A stretch of 64,000 bases of DNA from Octopus vulgaris (taxonomy: Eukaryota). This document shows, in pieces, positions 1-64,000 of the stretch; the first letter of the stretch is position 1; every line of letters starts with the position of its first letter. The position numbers and the translations under genes were made by a program. The notes beneath the pieces were generated by a model. That model was not told where the DNA came from and did no database searches. It saw only the letters and a list, made by a program, of their open reading frames with translations. The stretch is taken from assembly GCA_951406725.2 (NCBI GenBank), contig OX597823.1, forward strand, positions 102,238,001 through 102,302,000, written 5' to 3'.

Positions 1-12
1 ATGCTCTGATGG

Positions 13-1521
13 TTACTGTATTGAAAGTGTTCTGCGTAGGATGTGTGCAGTGCCCTGTAGTGCAATTTTCTGTATGTTATATGTGTTTGTAAGTCCTGGT
101 GTTTTTGTTATGTATTTGTTTGAATCTTTTTTTATCATGCCTAATGCACCTACTATAATAGGAATTGTTTTTGTTTTTAGATTCCACATTCTGGTTACCT
201 CTATTTCCAGGTCTTTGTATTTTGAAAGTTTCTCCATTTCTTTTAGAGACACGTTGTCATCTGCTGGTATTGATACATCAATTAGAAAGCATTTTTTTCT
301 TCATGATCTCTAACAACTATATCTGGTCTGTTGGCTTTAATTTCTCTATCTGTGTGTATCGGCATATCCCAGAGTATGGTTGCTTTCTCGTTTTCTGTGA
401 CCTTTTCTGGTGTGTGCCTATACCATCTTTTTTCTGTTGTTATTCCATAATGTCGGCATAGCTTCCGGTGTATGTAGGTCCCAACTCTGTCGTGTCTGTG
501 AATATATTCCTTCTTAGCCAGGACTGGGCAGCCAGAGATAATATGATTTATTGTTTCTTGTCCATCTCCACATATTCTGCAGTTACTTGTTATATTTCTT
601 TTCATTACATGTTTTTGGTAATTTCTGGTGGGGAGGCTTTGGTCTTGTGCTGCAATTAAAAATCCCTCTGTCTCTGCTTTGAGTCTTGAGCTTCTCAACC
701 ATAGCTGGGATTTTTCTTTGTCTATTTCTTTTGCATTTAGTTTAGTCCAGTATTTGCCGTGAAGGGGCTTTTCTTGCCATCATTTTATCATGGTTCGTTG
801 CTGTTCTAGTTTTAGTTTGGATTTCATTCCTTTTATAGCTTTTGTTGTTTCTTCATCTTCTTCTTCTTCTTATGACAAATACAAACAAGAAATCATACCA
901 CCTAACAAAGGTGGTATGATTTCTTGTTTGTATTTGTCAGCTTCCTTAAATACTGAGAACAGTTTTTTGTTTTGCTCATGTTTTGTAGCTATTTGTATCA
1001 GTTTTCCTTCCTTCTGAAGTAGATATTTTTTGCAGTCCTATGGTGGTTATTTTATAGTAGTTTTCTAGCTGTATAAGGCCTCTACCACCTTCTATACGTT
1101 GTATATATAGCCTTTCTATGTCAGATTTTGTGTGATGCATCCTAGATCCTGTCATTATTCTTGTTTTCCTATCTATTTTGGTCAGTTCATTTAGTGTCCA
1201 GTTAAGGATATTGTAGCTGTAACTTATAACTGGGACGGCTAAAGTGTCAATATCTATTATCTTGTTTTTAGCATTGAGCTCTTTTTTTAGTATTGATCTA
1301 ACTCGTCTATAGTATTCTTTTTTTTTTATTTTCACTTTCATTTGTGTGTGTTGTGTCTTATCTAGTTCATGGATTCCTAAGTATTTGTAAGTTTGGCTTT
1401 GGTCTAATTCTTTTATTTCGTTGGTTTTATCTAGTGTGATGTTGCTACTCTTAACTAGTTTTCCTCTTTTCAGGGTTACTTTGGCACATTTTTCTAATCC
1501 AAATTTCATATCTATTTCTTT
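13..1521 (-). mobile_element. 5'-truncated RLE-type non-LTR retrotransposon (R2 group, Dong/R4-like), frameshifted
   Basis: Minus-strand ORF pieces give RT C-terminus (MKFGLEKCA, YKYLG, GGRGL), CCHC knuckle (CRICGDGQETINHIISGC) and RLE motif (RPDIVV...KYKDL). The 5' end abuts (TAA)n. Confidence 0.9.
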
Positions 1522-1522
1522 G

Positions 1523-1575
<53 letters not shown>
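1522..1575. repeat. (ATT)n microsatellite flanking the Dong/R4-like element
   Basis: Direct reading. Confidence 0.95.
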
Positions 1576-1576
<1 letters not shown>

Positions 1577-2398
1577 TGTCAGTTTGAAAACCATTGCTTC
1601 AAGGTTCAAGACCCGCACCAGAGTTGTGTATGTGTGGATGAAGGAAAGAGAGAGAAAGAGGGGAACAAAAAGAAAAACCGGAAGCGTAGAAAATATAAAA
1701 GGGAAACAAAAATAAATGTGTAAAAGGACGAGGGAAAGAATGAAAGAGAAATAAGAGATGGTGTTTATCTTGGTGTATCGCAAATGATACAATGGTTTTG
1801 TGTATGGCGGGATTATATTTGTAAGAGACAGACGGGAAAAGCAAACAGGAATAAGCAATAGAAAGTAAAGGGACTGAGGCTATAGAACATACTTGAAACA
1901 GATAGAAGTGAGAGAGAGAGAGACAGACAGACAGACAGATAGACAGACAGACAGACAGACAGACATACAGACAGAGAGAAGAGGTACAAAGAACAGGAAG
2001 CATAAAGAGTGTTTGTTATGGAAGAGTGCAAAACACTACACGTGTGTGTTTGTGCGTGTGTGTACTTATATATGAGTGGTATTAGAAATAGTTTATTCTG
2101 AGAGTGGCGTACAAATTTATAAAGATTAATTGGAAGATAGAGAAAGAGTAGAAGTTAAAATGTTGAAAAAAATTATGGTTATGGACCGAGAGGGGAAATG
2201 AAAATGCAAAAATGGATAGAGGTGAAGTGATGGAAGAATAAATGCTTTCTTTGGGAGAGTAGAAATAGCTAAAATATTCCAATCAAAACAGTCGTAGTCA
2301 TAAATATAAGAAAACGTTTAAAAAATAAAGCAAGATGAAAAATATTTACAATAAAATAAAATAAAGCAAAGTGAAAAGTTTGCAAAAATATTTATTTA

Positions 2399-2799
2399 AC
2401 TCTTTTACTTGTTTCAGTCATTTGACTGTGACCATGATGGAGCATCGCCTTTAGTCGAGCAAATCGACCCCAGGACTTATTCTTTATAAGCTTAGTACTT
2501 ATTCTATCGGTCTCTTTGGCCGATCAGCTAGGTTACAGGGACGTAAACACACCAGCATCGGTTGTCAAGCGATGTTGTGGGGACAAACACACACACACAC
2601 ACATACACACATATATATATATATATACATATATACGACGGGCTTCTTTCAGTTTCCATCTACTAAATCCAATCACAAGGCTATGGTCGGCCCGAGGCTA
2701 TAGTAGAAGACACTTGCCCAAGGTGCCATGCAGTGGGACTGAACCCGGAACCATGTGGTTCATAAGCAAGCAACTTACCACACAGCCACTCCTACGCCT
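2399..2799 (-). mobile_element. tRNA-derived SINE, family A (head GGCGCAGGAGTGGCTGTGTGGTAAG)
   Basis: Near-identical copies at 11893-12305, 37484-37953 and 39504-39896. A/B-box-like head and internal microsatellite. Confidence 0.85.
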
Positions 2800-3057
2800 A
2801 TACATTTTTAAAAAAATAAATACAGCAAACGAAACCATTGGTAATAAAATAAATAAAATAGAGTCAAGTAAAGTAGAAAAGTTCAAAATATTTAGTAGAC
2901 AAAAAGCAAGTCCTTTTGACGATAGTGAGAAAAATACTCACAAAGAGAGAGACATGACAGTTTACTAAAATGTTGCAATCGTGTATGAAAGGCCTTAGAA
3001 TAACCTTTAGCTATTAGAGAGATATTAATGGAAATCATGGAGACCATATCTGCAAGT

Positions 3058-3372
3058 AGTATACCCATCATGACTACCCGTCTGATAAGGGTACACTAGG
3101 CACATGCATCACAACCATATGTGCGTGACATGGTGATCTCATATCAAGATAAACAGCACATGACCTTGCAGGTGGGACCCAGTTAGAATTTTCTTCTAGT
3201 CGAGTAACCCATCCTGCTCAAAAGGTCCCTGAATAAGGGTTGTTTAAGGATGTTGAACGAAACACCCATGTTTCCAGAGGGGAAATATTCAAACCCCAAA
3301 GAATCCCTCTCAACACATGGTTATGATGCTCCCCCACTACTTCTGCTCATGATCAGAGATGCACATATCCTC
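3058..3372. repeat. Partial copy of the ~550-bp dispersed repeat at 39910-40457
   Basis: High identity to 39969-40283. Confidence 0.85.
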
Positions 3373-3745
3373 AGACCAAATGCGAGTTACGTAAAGTACA
3401 TAACTGCATGGGGTTTCCAAAAACAGCAACGAAGAATTTCGAGGAAATGACAAAAAGATTAAAGCTATTCCGCCTATTGATTGCAAAATATTCAGCCTGT
3501 AAGTAGGCTGAGGCTTCTTAGTATAAACATATTGATGACGCCATTTTGAGACCATCACATTCCTAGAATTCAACAGATTGCCAGGAGCTACCAAGATGAA
3601 GAATTCATCAATGATACATATATTCAACATGATCCGGAATTTATAGAATATTAATTAGAAACTGTACGACAGACAACAGTTTATGAAAAATTATAATGCT
3701 TTCGTTTTTTTTTTTTAGTTACCATACGTCTTGCAAGAGGGAATC

Positions 3746-3783
<38 letters not shown>

Positions 3784-4102
3784 CACTGGTTATCTAAAAG
3801 AATAATAATATATTTACTTTTGAAGGTACGCTGTTAAGCTCAAGTAGGTACGTCTGGTTTACCAGCTTTATTTGACACAGAATACCCATCCCATCAAGGA
3901 AACATAAGCTAATGCTAGCACAATCATACTGGTGTTAACGGGCGGAATAGTGTTTCTTACTTCCTTTTGTTGATACCAGATAGCAAACTCTTGATATTTT
4001 AGTATAGCTGTAGATAAATGTTCCATGTTTCTGTCAAAAATCTTGTTGCACCTATGGCTTAATAAGTATTTTATCAAGTTTAAGAAAGTTGTGGGAAATA
4101 TT

Positions 4103-5990
4103 GGAAGCTACTCATAGTATCCATCTATGGCGGGTAAAATTTCCGAGATCCATGGACGAGTTCTCACCAGCGGGTTCTGTCCCTCATCATCGCTGCTATG
4201 TCCTGTGTCTCCCAGAGACCAGTCTCTGTCCTTAAGGCATCAACATTTGTCATCTTCGGTCTCCCTCTTCTAGTTTATCCGTGAAGGGGCTCCCACAGGA
4301 ACACTGAGTCCAGTATCAACTCAGGATGACAGTGAGCATGTCCAGCTAACCTCAGTCTCCCCTGTATTATTTTAGAGCTAACTATTGAGAGGCTCTCGTA
4401 CAGCTGTGAGTTCTTCATCCTCGGTGTATACTGATTAATGTTCAAAGCCATCCTCAGCATTCTCGTGTAGCACCCATCCACCACCTGGGTGAGTTTCTTG
4501 GTCAGTGTCCAAGTCTCAAACCCGTACAACGGCACAAACTCCACTGCAGCAAGGAAGAGACGGATCTCTAGATCTTTAGGAAGGTTCGACTTCCATACAG
4601 ATCTCAAACTGTGGCATACCGCCCAGGCTTCCTCTCAACAATATCACTCTCTGTGTTCCCAATCTTTGCTCCCAGATACAGGAAGTCCTCACCCAATCCT
4701 AGTGGCTTCCCGCCAACATTCGTAATCTTCTCTGGCTTCCTAATGTTCTCTACCAGATACTTCGTCTTAGTTTCATTCATTTTCAGCCCAACACTACGTT
4801 GTCAGCAAATTCAGCATTTGATATCTTTTTAGCCTTGACCCTCCTGCTCTGAGCAGGCACTACAGTAAATCCATAGTCCCGGCGTTTCTCCAACGCAAAG
4901 CGCATATCACAGTCCACAACAATGATAAAAAGGTAGGGAACCAATGTATCTCCCTGAAGCACTCCAGACAGTATCTCAAAGAATTCCGTCATCTCATCAG
5001 ATGTAATGACTTGGGCTCTTGGTGTTGCTGTAGAGTAGTGGTAATAGGTCCACTATCTTCTTGCGGATTCCATAAGCCTGTAAGATCATCATCAGGCAGT
5101 GACGGCCCACAGAATCAAAGGCCTTCCTAAAGTCGATGTAAACCATGACAGCAGGAAGACTCTTTGCTCTAGCTCCCTCTAATATCCTCCTCAGCATTAA
5201 GATGTGACTGGTGGTTGATCTTCCCTCTATGAAGCTTTTCTGGTTGTCCTGGAGTTTCTTCTCCATCTCGGGTTGGATCCTATTAAGAATCATCCTGTTG
5301 AGGGTCTTTGCCACGAATGACATCAGTGAGATCTCCTTGTAGTTGTTGGTGTTAGAGAGATCTCCCTACTTTGTCACTGGCACGCTGTTACTGATCCTCC
5401 ACTGATTTGGGGCAATTCCTTTTTCCAGTACCTGATTACAGAACTCCAGGACGATACCATCAAAATCACTCCTCTTCATCACCTCTGGTGCTACTCCATA
5501 GTCTCCATAGGCCTTGTCCTCCTTGATCTTCCTCTTGGCTCTCTGAAGCTCCTCTTAGACGAAGGGTCCTGTCTCAATATCCAGTTCCTCAAACAGCTGC
5601 CTGATCTCCCCAGTGTCCTGGGTTGTGGAAGGTGGCTCTCCCAGTAGGGTCTTAAAATGGTCCAGCCATTTACTCTTCCTATCCTCGGGCCCTGTTCCCT
5701 GAATCTGAGTCAAACTCCCTCTTTTCCTCCGTGTGATCTTGTTGATGATCGACCAGCTCTCTTTACCCCTACACCCGTCAACCGCTCTCTCCATACTTCT
5801 GATCTTCTTTATCAGTGCCTCTTCTCTGGCCTCAGTGTAAGCAGTACAGAGTTCTTCCTTCATTACCTCCACATTCTCCTTCCTCTCCTCCGTAGGATCA
5901 GCAAGGAATTGGTCCTTGGCTGCTTTCAGATGTTCTCTAGCTGCACACACTTTTGGATCTGTATACCCATTGTATGAAAGAGGATTAAAC
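4103..5990 (-). mobile_element. RTE-clade LINE remnant (RT and thumb), frameshifted
   Basis: Motifs YIDFRKAFDSV, GVLQGDTLVPYLFIIVVD, FADN, YGFETWTL, RLRLAGH. Confidence 0.88.
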
Positions 5991-6507
5991 CCCATAATAT
6001 TGCATTTACGTGACTTTTTTTAATACAAAAAAAGACATTGCAGAGTTTTATGTGTCCTTACAATAATGCTGGAAGTTATTGTAATTCTTAAATTAAAATC
6101 GTTGAATGCATTAATAAAATCGTCTCAACTCTTATCAAACAGACGGTTCATATGACGAGAAATTAACAGGCTATCTTTTCTATAAAGGCCAAAATCTGTG
6201 AGGTTGAATTTCTTCTAGATATATAATCCTACAAACTCACAAATCTCAGCTACTTCATACGATCCTAGAAAACTCAAAACCTCGCGTAAATATTCCATCT
6301 TTCTGTATCTCGCTCGCTCTTCCCAGCCTCGTTATGCATTTATTTATTATTTTTTTTTATGTATCAACTCTTCCACTTTCTGTCACTTCGTCCTTCTGTT
6401 TTCCATTCTCTTTCTTTCTCCCTTTTCTCTCGTTGTACTTTCTCTCTGTCTTCACTTATATAACGATATGTTACTCAACCGTCACATTTGCGCGAATACA
6501 TTTTTAT

Positions 6508-6537
<30 letters not shown>

Positions 6538-6543
<6 letters not shown>

Positions 6544-6733
6544 AAATGGAGGAACAGATTCATTTCAATCATCGACTTACAGATATTACCAATTCATATT
6601 ATTTGTTAACTACATAAATAGGAACATCCAAATCCAACAAAACATGTTCCTATTTAAGTAGTTAATAAATAATATGAATTGGTAATATCTGTAAGTCGAT
6701 GATTGAAATGAATCTGTTCCTCCATTTTCTTAT
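6538..6733. repeat. Inverted repeat with ~90-bp arms (6538-6627 / 6644-6733) and a 16-nt spacer
   Basis: Arms are reverse complements with a few mismatches. Preceded by (TA)n. Confidence 0.92.
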
Positions 6734-6737
6734 TTGT

Positions 6738-6853
6738 AGAGCTTTAAGTGTTTTCACTCAATAAACACACACAACGCCCGGTTTGGGAATCGAAACCGCG
6801 ATCTTCCGACTGCGAGTCTGCTGCCCTAACCACTGGGCCATTGCGCCTCCACA
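6738..6853 (-). mobile_element. tRNA-derived SINE family B head (GGAGGCGCAATGGCCCAGTGG)
   Basis: Matches 11514-11815, 54694-55060 and 59202-59480. Confidence 0.8.
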
Positions 6854-7085
6854 TTATATATATCTATACAAACATGTATATACATATGCATATATGTATA
6901 CATACATATATAAATAAATATATATGTATGTATGTATGTATGTATGCATGTATGTGTGTGTACGTATGTATGTATGTATGTATGTATGCATGCATGCATG
7001 CATGTATGTATGTATGTAACAGAAGTAACAGAAGATTATATATGATATAACAGAACTTAGAAAAAAGAGGCGTCACTCGCATATG

Positions 7086-7559
<474 letters not shown>

Positions 7560-9739
7560 CTGGGACTTCTCGTGTTTCCCTTTTGAATATTTAGAGTAAA
7601 ATTTAATATCATATCATAAGAGACCAAGGGAGTCCATTGTCATACTTATGACTAGTGGAGACGATGGTGGGCTCTTGGAGTTACCTAGTCACGAAAGCAT
7701 ATTGATACAACCTCAACCCACGAGGAAGTTATCCTGTGATTCTAACAGGTCACAGTTCTAAAGATGACGAGAATGTCACCTCGTGCCCGGTCTCGAAAAT
7801 GAACGACCAGGAAATAACGAGAGGATTAATAGGTAAAAATAGCAGTAGTGTAATTCACCCAAATAATATTCCGAACAATTTTAAAACATACTTAATGATA
7901 TTGTATCGTGTTTAAAATAATATTTAGAGTAAAATTTAATATCATATCATAAGAGACCAAGGGAGTCCATTGTCATACTTATGACTAGTGGAGACGATGG
8001 TGGGGGAATAGTGAACAAAATTTTTCCAGAGTGGCAACAACAGTAGGAGATTTTATTCTAACAGGTCACAGTTCTAAAGATGACGAGAATGTCACCTCGT
8101 GCCCGGTCTCGAAAATGAACGACCGAAATAACGAGAGGAAGGGGTGAGGATGTAAAATAAAGATTTCCAATCTGTCAGATAGGGTTCGAAAAAGTAGAAG
8201 ACCTCGAAAAGAAGGACGAACTTGAGCAGAAGACAACCTGAGAGAGTGAGAAGGAGACCTCTTCTCTGACTGACGACGGCGAAAACGATATGAGATTCAC
8301 GGTCCTACGAAGGACGAGCAAGTACCTCATAAACAGAATGATAGATATTGCTTAGATTTGTTAATTACGGAAAGTAGGGCCAGTATACAGACCTTTAGTA
8401 AAAACAGTAGAACAATATTACCACATACCATGGTTGAATATCCAGAAAACGTTAGTTGTCTCTTGTTTTGCCTCATTCCACACAAAAGATTTTTTGCAAG
8501 TTATTATGAGTGCAGCGAGCTCCAGTTTGAACTGTGATAGGTGGGACGAGACATGGAGCTGCTCTAACCCGTTGTAACTAGTGAGGTCAGTTGGTTCTAA
8601 TCCATTGTGAAGGTAGAAAACAAACCTAATTTTTTCCCAAGATACTTTTTAAATAATATTTTTATTATATGTGTTGCATGTTTCTTTAAACACTTAGTGA
8701 ATACACTATTGTGAATACACTATTTGTTTGTTTTTACTTATATTTTTGAAGTGCCTTCTTGATATAATATTTCAGAAACACCTTCAGTACTTCATTTTGA
8801 TATAAACTTGCTTGTTCATCTTATACATTCTGTAAACCTTTCGTCTAAACGCATCAACGTATGAATGTAGTTGGTGCACGAAATGTATTCTGTACGTATG
8901 AATAACTTCAATAAAATTGCCTTCCGTTGCTTAATAAACGAAATTTTGAAATCTTTATCAAATAAAAGAAAGTGTTATTGTTGTTACTGTTGTATTGTTA
9001 CTGGTGCGGTCGTTGTTATTGTGGTGGTTGTGGTTGTTGTGTTTGTTGCTTTTGATACAACGGAGAATCAACAGAAGCTGGTGTCGCAGACAAATTACCT
9101 TCCGTTTTATAGTTTAATGTGTCTCTGTGCATTGTTTTCAACCCCCAACCGAGACCGCAATTGGTCTTGTCACTCTTCCAATATCGCTAAAGCAAATAAC
9201 AGTAATGTAATAATAGAAAAGCTCATCCGACAGACGGAACAAAGTGTGACATTGTGTCTGGTGAAAAGAAATCAGTTTTATTGTAGTTATTTTCTAACGT
9301 AAAGCCTTGGACTTTCTGAACTGGAACAGGATGACTTTCTAGTTATACACCACGTGACAGCGCTTGTGTGTGTGTGTGTGTGCGTGCGCACGTGTGTGTG
9401 TATGTGCGATGTACGTATGGTGCATGTGTTTTGCGTGTGTATACTTATGTGTGTGCGTATTGCATGCACACGTGCGAGATATACTGGTGTGTTGTGTATA
9501 TTTTATATATAGAATATGCGTCGCGGGGTGTATAGTAGGGTACGGATATGTATGTGTGCGTGTGTGTGTGTATTTGGTTTCATGGGTACGTCTGCGTGAT
9601 GTGTATGTATGCATGCATGTATGTATGTATGTATGTACGTGTGTGGTCTCTTCTATGCGATGTCTAAGTTGACACGTCCGCGGATCTAGTTTTTTTTTTT
9701 CATTCGCCGCTTCTATCTCTTTAACATCTATCTTTTCTT

Positions 9740-9910
9740 TCACATGTTTCAGTCATTGGATTGCGGCCATGCTGGGGTACCGCTTTGAAAAGTTTAGTCG
9801 AACAAATTGACCCCAGCATTCTTTTTTTCAGCCCGGTGCTTATTCTGTCGTCATGTTTTGCCGAACCGCACCACTAAATTGCAGGAATGTAAATAAGGCA
9901 GAGGCTGGGG

Positions 9911-9971
<61 letters not shown>

Positions 9972-10124
9972 ATAGACTTCCTCAGATTTCCGTCTATCAA
10001 ATTCACTTACAAGGCATTGGTCGGCAGGAGTCTACAACAGCAGAAGACATGTGCCCAGGGCTCCGAGCAGTGGAACCGAACCCAAACCAAGTGACTGCAA
10101 AGCAACCTTCTTAACCATACAGCT
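9740..10124 (-). mobile_element. Diverged SINE family A
   Basis: Similarity to 2399-2799. Confidence 0.7.
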
Positions 10125-10669
10125 GTGTCTATAGCAAAAAGACAAAAAAACAAACAAACGCTAAAAACTAAAAAGAAGAGAGGTGACAGATATTCAGAGA
10201 GACAAGTAAACAGCCAAACGGACAGACGGACAGACAAGCAACAAAAGAGTTACAAGATTAGTTGGTTAGTAATACGTCTTGAAAAGACGGCTGACATTGG
10301 CACAGTTTGTAATTTGGAGGAAAGGAAGGGAATAATTATACGAACACCGCATCCAGAACGCAGTCAATTCATTTAATAAAATCCATCAAAGCAGGTGTTT
10401 AATTAATGGCGATGTCAATAGAAGAGGTTTTATTTTACTTCTAAAGGTTCGGAAGTGTCTTTAGGGTGACTCATTTGTCTGGTTGTGTATCCCATGTGCG
10501 TTAAAAACACAGTGAAACTACAACAAATTCTCTTTGTAGCAATATCACTTTCGGCTTGAGTCTCACTCCCTTCATGTGTCTGTCTCTTTCTTTCTCTCTT
10601 TTTTTGCGCATGTGTGTGTGTGCGCGTGCGCATGTGTCTATGGTCTTTGAATTGTTAGAGCATATAATA

Positions 10670-10727
<58 letters not shown>

Positions 10728-10780
10728 TGAATTGAAGAAATGGAGCTGAACGCAGATTGAACAGAAATCGTTTTATTTCA

Positions 10781-10859
10781 TTCTACACGTGTTTCGAAAG
10801 GCACAATTTCCCAAATCCGATTGAATAATGGGACCATATTGTGTCTTTCTCTTCAGGAA
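10781..10859 (-). ncRNA. Type I hammerhead ribozyme motif (left-arm mirror copy)
   Basis: Reverse complement of 11040-11118. Confidence 0.75.
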
Positions 10860-11039
10860 GAATATAGGAAATCCGTTGGAAAAAACAAAAACAGAATAGA
10901 GGCGGAGCAAAAACAAATCGAACTATGCTCCTAAGAGCCCATGGCGAAACTTCGCCATGGGCTCTTAGGAGCATAGTTCGATTTGTTTTTGCTCCGCCTC
11001 TGTTCTGTTTTTGTTTTTTCCAACGGATTTCCTATATTC

Positions 11040-11118
11040 TTCCTGAAGAGAAAGACACAATATGGTCCCATTATTCAATCGGATTTGGGAAATTGTGCCT
11101 TTCGAAACACGTGTAGAA
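11040..11118 (+). ncRNA. Type I hammerhead ribozyme motif with extended stem II
   Basis: uuc-CUGAAGA-[gaaagacacaau...auugugccuuuc]-GAA-ACACGUGU-A^gaa. Palindromic stem III, GUA triplet. Confidence 0.75.
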
Positions 11119-11328
11119 TGAAATAAAACGATTTCTGTTCAATCTGCGTTCAGCTCCATTTCTTCAATTCACCAATAATGTTTTAATTTCAATTATCCGC
11201 ACCAACGCACGGTTGCAACACCATATGGTTGTACCTCCAACCGTGCTGTTTACTGCTGTGATTTTTGCTACTAAGGTATCGGTTAAACCTTTGATTAATC
11301 TACTACAAGATTATTCATCTTTCTATTT

Positions 11329-11815
<487 letters not shown>

Positions 11816-11892
11816 ATATATATATATATGCGTATATATATATACATCTACATATATATATACATATATATATATACATATATATATACATA

Positions 11893-12305
11893 CTCTCTTT
11901 TACTCTTTTACTCTTTTACTTGTTTCAGTCATTTGACTGCGGCCATGCTGGAGCACCGCCTTTAGTCGAGCAAATCGACCCCGGGACTTATTCTTTGTAA
12001 GCCCAGTACTTATTCTATCGGTCTCTTTTGCCGAACCGCTAGGTGACGGGGACGTAAACACACCAGCATCGGTTGTCAAGCAATGCTAGGGGGACAAACA
12101 CAGACACACAAACACATACACACACACACACACATATATATACATATATACGACAGGCTTCTTTCAGTTTCCGTCTACCAAATCCACTCACAAGGCATTG
12201 GTCGGCCCGGGGCTATAGCAGAAGACACTTGCCCAAGATGCCACGCAGTGGGACTGAACCCGGAACCATGTGGTTGTTTAGCAAGCTACTTACCACTGCT
12301 GCGCC
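11893..12305 (-). mobile_element. SINE family A
   Basis: Copy of 2399-2799. Confidence 0.85.
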
Positions 12306-12467
12306 TATATTTACATATATATTGGCCTGCTTGCTTAGCCAGCGGGGTGGCGTCATTTGAAAGCTGTAACAATGCGAAGCGCATTGTGACCAGGGATGTG
12401 TAGCAACATCTGATAGCCTGGTCGGTCACGGTGATCACGGTGATATATATATATATATATACATATG

Positions 12468-12578
<111 letters not shown>

Positions 12579-12696
12579 TAGTAAAAAGTGAAAAAACTAC
12601 AGAAGGCTTGTTTTAAAAGGTTAAAAATATATATATATTTGAGTCAATATGTCTGAAGAATATTATAAATTTTTTCCTTACAATGACATAATTTAG

Positions 12697-12736
12697 AAGA
12701 AATGACCGGTTTCGCGTTTAGCTTTTCAAATTTCTT
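12697..12736 (-). ncRNA. Minimal type I hammerhead, U3-A8 core variant
   Basis: aagaaau-UUGAAAA-gc(uaaac)gc-GAA-ACCGGU-C^auuucuu. Perfect 7-bp stem I, GUC triplet. Confidence 0.75.
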
Positions 12737-13160
12737 ACATTGTTATGTTTATGTTGAGAAGAGTTATCATTATGTTTATGTTGAGAAGAGCTCTAGATAA
12801 GGGGCGGGGTAATAAGTGATTTCTTCCGGTGTAAGGCAGATTATCGCTTAAAATTTTTTTGCCTTTCCTTTGGGGTGAATTTCTCTGTATAAGTATGTTG
12901 GAATGGTTAAGTCTGGGCTTATACTTTTCAATGAAGAATGTTTCCTTGTTTAGTCTAATTTGTGTTGGTGTTCCGATAGCACATTGGTAAAATGGAAAGA
13001 TTAATAATTGTGGTAGTAGTTGCTTTGCGCATTTCTCAATGTGCTCACTAAAAGGTATCATTCTGTATTCTGGGAATGCAATCTGTTTTCGATGCAGTGT
13101 GCATCTACGTCTGAGTGATAGTCCCGTGGATCCCACGTAGTCTTGGTGGCAGCCCGAGCA
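12735..13160 (-). mobile_element. Penelope-like element 3' fragment (GIY-YIG endonuclease C-terminal part)
   Basis: CHQDYVGSTG..LRRRCTLHRKQI...RLNKETFFIEKYKPRLN, followed directly by an HHR. Confidence 0.75.
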
Positions 13161-13170
13161 TTTTATGACA

Positions 13171-13234
<64 letters not shown>

Positions 13235-13339
13235 CGTGACCGACCAGGCTATCAGATGTTGCTACACATCGCTGGTCACAATGCGCTTCGCATTGTTACA
13301 GTCTTCAAATGACGCCACCCCGCTGGCTAAGCAAGCAGG

Positions 13340-14155
<816 letters not shown>

Positions 14156-14271
14156 TTGACTGCGGCCATGCTGGAGCACCGCCTTTAGTCGAGCAAATCG
14201 ACCCCGGGACTTATTCTTTGTAAGCCCAGTACTTATTCTATCGGTCTCTCTTGCCGAACCGCTAGATGACG

Positions 14272-16020
14272 GGGACAAGGGTGGAGCTGTGGTGGTGTGG
14301 CGCGCGGACCTCTACAGGGCCGAGGCTCTCCGCCAACTCAATGACACCTCTCACACGTAGCTACCAACAGACGGTATCCTCTACTGTCCACGACCTCATC
14401 TCGTCCGCCCGTCTCCCCCACACCACATCCAACCTAATTGTGCGAACCCCACGCACCCACACCATTTACTTCCTCCCCAAAATCCACAAACCCAACAACC
14501 CTGGCCGCCCCATCGTCTCCGCCTGTAACTGCCCCACGGAGCTCATCTCTAAATACCTCGACCGTGTCCTTGCCCCCCTAGTGGCGTCTCTTCCCTCCCA
14601 CATCCACGATACCAACCATGCTCTCCGGCTTTTCAACTCTTTCTCCTTTCCTCCCGGCTCCTCCAAAATCCTTTTTACTATGGACATCCAGAGCCTCTAT
14701 ACCGTTATCCCTCACCACGAAGGACTGCGGGCACTTCAACACTTTCTCGACCTCCGCCCCAACCCTGAACCTGACACCTCCACACTCATTCGTCTGGCCG
14801 AACTTGTCCTTACTCTCAACTGCTTCTCGTTCACGGGCGAGTTCTACCATCAGGTCTCGGGAGTGGCCATGGGAACGCGAATGGGCGCCAACTATGCGAA
14901 CCTGTTCGTTGGCTATGTTGAGGCCCAAATATTCTCTAATTTCACTGGTCCCACTCCTGAACTATACGGTCGTTACATTGACGACATTATCGGTGCCACC
15001 TCACTCTACCGTGAACATCTAGATTCCTTCCTCTCTTTCGTTCAATCCTTCCATCCAGCCCTCCACTATCTCCAACACCTCTGTCTCCTGCCTCGACATT
15101 TCGGTCAGCATTCATCACTCCACTCTTACCACCTCCATTCACTACAAACACACAGACTCACACTCATACCTCAACTTCTCTTCCTCCCACCCAAAACACA
15201 CCAAGCTTTCCATCCCCTATTCCCAATTCCTCCGTCTACGTAAGCTCTGTAGTGACGACCATGACTTTGAGACTCAGTCTCAACGTATGGCTCACCACTT
15301 CATCCTACGTGGATACCCCCTCACCACTATCCACACCGCCCTTGCCAGAGCACGTTCCGTAGACCATGCATCTGCTCTCTCTCCCCGAACCCGCCCTGTA
15401 GTCTCCCGCCTCCCTTTTCCCCTCACTTACCACCCCACGACCCTACCTCTCCAACGCACCATTCTTCGAGCTTTCCGGCATCTCCAGTCCGACCCGTCCA
15501 CTTCACACCTCTTCCCTAACCGACCCCTCCCCTCCCTTAAACGAGCCCATAACCTACGAGACCTTTTGGTCCATAGCTCCTTCCCTAACCCTACCTCCCA
15601 ACCTGGCTCGTTCCCCTGCTCCCGCCCACGTTGTCGAACTTGCCCTTACCTCTCCAACACCACCCTCCTCACTGGCACCCATCATCGACCCTATCGCATC
15701 ATCAACTCCTTCACCTGCACCTCCAGCAATATCATCTATTGCGTCTCTTGCTCTCTCTGTCATTCCCTGTACATCAGACAAACGGGACGCCGTTTGGCTG
15801 ACCAGTTCGCGGAACACCTCCGTGACATCCGCCTTGCCAACGACACACCGGTCTCGCCATTTCCGCTCCACCGGTCACTCCTTGCAACACCTGTCTGTGT
15901 TCGGTTTGTCCTTGCACAGAGGCCATCCGGATTCCCGTTTGCGCCGTGAACAGGAATTAATCTTCTCTCTTCGCTCTTTTACGCCATTTGGTCTCAACTC
16001 TCCCCCTCCTCATCTAACCC
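14272..16020 (+). mobile_element. Penelope-like retroelement (RT + GIY-YIG, Neptune-type Cys linker), 5'-truncated, frameshifted
   Basis: [53 protein letters not shown]; linker CSRPRCRTC; NIIYC..C..C..LYIRQT...EH; REQELIF...GLN. Confidence 0.92.
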
Positions 16021-16540
16021 CCCTCTCCCCCTCCTCATCTAACCTCCCCCCGACCCCTACTTCTCTTTAGTCCTTCATCCTTTCACCCCTACTCCCTTTC
16101 CCTCCTCTTCCCTCTTTCTTCTTCCCTCTTTCTCTCTGCTCCCTCACTCCCCTTCTCTCTCTCTCTCCCTCTATCCTCCCTCCTCTTCTCCTCTCCTTTC
16201 TTCTCCCCCTTCCCCCTCCTCCCTCCTCTTTCCTTCACCCCCTCACCCTCACCCCTCATCTCATCTCCCCCTCCACCCTCCACCCTCATCTCATCTCATC
16301 TCACCTTCACCACCCCCTCCTTCTTTCCTTCTCCCCCTCTCCCCTCCTCACTCTCACCTTTCCCCTTCTCCCTCCTCTTCTCCTCTTTCCTTTTCCCCTC
16401 CTCTTTCCTTTCCCCCTCTTCCTCTCTCCCCCTCTCCCTCTCCCCCTCTCCTCCCTCATCTCTCCTCTCCTCTCTCTCCCCCTTACCTCCCCCTTATATC
16501 CTCCCTCCTCCTCCCCTCTCCCCCTCATCTCCTCTCTCTA
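15995..16540. repeat. Polypyrimidine (C/T) low-complexity tract 3' of the Penelope ORF
   Basis: Direct reading. Confidence 0.9.
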
Positions 16541-16805
16541 CACTACACCATACGACTTTACACATCACATCATATATACATACACACGTCCATACCTCTC
16601 ATACGCACTACATACTCTCTCATACACACACACACTCTTATGTTGGGCGAGGTCATTTAACCCTGTTATCTCCCCTAATTTCGCTCTTGCGTCTCACGTC
16701 TGATCTTTGACTTCTGGCCGAAACCAGATCGCCATGTTGATTCGCTAGCCTCTGCACGCATTTTTTTTTCTCTCCTTGTTTCTTTCTGTGTTTCTTTTGT
16801 GTGTA

Positions 16806-16843
16806 TCTTTCTGTTGAAGAGCGTAGGCTCGAAACGTAAAAGA
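16806..16843 (+). ncRNA. Minimal hammerhead motif, core degenerate at position 6
   Basis: ucuuu-CUGUUGA-A-gagc(guag)gcuc-GAA-ACGU-A^aaaga. Within a ~220-bp repeat also at 31575-31770 (-). Confidence 0.6.
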
Positions 16844-16939
16844 CTTTTTTTATTTATATTCCTGAGCGCCATACTAATACAATTGTTTGTTTGTACTCCA
16901 CCTGCCTTCGTCTTTTGTTTATTTTCATAAAGCTTCCCG

Positions 16940-17073
<134 letters not shown>

Positions 17074-17132
17074 CACATCTTGTATCACATTTGTATCACA
17101 TCTAAACTATGACTTAACTATCCTCTCACACC

Positions 17133-17184
17133 GTCTCCGATGAAGGGATATTATTAATAAATATCCTAGAAACAGCTGTAAGAC
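17133..17184 (+). ncRNA. Type I hammerhead motif, U4C core variant
   Basis: gucu-CCGAUGA-ag-ggauauu(auuaaua)aauaucc-ua-GAA-ACAGCUGU-A^agac. Confidence 0.7.
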
Positions 17185-17423
17185 CTTCTATCTATAAATG
17201 CTCTAATATCTATACAGCCTTGGTTTTTTTTATCTCATTACGCAAAAAGTAAGAAAGAAAAAAATTGATAGGTGTGGGAGGAAGAAACGTGTAAGAGAGA
17301 TGAAAGGAAACAGGTAGTTACGTGTTAGAGAGAGAGGGAGGAATAGAAAGAGAGTGAGAGGAAAGATAGTGAGAAAGAGTGTATAAAAGGTAGAGAATAC
17401 GACGAGTGAGATGAGTAAATAGA

Positions 17424-17486
<63 letters not shown>

Positions 17487-18250
17487 GTGTGTGCATGTGC
17501 GTGTGTGTGCGTGTTTGACAAACAGAGACAGTGAGAGGAGAGAGTAAGAAAAAGTGTTAAGGAGATAGAGAACGACAGAGACAATGAAAGTGTGTTAGAG
17601 AGAGAGTGTAAGGAATTATTAGAGAGTGTGTGCAATGGATAGATAAATAGTGGGAGTGTATATTTAAATGTGTGTGTGTGTGTGTATGCGTGTGCGTGTG
17701 TGTGTGCATGTGTGTGTGTGTGTGTGTGCGTGTGCATGTATAATAGATCAGCTCGGCGTAATGAACAAGACCGGTGCTGTCTGTCGCAAGTGCACAGTTG
17801 GGACATTCTGTGTTGGCAATAAAAAAAAAGTTTAATGGTTCCGTCGTCAGAGAAGTCATTAGAACAGCGGTTGAAATATACTGGTGTTTTACGCACGCAC
17901 ACGCACACACACACAAACAAGCGCGCGCGCGTGTGAAGTTCCATACATACATGAAAAATGGTAATGTGTCAGTAATGGATCAGGCCTCAGACATCAGACA
18001 CCAGACATGTTCATTATCGTCACATTGGTTCGGCAACACCGTACTCTAGAGATAACACAGCTACACAACAATAACACATAAATGCATGTGTGTGTGTGTG
18101 TGTGTGCAGATGGTATGCGTGCTGTGTGTGCATATGCCTGTACGTATATATCGTATAAATATGTGTGTGCTTGCATGTGTGTATATGTAAATGTGAGTGT
18201 ATATATATATATGTGTATATACTTATGCATACTTATATATATAAATGTAC

Positions 18251-18317
<67 letters not shown>

Positions 18318-18367
18318 CATACACATAGAGAGAGAGACATGCACGCACATTATATATACATATACAT

Positions 18368-18402
<35 letters not shown>

Positions 18403-19034
18403 ATATATACTATATATATGAAGTATACATGCGTGGGCATATTTATATATATGTATATATATACGTACAGGCATATGTGTGTGTGTGTGTGCTTGTGCGT
18501 CTGTGAGTAGATATGTAATCACGACGCCGTTCCGGCATACCCACAAACAACAAACTAACACCAATAAAAAAGATTAAAAGAGAATCCAGAAGAAGCACGT
18601 TAGATTTTCTAATTCCTCTCTTACTTCTCATCCTCCTCTAATTACTGGAGGGACAGTAAAAGCGGAAGAGTCGGAAGAAGAATATAAAAAGTACAACAAG
18701 AGAAGCAATCACACACGTATCACAGACGCCCGTGATCAATGAAGTGAACGGTGGTAATGTACGGAAATCGACTCAGTCAACTAAACTGTCGTTATTTGCA
18801 TCAATTAAATGAAATCCTATATACTACAATCGGTTTCACATAATTGCGTGTCGCATAATTGCATAATTTGTTTAGTTCCTTTGTTGCATCTCGGGCAGAT
18901 CATTATGCCAATAATAAGCACACGTAGTGATTCTTTTTACAGGTACTTGTATTTTTTTGCAGCGTGGAAGGTGTTTATAAGCCATTTAAGAAACACACAA
19001 AAACCGTTAGATACCCTTCAACATTTAAATTTAA

Positions 19035-19085
19035 TTTGTCAAAATATTTTCATCGCTTTGAGACTGCGACCTGTTCACTGACAAA
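19035..19085 (-). ncRNA. Type I hammerhead, G3-C8 core variant
   Basis: uuuguca-GUGAACA-G-gucgc(agucucaaa)gcgau-GAA-AAUAUU-U^ugacaaa. 7-bp stem I. Confidence 0.7.
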
Positions 19086-19104
19086 ACTTCGTGCTGCACG
19101 CAGT

Positions 19105-19155
19105 TTTGTCCGTGAACAGGTCGCGGTCTCAAAGCGATGAAAATATTTTGACAAA
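19105..19155 (+). ncRNA. Type I hammerhead, G3-C8 core variant (right-arm copy)
   Basis: Mirror of 19035-19085 with one stem I mismatch. Confidence 0.65.
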
Positions 19156-20457
19156 TTAAATTTAAATGTTGAAGGGTATCTAACGGTTTTTGTGTGTTTC
19201 TTAAATGGCTTATAAACACCTTCCATGCTGCAATTGTTTTCGTTACAGCACACGATCTCAGATCAAGTCACTCGCTATGCAAGTACATCTCCGTAATGTA
19301 TTTTTTTTTGTTTTTTGTTTTTTGGTTTTTATCAATTGGTTAACCATTTAACCAGTTTACTAATCGATTGTTCGGTCGGTCAATCAGTCAGCTAGGTTTG
19401 TCAAAGTCCTTTCGCCACCATTCGCGAATACATCGATGACATTCCCTCACTATTCCAGGTATGCTTCAGGACTTCATGCCTGTCTCCTAGTTTACAGGTT
19501 ATACATTTACCATTATTTTCTGGCATACAAGTTGATGTAGTGTAAACTTGTTAACACTCAAACATATGTCCAAATTCTGCTCCATTTTACATGGACTTTT
19601 TGGTTTTCCAAAGTTATCGTGGTGCATAAGTTGACCTACCTTTTCATGGCCGTAAATTTAGTTTGAAAAATTCGACTTGTACGCCGGAGAATACGGTGTA
19701 TCTATATGGAACTGAGGAAGAATGTGTGAGCATTCACCAACCCATTTATCAAAAATCTGTATGAAATTCATCTGTTAATTATAAATGCAAATAAATTTAA
19801 TTTCAATTAATTTTAGGGGACAATACATTCCAATTTCGTGTAAAGAAAAAATGAAGGGAATGAAAAATCTTGTTATGAACACAGAGTTACAAACTGGCAA
19901 ACCAGAGAACATCCATCGGATAACTATTGTAGTATACAAATTTCGATATAAATAGGTGTAAGTAGTAAACTGTGACTGCGAAGTTGTTCGAGAGCGTGAC
20001 AAGGGAGACAAGTGTGTCAGGCCGATAAAGAGCGATAGGATGGACGGTGAAAATATGTTGGAGAAAGATGGCGTAAGGAAGTGTGCATTTGTGAATTATG
20101 GGCAGGCACGTATGAAATAAATATAGTAGTTTGCGCATGTGCGTCTGAAATTGACCGGTTAATGGTAACTGCAAATAAAATCAATTTCAGTTAATTGCAA
20201 GAAGGGTTTTATCTTTTTCCCAATTTTGAGCAAAAACAAAAATAAAAACTGAAAAGAATGAAAACTTCGTCAGCTCGAAGCCACAAATTGTCAAACCACA
20301 CAATACATACTAGACATGTCTGAAGTACGGCTGTGTAGAAGAAGCTCGCTTAGGAAGCACGCAGTTTCAAGCAGCACCTTGGGCATTGGTCTTCTACTGT
20401 AGCCCCGGACTGGCCTATGCCGTGTGTCTGAATTTGGTAGACGGAAACTGTGGAAAC

Positions 20458-20490
<33 letters not shown>

Positions 20491-21245
20491 TCGTGTGTGT
20501 GTCTATTTGTGTCTTCCTCCACCCCACCCCAACGCTAGACCGCTGGTGTTGGTTCGCTTCTCTGCTCGCAACATCTCTAATCTCTGGACAATCCTGATTG
20601 AGTAAACTTATTACCTGAGTCTTTCCAGCTATGACTATCTCGTCTTGCCTTTTTATTTATATATAATTTTTTTCTGACATATCATCCTGGGCTAAATTAC
20701 CAACATTCATTCTTCCAGGTTTTAAGAAGTGTATATCAGAAATCTCGGCGTATATTATCTAATATATCTAAAAATGGTAGGCTGAGATTTGAAGGTGATT
20801 TGCTTGCTTTTTCTAGAGAGTGTTTAGAGACTCCATCATTTAAAAACCATAAAATGTGGCAGCATCTGTTGCAATCCACCTTGTGCAGTGTGTCCTTGGA
20901 CAAAACTCTTAACTATCGAAGGCCCAGTTCACCTATATATATATGGACATTCTACCTCTCTCCACTGGACTTTTTACCTTTAAGGACACTTACTCTCTGG
21001 CTGCACCTCTCCTACACGGATCACAGTGACTTTGTTATTGATGTGAAATCCTTGAAATACACCAAGACGTCTACAAACTTTTGAACTTTTCGTAAAACTG
21101 TCCCTTTCGTTTTCACTTTATTTTTTTCATATTTTTCTTATATATTAATATTTTTTTACATTTATTACGCCATGATAGATCGTTAACTACTACACACTTT
21201 TTTCTCTCCTTGTTTCTCTCCTTGTTTTTTTCTGTGTATCTTTTT

Positions 21246-21281
<36 letters not shown>

Positions 21282-21289
<8 letters not shown>

Positions 21290-21754
21290 ATTAGGGCTTA
21301 GTAAAATAAATTACTTTGCCATATACTGAACTTAGTAGAAATAGCAGCCAAAAAAATTTTCTTAGCATTTCTACTACTTAAAGAAAAATTTCTCTCAGAT
21401 AATGTTTACTCCAGACAGCTCACGAAGGTTTGGGGGTAAATACAGAAAAATATCACAAGTACATAGATCGTTTGAGTGTTTCCAAATCCAAATTAAGAAA
21501 TTTTGAGCTGACGAAAGAAATGCTGATTTTATTTGGCTAATCTTGAAACGTTGACGTACTCAAACGATCTATGTACTTGTGATATTTTTCTGTATTTACC
21601 CCAAACCTTCGTGAGCTGTCTGGAGTAAACATTATCTGAGAGAAATTTTTCTTTAAGTAGTAGAAATGCTAAGAAAATTTTTTTTTGGCTGCTATTTCTA
21701 CTAAGTTCAGTATATGGCAAAGTAATTTATTTTACTAAGCCCTAATTATATAAT
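21282..21754. repeat. Inverted repeat, arms 21282-21477 / 21558-21754, with the HHR core in the spacer
   Basis: ~196-bp arms near-identical. Flanked by (TA)n. Confidence 0.93.
21502..21564 (+). ncRNA. Canonical type I hammerhead ribozyme
   Basis: uuugag-CUGACGA-aaga..gcuga..uuggc..ucuu-GAA-ACGU(ug)ACGU-A^cucaaa. 6-bp stem I, GUA triplet. Confidence 0.8.
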
Positions 21755-21850
21755 GTAATATTTTGAATTCGCCTTAAATGGTCCTTTTACATACTGAACA
21801 CTTGGTGAAACTGATTAATTGATTAATTAATTAATTTTACCCTCAATTGT

Positions 21851-21927
<77 letters not shown>

Positions 21928-22034
21928 GGCTTAGTAAAATAAATTATGAATTCGCCTTAAATGGTCCCTTTACATACTGAACACTTGGTGAAATTGATTA
22001 ATAATTAATTAATTAATTTTACCCTCAATTGTTG

Positions 22035-22078
<44 letters not shown>

Positions 22079-23457
22079 TAGGCGCTACACAATAAGAACA
22101 ATTCGCTGTTATAAAACTGAGAAGTGCATCACTCTTGTTGCTTGATCTCAGGTCAATACAATGATCAAAAGCATTCCAGTTATGGCCATCTCATCTGTTT
22201 TTGAAATGTTCCAAGGATAACTTTATGTAAAGTGACATTTTCTTTTTTTAAAACGGTATCGTATGACCAGAATTAGATTTTACAGCTATTTCTAACAGGC
22301 TGGGCAACCGCATAGAGGACTTTGTGAATGTCTCATCAGCATGCAGAGTTGATATCAACTTCTGAATGTGTATCTTGGGGAACCATGGTCTTTGTCAAAC
22401 TGTTTTTGGTAACGACACATATGTTAATCTGATAGCTTCAATTAGAACTCTCTACTACCCTGATGTGACTCAACACACACGCTATGGGATTTATTCCTGA
22501 CATGCGCGATGACGTGCCAGGGACGATGAGTGAATATACATACATGCAACCGCATGTGCACGCACACTCGTACAAACACATACTCACACACATATACATA
22601 GTGAGACATATGAATATGTAAATACACATCATATTTATAAACACACATACACGTACATACCTACGTATATACAGGTATGTTGTGCAAAAACATACTGACA
22701 TAAATACACATATACATGTGTTTGTGTGTGTGTGTGTGTGCGCGCGCATAGTGAGAGAGCAAGGGAGAGTGAGACGTTGACAGTGAAAACCGAATATATC
22801 TGGCAATGACAGTGACAGCTGGTGTATATCGATCATTGGATTATAGGCCTATAATCGCGGGGAAAAAAAGTATTTTATTTATCGATGATAATATTATGAA
22901 GTATATTGATCGGAGTATGTAACGAAATGTCACTTATTATTTCCTTGACCATACATACATACATACATACACACATACATAGAACCATATATATATATAC
23001 CATATAAACATATAGTCATAAACATATACATATATGCATACATAGATGCATATATACATGCATACATATGTGTAGTACATTCATAAATATATATTTACAT
23101 ACATAAGTGCATACACTTGTACATATGTACATTGCCGAGTGCAAACACAACAGGTTGGATATCGGTGTCTTAGACAGACGAGAAAAGGTATGTGCTGTCA
23201 CAAGAAGATCTCTTCGAAAATCAAAGAGGAAACGAATAACTATGGGCAAGCGCTTGAAAATCTTCAGCTTTTATACCCAGATTATAAATCACATTTATAT
23301 GCATAATAATTGGAGCATTTGCTTTTATTAGTAAATACCTAAGTGACAATCTGGAAAAGCTGGAGTTATCATGAAAACAGATCAGCCCACCGAATTCGCA
23401 CATTGAAAATACAGTTTATCAACGGAATAATGATAATATGCAAGACTTTATATCTAA

Positions 23458-23576
<119 letters not shown>

Positions 23577-23586
23577 GCTAGCTCTC

Positions 23587-23644
<58 letters not shown>

Positions 23645-23766
23645 CACAGGAGTGGCTGCGTGGTAAGAAGCTTGCTTCCCAACCACATGGTTCCGAATGC
23701 AATCCCACTGCGTGGCAACTTTAACAAGTGTCTTCTACTATTACCACGGGCCGACCAAACCCTTGC

Positions 23767-24240
23767 GAGTGGACGTACTTTCCCTCTATACCTCTATACC
23801 CGCTCTCCCACCCGTTGATATCCTCATAGACCACATTACGTCCTTATCTCCCGCATATTTCATTGCCTACCACCTCTCTTATCATTTCTCCCACCATCCC
23901 CTGCAACCTCCTTCTCCCCAACTTCCTCTTCATCTTCTCCCACCTCCCCATCCATCAATCTGCAGCTCTTCGGCCTCACACCCTCGGACATTCGAGAGTT
24001 AGTGACCATTATAGTTGGTAATACCTACTTTCAATATAACGATGTGATTTACAAACAGACTTCCGGCCTACCTATGGGGTCTAGCCTTTCAGACCTGCTG
24101 GCCATCACGTACATGGATAAGCTAGAACGCACAGCACTCAACACCTGCCGCTCATGCATCTTCTTCTCCAGGTACGTTGATGACATCCTTATCATTAACA
24201 TATACTGGACCTCCAATAACACCGACATAAACATCAAATT
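23767..24240 (+). mobile_element. Second Penelope-like RT fragment
   Basis: DVLSLYTSIP; YFQYNDVIYKQTSGLPMGSSLS; FFSRYVDDIL. Confidence 0.8.
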
Positions 24241-24373
24241 CGTGTTGGTGTTCTCCCAGTCAACTGGTACTTTAAACTCTTCGGTTGCATATTTGTGTGA
24301 ATAAAATCGTTTTTCTTTGGAATAGAAAAAAGTCTATCTTTATTTCTTCTTTTGCTGGTGTCTCAAATTTAGG

Positions 24374-24602
24374 TTAACCCTTTAGTGTTTAAACTGGCCA
24401 AATCCGGCCCAATATATTCTACATGTTTTATATTCAAACTGGCAATATCTAGCTTCTCACACCTAACCTACAATGCCATTCTAAAAATAAACAAACACAT
24501 CATTGAAACCTCAAAGCTGTAAGATAATCCAGGATTAAGTCAAAACAATTTCAGTGAAAAAGTATTACATTTAACAGAGTAATCTAAACATTAAAGGGTT
24601 AA
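24374..24602. mobile_element. piggyBac-type MITE
   Basis: TTAA-CCCTTTAGTGTTTA...TAAACATTAAAGGG-TTAA: TIRs with a TTAA target site. Confidence 0.8.
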
Positions 24603-24714
24603 ATCAATGTTTCTCAAAAGGGAGGCCTATGGGACGGTCAGACAAGTTGTTTTCAGAAAATTTGGTTTAAATGTTTGACAACTCAGCACCGTCCATTGGA
24701 CGGGGGACGTTTTG

Positions 24715-24766
<52 letters not shown>

Positions 24767-24787
24767 TCTCTCTCTCTCTCTCTCTCT

Positions 24788-24819
<32 letters not shown>

Positions 24820-24820
<1 letters not shown>

Positions 24821-25097
24821 TGTTGTGTCTGGGGAGAGTCATTTTCTTTTTGTGCGTTATAATTTAACACACTCACCGGTAAAATTTCCACATCTCTTTT
24901 TTATTTTCCTAAAATTTTCGTTGCGTCTTGCAACCTTTTCAATAATTTTGACTCTCAAGAGTCAAAACTATTGAAAAAGTTGCAAGATGCAATGAAAATT
25001 TTAGAAAAATAAAAATAAGAAAAAAGTGGAAATTTTACCGGTGAGTGTGTTACATTATAAGGCACAAAAAGAAAATGACTCTCCCCAGACACAACAG
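24820..25097. repeat. ~278-bp palindrome centred at 24956-24957
   Basis: Arms are reverse complements with several mismatches. Flanked by (TA)n. Confidence 0.93.
24909..24945 (-). ncRNA. Minimal hammerhead-like motif, U3-A8 variant
   Basis: uua-UUGAAAA-G-guugc(aagac)gcaac-GAA-AAUU-U^uag. Mirror copy at 24968-25004 (+). Confidence 0.5.
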
Positions 25098-25152
25098 AAT
25101 ATGCTTCAACACACGAACTCATATAAAGAATCTTGCAAACCAAATCCCAAAA

Positions 25153-25195
<43 letters not shown>

Positions 25196-25216
25196 GCTGC
25201 AAAGCCATTACAAAAA

Positions 25217-25254
25217 CTGTTACTCAGAGTTTCACGTTCCCCTTCGTCGGACAG
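25217..25254 (-). ncRNA. Hammerhead motif (CCGACGA core, weak stem II)
   Basis: cugu-CCGACGA-aggggaacgu-GAA-ACUCUGAGU-A^acag. A degenerate CUGAUGA motif lies just upstream at ~25257-25300. Confidence 0.55.
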
Positions 25255-25449
25255 ATTTAGTGGAGATTCTCAACCAAAACTTTGTAGCTTCATCAGTAAA
25301 GCATATTTTTTGACCTCTGGTATTCGAGAACTATTTTTTCCACCTTGTTTCACATTTATGTGCTTACTCTGGTATATATGGATACATACATATATATATA
25401 TATTTACACACACACACACACACACATACATACATTCATATTTGTGTGA

Positions 25450-25482
<33 letters not shown>

Positions 25483-25831
25483 CAGGAAGGTTGCAATATC
25501 CTTTGCTACAAAGGTCACCGGAAATTTGAATTAGTGTTTTTTTTTTCTTTTAATATTATATGTATATAAATTTATATGCTTTTCTTTTAAGATTTTGACT
25601 TATGTATCGTATTTGTACCGGTCGCTAGCCTAATGGCAAGGCTACGAGGGAATAGGGGAAAGAGAAGCGGAACTGAGATATAGAAATATGTAAGATGAGA
25701 ATGTCACGATTTCTTTGTATTTTTCTTTTCCCGATGTTTCATCTTTAAATTACATAACTACTGACACGTAATAAACACATATGTCATGTATGTATATATA
25801 TATATGTATGTATGTGTGTGTGTGTGTGTGT

Positions 25832-27180
25832 TTACATAAAGTGGATCATGGTATGATATGCCACGAACTGATTTCGGCATAAGTGGAAATGTTGGAGCGT
25901 TGTTACACGACTTTCTGAAAGATAGAAGTCAAGCAATGGAGGCCAATGGAGCCAGCTCAAGGAAAACACAAATAGTGAGTGGTGTTCCACAGGGCACTGT
26001 CTTGGAACCACTGCTTTTCATAGTGGCTCTCTCAGATGTGCCCTCAGCTGCCTGCACAGCCACCCTTGCTAGCTACGCAGACGATTCGAAAGTCTCGCAG
26101 AAAATGCAGAAGTCCAGTGATGTTGCACGCCTGCAGGAGGACTCAATTTACAGATGGGCTGAGGATAACAATATGCAGTTTAATGCTGGAAAATTCCAAG
26201 CCCTGCGCTACCAGCGCCCAAAACTGAATCTTACAGGATACACTGATTCACAGGGGATTACCATCCCAGAGCCTAAATCAGTGCGGGACCTGGGTATCGA
26301 CGTGAGTGATGATACACGTACATACCTATGTATATACAGGTATGTTGTGCAAAAACATACTGACATAAATACACATATACATGTGTTTGTGTGTGTGTGT
26401 GTGTGCGCATAGTGAGAGAGCAAGGGAGAGTGAGACCTTGACAGTGAAAACCGAATATATCTGTACATTGCCAGGATAACGACAAAGTGCAGACGATTGG
26501 CTGGGTGGATCCTGAGAACCTTCAGAACCAGAGAGAAGGAAACTATGATGGTCCTCTAGAGGACATTCGTTCTCAGCCACTTGGACTACTGCTCCCAGCT
26601 ATGGTCACCCCACAGTATAAAATTAACAGCGGATCTTGAAGCAATCCAGCGTAGCTTCACAAAGAAGATCGTCTCATTGCAACAGATCAGCTACTGAGAT
26701 AGACTGAAACAGAAAAGTCTCTACTCCCTGGAGCGAAGGCGGGAGAGATATGCTGTAATATACATCTGGAAGATCCTGGAAGGGGTTGTGCCAAATTTTG
26801 GCATTGAAAGCTACACAAATGCCAAAACGGTTCGCCACTGCAGAGCGCCAAAAAGCCCCGCAATACCAGCGCGCTTCAGGACCCATTACTGCAACAGTCT
26901 GGGTTTCAGGGGCTCACAGATTTCTAATATTCTCCCAATGAACTTGAGGGGCCTACCCAAAGTGTATGCAGGTGTTTTCAAATCAAAACTGGATCTTTTT
27001 TTGTCGAGAGCCCCAAATGAACCTACCTCGCGGCAGGAGGTGCAAATGAGGGCAACGACATCAAACTCCCTTATTTACCAAATGCTACATATCAGACGAG
27101 GCTCACAATAATACCGGTATAGCAAAACGGCGTTGCCCCAGCATGGCCACAGCTTTGAGCTGAAACTAATAAAACATAAA
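25832..27180 (+). mobile_element. CR1/L2-group LINE remnant (RT)
   Basis: SGVPQGTVLEPLLF, YADDSK, MQFNAGKF, VRDLG, LDYCSQLWSP. Interrupted at 26312-26463. Confidence 0.85.
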
Positions 27181-27281
27181 ACATATATGTATTACAGTTC
27201 TATATTTAAGTGACGAGGAATTATGTACATTATTTACATTATTTATATATTTGTCCTCATCTTGTTTGTTGTTAACACAAC

Positions 27282-27357
27282 GGGCATATGGTGTAGTGGT
27301 TAAGAGCGCAGGCTACTAACCCTAAGATTCCGAGTTCGATTACAGGCAGTGATCTGA
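27282..27357 (+). mobile_element. tRNA-like (Pol III) SINE head followed by an AAT-rich linker
   Basis: A box TGGTGTAGTGG, B box GAGTTCGATTAC. No proper acceptor stem. Confidence 0.7.
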
Positions 27358-27394
27358 ATAACAATAATATGTTACCAGCGTTCTCAATAATCAC

Positions 27395-27730
27395 ATATAC
27401 GTACGTACGTACGTACGTACGTACGTACGTACGTACGTATGTATGTATGTATGTATGTATGTATGTATGTATGTATGTATGTATGTATGTATGTATGTAT
27501 GTATGTATGTATGTATGTATGTATGTATGTATGTATGTATGTATGTATGTATGTATGTATGTATGTATGTATGTATGTATGTATGTATGTATGTATGTAT
27601 GTATGTATGTATGTATGTATGTATGTATGTATGTATGTATGTATGTATGTATGTATGTATGTATGTATGTATGTATGTATGTATGTATGTATGTATGTAT
27701 GTATGTATGTATGTATGTATGTATGTATGT
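27395..27730. repeat. (GTAC)n/(GTAT)n microsatellite
   Basis: Direct reading. Confidence 0.95.
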
Positions 27731-28249
27731 CCTTTAGCTAACTCTCCATAAAAGAGTTATTTTGACATCCTTGAATCCTTCATTCTGGCCAGATGACCAC
27801 TCCATCTGAGCCTTTGCTTTAACACAAGAGCTTCTATACTTTCACACCTAGAGCCTTCCAATATTTCAAGATCACTGATGCTGTCCTTCCACTTAATGCC
27901 ATAGATCGGTCTGAGGCACATCTGATGGAAACGTTCCAGTTGTTTAAGGTGGTATCGATATGTGACCCACGTCTCGCAGGCATAGAGAAGAGAAGGGAGC
28001 ACACATGCCTTGTACACCTTTATCTTTGTCTTTCTGCATATGTCTCGCCGACTCCAGAGGTGCTTTTCTAGCCTTCCGAAAGCAATACTTGCTTTCCTAA
28101 TTCTATATGGAATTTCATCATCCAAATTGCCATATCTATTAATAGTGCTTCCCAGGTAGACAAACTGATCGACTACATCAAGTCGTTTACCATACACATA
28201 GATATTTGGTACACTATACTGCTTACCAGGAGCAGGTTGATGCATGACA
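27731..28249 (-). mobile_element. Inverted 5' segment of an RTE (BovB-like) LINE
   Basis: VMHQPAPG...FVYLGS...LLYACETW...RLRWSGHLARMKDSRMSK*LFYGELAKG. Confidence 0.88.
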
Positions 28250-28854
28250 TAAACCAAAAAGGAGGTATAAGGACTTGCTGAAGGCTTCCTTAAGAGATGC
28301 TTGCATCTCTCCTGACACATGGGAAGGCATAGCTATTGATCGTAGCAGGTGGAGAAGGATTGTGCATGAGGGGACAGCCACTTTTGAGAAATCTCGAGTT
28401 ACACATGAGAAAGTAAGGAGGGATGTCAGGAAGGGCATCGCTGTTACACTTCCAGAAGGGAAGGGTCTTCCTTTGATGCTGACATGCAATGTCTGTGCAA
28501 GACCCTGCCTCAGTAAAGCTGGACTCAAGAGTCATCTTCGTAGTCATAAAACGAGACAGATGAGTGACAACCAGGTCACTGGTGGTGGTGTAACACACCA
28601 TACTAATCATATCTGTCGGGCATATGGAAGAGAGTGTAATTCGGCAGGAGGACTTAAACGACATGCAAAGGTACATGAAGTCCAGTTACAACTACAGCCG
28701 GCTATTGCCGGTAAAGGTTTCAGTTGCCAATTTTGTACAAGACATTGTAGATCTTTAGCTGGGCTAAAAAGTCACATTCGATCACAGCACCAGTAATAGT
28801 TAAGCTTCGTGCAATGGCCATACTCGATAACGAGGGGGCAGCCATAATAATAAT
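28250..28854 (+). mobile_element. 3' segment of the same RTE LINE, with three C2H2 fingers and an (ATA)n tail
   Basis: KPKRRYKDLLKASL...WEGIAIDRSRWR; CNVC..H..H, CRAY..H..H, CQFC..H..H. Confidence 0.85.
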
Positions 28855-28897
28855 GTGTGTATATATATATATATCATGATGTTCCTGAGGCCATTTT

Positions 28898-28955
28898 AGT
28901 CTGGTGAGTCGCCCATACAGCTAAGCGCTTTATAGGTGCGAAACCAATGGTCACT
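28898..28955 (+). ncRNA. Hammerhead motif (core CUGGUGA), first of a tandem pair
   Basis: agu-CUGGUGA-[long stem II]-GAA-ACCAAUGGU-C^acu. Confidence 0.6.
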
Positions 28956-28973
28956 CTCGACCAGCTAAAGCAA

Positions 28974-29020
28974 ACAACTTTGACAATGGCTTTGCTGGCC
29001 GAAACTTCGAAGTCACTATC
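28974..29020 (+). ncRNA. Hammerhead motif, U3-A8 variant, second of a tandem pair
   Basis: UUGACAA-U-ggcu(uugcu)ggcc-GAA-ACUUCGAAGU-C^acu. Its own stem I is weak. Confidence 0.6.
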
Positions 29021-29126
29021 AACAGCATTCTTGTATAAGAATAATAAATTCGTACTCTACAAAAGTATACAGTAACCCATAAGATTAATGTAAGATTGTT
29101 TTTATTGTAACTGAACACAAGAACAA

Positions 29127-29193
<67 letters not shown>

Positions 29194-29775
29194 TAGTTTG
29201 ATTGCAGTGTCTGCAGACTTGCTAATTCAAGAAATACAGTTTCCTTTCCTTTTAACTTGAGCGTTATTTCAACGTCTAATGGACAACTAATTTCTTTCCT
29301 CTGAAGCACAAAACTGTGTTTGTAGCAAACATTTTACAAAGACAGTGAAAAGAAATGCTGCAACACTATTCTTTCATATTATGAGTATATCATCAGCATC
29401 ATTGTAAAATATATTTTGATCTTTAGGACTATCGCGCGCGAGCCCAAACTCACACACACACACGCGCGCGCCACATTCGCACGCATGCACATATATATAC
29501 GCCTGTATATATGTATTATACATGCCTGATGCCCATACAAATGATGATACACAATACATACATATATACGTGCAAGTATTTATATGCGTATACACACGCG
29601 CGCGCGCACAAACACATACATACATATATGTGTGTGTGTGTGTGTGTTTGTGTGTGTGTGTGCGTGTGTGTGAGTGTGTGTGTGTGTAGAAGGTTGAAAA
29701 GGAATACACGAGTTGATATGTATAAGGAAAATAAGTCAATGTAGAAAATGCTAAAATAATTTCTCATAAAAAACA

Positions 29776-29818
29776 TTTTAGTACCGGTTTCAGTCATTGA
29801 GACTTTTTCAATGGAAAA
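29776..29818 (-). ncRNA. Minimal hammerhead-like motif, U3-A8 variant
   Basis: UUGAAAA-aguc(ucaau)gacu-GAA-ACCGGU-A. Stem I imperfect. Confidence 0.55.
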
Positions 29819-29957
29819 TAATTAAATTTGGGAAAAATTAAAAGAAAAGTTTTTTAAAAGAATATTTGCATAGTATTCAAATACAAGGGGCCTTTTCCTT
29901 GTTTCTGTCTCTCTTTTTTACTCTTGTGGGTTCGAGGTCATTGTGAATTCTTAGCAG

Positions 29958-30059
29958 AGAAGAAGAAGAAGAAGAAGAAGAAGAAGAAGAAGAAGAAGAA
30001 GAAGAAGAAGAAGAAGAAGAAGAAGAAGAAGAAGAAGAAGAAGAAGAAGAAGAAGAAGA
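29958..30059. repeat. (GAA)n microsatellite
   Basis: Direct reading. Confidence 0.95.
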
Positions 30060-30119
30060 TAACACCTTATGTGAGTGAAGACCTTCTTTAGCCTGGGGTG
30101 CCGGTGTTTCTCCTTTCCC

Positions 30120-30776
30120 TACCCACTGTCTTCAGTGCTTGACATATTTATAGAGAACCCATTTCTCGTCACCAGTCACTATTCGGTAAAAAAAAATTAA
30201 AAGGGTTGTTCGTGAGAAGTGACAGCAAAGAAGAGAACGCATTCACTCTCTGCGTGCAATTGGACTCGGAAAGTCTGTGAGGAACCCACTGACCCAACTT
30301 ACTGACTTTCTGATGGCACGCAGGCGTCGATGAATGGTTGAGTGACCAAATCCAAGATTCTCTGCTAGTTCCTCAACAGTTACGATGGGGTTTTGTTCTA
30401 CCAGGGTTTGCAGTACGTCCTGGTCGAGCTCTAAGATCTTCCGGGACGAGGTTTGTCTTCTAAGCTGCAGTTTCCCGCTCGGAATTTCTGGAACCATCGT
30501 TGACACTGGCTTACGTTTATTGTCCGATCCCCATATACGGCATTAATATTCCTCACACTTACTGTTGCACCCTTTCCTTTATTGAACTCATAATAGCTTT
30601 GAAAAAAATAACTGTTAAAATCGAACTGCACTCTTCAAAACTTCCACTAAGAATAAGGACAAGGTAAAATTACTACCGGCTTTCATAGCAAGTTGATGCA
30701 GGTAGTTGATCCTGTCCCCCTCCGACTTTTAGTTCATGCAATTGAAAAATTCGCATTATTTATGGGATGACCAGTA
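30120..30776 (-). mobile_element. mariner transposon 5' remnant
   Basis: HTH (RNINAVYG...QRWFQKFRAGNCSLEDKPRPGR), WVPH and VTGDEKWVLY motifs. TIR-like end near 30776. Confidence 0.88.
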
Positions 30777-31449
30777 CACACACACACATACATATCTACA
30801 TACGCACGTATACATGCATATATATACATACACACATCCATACATGCATACATACGTACATATTATGTATATATATATATATATATATATTTATGAATGT
30901 ATGTATACATATATTATGGGAATGAAATATAATTGCAAACAACCTTGTGGCTTATTTCTTGTTTATTTTTAGCAAAATAGATATAATTAATATTTATAGA
31001 TAAGAAAGCACTGTTTGTGGAGGTAATCTTCCATCGAAATGAGTTTATGAAGGTGTTTTGAGTCTAAATTTAAACTATTTCATTTATGTCTAATATTTTT
31101 ATGCAAGCTAAGAACAACGCACCTACAGATTTCACAGTGTTATACATAAATCAACTAAAATTGTGTGTGTGTGTGTGTGTGTTATGTTGTTGTATAGTGA
31201 TAGATAATTATACACACATATGTATATATATACATACATTACATACATATATATATACATATATATACATATATACATACACACACACACAAACACACAC
31301 ACAAACACACACACACACACACACACACACGCATATATATATATATAGTTAATCCAAACATGACAACACAAAGAGAAAACACAACAACGCGAGGACGTGG
31401 AACAAATATAGTATTATTGGACGCTCAGGAAGGAAGGGAAGAAGGAGGG

Positions 31450-31482
31450 TTTTACGTTTCGAGCGGAGCTCTTCGTCAGAAA
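31450..31482 (-). ncRNA. Minimal type I hammerhead
   Basis: uuu-CUGACGA-A-gagc(ucc)gcuc-GAA-ACGU-A^aaa. Confidence 0.7.
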
Positions 31483-31537
31483 TATAGGAAAAGGAAAGAT
31501 CCAGAGAAGGGAAGACGGAGGGAAAAAATCACCAACC

Positions 31538-31579
<42 letters not shown>

Positions 31580-31670
31580 TAGGGAGAATTCACGAAAAAA
31601 CAAAAGACGAAGACAGGTGGTGTAGAAAACAAACAGATGTATTAGTATAACGCTCGGGAATTGAAAAGGT

Positions 31671-31706
31671 CTTTTACGTTTCGAGCCTACGCTCTTCCAC
31701 AGAAAG
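31671..31706 (-). ncRNA. Minimal hammerhead motif, degenerate at position 6
   Basis: cuuu-CUGUGGA-A-gagc(guag)gcuc-GAA-ACGU-A^aaag. Same family as 16806-16843. Confidence 0.55.
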
Positions 31707-31779
31707 GAACACATAAAGAAACAAGGAGAGAAAAAATGTGTATAGTGGCTACCGATCTCTCATGGCGACTATCATTATT

Positions 31780-31864
<85 letters not shown>

Positions 31865-31948
31865 ACATACATATATATATATATGTGTGCATATATAATT
31901 GCTTGCTACTTAAAGAAAATTAACAACAACAACAACAACAACAACAAC

Positions 31949-31986
<38 letters not shown>

Positions 31987-31994
31987 CAATAATA

Positions 31995-32465
31995 CCTATT
32001 TCTTTACTACCCACAAGGGGCTAAACACAGAGAGAACAAACAGGGACAGACAAACGGATTAAGTCGATTATATTGACCCCAGTGTGTAACTGGTCCTTAA
32101 TTTATCAAACCCCGAAAGGATGAAAGGCAAAGTCGACCTCGGCGGAATTTGAACTCAGAACGTAGCGGCAGACAAAATACCTATTTGAATTCAGAATTTA
32201 GAACCGGAAGAAATGCTGATAAGCATTTTATCCAGTGTGGTAACGTTTCTGCCAGCTTGCTGCCTTAAGAAAAATAATAATTCTTTTTAATTTTGGTACT
32301 AAGCCTGCAATTGTAAAGGGAAGGGGTTAATTAATTACACAGAGCCCAGCACTCAGCTGGTCCTTATGCTATCGAAAGGCAAAGTCATCTTTGGGCGGAA
32401 TTTGAACTCAGAATGTAAAGAGTCGTAAGAAATACAGCTAAGCATTTTGTCCGACGCGCTAATGA
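31995..32465 (-). mobile_element. Two adjacent SINE family C copies (head GGCGGCGAGCTGGCAGAA)
   Basis: Match 57508-57720 and 60900-61113. Confidence 0.7.
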
Positions 32466-33724
32466 ATAAGAGATTGGGATAGAGTGGGGTAGGGTTTCAT
32501 GAATACCAGTTATTGAGCTGTTAAATGTGCTAATAACAATTTGATACCAAATACATTTTAAAATTTTAAAAAAGTATTTTCAATTTTTAAAATATATATA
32601 TATGTAAATCTTACACAACGAATGCTCGATCACAAATAATGTAGGTATAATGATTGCATAGTAAGGAAATAAGTAAAACATATTTAAAATCTAAAATAAA
32701 TAAATAGAATAACTGTATAAAAAAGGAATTTTTACATGAAAACCACTCAGGAAGTTACTGAAAGCGGATATATTCGTTCAAAATGTTACTATCCTTAATG
32801 GCAGAAAGCGGTTTTACCACACATCTATGGATTTGAAAAAAAAACGACTTTCTTTATGTTGCGAGAAGCGGACACTTTTTACGAAAGACCATTTTTCAGA
32901 TCTTCTTCACTTTTTCACATATTTCATGAAATATCTCCTTACAGACTAAGAATCAAATAATTTTATGAAAACTATACCTACAGGAGACACTCAAAATGTA
33001 TTGCAGTTTTTTGGGGGGGGGGGTTTTGTCCATTATCATCATCATTATAGAAATGACCATGAAATTTAATTATTCAGTCAAAAGGTTAAAGTCGCCTCCA
33101 CGAATATTTGAGTATTTTTCACTTTCTTCAGTGGATTCCTTTAAGAATTTTTCTGCGTCTCTTTGTTTCGCGGACAATAAGTTGTAGTGATCTTTGTATT
33201 TCTAAGTACGTGTGCTTGCATAACTTGTTGCGCAGAAAAGCATCGATTCTGCTGAGAATAAGAAAGAAGTGTTTTCATGAATGATCGGGTTTTAAATAAA
33301 GACAACTTTACAATTGCTTTGTTGCCGTCGCCGTCTTTGTGGGGACAAATTGTTGGATCTTGGAGAATTAGTCACACTTGAAATAATTTATTCATCTCTA
33401 AAAGAAAAGGAGTTTGGACTAATTCAATATAGCTGTCAATTGCAAGACAGTCATCGATATGTTTATTCTCGAGACTATGTCATCGATTTTCTAGGAACGT
33501 CGTTTGTCCTGTTTACATTCTCTTTTATGCCCTGCCTAACTTTAAAGCGATCAAAATCTGCTTTATCATCAGAAATTAAATAGTCAAATACAAAAGTAGG
33601 TCATCAGTTGAGTGACACAAGAGTGATAGGTTTCCCTGAAGTCCTTGCAAGAAGCAGATTCAAAGCGCGTAAATTTACTTGTGTGTAAGTCGCACTCGTG
33701 TATATGTTATCCATTTATTTAGTA

Positions 33725-34113
33725 CTAGCAGTATCGCCCGACGTTGCTCGGGTTTGTTTCGACCCTTTAGGATTGGAATTTTTGAAAAGTAAAAATTTTG
33801 CATTATGTAGCTTATTATTCTCTTTAAGCGAGCATTTTTCTGGTTGAAACACACCGAAAAATGTCGACACAGCAGTCAAACATCGTAAAAACTAGGGATT
33901 TTCATAGAAAAAAAGTACCTTTTTGATGTAAATAATTTTTGGTGTTAACATGGTCTGATTTGAATTTTTTCAACTACGGAAGGAAAAGCAAGCCTTCTTC
34001 TATCATACTCTCAATTTTGGTCAACTTGCACCGCAGGGTCTCGGAGGAGATAGTGTTAGTTGAAGGCTACCAAACCTGCCATACACAGACAACTTCAGTT
34101 TTATATAGAGAGA
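33725..34113 (-). mobile_element. Non-autonomous Helitron
   Basis: Minus strand reads A|TC...CCCGAGCAACGTCGGGCG hairpin...CTAG|T, with no TSD. Nested in a pogo-like MITE (~33669-34244). Confidence 0.75.
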
Positions 34114-36147
34114 TTAAATCTTAGAACTGTTTTCTCTTCATATTCAAATTTGATATCAGCTTTGATTCGTGTATAAGTCGCACCACAATATTTTTCAGTT
34201 AAAATTAAGTACAAAATTGTGCGGCGTATACACGAGTAAATATGAAAAATGTAAATTGATTTGGACGTTAGAGATATAAATTCTACTGTTCATAAACTAT
34301 TTCGTAAAATTATTTCTTTAAGCACATGTAAAAATTGAGATAATTCCCAGCTCCATTGAATGTATAAGAGAAATAACATTAGATGGTAAATTAGATGAAA
34401 AAAATACTTCCACAAATTGAAACTAATTCATATTCATGGAAATTGATGCTGCTATCATCGAGGAATAACACACAGTTATTATCTATCGTATAAATTAAAC
34501 CGAGGCTATAAACAAATTAGTGAGTAAAAAAACTTTGGAAAAAAAATGTTGTTTTTTTTAATCTATGCACTTTTAGGCCTTATTGGAGACTTATCTCCTT
34601 TAACGCTCTAGGTCGATGGAACCAGTTAATCACTGGAATTTATTGAACTGGCGTGTTTTTTAGCATTTAAGAATTATGAATCATTCTTTATGCTTCAAAT
34701 TGCTAGCAGTTGTTTCATAAAGAACGTGCCAATGTCTTTGTTCGTAAACATTTTCAGTAAAGAAGTTTCATCACAGTTGTATATATATCAACTGTAAGAC
34801 AAAATATTCATTATAACTGACTGCAGACCATACTTAGGCAAGCTGATCCTCATTAAATATGATCTAGATAAATACGTATATTTTTTAGTACAACAACTTT
34901 GAAATATGATAAGAGATGAGGACTTCGAATAAAAATACAAAGGGACTCATATACTACTACTCCATGAAGCTGATTGAGTCAATGACTTGTAACCTGTAAC
35001 CCTGAAAAACTCATGTTCATAAGTGTATATTGGGAATGCACTGGAGAAAACAGCTGAGGATGTTGATGAGGAATGGCAACACAGCAACATTAACGACTAC
35101 TTCGACACATTGCCGCGCTGAGTTCAACTTTTCCAGCTGGTGACTCTAAGAAAGAATTTCAGGTCCCAGATATCTTATAAAGATAGAAAACAATAGTGCT
35201 TATCACCCACTGATGGATACTTTGGATGATAAAAAAATAGTCGAGTAATTGACCCAATAAACAAAAGCTTAAATGTAACTTTTAGTTGGTAAGGATCGTA
35301 AATCTTCCTATGTCGTGTCATCATGTTCTAGCCATTTAATCACAGCTATTAACTTTAATTAGCGTACATCATAACATTGTAGAGGTGGGGGGAGAGAGTC
35401 AAAGATGGGTCCATTACGAAGTCGTACGATCTGCTAGAAATAAGCAAATCTTGAAATTAAAAAGAAAAAAAGGACACATTAGATAAAATAGTTATAGGTA
35501 TTTATGCCCTGGGCACAAGACAGATACAAAGTCTTTGATCACAGACCTGCTCGATCTAAACTAACTAAATAGCTACAAGCACCACAACAAAAAATATTCA
35601 CTTACACAAAATCAGTTATAAACCTCATTGGTGTCCTATGGATCAGATCATGTATTGTGCTTAATATGCTTCATGCTCTTAAACTGTTTTGAATTAGGTG
35701 TTCGACTAAGGACTGAGCATCCTTTTGCCTATCATATACAATGCTTGTCAAAATCATCAATTTAGAACGTTAAATGTATTAATTTATGTAAAATATACAG
35801 TAAAATACCGAATTAAATGTATAGCACACTTACATCTGTCACTCTACTCAACTGGGCGCTCGATGTAGGAACTTGCTATCTTTTTGGCTATCATACATAC
35901 AAGGTTAAACCACATTGTTCATTCAGAATATTATTTGTATTAATACAGTAAAATGCCAAACTAAATGTTTTGCAGTGTTTGGTTACATCCCTTTCAGTTC
36001 CGAGTTCCAATTATTTTATCTTCGGGAAGGTCGTTATTAAAAAAAAAAAAAGGTTACCAATCAAGTTTGGTCCGATTAAATCAACAACTCCATCCAACCA
36101 AAATATGCGGCCTTGCGCTAAAGTTAGAGATCATTATTTATGTATAG

Positions 36148-36207
<60 letters not shown>

Positions 36208-36932
36208 TACGTGTTAATTTTTTTATTCCAGGAGGTTAAAGTGGATTTCGTGAATACAAAGATGGAGATTGTTCAATGATACAAGTGAACCACAATGAAT
36301 AATTTATGTTGGTGAACGGAAATACAACTACAAGAAAAAATATCGCATTTCATTTAAATGCCATAAATGATAAAGTTATTTAACAACAACAACAACAACA
36401 ACAAAAACATCATTTTTAATTAACAATACATGATTTGTACACAATAACAACCCAATTTATATATAATGGTATATCTATGTGACTAAAATAAATCAAGTAT
36501 ATATCAATACCTTTAATTAGAATAATGACGCCAACAAATTATTCATATAGAAGTTTTCTGTCACTTTTTTCCTGTCACTTATTCTTCTGTGACTTTTTTC
36601 TATGACTGGTTTCTTTTTTTTTTTTCTGACTTTTCCTTTGTGATCATTTTCCCACACCTCACCCCTGTGACTTATTTTCGTTCGAAAATATAAGGACACA
36701 GATAGTGTGTCGTATAGCCGACTGGAGACGCTGTTTACTGGGCTAAATAGCAGTAACATTCGTCCTAGCCAGGACTGCCACGTTAAAAAAAATCTTAATC
36801 TGTCTATCTATCTATATATATATATATATTTACGAAATATTTGAGATTTTAGACTTTAGAGTGGTACTTCATCAGACTTGCAGCTAAGGTACGTTTTCAC
36901 ACTATGCGTCTTCAAGACATTCCACACACGCA

Positions 36933-37004
<72 letters not shown>

Positions 37005-37483
37005 CAACAATTAATGAGTATAGCACTCTACTGTTTAGACTGAAGGGAAACACTAGAAATTTGCTTATTTGTGGCAACCTTCAGTTTAGTTTCTACCAAC
37101 GATTGAATAACTTCGCTCAGATATCCCACTCGACCAGAATAATTTGTTTGCTAAACGAAATACCATCCTAAAGTAATGCATACTTCATCGGATTAAATGT
37201 GGTTCTAATACGAGAGAATAACTCTGAAAACATGGTGCTGAAGATAGTGGGATCTCGTAAAGATAAGCACTCGTTTCAAACCATCTTCAATTCGGTGACG
37301 TTTGCAAATCTTATCAAAACTCAACCACCTTTAATTTATGCTGAGAACACATCGAAATTGCAAATTGAAATCTTTCGCTTGGAACTAAATATTAAAAATA
37401 ATGCTACATTTTTGTTTTTATTTGCTGTAAGAGAGACCATTTTTGATTGTCCGGTGTGTCGAGATTTAAATTTCTTTAGCAAA

Positions 37484-37655
37484 GGCGTAGGAGTGGCTGT
37501 GTGGTAAGTAGCTTGCTTACGAACCACAGGGTTCCGGGTTCAGTCCCACTGCGTGGACCTTGGGCAAGTGTCTTCTTCTATAGTCTCGGGCCGACCAAAG
37601 CCTTGTGAGTGGATTTGGTAGTCGGAAACTGAAAGAAGAACGTCGTATATATATG

Positions 37656-37734
<79 letters not shown>

Positions 37735-37953
37735 ATATGATTGTGTGTCTGTGTTTGTCCCCACCCCCAACATCGCTTGACAACCGATGCTGGTGTGTTT
37801 ACGTACCCGTCACTTAGCGGTTCGGCAAAAAGACACCTATAAAATAAGTACTAGGCTCCAAAGAATAACTCCTGGGGTCGATTTGCTCGACTAAAGGCGG
37901 TGCTCCAGCATGGCCACAGTCATATGACTGAAACAAGTAAAAGAGTAAAAGAG
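37484..37953 (+). mobile_element. SINE family A, full length
   Basis: Copy of family A. Confidence 0.85.
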
Positions 37954-38669
37954 AATCCTGTTTTAGAATGTCCCATTTAAAGTCCATTTCATGTCAGTCT
38001 CGCAGCGTGTTTCACGACTGACGCGTATGTCATAGGTTCACCATCACTGCTTTTAACTAGTCTTTCGGTTTCGCCCAAACTTGCACGTGTACGGTGGAAG
38101 TTGGTGGGGTGGGGGGGATTCCCATTCATCATCACCTTTCATATAGGTTTTTAGAGAACTTTGGTGGCGAGTAAGTTCATATTTGAACGCGGGCGAAATA
38201 TTGCGCATGAGCTGGGCGTTTTCTACGTTCTCTACGTCTAGCTCGCTTGGCTGAGTAGTTAGGGTGTTGCACTCATGATCGCAAGATTGTGGTTTCGATT
38301 CCTGGATCGGGTGACGCGTTGTGTTCTTCAGCACAATACTTATCATTGTTACAAACCATTCCTCCATCCATGAACAAAACAATATATTCCTCACAAGCTT
38401 CAATAAGCAAGCCATTGAAGCCATTTGCAAAACACCTAATTACAGAACGCATAAACTTGCAGCGGTCGAGGTTAAAAGAATCGCAAAAGCCATCCAAAAA
38501 TCTTATAAGGTAACAGAAAGTTATAAAATAAAACTACACAAATGAAACAGCTAATCTGAAAAAATCCAGGGATAACCATAAAAATATACAAATATCACAC
38601 ATTGCTCGCTGCCTTCAGCTGGAAGAATATTGTGACCTTGTTTACTTTTTGCTTTGTGGACTGGACAGC

Positions 38670-38772
<103 letters not shown>

Positions 38773-39393
38773 TTTGTGTGTGTGGGGGGGTATGTGTGTG
38801 TGTGTGAAATAGGAGCTAAAGGGCAATTATTGTAGTTAGCTTATAAAGGTATATGTTGTGGGTTATTTAGGGAATGATGCTAGTTTAACTGTGATGATAA
38901 TGATGATGTAGCATTCTCTCATGTGCCATTGTATTGCTTGTGTACCAGAGCCTGTTCTGCGCATTGAACTCTCTTCCTTCATGATGGTATGTAAAGATGT
39001 AAGTGGGATCTGCAGGTTGGTGCGATAATAGGTTAAGTCGGTGCGCGCGCGCACGTGTATTTATATATTTTTTATCGCTTACTTGCTTCAATCATTGGAC
39101 AGTGGCCATGCTGAGGCATAGCCTTGAAGGGCTTTTATCGAACACATGGAACTATTTTTGTTTTAAAGCTTTTGCCCATATGCTAAGTTACGGGACGTAA
39201 ACAAACCAATATCAGTTTCCACGCAGGAAAAAATATAAAGGAATGTGTTGTTGAAAATGCACCTGAATTTGAAAAAAAACGTGTAATTGCTTTTAAATAA
39301 TTTTATTTACATATATACCAAACTAGTTTCAACAAATTTTTGTTTACATTATTTACATTTGATGGATATTTGTCCTCATCTTGTTTGTTGTTA

Positions 39394-39437
39394 ACACAAC
39401 GTTTCGGCTGATACACCCTCCAGCCTTCTTCAGGTGT
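39394..39437 (-). ncRNA. Canonical minimal type I hammerhead
   Basis: acac-CUGAAGA-A-ggcug(gaggguguau)cagcc-GAA-ACGU-U^gugu. Confidence 0.8.
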
Positions 39438-39503
39438 CTTGGGGACATTTTTAACCTGGGTTCTCATTCCTAAGGTATTTTTCGATGTTATTATTATTAT
39501 TAT

Positions 39504-39896
39504 ACTCTCTCTTTTACTCTTTTACTTGTTTCAGTCATTTGACTGTGGCCATGCTGGAGCACCGCCTTTAGTCGAGCAAATCGACCCCAGGACTTATTCT
39601 TTGTAAGCCTAGTACTTATTCTATCGGTCTCTATTGCCGAACCGCTAAGTGACGGGTACGCAAACACACCAGCATCGGTTGTCAAGCGATGTTGGGAGGA
39701 CAAACACAGACACACAAACACATACATATATACGACAGGCTTCTTTCAGTTTCCGCCTACCAAATCCACTCACAAGGCTTTGGTCGGCCCAAGGCTATAG
39801 TAGAAGACACTTGCCCAAATTGCCACGCAGTGGGACTGAACCCGGCACCATGTGGTTGGTTAGCAAGCTACTTACCACACAGCCACTCCTGCGCCT
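39504..39896 (-). mobile_element. SINE family A
   Basis: Copy of family A inserted in (TAT)n. Confidence 0.85.
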
Positions 39897-39909
39897 ATTA
39901 TTATTATTA

Positions 39910-40457
39910 TTGAGTGAGAGAGCAGTGCATGCCATCAAAGTGACACTGGGGTAAAATATACGAAGCCCAGTATACCCATCATGACTACCCGTCTGATAAG
40001 GGTACACTAGGCACATGCATCACAACCATATGTGCGCGACATGGTGATCTCATATCAAAATAAACAGCACATGACCTTGCAGGTGGGGCCCAGTTAGAAT
40101 TTTCTTCAGGTCGAGTAGCCCATCCCACTCGAAAGGTCCCTGAATAAGGGTTGTTTAAGGATGTTGAACGAAACACCCATGTTTCCCGAGGTGAATTATT
40201 CAAACCCCAAAGAATCCCTCTCAACACATGGCTATGATGCTCCCTCACTACTTCTGCTCGTGATCAGAGATGCACATATCGTCAGCCACTAAGGGACATG
40301 CTCAACTGGTTAAAGTCAAACAACTGACAAGCAAATCTGAGGTATTGAGCAGAATATTTGCTGTAGCCCATCTTTTATACCAAGACAAAACAATGTACAT
40401 GATAACACTTCCAATCAGTTAAGATCAGAAGCCATGAGAGCCACTGCCTGGTACTGC
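39910..40457. mobile_element. ~550-bp non-coding dispersed repeat embedded in (TAT)n
   Basis: Partial copies at 3058-3372 and 41350-41455. (TAT)n on both sides. Confidence 0.75.
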
Positions 40458-40526
<69 letters not shown>

Positions 40527-40839
40527 AGTCACTGCCTGGAATCGGATTCTTGTTTATCAATGCTACAAATGTATGGAGACTGTCAGTTTTCTGTGTTGCA
40601 TATCGATGTAATTCAAAGGTATGTGAAAAGAGACTTTTGTACTTTGTGCGTATGAACGTGAATTTGTACTGGTGTGCCCCTAGCTTTTACGACATTCTTA
40701 TTGTTTGTTTTGTGAAGAGACATCATTGCAGAATTTTTTTTCACACGCTCAATGTTGATTTGCGAATTGGCCTGTTTATTTTTCTGTGTCAGCTTTTCAT
40801 CGTTCCACCGGTGTTCCAGCGATAAGCCATCATGTCTTT

Positions 40840-40884
<45 letters not shown>

Positions 40885-41298
40885 ATTCATGACAGCATTA
40901 TTCATTGTGCCTTTCTCCGCATTTTAAGAGAGTAAGATTTGACTGCAGGACGAGCATGGGTGTACCCATGTCTTCTTGCAAATGACTGCCATTGTTATTC
41001 ATCTTGGTTTTTCTGTCTATTAGGCTCGATTTTGCCTTTCATCTTTTGGGCTTTGACAGACCAGAATCAGTTAAATATTTGAATCCATTAAATAATCTGA
41101 AAAGTTATTGTTATTATTATTATTGTCGTTGTTGTTTGTATTTACATTAAATATAGAACTGTTGTTTTTATTGTTGTTATTGTTGTTGTTTTTACTTTTC
41201 ATCCTTTCAGGGTCGATAAAATAAGTACCAGTTTACTACTGGAGACCGATGTAATCGACTTACTCCCTAAACTACTGGCCTTGTGCCAAAATTTGAAA

Positions 41299-41350
<52 letters not shown>

Positions 41351-41474
41351 CAAACAACTGTGGTATTGAGCAGAATACTTACTGTAGCCCATCTTTTATA
41401 CCAAGACAAAACAATGTACATGATAACATTTCCAATCAGTTAAGATCAGAAGCCACTTTACCCGCACTTCCCAT

Positions 41475-42090
41475 AGTCTCTGAAACTCAATAGCTAGATC
41501 CGGGTACTTTTCTATTTTCTCTATACTTCTCATATTGACTGTCTCATCATTTAAGACTGTAAAGTCAATTATCTGGCATTTTCTATTTTCTTTGTCTACT
41601 ACGACTAAACCAGGCCTTCTGAATGTTAAAGTCCCGCAACATCTTATAGTCTTACTTTCTAGTACTTTACTAGTTTCATGTTCATACCATTTATCAGTAT
41701 GATTAAACCCTAGCTTTCTACATAACCCGACTCCACTATCATAGGGAATTGCAAAACCTATGATCTTACACTATTTGTTTATTTTGTCCTCAATGGTCAT
41801 ATCCGGTCTTCTTGCTTCAATAGTTTCAGTTTTTATGTGGAAATCTCACAAGATCTTGTCATTCTGATTTCATAGCCTCTGGTTCGTGTTCACACCACTT
41901 TTCTGTTGTTTTGAAGCCACACACTCGGTTTACATCCTAATGCACACTATTGCCTACAGTCATGTCTGCCTTTAATACTCCTTTTGTGCTAATATACTGC
42001 ACTCACTCAAAAGAGGATTGATACTTTCCTACAGATTCTACATTTGCTGTTTAACTGAAATTTGTCGATCTTTGCCTTTGTCAGGTATGT
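41475..42090 (-). mobile_element. Degenerate RLE-type (Dong/R4-like) LINE 3' fragment
   Basis: Minus-strand remnants resemble the CCHC-adjacent LAQKEY and DFHI...ARRPD motifs. Confidence 0.55.
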
Positions 42091-43974
42091 TCTAGGGGCT
42101 AATACTGGGATTCTAACGAGTTAAGCAACAGCTGGACCCATTGTGCTTTCTTCGGTCAGCCCAGCTACTGACAAAAATAAGTTCTTTATGTGTCTTACCA
42201 AGGACTTGAACGGCTAGGTGCTTGCTGACATCATTAATCCTTAATGAAATACCGTTTTGGTGTTTACATTTCCGTCTGAACACAATGATTCAATTCCTAA
42301 GCAGTGAGTTGGTGTTTCGGATGCTACCAGTATTGCTGCTTCATACCTAGTAAATGGAGAGAAATGGAGTAGCTTCAAAGATTATCTCCTTTCTGGTGGA
42401 AATATTGTTATTTTTTTATAGAGGGAAGGAAACAACGTCCTTATCATTTTCGGGTACTCCAAGACGAAGAAATTATGCTCTGACTGGATCCCTGATCTGA
42501 AAGTTTGTAACAGAGCAAAGTCCTTCAATTCAGACCAGATTCAATAATAATAAATAAGCAAATGAAAATTATATGGTGATAATTATCTAGTAGTCAAACA
42601 ACTTGACTGTGGTATGCTGGGAAGTTCCTGCTGGTTGCATTCAATGTGGGACATCTGAGTGCTGATGATGACGAAAATGAATTATGTTGGTAACTAAAGT
42701 TAACTTAAATTTCGAAGAATGACTATCGATTCAAGGATGGTAGATCACTTGTCTTTGATTTGTGATGTGTGATGTAAATATGTGAAAATACGTGACAATC
42801 AAGGCGGTGCCCTAAAGTTAGTAGCTATTGATGCCATTACAAGTGCCATACCGAAAGGTCATTCTTCTTCAAGTGTATGCAAACGTGACATTTCACCTAT
42901 TGATATTAGTAGAAGGATTGAAGTGGAACGTTGGACACCCGCTGGAATTGTGTAGAAGTAGAAATGGGTGTGGTGGGGTAAACGCCTTTTTAAACCAGTT
43001 CACATAATTCCAACTGACAAGTGTCCGATATTTTATTATAAGGAACCGTGAAGTATGGATTAATTGAAATTTCATCCGTCGGAAGGAGAAGAATAAGCAT
43101 TTGCTTAATGGTCAATTCTGGACAAGAAAGACAAGGGAGACAACTCTGGTATTTAATTAATTGAAAACTAAAAAAAAGAAAAGGAAACAAAATAGATTGT
43201 GAGGAACGTAGTGGGAGGGTGAGTGTGTTTTTCTTGTCCTGCAGTACGGAAATGATTCCTGTCATGTAACTACTACTGCTACCAGATGTATAGAGATTTG
43301 GTGAATGAACGCTGAATGGTGGGGGAAATTTAAAAGAATAGTTGGAAGAACATACGTATAAACAGCTATTATTTAAAGATATTCAAGTTGGCGCTAATAA
43401 ACATATAGTGATCCAAGATATCTTAAAGAATTCAAATTACGACCATTGTGATGAGAGAGAGAAAAACATTAGCTCATTGAGTCATTCTGTCCAAGAAAAA
43501 GAAGGTTAGATGACTTTGAAATTTAAATTAATTTTTCAACAATCAATAAAATATTTGCACCAACTTACAACTTTACTAGTTGCTTTTTGTGCAGAAGAGG
43601 TCTCTAGATATTCCCTACACCCAACCGATTAACCGAATTCGACAATGAGGAGACCTGAACAAATCCTAACGAATCATCCAGGTTGTTTATTTTCATAGGC
43701 TATTCATTAAGTCAGTGTGTAATTATTATGTGTGGTGTTCACATTTTCAGAGAGTTAATCAACGGTTGCGATCTGTACTGTTAAATTATATCTGACTCCT
43801 AAACAGAGATCCGGTTACGAAAGCAGAACGTATCGCAAAGACGATAGTGATCAGATTACGAAGTTAATTAAAAGAAAGTTGATAGAGGTCGCTATAATTA
43901 AAACAAATGGTGGGTGGAATTAAAATGGAAAATTACAAAAGAATTACAATAGAATTAGTTTTGGTAAAAGACTC

Positions 43975-44167
43975 TACGAGGGTGTGCTGAAAAGTTCCTG
44001 GCTTTGGGATAAGTTAATTATGATTTTATTCAACATATTCCCTTCACACACTTATCGCAGCAATCCTTCAGTTTTTCTAAGCCTTGTAGAAGAACTCGGA
44101 AGGTTGGACCTCCAGCCAGGCCTTTCACGATACCCTTAAAGCAGGAACTTTTCAGCACCCCCCCGTA
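43975..44167. mobile_element. mariner-type MITE
   Basis: TA-CGAGGGTGTGCTGAAAAGTTCCTG...CAGGAACTTTTCAGCACCCCCCCG-TA. Confidence 0.8.
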
Positions 44168-45039
44168 GGTTAAAGATAGAGTCTTCTAGGTAAGATACAA
44201 CAGCCCGAGTCACGAGCGTAGCTACAGTGTGTGCCACTCGGGGCGGCCCTTCCGTTTTCCGCTACAGCAGACCCAAAAGTGCCACCCGGGGCGGACCACC
44301 CTTCTCTCAGCTACGCTAATGGCCCGAGTGCTACAGCGAAGATGGCTCATGACGCTGTAAAGGTCTGTGTTGTTGTTCGTGAAAAGGTGTATGTGATAAG
44401 ACATGAAGAATCCAATATTGTATGAGGGAAGTGTGTAGAAGAGATACGACGGACGGCAATGGCAGCATGCAGTCCATCTGCAAGCTGAGTGTGGGTATGT
44501 TCGTTTTTTTTTTTCTTCAGAGATATTTCCTTAATCTTTTTGTTGGGAGAAATGTGAAGCGGAAATGATAGCTCCAATATTCATGTGCTATACATGATCA
44601 TGGTATCTAGGAAAATATAAACCTGCAAGATCTTAAAATTTGAGAGAGAAAGAGAAGACGAAAGGAGTGGAGAAGGTGATCGTTAAGAGATAAAATGAAA
44701 ACTAGTAAAACGCGCAAAATATCATCATGGCGTTCCGATTGGATTGAAGAAAAGTTTAGCACACAACAGGTAAAACAAAGAACAAGCGATGATAACCAGA
44801 TGAATACAATACATACATACATACATACATACATACATACATACATACATACATACATACATACATACATACATACATACATAGACATGACAGAAGTAAA
44901 TAGACACCCTTATAATCATAAAAAATTATTTAAATCTGAAATTGTACATTCAAATTATTTATTAATCATTATAATGAGAATATTTAATATTTAGTAGACC
45001 TGCCCTTTGTATTTTTCAATGCAAGGACCCTATTGGGCT

Positions 45040-45840
45040 TATTACTGATCAGATGACGAATATTCTCTTGGAGAATTTCTAGCTAAGTTTCATGCAGCAA
45101 TCTCAAAAGATCTGGCTTTGAGGATTCTTTCTTCTTTTTTTATGAAGTGTCCTGTCCGTTATGCTCCGGAGGTGTTCTATACGGTTCATATCCGGTGACT
45201 GCTTTGGCCATGGAAGTTTTTCCAACTAATCTTGGCTCTTTTTAGCCGTGTGACAAGGAGCTCCATCTTCCATAACTAAAGTCTTTGGAGAAGATTGGAA
45301 GGAGTCCTTTCTGCAATATGGACACATATTTATTCGAGTGCATGTTTCCCTCACACTCCACTAACTTTGATTGACAATTGCTCCAAATTGCTTTCCACAC
45401 CATCACAGAATAGCTGCCTTGTTTCATTGTTGGTAGCAATCTTTTCATGTCAAATTCTTGATCACAGAGTCACCAGACCCACACTCGACCACTGTCAGAA
45501 AATACAGCAAATGAAGACTCATCAGAGGATATGATAGTGTCCCAAAATGCTAGAAGCTACTCCATCATCTTACTGGCCCAATCTTTTCTCCACTTGATAT
45601 TGACTGGTTGAAGAAGTGGCTTTCTTCTTGTTGCTCTGTCATAGTAGCCAAGTTTGTGGAGGTGTCTGACTGCTGTTCTGGGACTAACAATAACTTGTTC
45701 AGAGGCCTTGCACACTTCATTTAACAAATCAAAGGCGGGCCCTGGTCGAGTTGGGAAAGGTGATGTGGATTCCTTCTGTGGTGAATTGTACAATCACCCT
45801 ATTAACTGTAGGTATAATTAATCCGACGGGTTCCATCCAC
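45040..45840 (-). mobile_element. Tc1-type transposase remnant
   Basis: RRKPLL, FSDES, SVMVW, EDGAPCH and SPDMN-like motifs across frames. Confidence 0.8.
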
Positions 45841-46239
45841 TTTCGGGCTATCTATTTTCACTTGTAGGCCTAGCGTTGAGTCCAGGGTATGGCAAAAGTT
45901 CAAAATGCCATGCAGCGTCTGGTACACAGTCCTAATATTGTGAATATAGTTATCAAGAATATCGGAAGAAAGAAACCCTCACTCACTCACTGAATCATTC
46001 ACTCACACACATGTATACAAAAATGTATGCATGTATATATAAACGCGCACACAGACACACACACATACATACATACATACATACAGACACACACACACAC
46101 ACATACATACATACATACATACATACATACATACATACATACATACATACATACATACATACATACATACGTACCTACGTACATACATACATGCATGCAA
46201 ACACATACACACACGAACACACACATGTATGTATGTGCA

Positions 46240-46288
<49 letters not shown>

Positions 46289-46330
46289 GTATATATATAT
46301 ATATATATACATGTATATATATATATATAC

Positions 46331-46548
<218 letters not shown>

Positions 46549-47299
46549 AGCGGTATATCTTGAAGGGAGTACAACTATTAATAATAGTTTGAAATAACAT
46601 TCGATTAAAATCTCCCCGAGTGGTTAAAAAGACCGAAGGGTAACATGCACTCCCCACCCTTTATACGCTCACACACGCACATACAGGATATCGCAATTAC
46701 GGAATCTTGTCATTACGGAAATTGTAAGCGTGGTGGTTACTATTTTTGAGATATTGTCAACAATTTTGTTCTTACCATAGCTGGGATCAATTTTAAGAAT
46801 TTTAGAAACTAAAATCACAATAGGAACTTTGTTCAAATTTGTCCAGTAAATTTGTATTCAATCTTTCTCCATCTTTTTATTCATCATTTTTTTTTCTTTT
46901 GTGAGCTAATTCAACTGACCGGGTTTTATTGATCCCAACATACTTGCCAGCAACCACTTTTTGCTCGGCATTTGCTCATCTTGTTTGTTGTTACCTACTT
47001 TAATCAAATAGTAATTCTTCCCACTCGATTCCTTTCTTTTTCTCTTTTATGGTTTTACATCTATCCAAAGTAACAGGACAACATTTTTCCCCCGCCGCTC
47101 TTGCTACTGTTGGATTTCACTACTAATGCGTAATGTATGGTATAGTGGTTCCCAGCCTGTGGTCCGCTGACCCCTGATGGTCCGCAAAGGCAATACTAGG
47201 GGTCCATGAACATGTTAAGCTGACCGACCTTTCAATATCCTGGGGTCCGTAGGAAAACTCTTTTAAATAAAAGGGAACCACTGGTATAGTACATTCTTC

Positions 47300-48600
47300 A
47301 AGATGACAGAAGCGGAGTCGTCAAGTGGAAGCAAAAGTAGTTTACGGAATGGATTCATAAAAGTATTGCTTTGGACATTAAACTTAGTGTTTTACAAAAT
47401 TTTGAGACAGGAAGGAAATTCAGCCATTCTGGGGAAAATATAATAACTAGCAACGTCTGCAACGAGGACAATAAAGATAACATTTAAGTCAAGTAATTAA
47501 ACAAATCCTTCATTAAATGCCCAGCCATTGTTTTTTCAAAGATCTGAAGTTATGCATAAAATGGAAAGGCTCATGGGGATGTGTTTTGTTGATCTGACTG
47601 GGTGGAATGTGCTAATAAAGATAATGGTAGTTCAAAAAGAAAAAAAAGTTTGTATTACGATCTGTAGAAAAAGGAAAGTGCAACGCCTAACGTGAAATCT
47701 TTTCTTGTAAATAAAGACTGAAAAGATTGAAAAGTTCAAGAGGTGCTTTATTTTGTACAACATGAAAAATGACACATGAAGCTTGCAGTGCTGATACAAG
47801 TTCTCCTGGTTTGAGAAACTGTAAAATTATTGTAGAAGTGTCCACACAAAAACTAGGGTACAATGTTGATGAAGCTAGGATTTTGGGACGTCCATGGCTA
47901 TTGAGGCGTTTATTGATTTGAAGAAAAATCACTACCATGCCAGCCTTCAATAATTCGCCCAACGCTTCTTGTGGAAGAATCTGCTGTTGATGATATGAAG
48001 TTAAAGCTGCTACTTGTGTATGACTCCCAAAATCTAGAAATTTTCAAAAGCTATTTAATGTTTAATTCATCTGTGATTTAGTGTTCAAATATGAAGTCTT
48101 GGATCACAGCAAGTTTTTCCATAACTGAATTACAAATTTTTTTTATTCTGCAGTAGAAAGGGAAAATGCCAAAGTGTAATATTTCCGGCAAAGCATTGCT
48201 CATTTTAGACAATGTGCCAAGCCACATTGTGAATTTAAATGATGTTTCTGGTAATGTGAGAATGGAATATTTCTCAAAAACTCATCTTTGCTTCGGCCAA
48301 TGGCTCACAGAATAAGAACTTCGAAACAACTAATAAAGACTATTCATGAGAAGGCTAAGCATACAATTAGAAACTTTAGGAAAACGTTCAGTGTTATAGA
48401 TAACAAAGTCGAATGAAACCTTCGTTAGCTACGAATGATGTTTGGCAACACATACGATATGGATGAGTTGCTAAGTTCCTATAGAGACAGTTTGTCTAAT
48501 GAAGAGCTGATGACATCAGAGTGAGCTGCAGAGTAAGAAGCAGCTCCAAGCAGGGGATTGCAAGTCTTTACTGGCAGCTGTCATAATCGTGAACATAACA
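47300..48600 (+). mobile_element. Highly decayed pogo/Tigger-like transposase remnant
   Basis: LLILDNVPSH motif near 48197-48227. The remainder is degenerate. Confidence 0.45.
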
Positions 48601-49708
48601 TAAAAGTTTCTAGTTGAGTTTATAATGAGCTCTGTTCCTACATTGAGCTCTAGACAGCTGGTTGCACCGTAAACGGCAAACAACTTTAAAACTGTTCACT
48701 ACAGCCTTAAATGGAGGGTTCCTTAAAGATTGAAGTCGCGTTGGAAACAGATCGAAAAATGCGGTCTTTGCATGTCCTGCTTAATTAGTAGAGCTCCCGA
48801 AATTGCTTAAATTTTAGAATGGAGATATTCACCAGGTGTATTATGCGAATTAACTCTTCTTGTCCAATCGAAGCATCGCACCAACGCCAGATTAGTAGCG
48901 CCCGCACCCTGTGGATGCAGCTGGGCATATTCTTTCTCTCTTTTTTTTCAACCTTCCCAGCACTTTCACTTCACCACACTCACGACAATACGACTCTACA
49001 GACTCAACAAACTCTTCACCTCTTTAAAGTAACACGCTCATCCCTTGGGCTATTCCTATTAGTACAGCAAACCTCTTTGACAACTCATATATCTAAACTT
49101 ACCATTCTTCCTCCATCTTCATTTCCATCATTTTCTCAGTAGTATATATACCAACAGATTAAAACAAACTTGCAGCACGTACCTTCCTAGACATTCCAGG
49201 ACTCAACATACTTAACGATGTCGCAAAAATCCCATAGACACTTTAAAAGACTGAAACTAGACTTCAACATATTTATACAGACATTGTAGTTATTGAAAGT
49301 TCGAGGACATAGTTTAGGTTTGTGTAAATATGAGCCTACCACTTACAGTTAAAGCGTTTTCTCACAGTTTCTCATATATTACAGCCAACTGGATTTAAGA
49401 TATTCATTGAAACTGCCCGACGATTGAACAAGGCACTTGGCTTCAGATTTGTCCCAAAGTAAAATATCTCCGCTATAGCATGAAACGTGAGTTGTTGTCA
49501 GGAATAAAACGTGCGTGCACGAACACCCACACACACACAGAGCAATTGACATTTCTCTTTAATAATGTCTGAATAAAGACAGTTTTGGAAGCAGGACACA
49601 CATACACACTGTTAATGCGTACACATTCACACACTGAGATGCAAGCACTTTCACAGAGCTCGCAAATCCGTCCAAGATATCCGCACATTCATAATATACA
49701 ATCCAACA

Positions 49709-49754
<46 letters not shown>

Positions 49755-49765
49755 GTATGTCTATG

Positions 49766-49801
<36 letters not shown>

Positions 49802-50124
49802 AATCTGCATGGCTGTCTGTCTATCTGTCTGTTTGTCTGTCTGTCTGGCTATCTATTTATGTTTGTCTGTCTGTCTAGTTACTCGTCGGACTGTCTAATT
49901 ACCTGTCTAAATGCAACTCACTTCGTACACACCGTACACCCACTTCCATATATACATACATATTCATGCATATTTCGACTGTATAGAAATATACATATTC
50001 ATTGTATGAATATGCATGTATATTTATATACAGTCGGAAGAAAAACCTCCTACACACGATCTTTCGGTACATACAACAGGAGACATAACTCCCACAACTA
50101 TCAACACAGACACACATACATACA

Positions 50125-50155
<31 letters not shown>

Positions 50156-50882
50156 CATACATACATACATACATACATACACACATACACACATACATAC
50201 GTACATACATACATACATACATACATACATACATACATACATACATACATACATACATACATACATACATACATACATACATACATACATACATACATAC
50301 ATACATACATACATACATACATACATACATACATACATACATACATACATACATACATACATACATACATACAGCACTGGAGACAACGACACTGCCATTA
50401 AAGATACGCGTCCTTACATAAAGAACACCGAAGATAGCCCAAAATGTAAATATATACACAGATACACACATTCTGCATGTCTCTTACACAATCGTCAACA
50501 GACACACAGACACAGACCACATACTCTCTCATAAAGCAGTAGAAAGAGTCCCGCACACACACACACACTAATATACATACATACGAATTCTCTTACAATC
50601 ACGTACATGAACTCATAAACACACACACGGACTGATACGCACATTTATGCTCACACACTCATTCACGGACACGTACACCTACACACATATACGATGTCAC
50701 AAAGCAGCCAAGACAACCCCCCACACACACACGTACAAACATTTCACTCTTGCTTACACTCCTAATACATAGACTAACACTTAAAAACCCTCTTACACTC
50801 CACATTTCTACTCACACACTCATTCACATACAAGCACACTAACACACACACACACACTCCCTCTCTTCCTCTCCGTCTCACA

Positions 50883-50938
<56 letters not shown>

Positions 50939-51307
50939 CACATGCGCTCACTCTCACAAACACTCTTATACATACACTCCCATAATACAGACACACTCTT
51001 CCACGCACTCACTCCCATACACACACAGTATCACAGGAGAGCGATAGCAATTACAAACACCAATGAGAAGTTATGTTTTTTAAATTTATATTTTTATGAA
51101 GCTGTCCCAGTCAGATCCTACAAGTGTGCGCTGTACATGTACACAAGCGCGTGTTGTATATAATACATACATATATATACCATTTATACCTATACAAACG
51201 TGTGTATGTGTCTCTCTGTAGCCTGTTCTCTCTTATTTCTCAAAACAAGACAACGAACAACCAGCCAAGTTGCTACAACAGGACAGTGGACGTGACACAC
51301 TGTTGGA

Positions 51308-51541
51308 ATGTCGCCCGGAGTAATAGCCCGGGCCACCAAAGCGGTCACTGCTCACGTGAAGGAGCTAAAGGGAAAGTCCAGCAGTAATAGTGGGAGCAGT
51401 GGTAGTAATAATAATTGTAACGGTAGTAGTAGTTGTAAACCTGAGTATGGACCTATTAAAAGCCGTGATAATATACCATCAGATATGATCCATAACTTCA
51501 GTACAAACACCACGTACAAACGAGGGAAATTACTTGGGAAG
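51308..51541 (+). CDS. First coding exon of a Polo-like kinase (PLK2/PLK3 type)
   Basis: 78 aa ending ...IHNFSTNTTYKRGKLLGK, the start of the kinase domain. Phase-0 donor AAG|GTAAGA at 51542. Possible acceptor TCTCTCTGTAG at 51221. Confidence 0.8.
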
Positions 51542-52089
51542 GTAAGACAAAGATACCTGTTGGTTTTTGTTTTTGTTCTTTTATTCGACACTTTATTTTT
51601 GTTGTTAATGTTCTAATGTGTGTGTGTGTGTGTTGTTAAGCTTGGTGCTGATGGCGGTGTTGGTGTTGGGGAGTTGTCTGTATTACTATTGTTGGGCTAG
51701 GTTGTGATTGTTAGTGTTATTGTTGTTGTTGATGATGATGATAATGATGAGATCCGTTGAGCGATTGTCTTTGATAGTTTTCTAAGAAAGAAAGGAAGAC
51801 AACGCGAAATGTGAGGAAGAGTCCAGACTTGATTTTGCGAAATTTGTTTTTCTTCTGTGTGTGTGTGTGTGTGTGTTAAACGTGCGTGTTTGTGTTTGGT
51901 GTTAGTATAATATGTGTATGCCTGTTGTGATATGCTGACCATTAGAGTACCTGATGTGTACTTGTTTTGTGTTGTATAGTTTAATGTTATATAATGCTGT
52001 GTAAGTTGTGTTATATTTTGTGAACTGTACAGTTGTGTAGTATATAGTATAGTGTGGTGTTATGTAGCTTAATGTGATATAGTATTGTG

Positions 52090-52307
52090 GGTACTACTTA
52101 AGAAAAGTGGTCCCGGTGCGCGCACTCGCGTAGTCGTGACTAGTCAATCCTACAACGACTACCCAGCAAAGTAAATAAAACACAAAATAAATAATTTTTT
52201 TTACACAAAGTAAATAAAACACAAAGGACCGACTAGTCGCGACTAGCTAGCGCTGATGCGCGACTACGCGAGTGCGCGCACCGGGACCACTCTTCCTAAG
52301 TAGTACC
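52090..52307. mobile_element. Merlin-like MITE
   Basis: TIRs GGTACTACTT...AAGTAGTACC, with a perfect 8-bp TSD GTATTGTG. Confidence 0.8.
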
Positions 52308-52981
52308 GTATTGTGTTGTATAGAGTGTACAATATAGATTGTTGTAGCTTGTATATAGTGTATAATACTAAACAGTAAGTAGATTGTTATGTTGTATTTG
52401 TATAATGTTGGATTGTGTTGTATAGTCTGATATAATAAAGTAACACTACTTTATAGTCTAGCTTAATATGTTTATCTAGTGATGTGTTGTATGGTGTGTA
52501 CAGTGTAGAATATAAGTAGATTGTTGTGCTGTATTTTGTATAATTTTAAACAGTAAAGTGCTGGATAATATAAATATGGTATAATAAAGTGCAAGTCTAG
52601 TACTGTGATGTTGAATCGTGTACAACATCATAATTGTTTTATATTCTTGTGTGATATTAAACAAGGTAGTGTAGCATATATTTGACCCTAATAGATCATT
52701 AGATGTATTATTGTCAACTGGGATGGTATTTCAACTGTGACAATCCCATCTTTTCAGAGACATTATCCAGTGTGTCTCCTTTAAATTGGTTCGGTGTGAT
52801 TTTAGAAAAGACTTAGCTGTCGTTTCTAGCAATCAAGCAGGCAACTAGAGCCAGCCACCTGGGGGGAAACTTCCCTCGTTGGTACTACACAATTGGTGCG
52901 TGTGTGTGTATACATACATACACACATACATACATGTGTATCTATATAAATCACACATTCTCTATATCTTTATATGTGTGT

Positions 52982-53031
<50 letters not shown>

Positions 53032-53057
53032 AGGACATATCTCTGTGAGAGATTTAA

Positions 53058-53104
<47 letters not shown>

Positions 53105-53424
53105 TGTATATATAGGTAGTGTAGTGTTGTATAAATGTAATGTACTATATACTACACTAGTTAGGATTATATAGTGTTGTTGTTTAACCCCAGGTCAACC
53201 ATGATCGAAGGGACCTATTATCAAAGGACAATCTACCCACGTCCATCTTGTCTTTATGTGATGTCGCATTACATTCTTTTTTTATTATTTAAAACATGTG
53301 GAAGGATGATTTGAGGGAGAACTGCTGGCTATTTCTTCTAGGTCGGGCGGTCAGTGTTGTTGATATTGCCGCCACCACCCGGTCAGACCCAAACGGCAGA
53401 CTTGTAATTAAAATGGTATTCCGG

Positions 53425-53544
53425 TTTATTTTGTGTTTTATTTACTTTGCTAGGTAGTCGTAGGATCGACTAGTCACAACTAGCTAGCGCGGATGCGCGA
53501 GTACGAGAGTGCGCGCACCGGGACCACTCTTCTTAAATAGTACC
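53425..53544. mobile_element. Partial inverted copy of the Merlin-like MITE
   Basis: One TIR retained. Confidence 0.75.
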
Positions 53545-53780
53545 GGAGTGTGATTTGAGGGCTATTTTATGGAGTGTATGCAGTACAGTAGCAATAGTAA
53601 TGTGTTGTGTAATAAAAGTGATGTGAAGTGTAGTATTGTGTAGCAAGTCTAGTGTTGTGTTGTATGGTATGTATTACCTCAGTAGTGTGTTATGTTACTG
53701 GAGTATGCAGCCCACTAACGTAAGGTCGTGAGTTCGATTCCCGGCGCGTTGTATTCTTGAGAAAGACACTTTATTTTACA

Positions 53781-54060
53781 GGTACTACTTGAGAACAGTG
53801 GTTCCGGTGCGCGCACTCGCGTAGTCGCGCATCCGCGCTAGATAGTCGATCCTACAACGACTACCTAGCAGAGTAAATAAAACACGAAATAAATAATTTT
53901 TTTTACACAAAGTAAATAAAGCACAAAAACACAAAGTAAATAATTTTTTAAACAAAGTAAATAACACAAAAACGCAAAGGATCGACTAGTCATGACTAGC
54001 TAGCGCGGATGCGCGACTACGCGTGTGCGCGCACCGGGACCACTGTTCTCAAGTAATACC
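53781..54060. mobile_element. Merlin-like MITE inserted in a SINE
   Basis: TIRs present. TSD ATTTTACA/ATTTTACG. Confidence 0.8.
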
Positions 54061-54693
54061 ATTTTACGTTGCTCCAGTTCACTCAGCTGGCAAAAGTGAG
54101 TAGTACCCGTAGCTCAAAGGGCCAACTTTGTCACACTCCGTGTCACGCAGAATCTCCGAGAACTACGTTAAAGGTACACGTGCACATTAATTCCACGAAT
54201 AGGCTGTTCTTTTGATCGGATCAACTGAAACCCTCGTCGTTGTAACTGGCGGAGTGCTTTATAGTGTACAGGTTTTCAACTGGGGTCTATATAAGATTTG
54301 GGGGAGGGGGGATCCATGCAAGTAAAATAGTGAATTTGAGATCCACAATAATATTTTAAGGGTCCATAAAATTACTTTTGCTTTTGATGTATTTTATCCA
54401 AGAAACAACTCAGTTTCTTTTGCAAACATTTTACATAGTTCAACCGACACAATTTAATGTGTGAATAACAAACTAGAATTTTGAAAGAAGTATCTAAAAA
54501 ACTAGTTTTTAAACAGGGATATGGGGATCCACCAGAATTGAATCGTAACCAAGGGGGCCCAACCACTGGTATAATGTGTTGTTAAATGTAGATATAATGT
54601 GTTTTGTTGTGTTGTTTAGTGAACTGTAATATTAAATTAGTGTTTTATGGCATAGTGTATTGTAGTAGTGTTAATTATGATGTGTAAAACACA

Positions 54694-55060
54694 GTGTGGA
54701 GGCGCAATGGCCCAGTGGTTAGGGCAGCGGACTCGCGATCATGGGATCGCGGCTTAGAATCCCCAGATCGGGCGTTGTGAGTGTCTATTGAACGAAAACA
54801 CCTAAAGCTCCACGAGACTTCGGCAGGGGTGTGGGGTGGCGAACCTTGCTGTACTCTTTCACCACAACTTTCTCTCACTCTTTCTCCCTGTTTCTGTTGT
54901 ACTTGTATTTCGAAAGGGGTCAGCCTTGTCACATTCTGTGTCACGCTGAATCTACCAGAGAACTACGTTAAAGGTACACGTGTCTGTGGAGTGCTCAGCC
55001 ACTTACACGTTAATTTCACGAGCAGGCTGTTCCGTTGATCGGATCAACTGGAACCCTCTT
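54694..55060 (+). mobile_element. SINE family B
   Basis: tRNA-like head matching 11514. Confidence 0.8.
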
Positions 55061-55664
55061 GCATGAGTGCCAAAGTCGAATACAAAGTATTGTAAATATA
55101 CTTTGTGTAGTATAATAGTTTCAAAATTTGGCACATGGCCAGCAAGTTCGGGAGGATGAAAAGCAAAGTCGACCTCGTTGGAGCTTGAACTCATAACGCG
55201 AAGGTGGACGAAATATCTTAAGCATTTTTCCCGACGTACTTAACCATTCTGCCAGGTCGCCGCCGCCTTAACATTATGTAGTATAATATACTGTAGTATA
55301 GAACTTGTGTTTTATGGAGATGGTGTGCAGTGGTGTGGATGTATAGCATTTCGGCGCAGTTTTGTGGTAGTAGACAATAATGCAGGATTTATTTGTCTTC
55401 CAACTCCAGGTCGATCCTAATTGAGCAGAGTTATGATCAAAAGACGGTCGAGTCATGACCATTTCGTCATTTTTATATTTAGGGCTACATTTATTCAATG
55501 TCATTCTCTTTACAAGATAGCAGCGTATGGCTTGAAGAAATTTGGCTGCTATTTCTTGCAGGTCAAGCGACTACGTTAAAATATCCTTCATCGGATCGGA
55601 CTCCTCTGAATATCCTTCATCAGATCGGACTCCAAGAAAGTGTAACATCATGTGAGTGTGTGTG

Positions 55665-55777
55665 TACCGTATTTACTTGCGTATAAGTCGCTCTGTTTTA
55701 TACATGATTTTTAACTAGAAAAAAAACTGAGGTGTAACTTATACCCGAGTGCGACTTATACACGAGTTAATACGGTA
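55665..55777. mobile_element. pogo-type MITE
   Basis: TA-CCGTATTTACTTGCGTATAAGTCGC...GCGACTTATACACGAGTTAATACGG-TA. Confidence 0.8.
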
Positions 55778-56295
55778 AGTGTAATGTTGTGTAGCCAAGT
55801 ATATTACGATAGACGTAGTGTAAAAGTGTGGTGATGTAATGTAAGTGCTATGTAAGTGTTATGTAAGTGCTAAGCAATGCTGTGTAGTTCTTGGAATGAT
55901 TCCAACAACTCCATGTTAACAGTTCGGTTTCATCTCAGAGTAGCTCCTCCGTCTGGCACCTCGTGGAATCAGGAACTTTGCCAGACAGTTGCGAATGGTT
56001 ATTGTTAAACTTGTGGTAGCACTGGTGCATTTGTTGCAGAAAGAATCCACCTTAATTGGTCTTGCATTCCAACATAGGTCGACAGGTATATATATATATA
56101 TATATATACATACATTACGTATTATCTATTGTATGTCTATATTATCTGAATGTATATACATGTGGTGTATTAGGATTTCTTGCGTGAGGTGTTAGTTTTC
56201 TGTTTTTGCAGCACTGTATTTTGTGTAACGAGCTTGCGTAATATATATTGAATTTTTGTTGCTTAGGTTGAGTGTATAATGCATTAATGTGTACA

Positions 56296-56344
<49 letters not shown>

Positions 56345-56547
56345 TGTGTGTGAAAAGCAAATCTTGAGTATTTCGTTCGTCTCATATGTTAGTATTACTA
56401 TTATTACATTGCTTTAACTTAGTTTACTACGGTTACAAAACTATGTTTAGATTGCTTCAAGTTATAATTGGTTAAGTTTATTTGATATAATGTAACACAC
56501 ACACTCACACATATGTATATATAAATATATATGTATATGTGAATATA

Positions 56548-56603
<56 letters not shown>

Positions 56604-56758
56604 CGTTTAAATATTTGTTGTGCAAGATTTTATTGGCTAAACTGGCAATATGACCATTCCGAAATATAACAATATATATAAATAGCTTTACATATAATAC
56701 ACACACACGTACATATATATACATACATACATGCATACATACATATATATTAAAAATG

Positions 56759-56821
56759 GGGAATTACCTTAGGTTTCCCGTCCATAAAGGGTTTGGGTTT
56801 ATGGCGTATATTCAGATTCCC
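56759..56821 (-). ncRNA. Hammerhead motif with G8U substitution
   Basis: gggaau-CUGAAUA-[ccauaaa..uuuaugg]-GAA-ACCUAAGGU-A^auuccc. Confidence 0.6.
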
Positions 56822-56865
56822 AAACCTGTTGGCCCATGACCTCTTAAAAATATGGGGGAGAGGTC

Positions 56866-56935
<70 letters not shown>

Positions 56936-57030
56936 AGGAAAAATTATGAAAAGGCAGAATGCTAAATTGAAGGTAAATTTTAATGAAAATGGGTGTATGG
57001 GAAATTAAATTTTTTTTTTTAAATATATAT

Positions 57031-57075
57031 TAATTCAAACCGGTTTTCGTCGCAATGCGACTTTTCACAAAATTA
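57031..57075 (-). ncRNA. Hammerhead motif with a 3-8 mismatch (GUGAAAA)
   Basis: uaauuuu-GUGAAAA-gucgc(auu)gcgac-GAA-AACCGGUU-U^gaauua. Confidence 0.55.
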
Positions 57076-57244
57076 TAAGGTGAAAAGAAAATATTTTTTG
57101 TAATTGAAGAGGGGGAAAAAAAAAAAATTACATTGTTTTTTGCAATTATATTTAATTTTTACTTATATCTTTTATCTTTTTAAAAAAATAATAATGGTGT
57201 ATTAAAAACATATGTTTTACTGAAAAATTTTTAAAATATATATA

Positions 57245-57299
<55 letters not shown>

Positions 57300-57310
57300 G
57301 GTTGTATAAA

Positions 57311-57350
<40 letters not shown>

Positions 57351-57357
57351 AAATATG

Positions 57358-57404
<47 letters not shown>

Positions 57405-57507
57405 CTATCGTTAGACGATGTATAAAGGTTCGACAATTTCTTATCGAACAACCACACAGATGATTTGTTTATTGTGATCAAATGTTTGTGTACACCTAAG
57501 CTCACTA

Positions 57508-57720
57508 GGGCGGCGAGAGCTGGCAGAAACGTTAAGCACGCCGGGCGAAATGCGTAGCCGTATTTCGTCTGCTGCTACGTTCTGAGTTCAAATTTCGCCG
57601 AGGTCGACTTTACCTTTCATCCTTTCAGGATCGATAAATTAATTACCAGTGAAACACTGGGGTCAATGTAATCGACTTAATGCTCTCCCAAATTTCGGGC
57701 CTTGTGCTCAGAGTAGAAAA
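57508..57720 (+). mobile_element. SINE family C
   Basis: Multiple copies in the window. Confidence 0.75.
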
Positions 57721-57932
57721 AAATACAAATAATCTCACTTCCTCCATCAAATCAACATTACCTGTACAGGTGCAACGGGTACCACATGTAAGATGAGCCA
57801 ATGATCGCAGAGCAACGTGAAATGAAGTGCTTTGATCAAGAGCACAACGCAACGTCCGGTCTGAGAATCGAACCCACGATCTCGCAAGCGTGATTGCAAC
57901 ACCTTTAACCACTAAGTCATGCGTCATCACAT

Positions 57933-57978
<46 letters not shown>

Positions 57979-57992
57979 CTAAACATGTATAA

Positions 57993-58389
57993 GCGCAGGA
58001 GAAGCTATGTGGTAAGTAGCTTGCTTACCAACCACTGCGTGACACCTTGGGCAAGTGCCTCGGGTCGTTCAAAGCCTCGTGAATGGACTTGGTAGACGGA
58101 AACAGAAAGAAGCCCGTCGTATATATGTGTATGTGTGTGTGTATATTTGTGGGTCTCTGTTTGTCTCCCCACCATCGCTTGACAACCAATGTTAGTGTGT
58201 TTACGTCCCCGTAACTTAGCGATTCGGCAAAAGAGCCCAACAGAATAAATGCTGAGCTTACAAAGAATAAGTCCTGGAATCGATTTGTTCCACTAAAGGT
58301 GGTGCTCCAGCATGGCCCCAGTCAAATAACCGAAACAAATAAGAGGATAAAAGAATATATACATATATATATACACACACACATATATT

Positions 58390-58420
<31 letters not shown>

Positions 58421-59480
58421 ATGTGTATATATGTATATGTATATATATATATGTATATATGTGTGTATGCATGGGGGGGGGATTGGCATGCACGTGAAGT
58501 TATGTGCCCCATGTATTTCAGCTGATCACTAGTAAGCACACGTAGTAAGCGCACTAGCTGGCAGGTGAGAATGCAGGGGGGGGGCTTTCAAGTCACATGC
58601 ACTCTAAGAAATATACACACGTGTGTGTGTGTATTGACAATCAGACAGATAAAGATAGACAGACAGATAGATAGATGTCCACAAATAGCTATAGGCACAC
58701 GCGTGGCTGTGTGAAGTTCGCTTCTCCACCACGAGATCCTGGGATCAGTTCAGTCGGATATATAAATGAATTGACTGTGAGGTAAGAAGCTTCCTTACCA
58801 ACCAGATGGTTCCCAGTTCAGTCCCACTGCGTGCACCTTGGGTAAGTGCACCAACCAACGCCTTTTGAGTGGATTTGGTTGACGGAAACTGAAAGAAGCC
58901 CGTCGTATATATCTGTTCATATCAATGTGTTTGTCTTTGTGTCTGTTTGTCCTTCCTTTGTGTGTTTAATCCCTGTAAATCAGCGTTTCGATAGAATAAC
59001 CAGGGTTCATTCGACTAAAATTTTGCAAGACGGTGCTCCAGCATTGCCGCAGTCCAGTGACTGAAACAAGTAAAAGATAAAAGTATATATTTATATAGGA
59101 ATATGTGCACAAGATTGTACATAAATATGACTGCGTTTAATGTTTATATTTATGCACATGCGTGTGCATATGTATATGCATACACTTACACATATATGCA
59201 TATCACCGTGATCACCGTAACCGACCAGGCTATCAAATGTTGCTTCACATCGCTGGTCACAATGCGCTTCAAATGACGCCACCCCGCTGTCTAAGCGAGC
59301 AGGCCAACAGAAGAAAGAGTGAGAGAAAGTTGTGGCGAAAGAGTACAGCAGGGTTCGCCGCGTGGAGCTTTAGGTGTTTTCGCTCAATAAACACTCACAA
59401 CGCCCGATCTGGGAATCGAAACCGCGACCTTACAACCGCGTGTCCGCTCCCCTAACCACTGGGCCATTGCGCCTCCACAT
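57993..59480. mobile_element. SINE cluster: family A (57993-58355, 58695-59085, +) and family B (59202-59480, -)
   Basis: Similarity to other copies. Confidence 0.75.
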
Positions 59481-59849
59481 ATATGCATGTATGTATGCTT
59501 ATACACATTCATATTTTAAAAGTGGTGATAAATGCGCAGTAATTAGAGGAAATTTTAGTTTATATCAAATGTACTGCACGAGCACCTCCTTTTCGATTCC
59601 CGAACGTCACAAAACAATTCCGAGATCCTATGCTAAATGCATTTGGTACAATTACTTGATTTTTTTCTTCTTTAAACCGGCAAACTTATAATCAAAGACG
59701 TTCCAACAGTGACCATTCTACTTCTCAATATCTGTTTCTGTATGTACGTGTCTCTTCTATTTTTTAATTATTATAAATCTTCCACTGAGGAGGGAGCCAG
59801 TTTCCAACAAATATACAAGGCTCTATCTTTGGGATGTAGTTAACACAAA

Positions 59850-60230
59850 TTCACATTTGGAACTTGAGAAAAACCTTACACATTTTTACTGTTCCACTCA
59901 CAGATTGCACGTGTAATGTACGAATCAGCCAGTCGATTTCTCTTTCTGAAAATCTCAGTTTATCCAGATTCTCCTTTAAGCATTTACTAATAAAACCTAG
60001 TGTTCCTGTTATTATTGGTATGAATATGAATGCATAGTCTGGATATAGAAGCTGGAAGTTTCGAATCAGTCCTCTTTTTCTTTGATATCTATATCTGCAG
60101 GACAGCTGACCTCTCTGACGGTACATACCTTTGCCCCTCTGTCTCAAACAACAATATCCGGCCTGCTATGTTTACATTTGACAGAAGTTTTGATGGGAAT
60201 ATTCCACCAGTAGTCCTCGAATTGGTGTTC
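59850..60230 (-). mobile_element. RLE-type LINE 3' fragment
   Basis: NIPIKT...HSRPDIVV; FIPIITGTLG...SVSGTVKMCKVFL. Confidence 0.65.
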
Positions 60231-60899
60231 ATGTATGTATGTACGTACGTATGTATGTGTATGTGTTTCTTGGAGGAGACAAAAGATGTAATATTAAACA
60301 CCAAGCGCGTGGGCAGGGACACACACACACACTACACACACACGCACACACAAATACGTAGCGGATTAAAGCTATTATCTATGAATGCATCGATAAAATA
60401 CTGCAGAAACAGTTGTAAATTTTAAACTCCTCTTGTGTCCTTTTATATAGGCGCCACACCAATCCTGGGTCGGGTCTACGGTTTGTATTGGATTTGATAC
60501 ATATATATATATAGACTCTCTCTCTCCCTCACACACACACATACATACATCAATACATACACACATACACACATTCACACATACATACATATATTTATGG
60601 GCTCGACTTTTACATGGATACTACTTTTGAGGGGCTGAAATTCAAGCTAGAATCCTAAGCACCGTCTCAGCAGGAGACGCCCAACTGGTCTCTAAGCGAA
60701 TAAAAACAAAAACACAATGAATTCCAGTAATATTACCAATTCCATGCATCAAAACACACGTCTTAGTAAATATTTAAAAAAAACCATAAACAAGACCGTG
60801 TGGCTCTCACGAATATTTACACTTCCTCTTTTATTTGTATCCATCAAACTTAGCAGACTAGCTGAGTGAAATCAATTTATATCTCATAATTATGTTATA

Positions 60900-61113
60900 T
60901 TCTTTTCTACTCTAGGCACAAGGCCCAAAAGTGTGAGGGAGGGGCCAGTCGATTAGATCGACTCCAGTACGCAACTAGTACTTAATTTATCAACACTGAA
61001 AGTATGAAAGGCAAGGTCGACCTCGGCGGAATTTGAACTCAGAAGGCAAAGACAGGCGAAATATCGCTAAGCATTTCGCCCGGCGTGCTAACGTTTCTAC
61101 CAGTTCGCCGCCT
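60900..61113 (-). mobile_element. SINE family C
   Basis: Reverse copy of 57508-57720. Confidence 0.75.
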
Positions 61114-61460
61114 TCCATAATTATATTATATTGCCACCGGTAACATATCTACCCGGTACCGGCATGCCACTATCTACCGTAATATGGTGCATACAGCTGA
61201 TGCCTACACGGCGTTTCACATCATAGGGTAAACAGTGTGTCGTGTTCTGTGTATATGTTGTCCCTAACAGAATTGAAAAAATAAAAGTTGCACGGTGCCA
61301 TGTGCAGTTACCAGTAAATGTCCATAATGTGGTGTAGAGTTGTTAATCTGTAGCAGGGATCCCCAAAGTGTGTTCTGCAAAACCCCAGGGTTCCCTGAAA
61401 GTTATCAGGGGTTCCACGATTTTGAAAATAATGTTGAAGGATTCCATAGCAAAAAAAGTT

Positions 61461-61786
61461 TGGGAACCACTTATCTAGTGATTAACTAAATGTTTTTAGG
61501 CTTACTGAAGTCATGCCTCTCTACGAATTCATGCAGTGGTGTTTGCTGTTGTTCGCTGACAGCATGTCTGTGAAACACGTTTCTCACCGTGTAAACAAAC
61601 AAGCGTATGACGCATGTGTTTATTGTATTTTGAGATGAGGAAAATATAAAGGTTGCATGGGAACCACTGATCTTGCGATTAATTGAATGTTTTTAGGCTT
61701 ATCAAAGTCATACCTTTGTACGAATTCAGACAGTGGCGTTTCTCACCATGTAAACAACAAGTGTATGACGCATATGTTTATTGTGC
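61461..61786. repeat. Diverged tandem duplication (~197-bp period)
   Basis: GGGAACCACT...TTTTAGGCTTA...CTCACC...GACGCAT occurs twice. Confidence 0.65.
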
Positions 61787-62836
61787 TTGCATATGTATGC
61801 AGGCTTGCAGCATATCCTGTGCATAGATATTAGTAATGGTGATGTAGCACCCATCAACAGATGTGTACTGCTCGCTATTTACTATAAGCACCGAGCGTTC
61901 CACCTCTAGAGCGGGCTACAGTAAGGTAGCCACACAATTTTGTAACAGTTATTTCTCCGTACAGGATAATACGGTACCTTGATCCACAAATGTTGTCTCG
62001 TTGTTTGGGAAATACAAGGGTACACTTCTATACGGAGTCTATGGAAAATTCCCAATTTGGGAGCCAAAAATAGGGGTCGATTTTTACGTGAGATCGAGTG
62101 TGAATCTAGTTGGTTTAGCTGCCAGAATCAATTTCTGTTCGAATTGATTTCATATTCAGTGTAAAATCAGTAAATAACGAGTTATTAGCAATTAAAGTTT
62201 GAAAATGTTGGTAATTTTAGCCAATCGTAAGCCACAGGCATATTCATGTCTGTTTCCATAGTAACAAGCCAAGCATGAGAACTCTTTTATCAGCGAGAAA
62301 GCATGTGTTTTGCTACGCGATGCCACTTGCGTTGGCGCTGTGTTCCGTTGCTTTGTGTCCGTCTGTTGCTTGTACCCTGGTTGTGAGGTGTGCTAAAAAT
62401 AGCAGCTAAATAAGGCCTTAACTTACACCCCTCCCCCATTAATTTTTTTATTGCATAATCGTATGAATTCTCGTGTATAGAGTACAAATTCGCTACAATT
62501 TTCTGAAAATTCCAAATTTTAAAGAAGCTACGTTTTTGTCGTACGTTAAGCAGAATTTGATCTGCTTACAGTTTCATATAAAAACGCGCACTATTTTCAG
62601 AATGTTGACAACACGTGCAGACACGCACAAAATGACAGCTTCCAAATCCTGTTTCCTAACTTGGTGAAAACGATCAAACTTTAAACCTCTATAACTTCTT
62701 TAAAACATTTTCTTGGAAAAAGTGAAATAACTCCAGCAATTCAGCTTGGAAAGGGAGATTAATGTGCCAAATTTTAACAGTTTCGATAAACTTTAATTTT
62801 TCAAATGCTGGCACCCAAACCAACTCAAGTATAGTG

Positions 62837-63117
62837 AGGGCGCGTGGCTCAGTGGTTAGAGCGTCGAGCTTACGATCGTGAGGTTGTGAGTTCGATTCCC
62901 GGACCGGGCTGCATGTTGTATTCTTGAGTAAAACACTTTATTTCACGTTGCTCCAGTTAACACAGCTGCAGAAATGAGTTGGGACATCACTGGTGCCAAG
63001 CTGTATCGGCCCCCTTTGGATAACATCTGTGGCGTGGAGCGGGGACTGCTGGTCTTCCATAAACAACCTTGCCCAGACTTGTGCCTAGGAGGATAACTTC
63101 CTAGGTGCAATCCCATG
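62837..63117 (+). mobile_element. tRNA-derived SINE
   Basis: A box TGGCTCAGTGG, B box GAGTTCGATTCC. Body resembles the SINE at 53700-54120. Confidence 0.75.
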
Positions 63118-63601
63118 CACACACACACACACGCACACGCTTATATATATCATCCAATATATCTTCCTTTTTAAGATGGTAAAGAGCGATTTGAGGGATA
63201 TCTGGCTGCTGTTACTAGTAGCACGTGTATTGACCCATGACCGCGTGCATCGTTGCCAAGAGTTTGGTTTATGTAACAGAAAGATAAGGTCAGTGATAAC
63301 GATATCAGTGCTGTTGCTGCTGCTGAGAGTGTTAGAGAGTGGAGGAGGAGGAGGAAGTGATAGAAGTGATGGTGGTGGTGGTGGTGGTGGTTGTGGTGTA
63401 GATGGTGACGAAAACGAATAAAAGGCCCCAACAAAAGTATGAGCTCTCCACTCGCAGCCTTGTCAATTCTCCTTCCTTTCGAAGATTTCGTTTTAGGAAC
63501 GGACCGCACTCTATAAAGATGATTCACCACCATCATGACACACAACAAGACACCCGGTATTTGCCAGTGTGTGCTTCCCCTCTCTCCTCTTTCTCCCACT
63601 C

Positions 63602-63657
<56 letters not shown>

Positions 63658-64000
63658 ATACACTCACTTTGCCGCACACACATATTCTCTCATCTCTTAT
63701 CAACACAGATCACACACACACTCATGCGCGCGCACGCACACACGTTCATGTTGCATTTTGTCAAACGAAAAATGAAGGATAGTTTATGAATCTTTATACC
63801 TCTCGTGGCTAGTTTCACGCCTTTGTGTTCGTCTGTCAAACTTCCGTGTGTGTGTTTGAATATATGTACGTAGGACTTATGTATGTATACGGGGATGCGT
63901 TTTCAATGTGCTTTTCTGAGAATGAATCGCTGTTTTGTTATTGATGTTTTGTTATTGTTACCATTCTTTTCTTGGTGGTTGTGGTGATGATGATGATGAT

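Follow-up and report, generated by a model that had tools for sequence, protein, structure and literature searches.

Results

A head-to-head pair of hammerhead repeat copies in a (TA)n tract

The insertion analyzed here lies in a 64,000-nucleotide stretch of the Octopus vulgaris genome (contig OX597823.1; hereafter, the window) and occupies positions 21282-21856, flanked on both sides by (TA)n. Coordinates refer to the window throughout, and monomer positions are numbered so that base 1 (+1) is the first base after the predicted hammerhead cut. The following features were delimited.

21251-21281, no strand: (TA)n target, left flank, assigned from the sequence; most family arms adjoin (TA)n at their outer end
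21282-21477, minus strand: left arm, monomer 196 back to +1, short-start, without the hammerhead core
21475-21477, no strand: 3-nt microhomology at the head-to-head junction, leaving the left-arm end ambiguous from -1 to +3
21478-21856, plus strand: right arm, monomer 485-565 followed by 1-290, long-start, reading through the intact hammerhead
21502-21564, plus strand: predicted type I hammerhead ribozyme (motif scan, fold energy, conserved core), with the predicted cut between 21558 and 21559
21755-21856, plus strand: putative "tail" between two inferred reverse transcriptase start sites, on one arm only, named by analogy with PMC11167929 and PMC8557442
21857-21923, no strand: (TA)n target, right flank, assigned from the sequence
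21926-22035, no strand: second, miniature two-armed insert of the same retrozyme family in the same (TA)n tract

Alignment of the left arm (21282-21477, 196 nt) with the reverse complement of 21558-21754 (197 nt) yields 195 identities and no mismatches, with three gap positions confined to two homopolymer runs, and the coordinates at which the initial annotation had placed an inverted copy are thus accurate. The inverted repeat itself is far beyond chance; its placement at the cut is not. The family sequence lying just before the right arm is matched as well by 21475-21477, the final bases of the left arm (6 of 7 positions agree over 21471-21477), so the left arm may truly end anywhere from -1 to +3 of the cut. 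The copy had been described as beginning within 1 nt of the scissile bond; the interval does include the cut, but 1 nt is one extreme of it. The inner ends of the two arms are about 80 nt apart in the monomer, without a palindrome, both arms carry a variant present in 1 of 162 other arms, and the locus contains just one whole ribozyme. The miniature insert at 21926-22035, with a minus arm of about 21-30 nt and a plus arm of about 89 nt, again combines a short start and a long start.

Other fold-back repeats are present in the window. A different one at 10722-11177 has a hammerhead-like motif of its own, with the core at about 11043 and the cut predicted after about 11115, and the turning point of this repeat falls near 10950, about 165 nt upstream of the predicted cut and not at it. 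Three further fold-back repeats, at 18957-19233, 24815-25102 and 6538-6733, are unrelated to the retrozyme family; two of them adjoin (TA)n.

A predicted type I hammerhead with a conserved core

The hammerhead motif reported previously at 21502-21564, with a cut predicted after A21558, is indeed present. It presents the type I arrangement of a CUGANGA...GAAA...UH core and three helices with stem I open, consisting of a 6-bp stem I, a CUGACGA core, an extended stem II, GAAA, and a stem III of three pairs closed by a 4-nt loop, and the cleavage triplet GUA spans 21556-21558. The hammerhead fold has an energy of -9.2 kcal/mol, close to the -9.6 of the minimum-energy fold. When 21495-21572 is folded freely, the result is unremarkable (z -0.95), and an Rfam search of the region returned no hammerhead match at the gathering score, nor at E up to 10. 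Hence, the ribozyme call rests on the motif and its conservation.

Hammerhead positions N7 and H17 are free to vary. Among the diverged variants of the family found by alignment, in which the flanks are 65-86% identical, 11 core bases are unchanged in all 11 distinct variants, which represent about four lineages and are not independent; N7 and H17 do vary, and the rest of the core is invariant. Together with the step in end density described below, this conserved core argues weakly and indirectly for a working ribozyme in this family. Contigs assembled from presumed-RNA runs cover parts of the monomer, two of them bridging the cut and one run having a hole there, but contigs cannot show RNA ends and were left out of the evidence. 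Sister subfamilies at 65-86% identity were also identified (L052, L057, L369, L282-L311), some of which have GUU instead of GUA together with a shortened, palindromic stem III with which cleavage would require a dimer.

The repeat family and its relation to retrozymes

A search of the octopus genome (2.8 Gb) with the right arm as query returned 1711 candidates, and full-length matches among the 40 of these 1711 that were scored are 98-100% identical. The exact 23-mer beginning at the cut occurs 400 times in the assembly. The unit, defined by a natural tandem copy (L002), measures 565 nt from cut to cut; its GC content is 24-43% by segment, and the two-armed copy L002 (931-2730) contains no ATG frame of 50 amino acids or more. 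Mapping of 191 loci yielded 230 distinct arms, 214 of which were retained (at least 88% identity and at least 25 nt). The 3' (outer) ends of these 214 arms form two clusters, here termed long-start (monomer 294, n = 92; 290, n = 11) and short-start (203, n = 68; 194, n = 15; 196, n = 5), and adjoin (TA)n, and the 5' ends are spread all round the 565-nt unit. An inverted arm follows 125 of the 214 arms. Arms reach 1924 nt in length, and 63 of the 167 typed arms exceed one unit.

Judged by its sequence, the family is a young 565-nt non-coding hammerhead repeat of the metazoan non-LTR retrozyme kind, with a layout that is already known. It combines a tandem unit of a few hundred bp bearing a type I hammerhead, absence of coding capacity and a GC content below 50%, the non-coding tandem unit with a type I hammerhead being the arrangement described for metazoan non-LTR retrozymes (Cervera and de la Pena 2020, PMC7229834). 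It also displays the layout of endonuclease-bearing (EN+) Penelope-type insertions: 5' truncation, partial tandem arrangement, an inverted copy truncated at its 5' end, a one-sided tail and an AT-rich or (TA)n target; within (TA)n, any target-site duplication would be masked. An autonomous Penelope-like element (PLE) was considered and rejected, as the family is without a reading frame for a reverse transcriptase and GIY-YIG endonuclease.

Retrozymes have been proposed to be non-autonomous PLE derivatives (Li, Clavereau and Pollet 2026, 10.64898/2026.07.22.740005). With metazoan non-LTR retrozymes the family shares a tandem unit that is non-coding, low in GC and equipped with a single type I hammerhead, dispersal as monomers and short multimers, and a proposed role as non-autonomous partner of PLEs. 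It differs in its 565-nt unit, which is longer than the typical 150-450 bp (PMC7229834) but inside the 51-972 bp range (10.64898/2026.07.22.740005), and in the single whole ribozyme of the studied locus. Head-to-head two-armed insertions do not appear as a retrozyme feature in the available text of these sources, where the word "inverted" occurs 0 times (PMC7229834) and once (10.64898/2026.07.22.740005).

Arm ends do not pile up at the predicted cut

The initial annotation had interpreted the inversion as a fossil of reverse transcription running to the 5' end of a self-cleaved RNA, and had proposed enrichment of breakpoints at the NUH site across genomic copies as its test. Arm ends were therefore collected by a whole-assembly search in which an exact anchor is preceded at a fixed distance by a non-family base, each match being checked for family sequence resuming upstream. 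The interval -13..+5 gave 24 matches, comprising five intact variants, one duplicate and 18 distinct ends, located at -13, -11, -10, -5, -3, -2 (three), -1 (the studied copy), +1, +2, +3, +4 (five) and +5. The interval +8..+23 gave 38 matches and 28 distinct junction strings, or 30 arms if two symmetric junctions contribute both of their arms; one end came with its locus and not via the pattern. The interval -33..-17 gave 33 matches and 14 ends, one match being judged from the matched string only. A further interval, +51..+66, showed about 21 ends by eye among the first 100 of 120 matches; it is dominated by a sister subfamily with a 1-nt indel and was left outside all tests.

The end counts thus stand at 14 in -33..-17, 4 in -13..-4, 14 in -3..+5 and 29-30 in +8..+23, corresponding to 2.3, 1.0, 4.2 and 4.5 ends per nt per 1000 passes, uncorrected; the passes at risk (363-420) are estimates scaled from the 23-mer count, with an assumed capture factor of 0.82. 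Ends fitting the exact cut (-2, -1, +1) number 5, versus 5.7 expected from the downstream rate (P = 0.68) and 3.9 expected from all four intervals (P = 0.35); only versus the 2.2 expected from the upstream rate is there a hint of excess (P = 0.075). One further arm starting at +1 (L037) escaped the pattern search owing to a mutation in the anchor. A spike of arm ends at the cut is therefore rejected. Exact-site stops amount to about 1.5% of passes, with an upper bound of 3.4%, and about 96% of passes cross -3..+5; several exact-cut copies are consequently expected among some 400 passes.

Since no spike exists at the cut, the studied copy is not evidence of cleavage, and the end of its left arm at the predicted cut is probably a coincidence. 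The fossil interpretation is not supported for this copy: exact-cut ends occur at the expected rate, the inversion is family-wide, and inner ends lie all round the monomer. The suggestion that it provides indirect evidence of in vivo cleavage likewise finds no support, as the genome-wide spike is missing.

A broad step in end density across the cut

End density is 2.5-fold higher downstream than upstream of the cut (P = 0.0008), or 2.2-fold higher with the boundary set exactly at the cut (P = 0.003); the windows used for this comparison were chosen after looking at the data. In a census of arms on three contigs (C1-C3), 44 stops were found in 11661 nt of monomer 1-190, versus 59 in 23798 nt of monomer 191-565, so that stops are 1.5 times as frequent in the former (P = 0.036), the rate being highest on the second pass. 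By bins, stops per 1000 amount to 2.9 for monomer 1-94, which is the mean and unremarkable, 4.6 for 95-188 and 2.3 for 189-282, and the overall heterogeneity is not significant (P = 0.11).

Any one of the following could produce the step: erosion of cleaved ends, a pause at the ribozyme helices, a promoter inside the unit or a source of limited length. Whether cleavage is the cause is close to an even question, tilting slightly against. If it is, about half of the ends near +1 would derive from cleavage, which sets the chance that this holds for the studied copy considerably lower. The corresponding reading is that the short-start cDNA of the studied copy was extended to the very 5' end of an RNA that had cleaved itself and that the downstream excess of ends comes from cleaved, partly eroded templates. 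It draws on the inclusion of the cut in the interval -1..+3, on the step itself and the elevated stop rate in monomer 1-190, on the core that varies just at N7 and H17 in all 11 diverged variants, and on a 2.5-unit arm (L097) that starts exactly at +1. Yet no spike is seen at +1, roughly 96% of passes cross the site, two-fold differences between neighboring bins occur elsewhere in the monomer, the windows of the step are post hoc, and a similar step would arise from pausing where the ribozyme helices have their 3' foot, from an internal promoter or from sources of limited length. We regard run-off at a cleaved end as an unlikely origin of this copy, albeit one that retains some weight.

Inverted pairs join a short-start with a long-start arm

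A total of 70 head-to-head pairs were assembled by pooling several searches, so that they do not constitute an unbiased census, and they include one passenger fragment and the miniature insert at 21926-22035. Of these, 58 combine a short-start with a long-start arm, one is long-long, none is short-short and 11 have one end elsewhere; among typed pairs, 58 of 59 follow the short-plus-long rule. Minor alleles common to both partner arms number 5.55 per kb, versus 0.85 for arms of different loci (48 pairs; reached in 0 of 1000 resamplings). Their inner ends are uncorrelated, with 4 of 51 within 20 nt versus 3.7 expected, and the arms overlap by a few bases at 34 of 51 family junctions.

These patterns bear on the two routes that had been offered for the inversion, template switching and second-strand priming. 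The second is supported by the two-start rule, the shared rare variants and the uncorrelated inner ends, whereas a template switch is at odds with outer ends that obey the rule in nearly every typed pair. A fold-back origin more generally, in which a single reverse transcriptase left the RNA for the opposite strand or primed itself on an antisense template, would likewise give partner arms common rare variants. A minority of junctions (L229, L246, L249, L261) are near-perfect palindromes in which both arms end at about the same position, at short self-complementary words, and self-priming from such palindromes has been proposed for Penelope head-to-head repeats (PMC3846280). However, inner ends are uncorrelated overall and lie some 80 nt apart without a palindrome at the studied locus, and fold-back gives no reason for the second arm to stop at a fixed site that is always the opposite of two. 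Strict fold-back was accordingly rejected, the self-priming model fitting a few palindromic junctions and not the two-start rule, and we deem such an origin of the studied inversion very improbable.

An assembly artefact in the form of a fold-back chimera was also weighed. The arms are nearly identical, and among the contigs of four public runs none crosses the junction, although such a hole proves nothing for this repeat. The same layout, however, obeys the two-start rule at dozens of loci, two homopolymers have different lengths in the two arms, and the studied junction, which is no mirror point, was found once among the 24 matches of the interval -13..+5. The two-start rule makes an artefact very unlikely, and it was rejected.

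Candidate mobilizing elements

Two young PLE-like families with long frames were found in the genome, one with 713 amino acids from the first Met and the other with open frames of 727 amino acids. On the basis of their motifs, we take both to encode a PLE reverse transcriptase with a C-terminal GIY-YIG domain. A Pfam search names neither protein family, GIY-YIG being below the cut-off in one of them. Comparison of the monomer with the untranslated regions of three PLE families revealed no similarity beyond that of shuffles, and comparison with 14 PLE loci gave nothing beyond a 19-nt antisense match (E = 0.04).

The 713-aa family (L322 7272-9410 and 9755-9967; L118, L324-L331) has 218 candidates and its own hammerhead-like motif upstream of the frame. 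Downstream of the frame, 9 of 10 stretches, with two overlapping, contain a decayed two-armed retrozyme fragment, and the family has spread this head-to-head fragment as a passenger in its microsatellite-rich 3' region. The 727-aa family (L362-L364) has many intact frames, with tandem and head-to-head copies, and is apparently recently active. Neither was accepted as the mobilizer: the untranslated regions of both lack similarity to the monomer, and in the 713-aa family the passenger fragment is not proof.

Discussion

The evidence assembled above favors, with fair but far from complete confidence, the following account of the locus. Two 5'-truncated copies of the 565-nt non-coding hammerhead repeat stand head to head in (TA)n, likely produced by a Penelope-type reverse transcriptase-endonuclease acting in trans, which primed one cDNA on each target strand, the cDNA ends then being joined; the end of the left arm at the cut is probably coincidental. 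A multimeric or circular repeat RNA would first be bound by the enzyme. Both (TA)n strands would then be nicked, as the fixed outer ends suggest, one priming at about monomer 196-203 and the other at about 290. The stops of the cDNAs are visible as a pattern in the data: they are broadly distributed, at about three per 1000 nt, and usually lie past an intact hammerhead. Finally, the two cDNA 3' ends would be joined through a few matching bases, three in the case of 21475-21477. The ribozyme probably functions in the life cycle of the family, in monomer release or circle formation, but cleaved 5' ends contribute no more than a small and blurred share of the arm ends. Against this two-cDNA explanation, the step shows that arm ends depart somewhat from randomness, and some of the ends near +1, perhaps the studied one among them, may derive from cleaved RNA.

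Known systems provide close parallels. Endonuclease-bearing PLEs typically insert into (TA)n targets and show a 5'-truncated copy in inverted orientation as well as a tail on one side, and the family shares with their insertions 5' truncation, partial tandems, the inverted 5'-truncated copy, the one-end tail, the (TA)n target and microhomology at the 5' junction (Craig et al. 2021, PMC8557442; Arkhipova et al. 2013, PMC3846280). It differs from them in being without a reading frame, in a tail of about 90 nt versus 30-40 bp for PLEs, and in that no autonomous partner with a matching pseudo-LTR was found among the PLE families compared. In vitro, a purified PLE protein, Poseidon PAc of Anolis, nicks and extends both strands, with two internal RNA starts that bound the tail (Frangieh et al. 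2024, PMC11167929). The protein is a predicted dimer and inserts unprocessed RNA equally well when the hammerhead is dead, and no RNA-seq reads began or ended at the hammerhead cut (PMC11167929). The octopus family agrees with Poseidon PAc in the two internal starts bounding the tail, the nicking and extension of both strands, the AT-rich targets and the dispensability of cleavage for insertion. In contrast, no start difference between strands was seen in vitro (PMC11167929), whereas here 58 of 59 typed pairs use different starts.

The roles of hammerheads in PLEs and retrozymes, and the origin of inverted repeats and tails, are called open in PMC8557442 and PMC11167929, and the single copy studied here does not settle the hammerhead role. 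In the portion of the literature covered, we found no genome-wide test of ends versus the hammerhead cut and no short-plus-long pairing rule; the one-end tail is in print. For annotation, caution is called for when a lone breakpoint falls at a ribozyme site, since such cases are expected by chance once a family has hundreds of copies.

At the level of the family, two constraints emerge. The pairing of a short with a long start is near-universal and the same variant is copied in both arms, which favors two-strand priming over fold-back. A more specific reading, which we put forward only tentatively and hold to be doubtful, is that the family records Penelope-type insertion in which the two subunits of a dimer, one at each fixed site, prime the two target strands on a single RNA species, and that the density step is a population-level footprint of germ-line ribozyme cleavage, through cleaved, eroded or circularized templates. 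As the second constraint, no more than about 3% of passes can be explained by run-off at an intact cleaved end, while the broad two-fold step leaves room for cleavage in a minority of templates.
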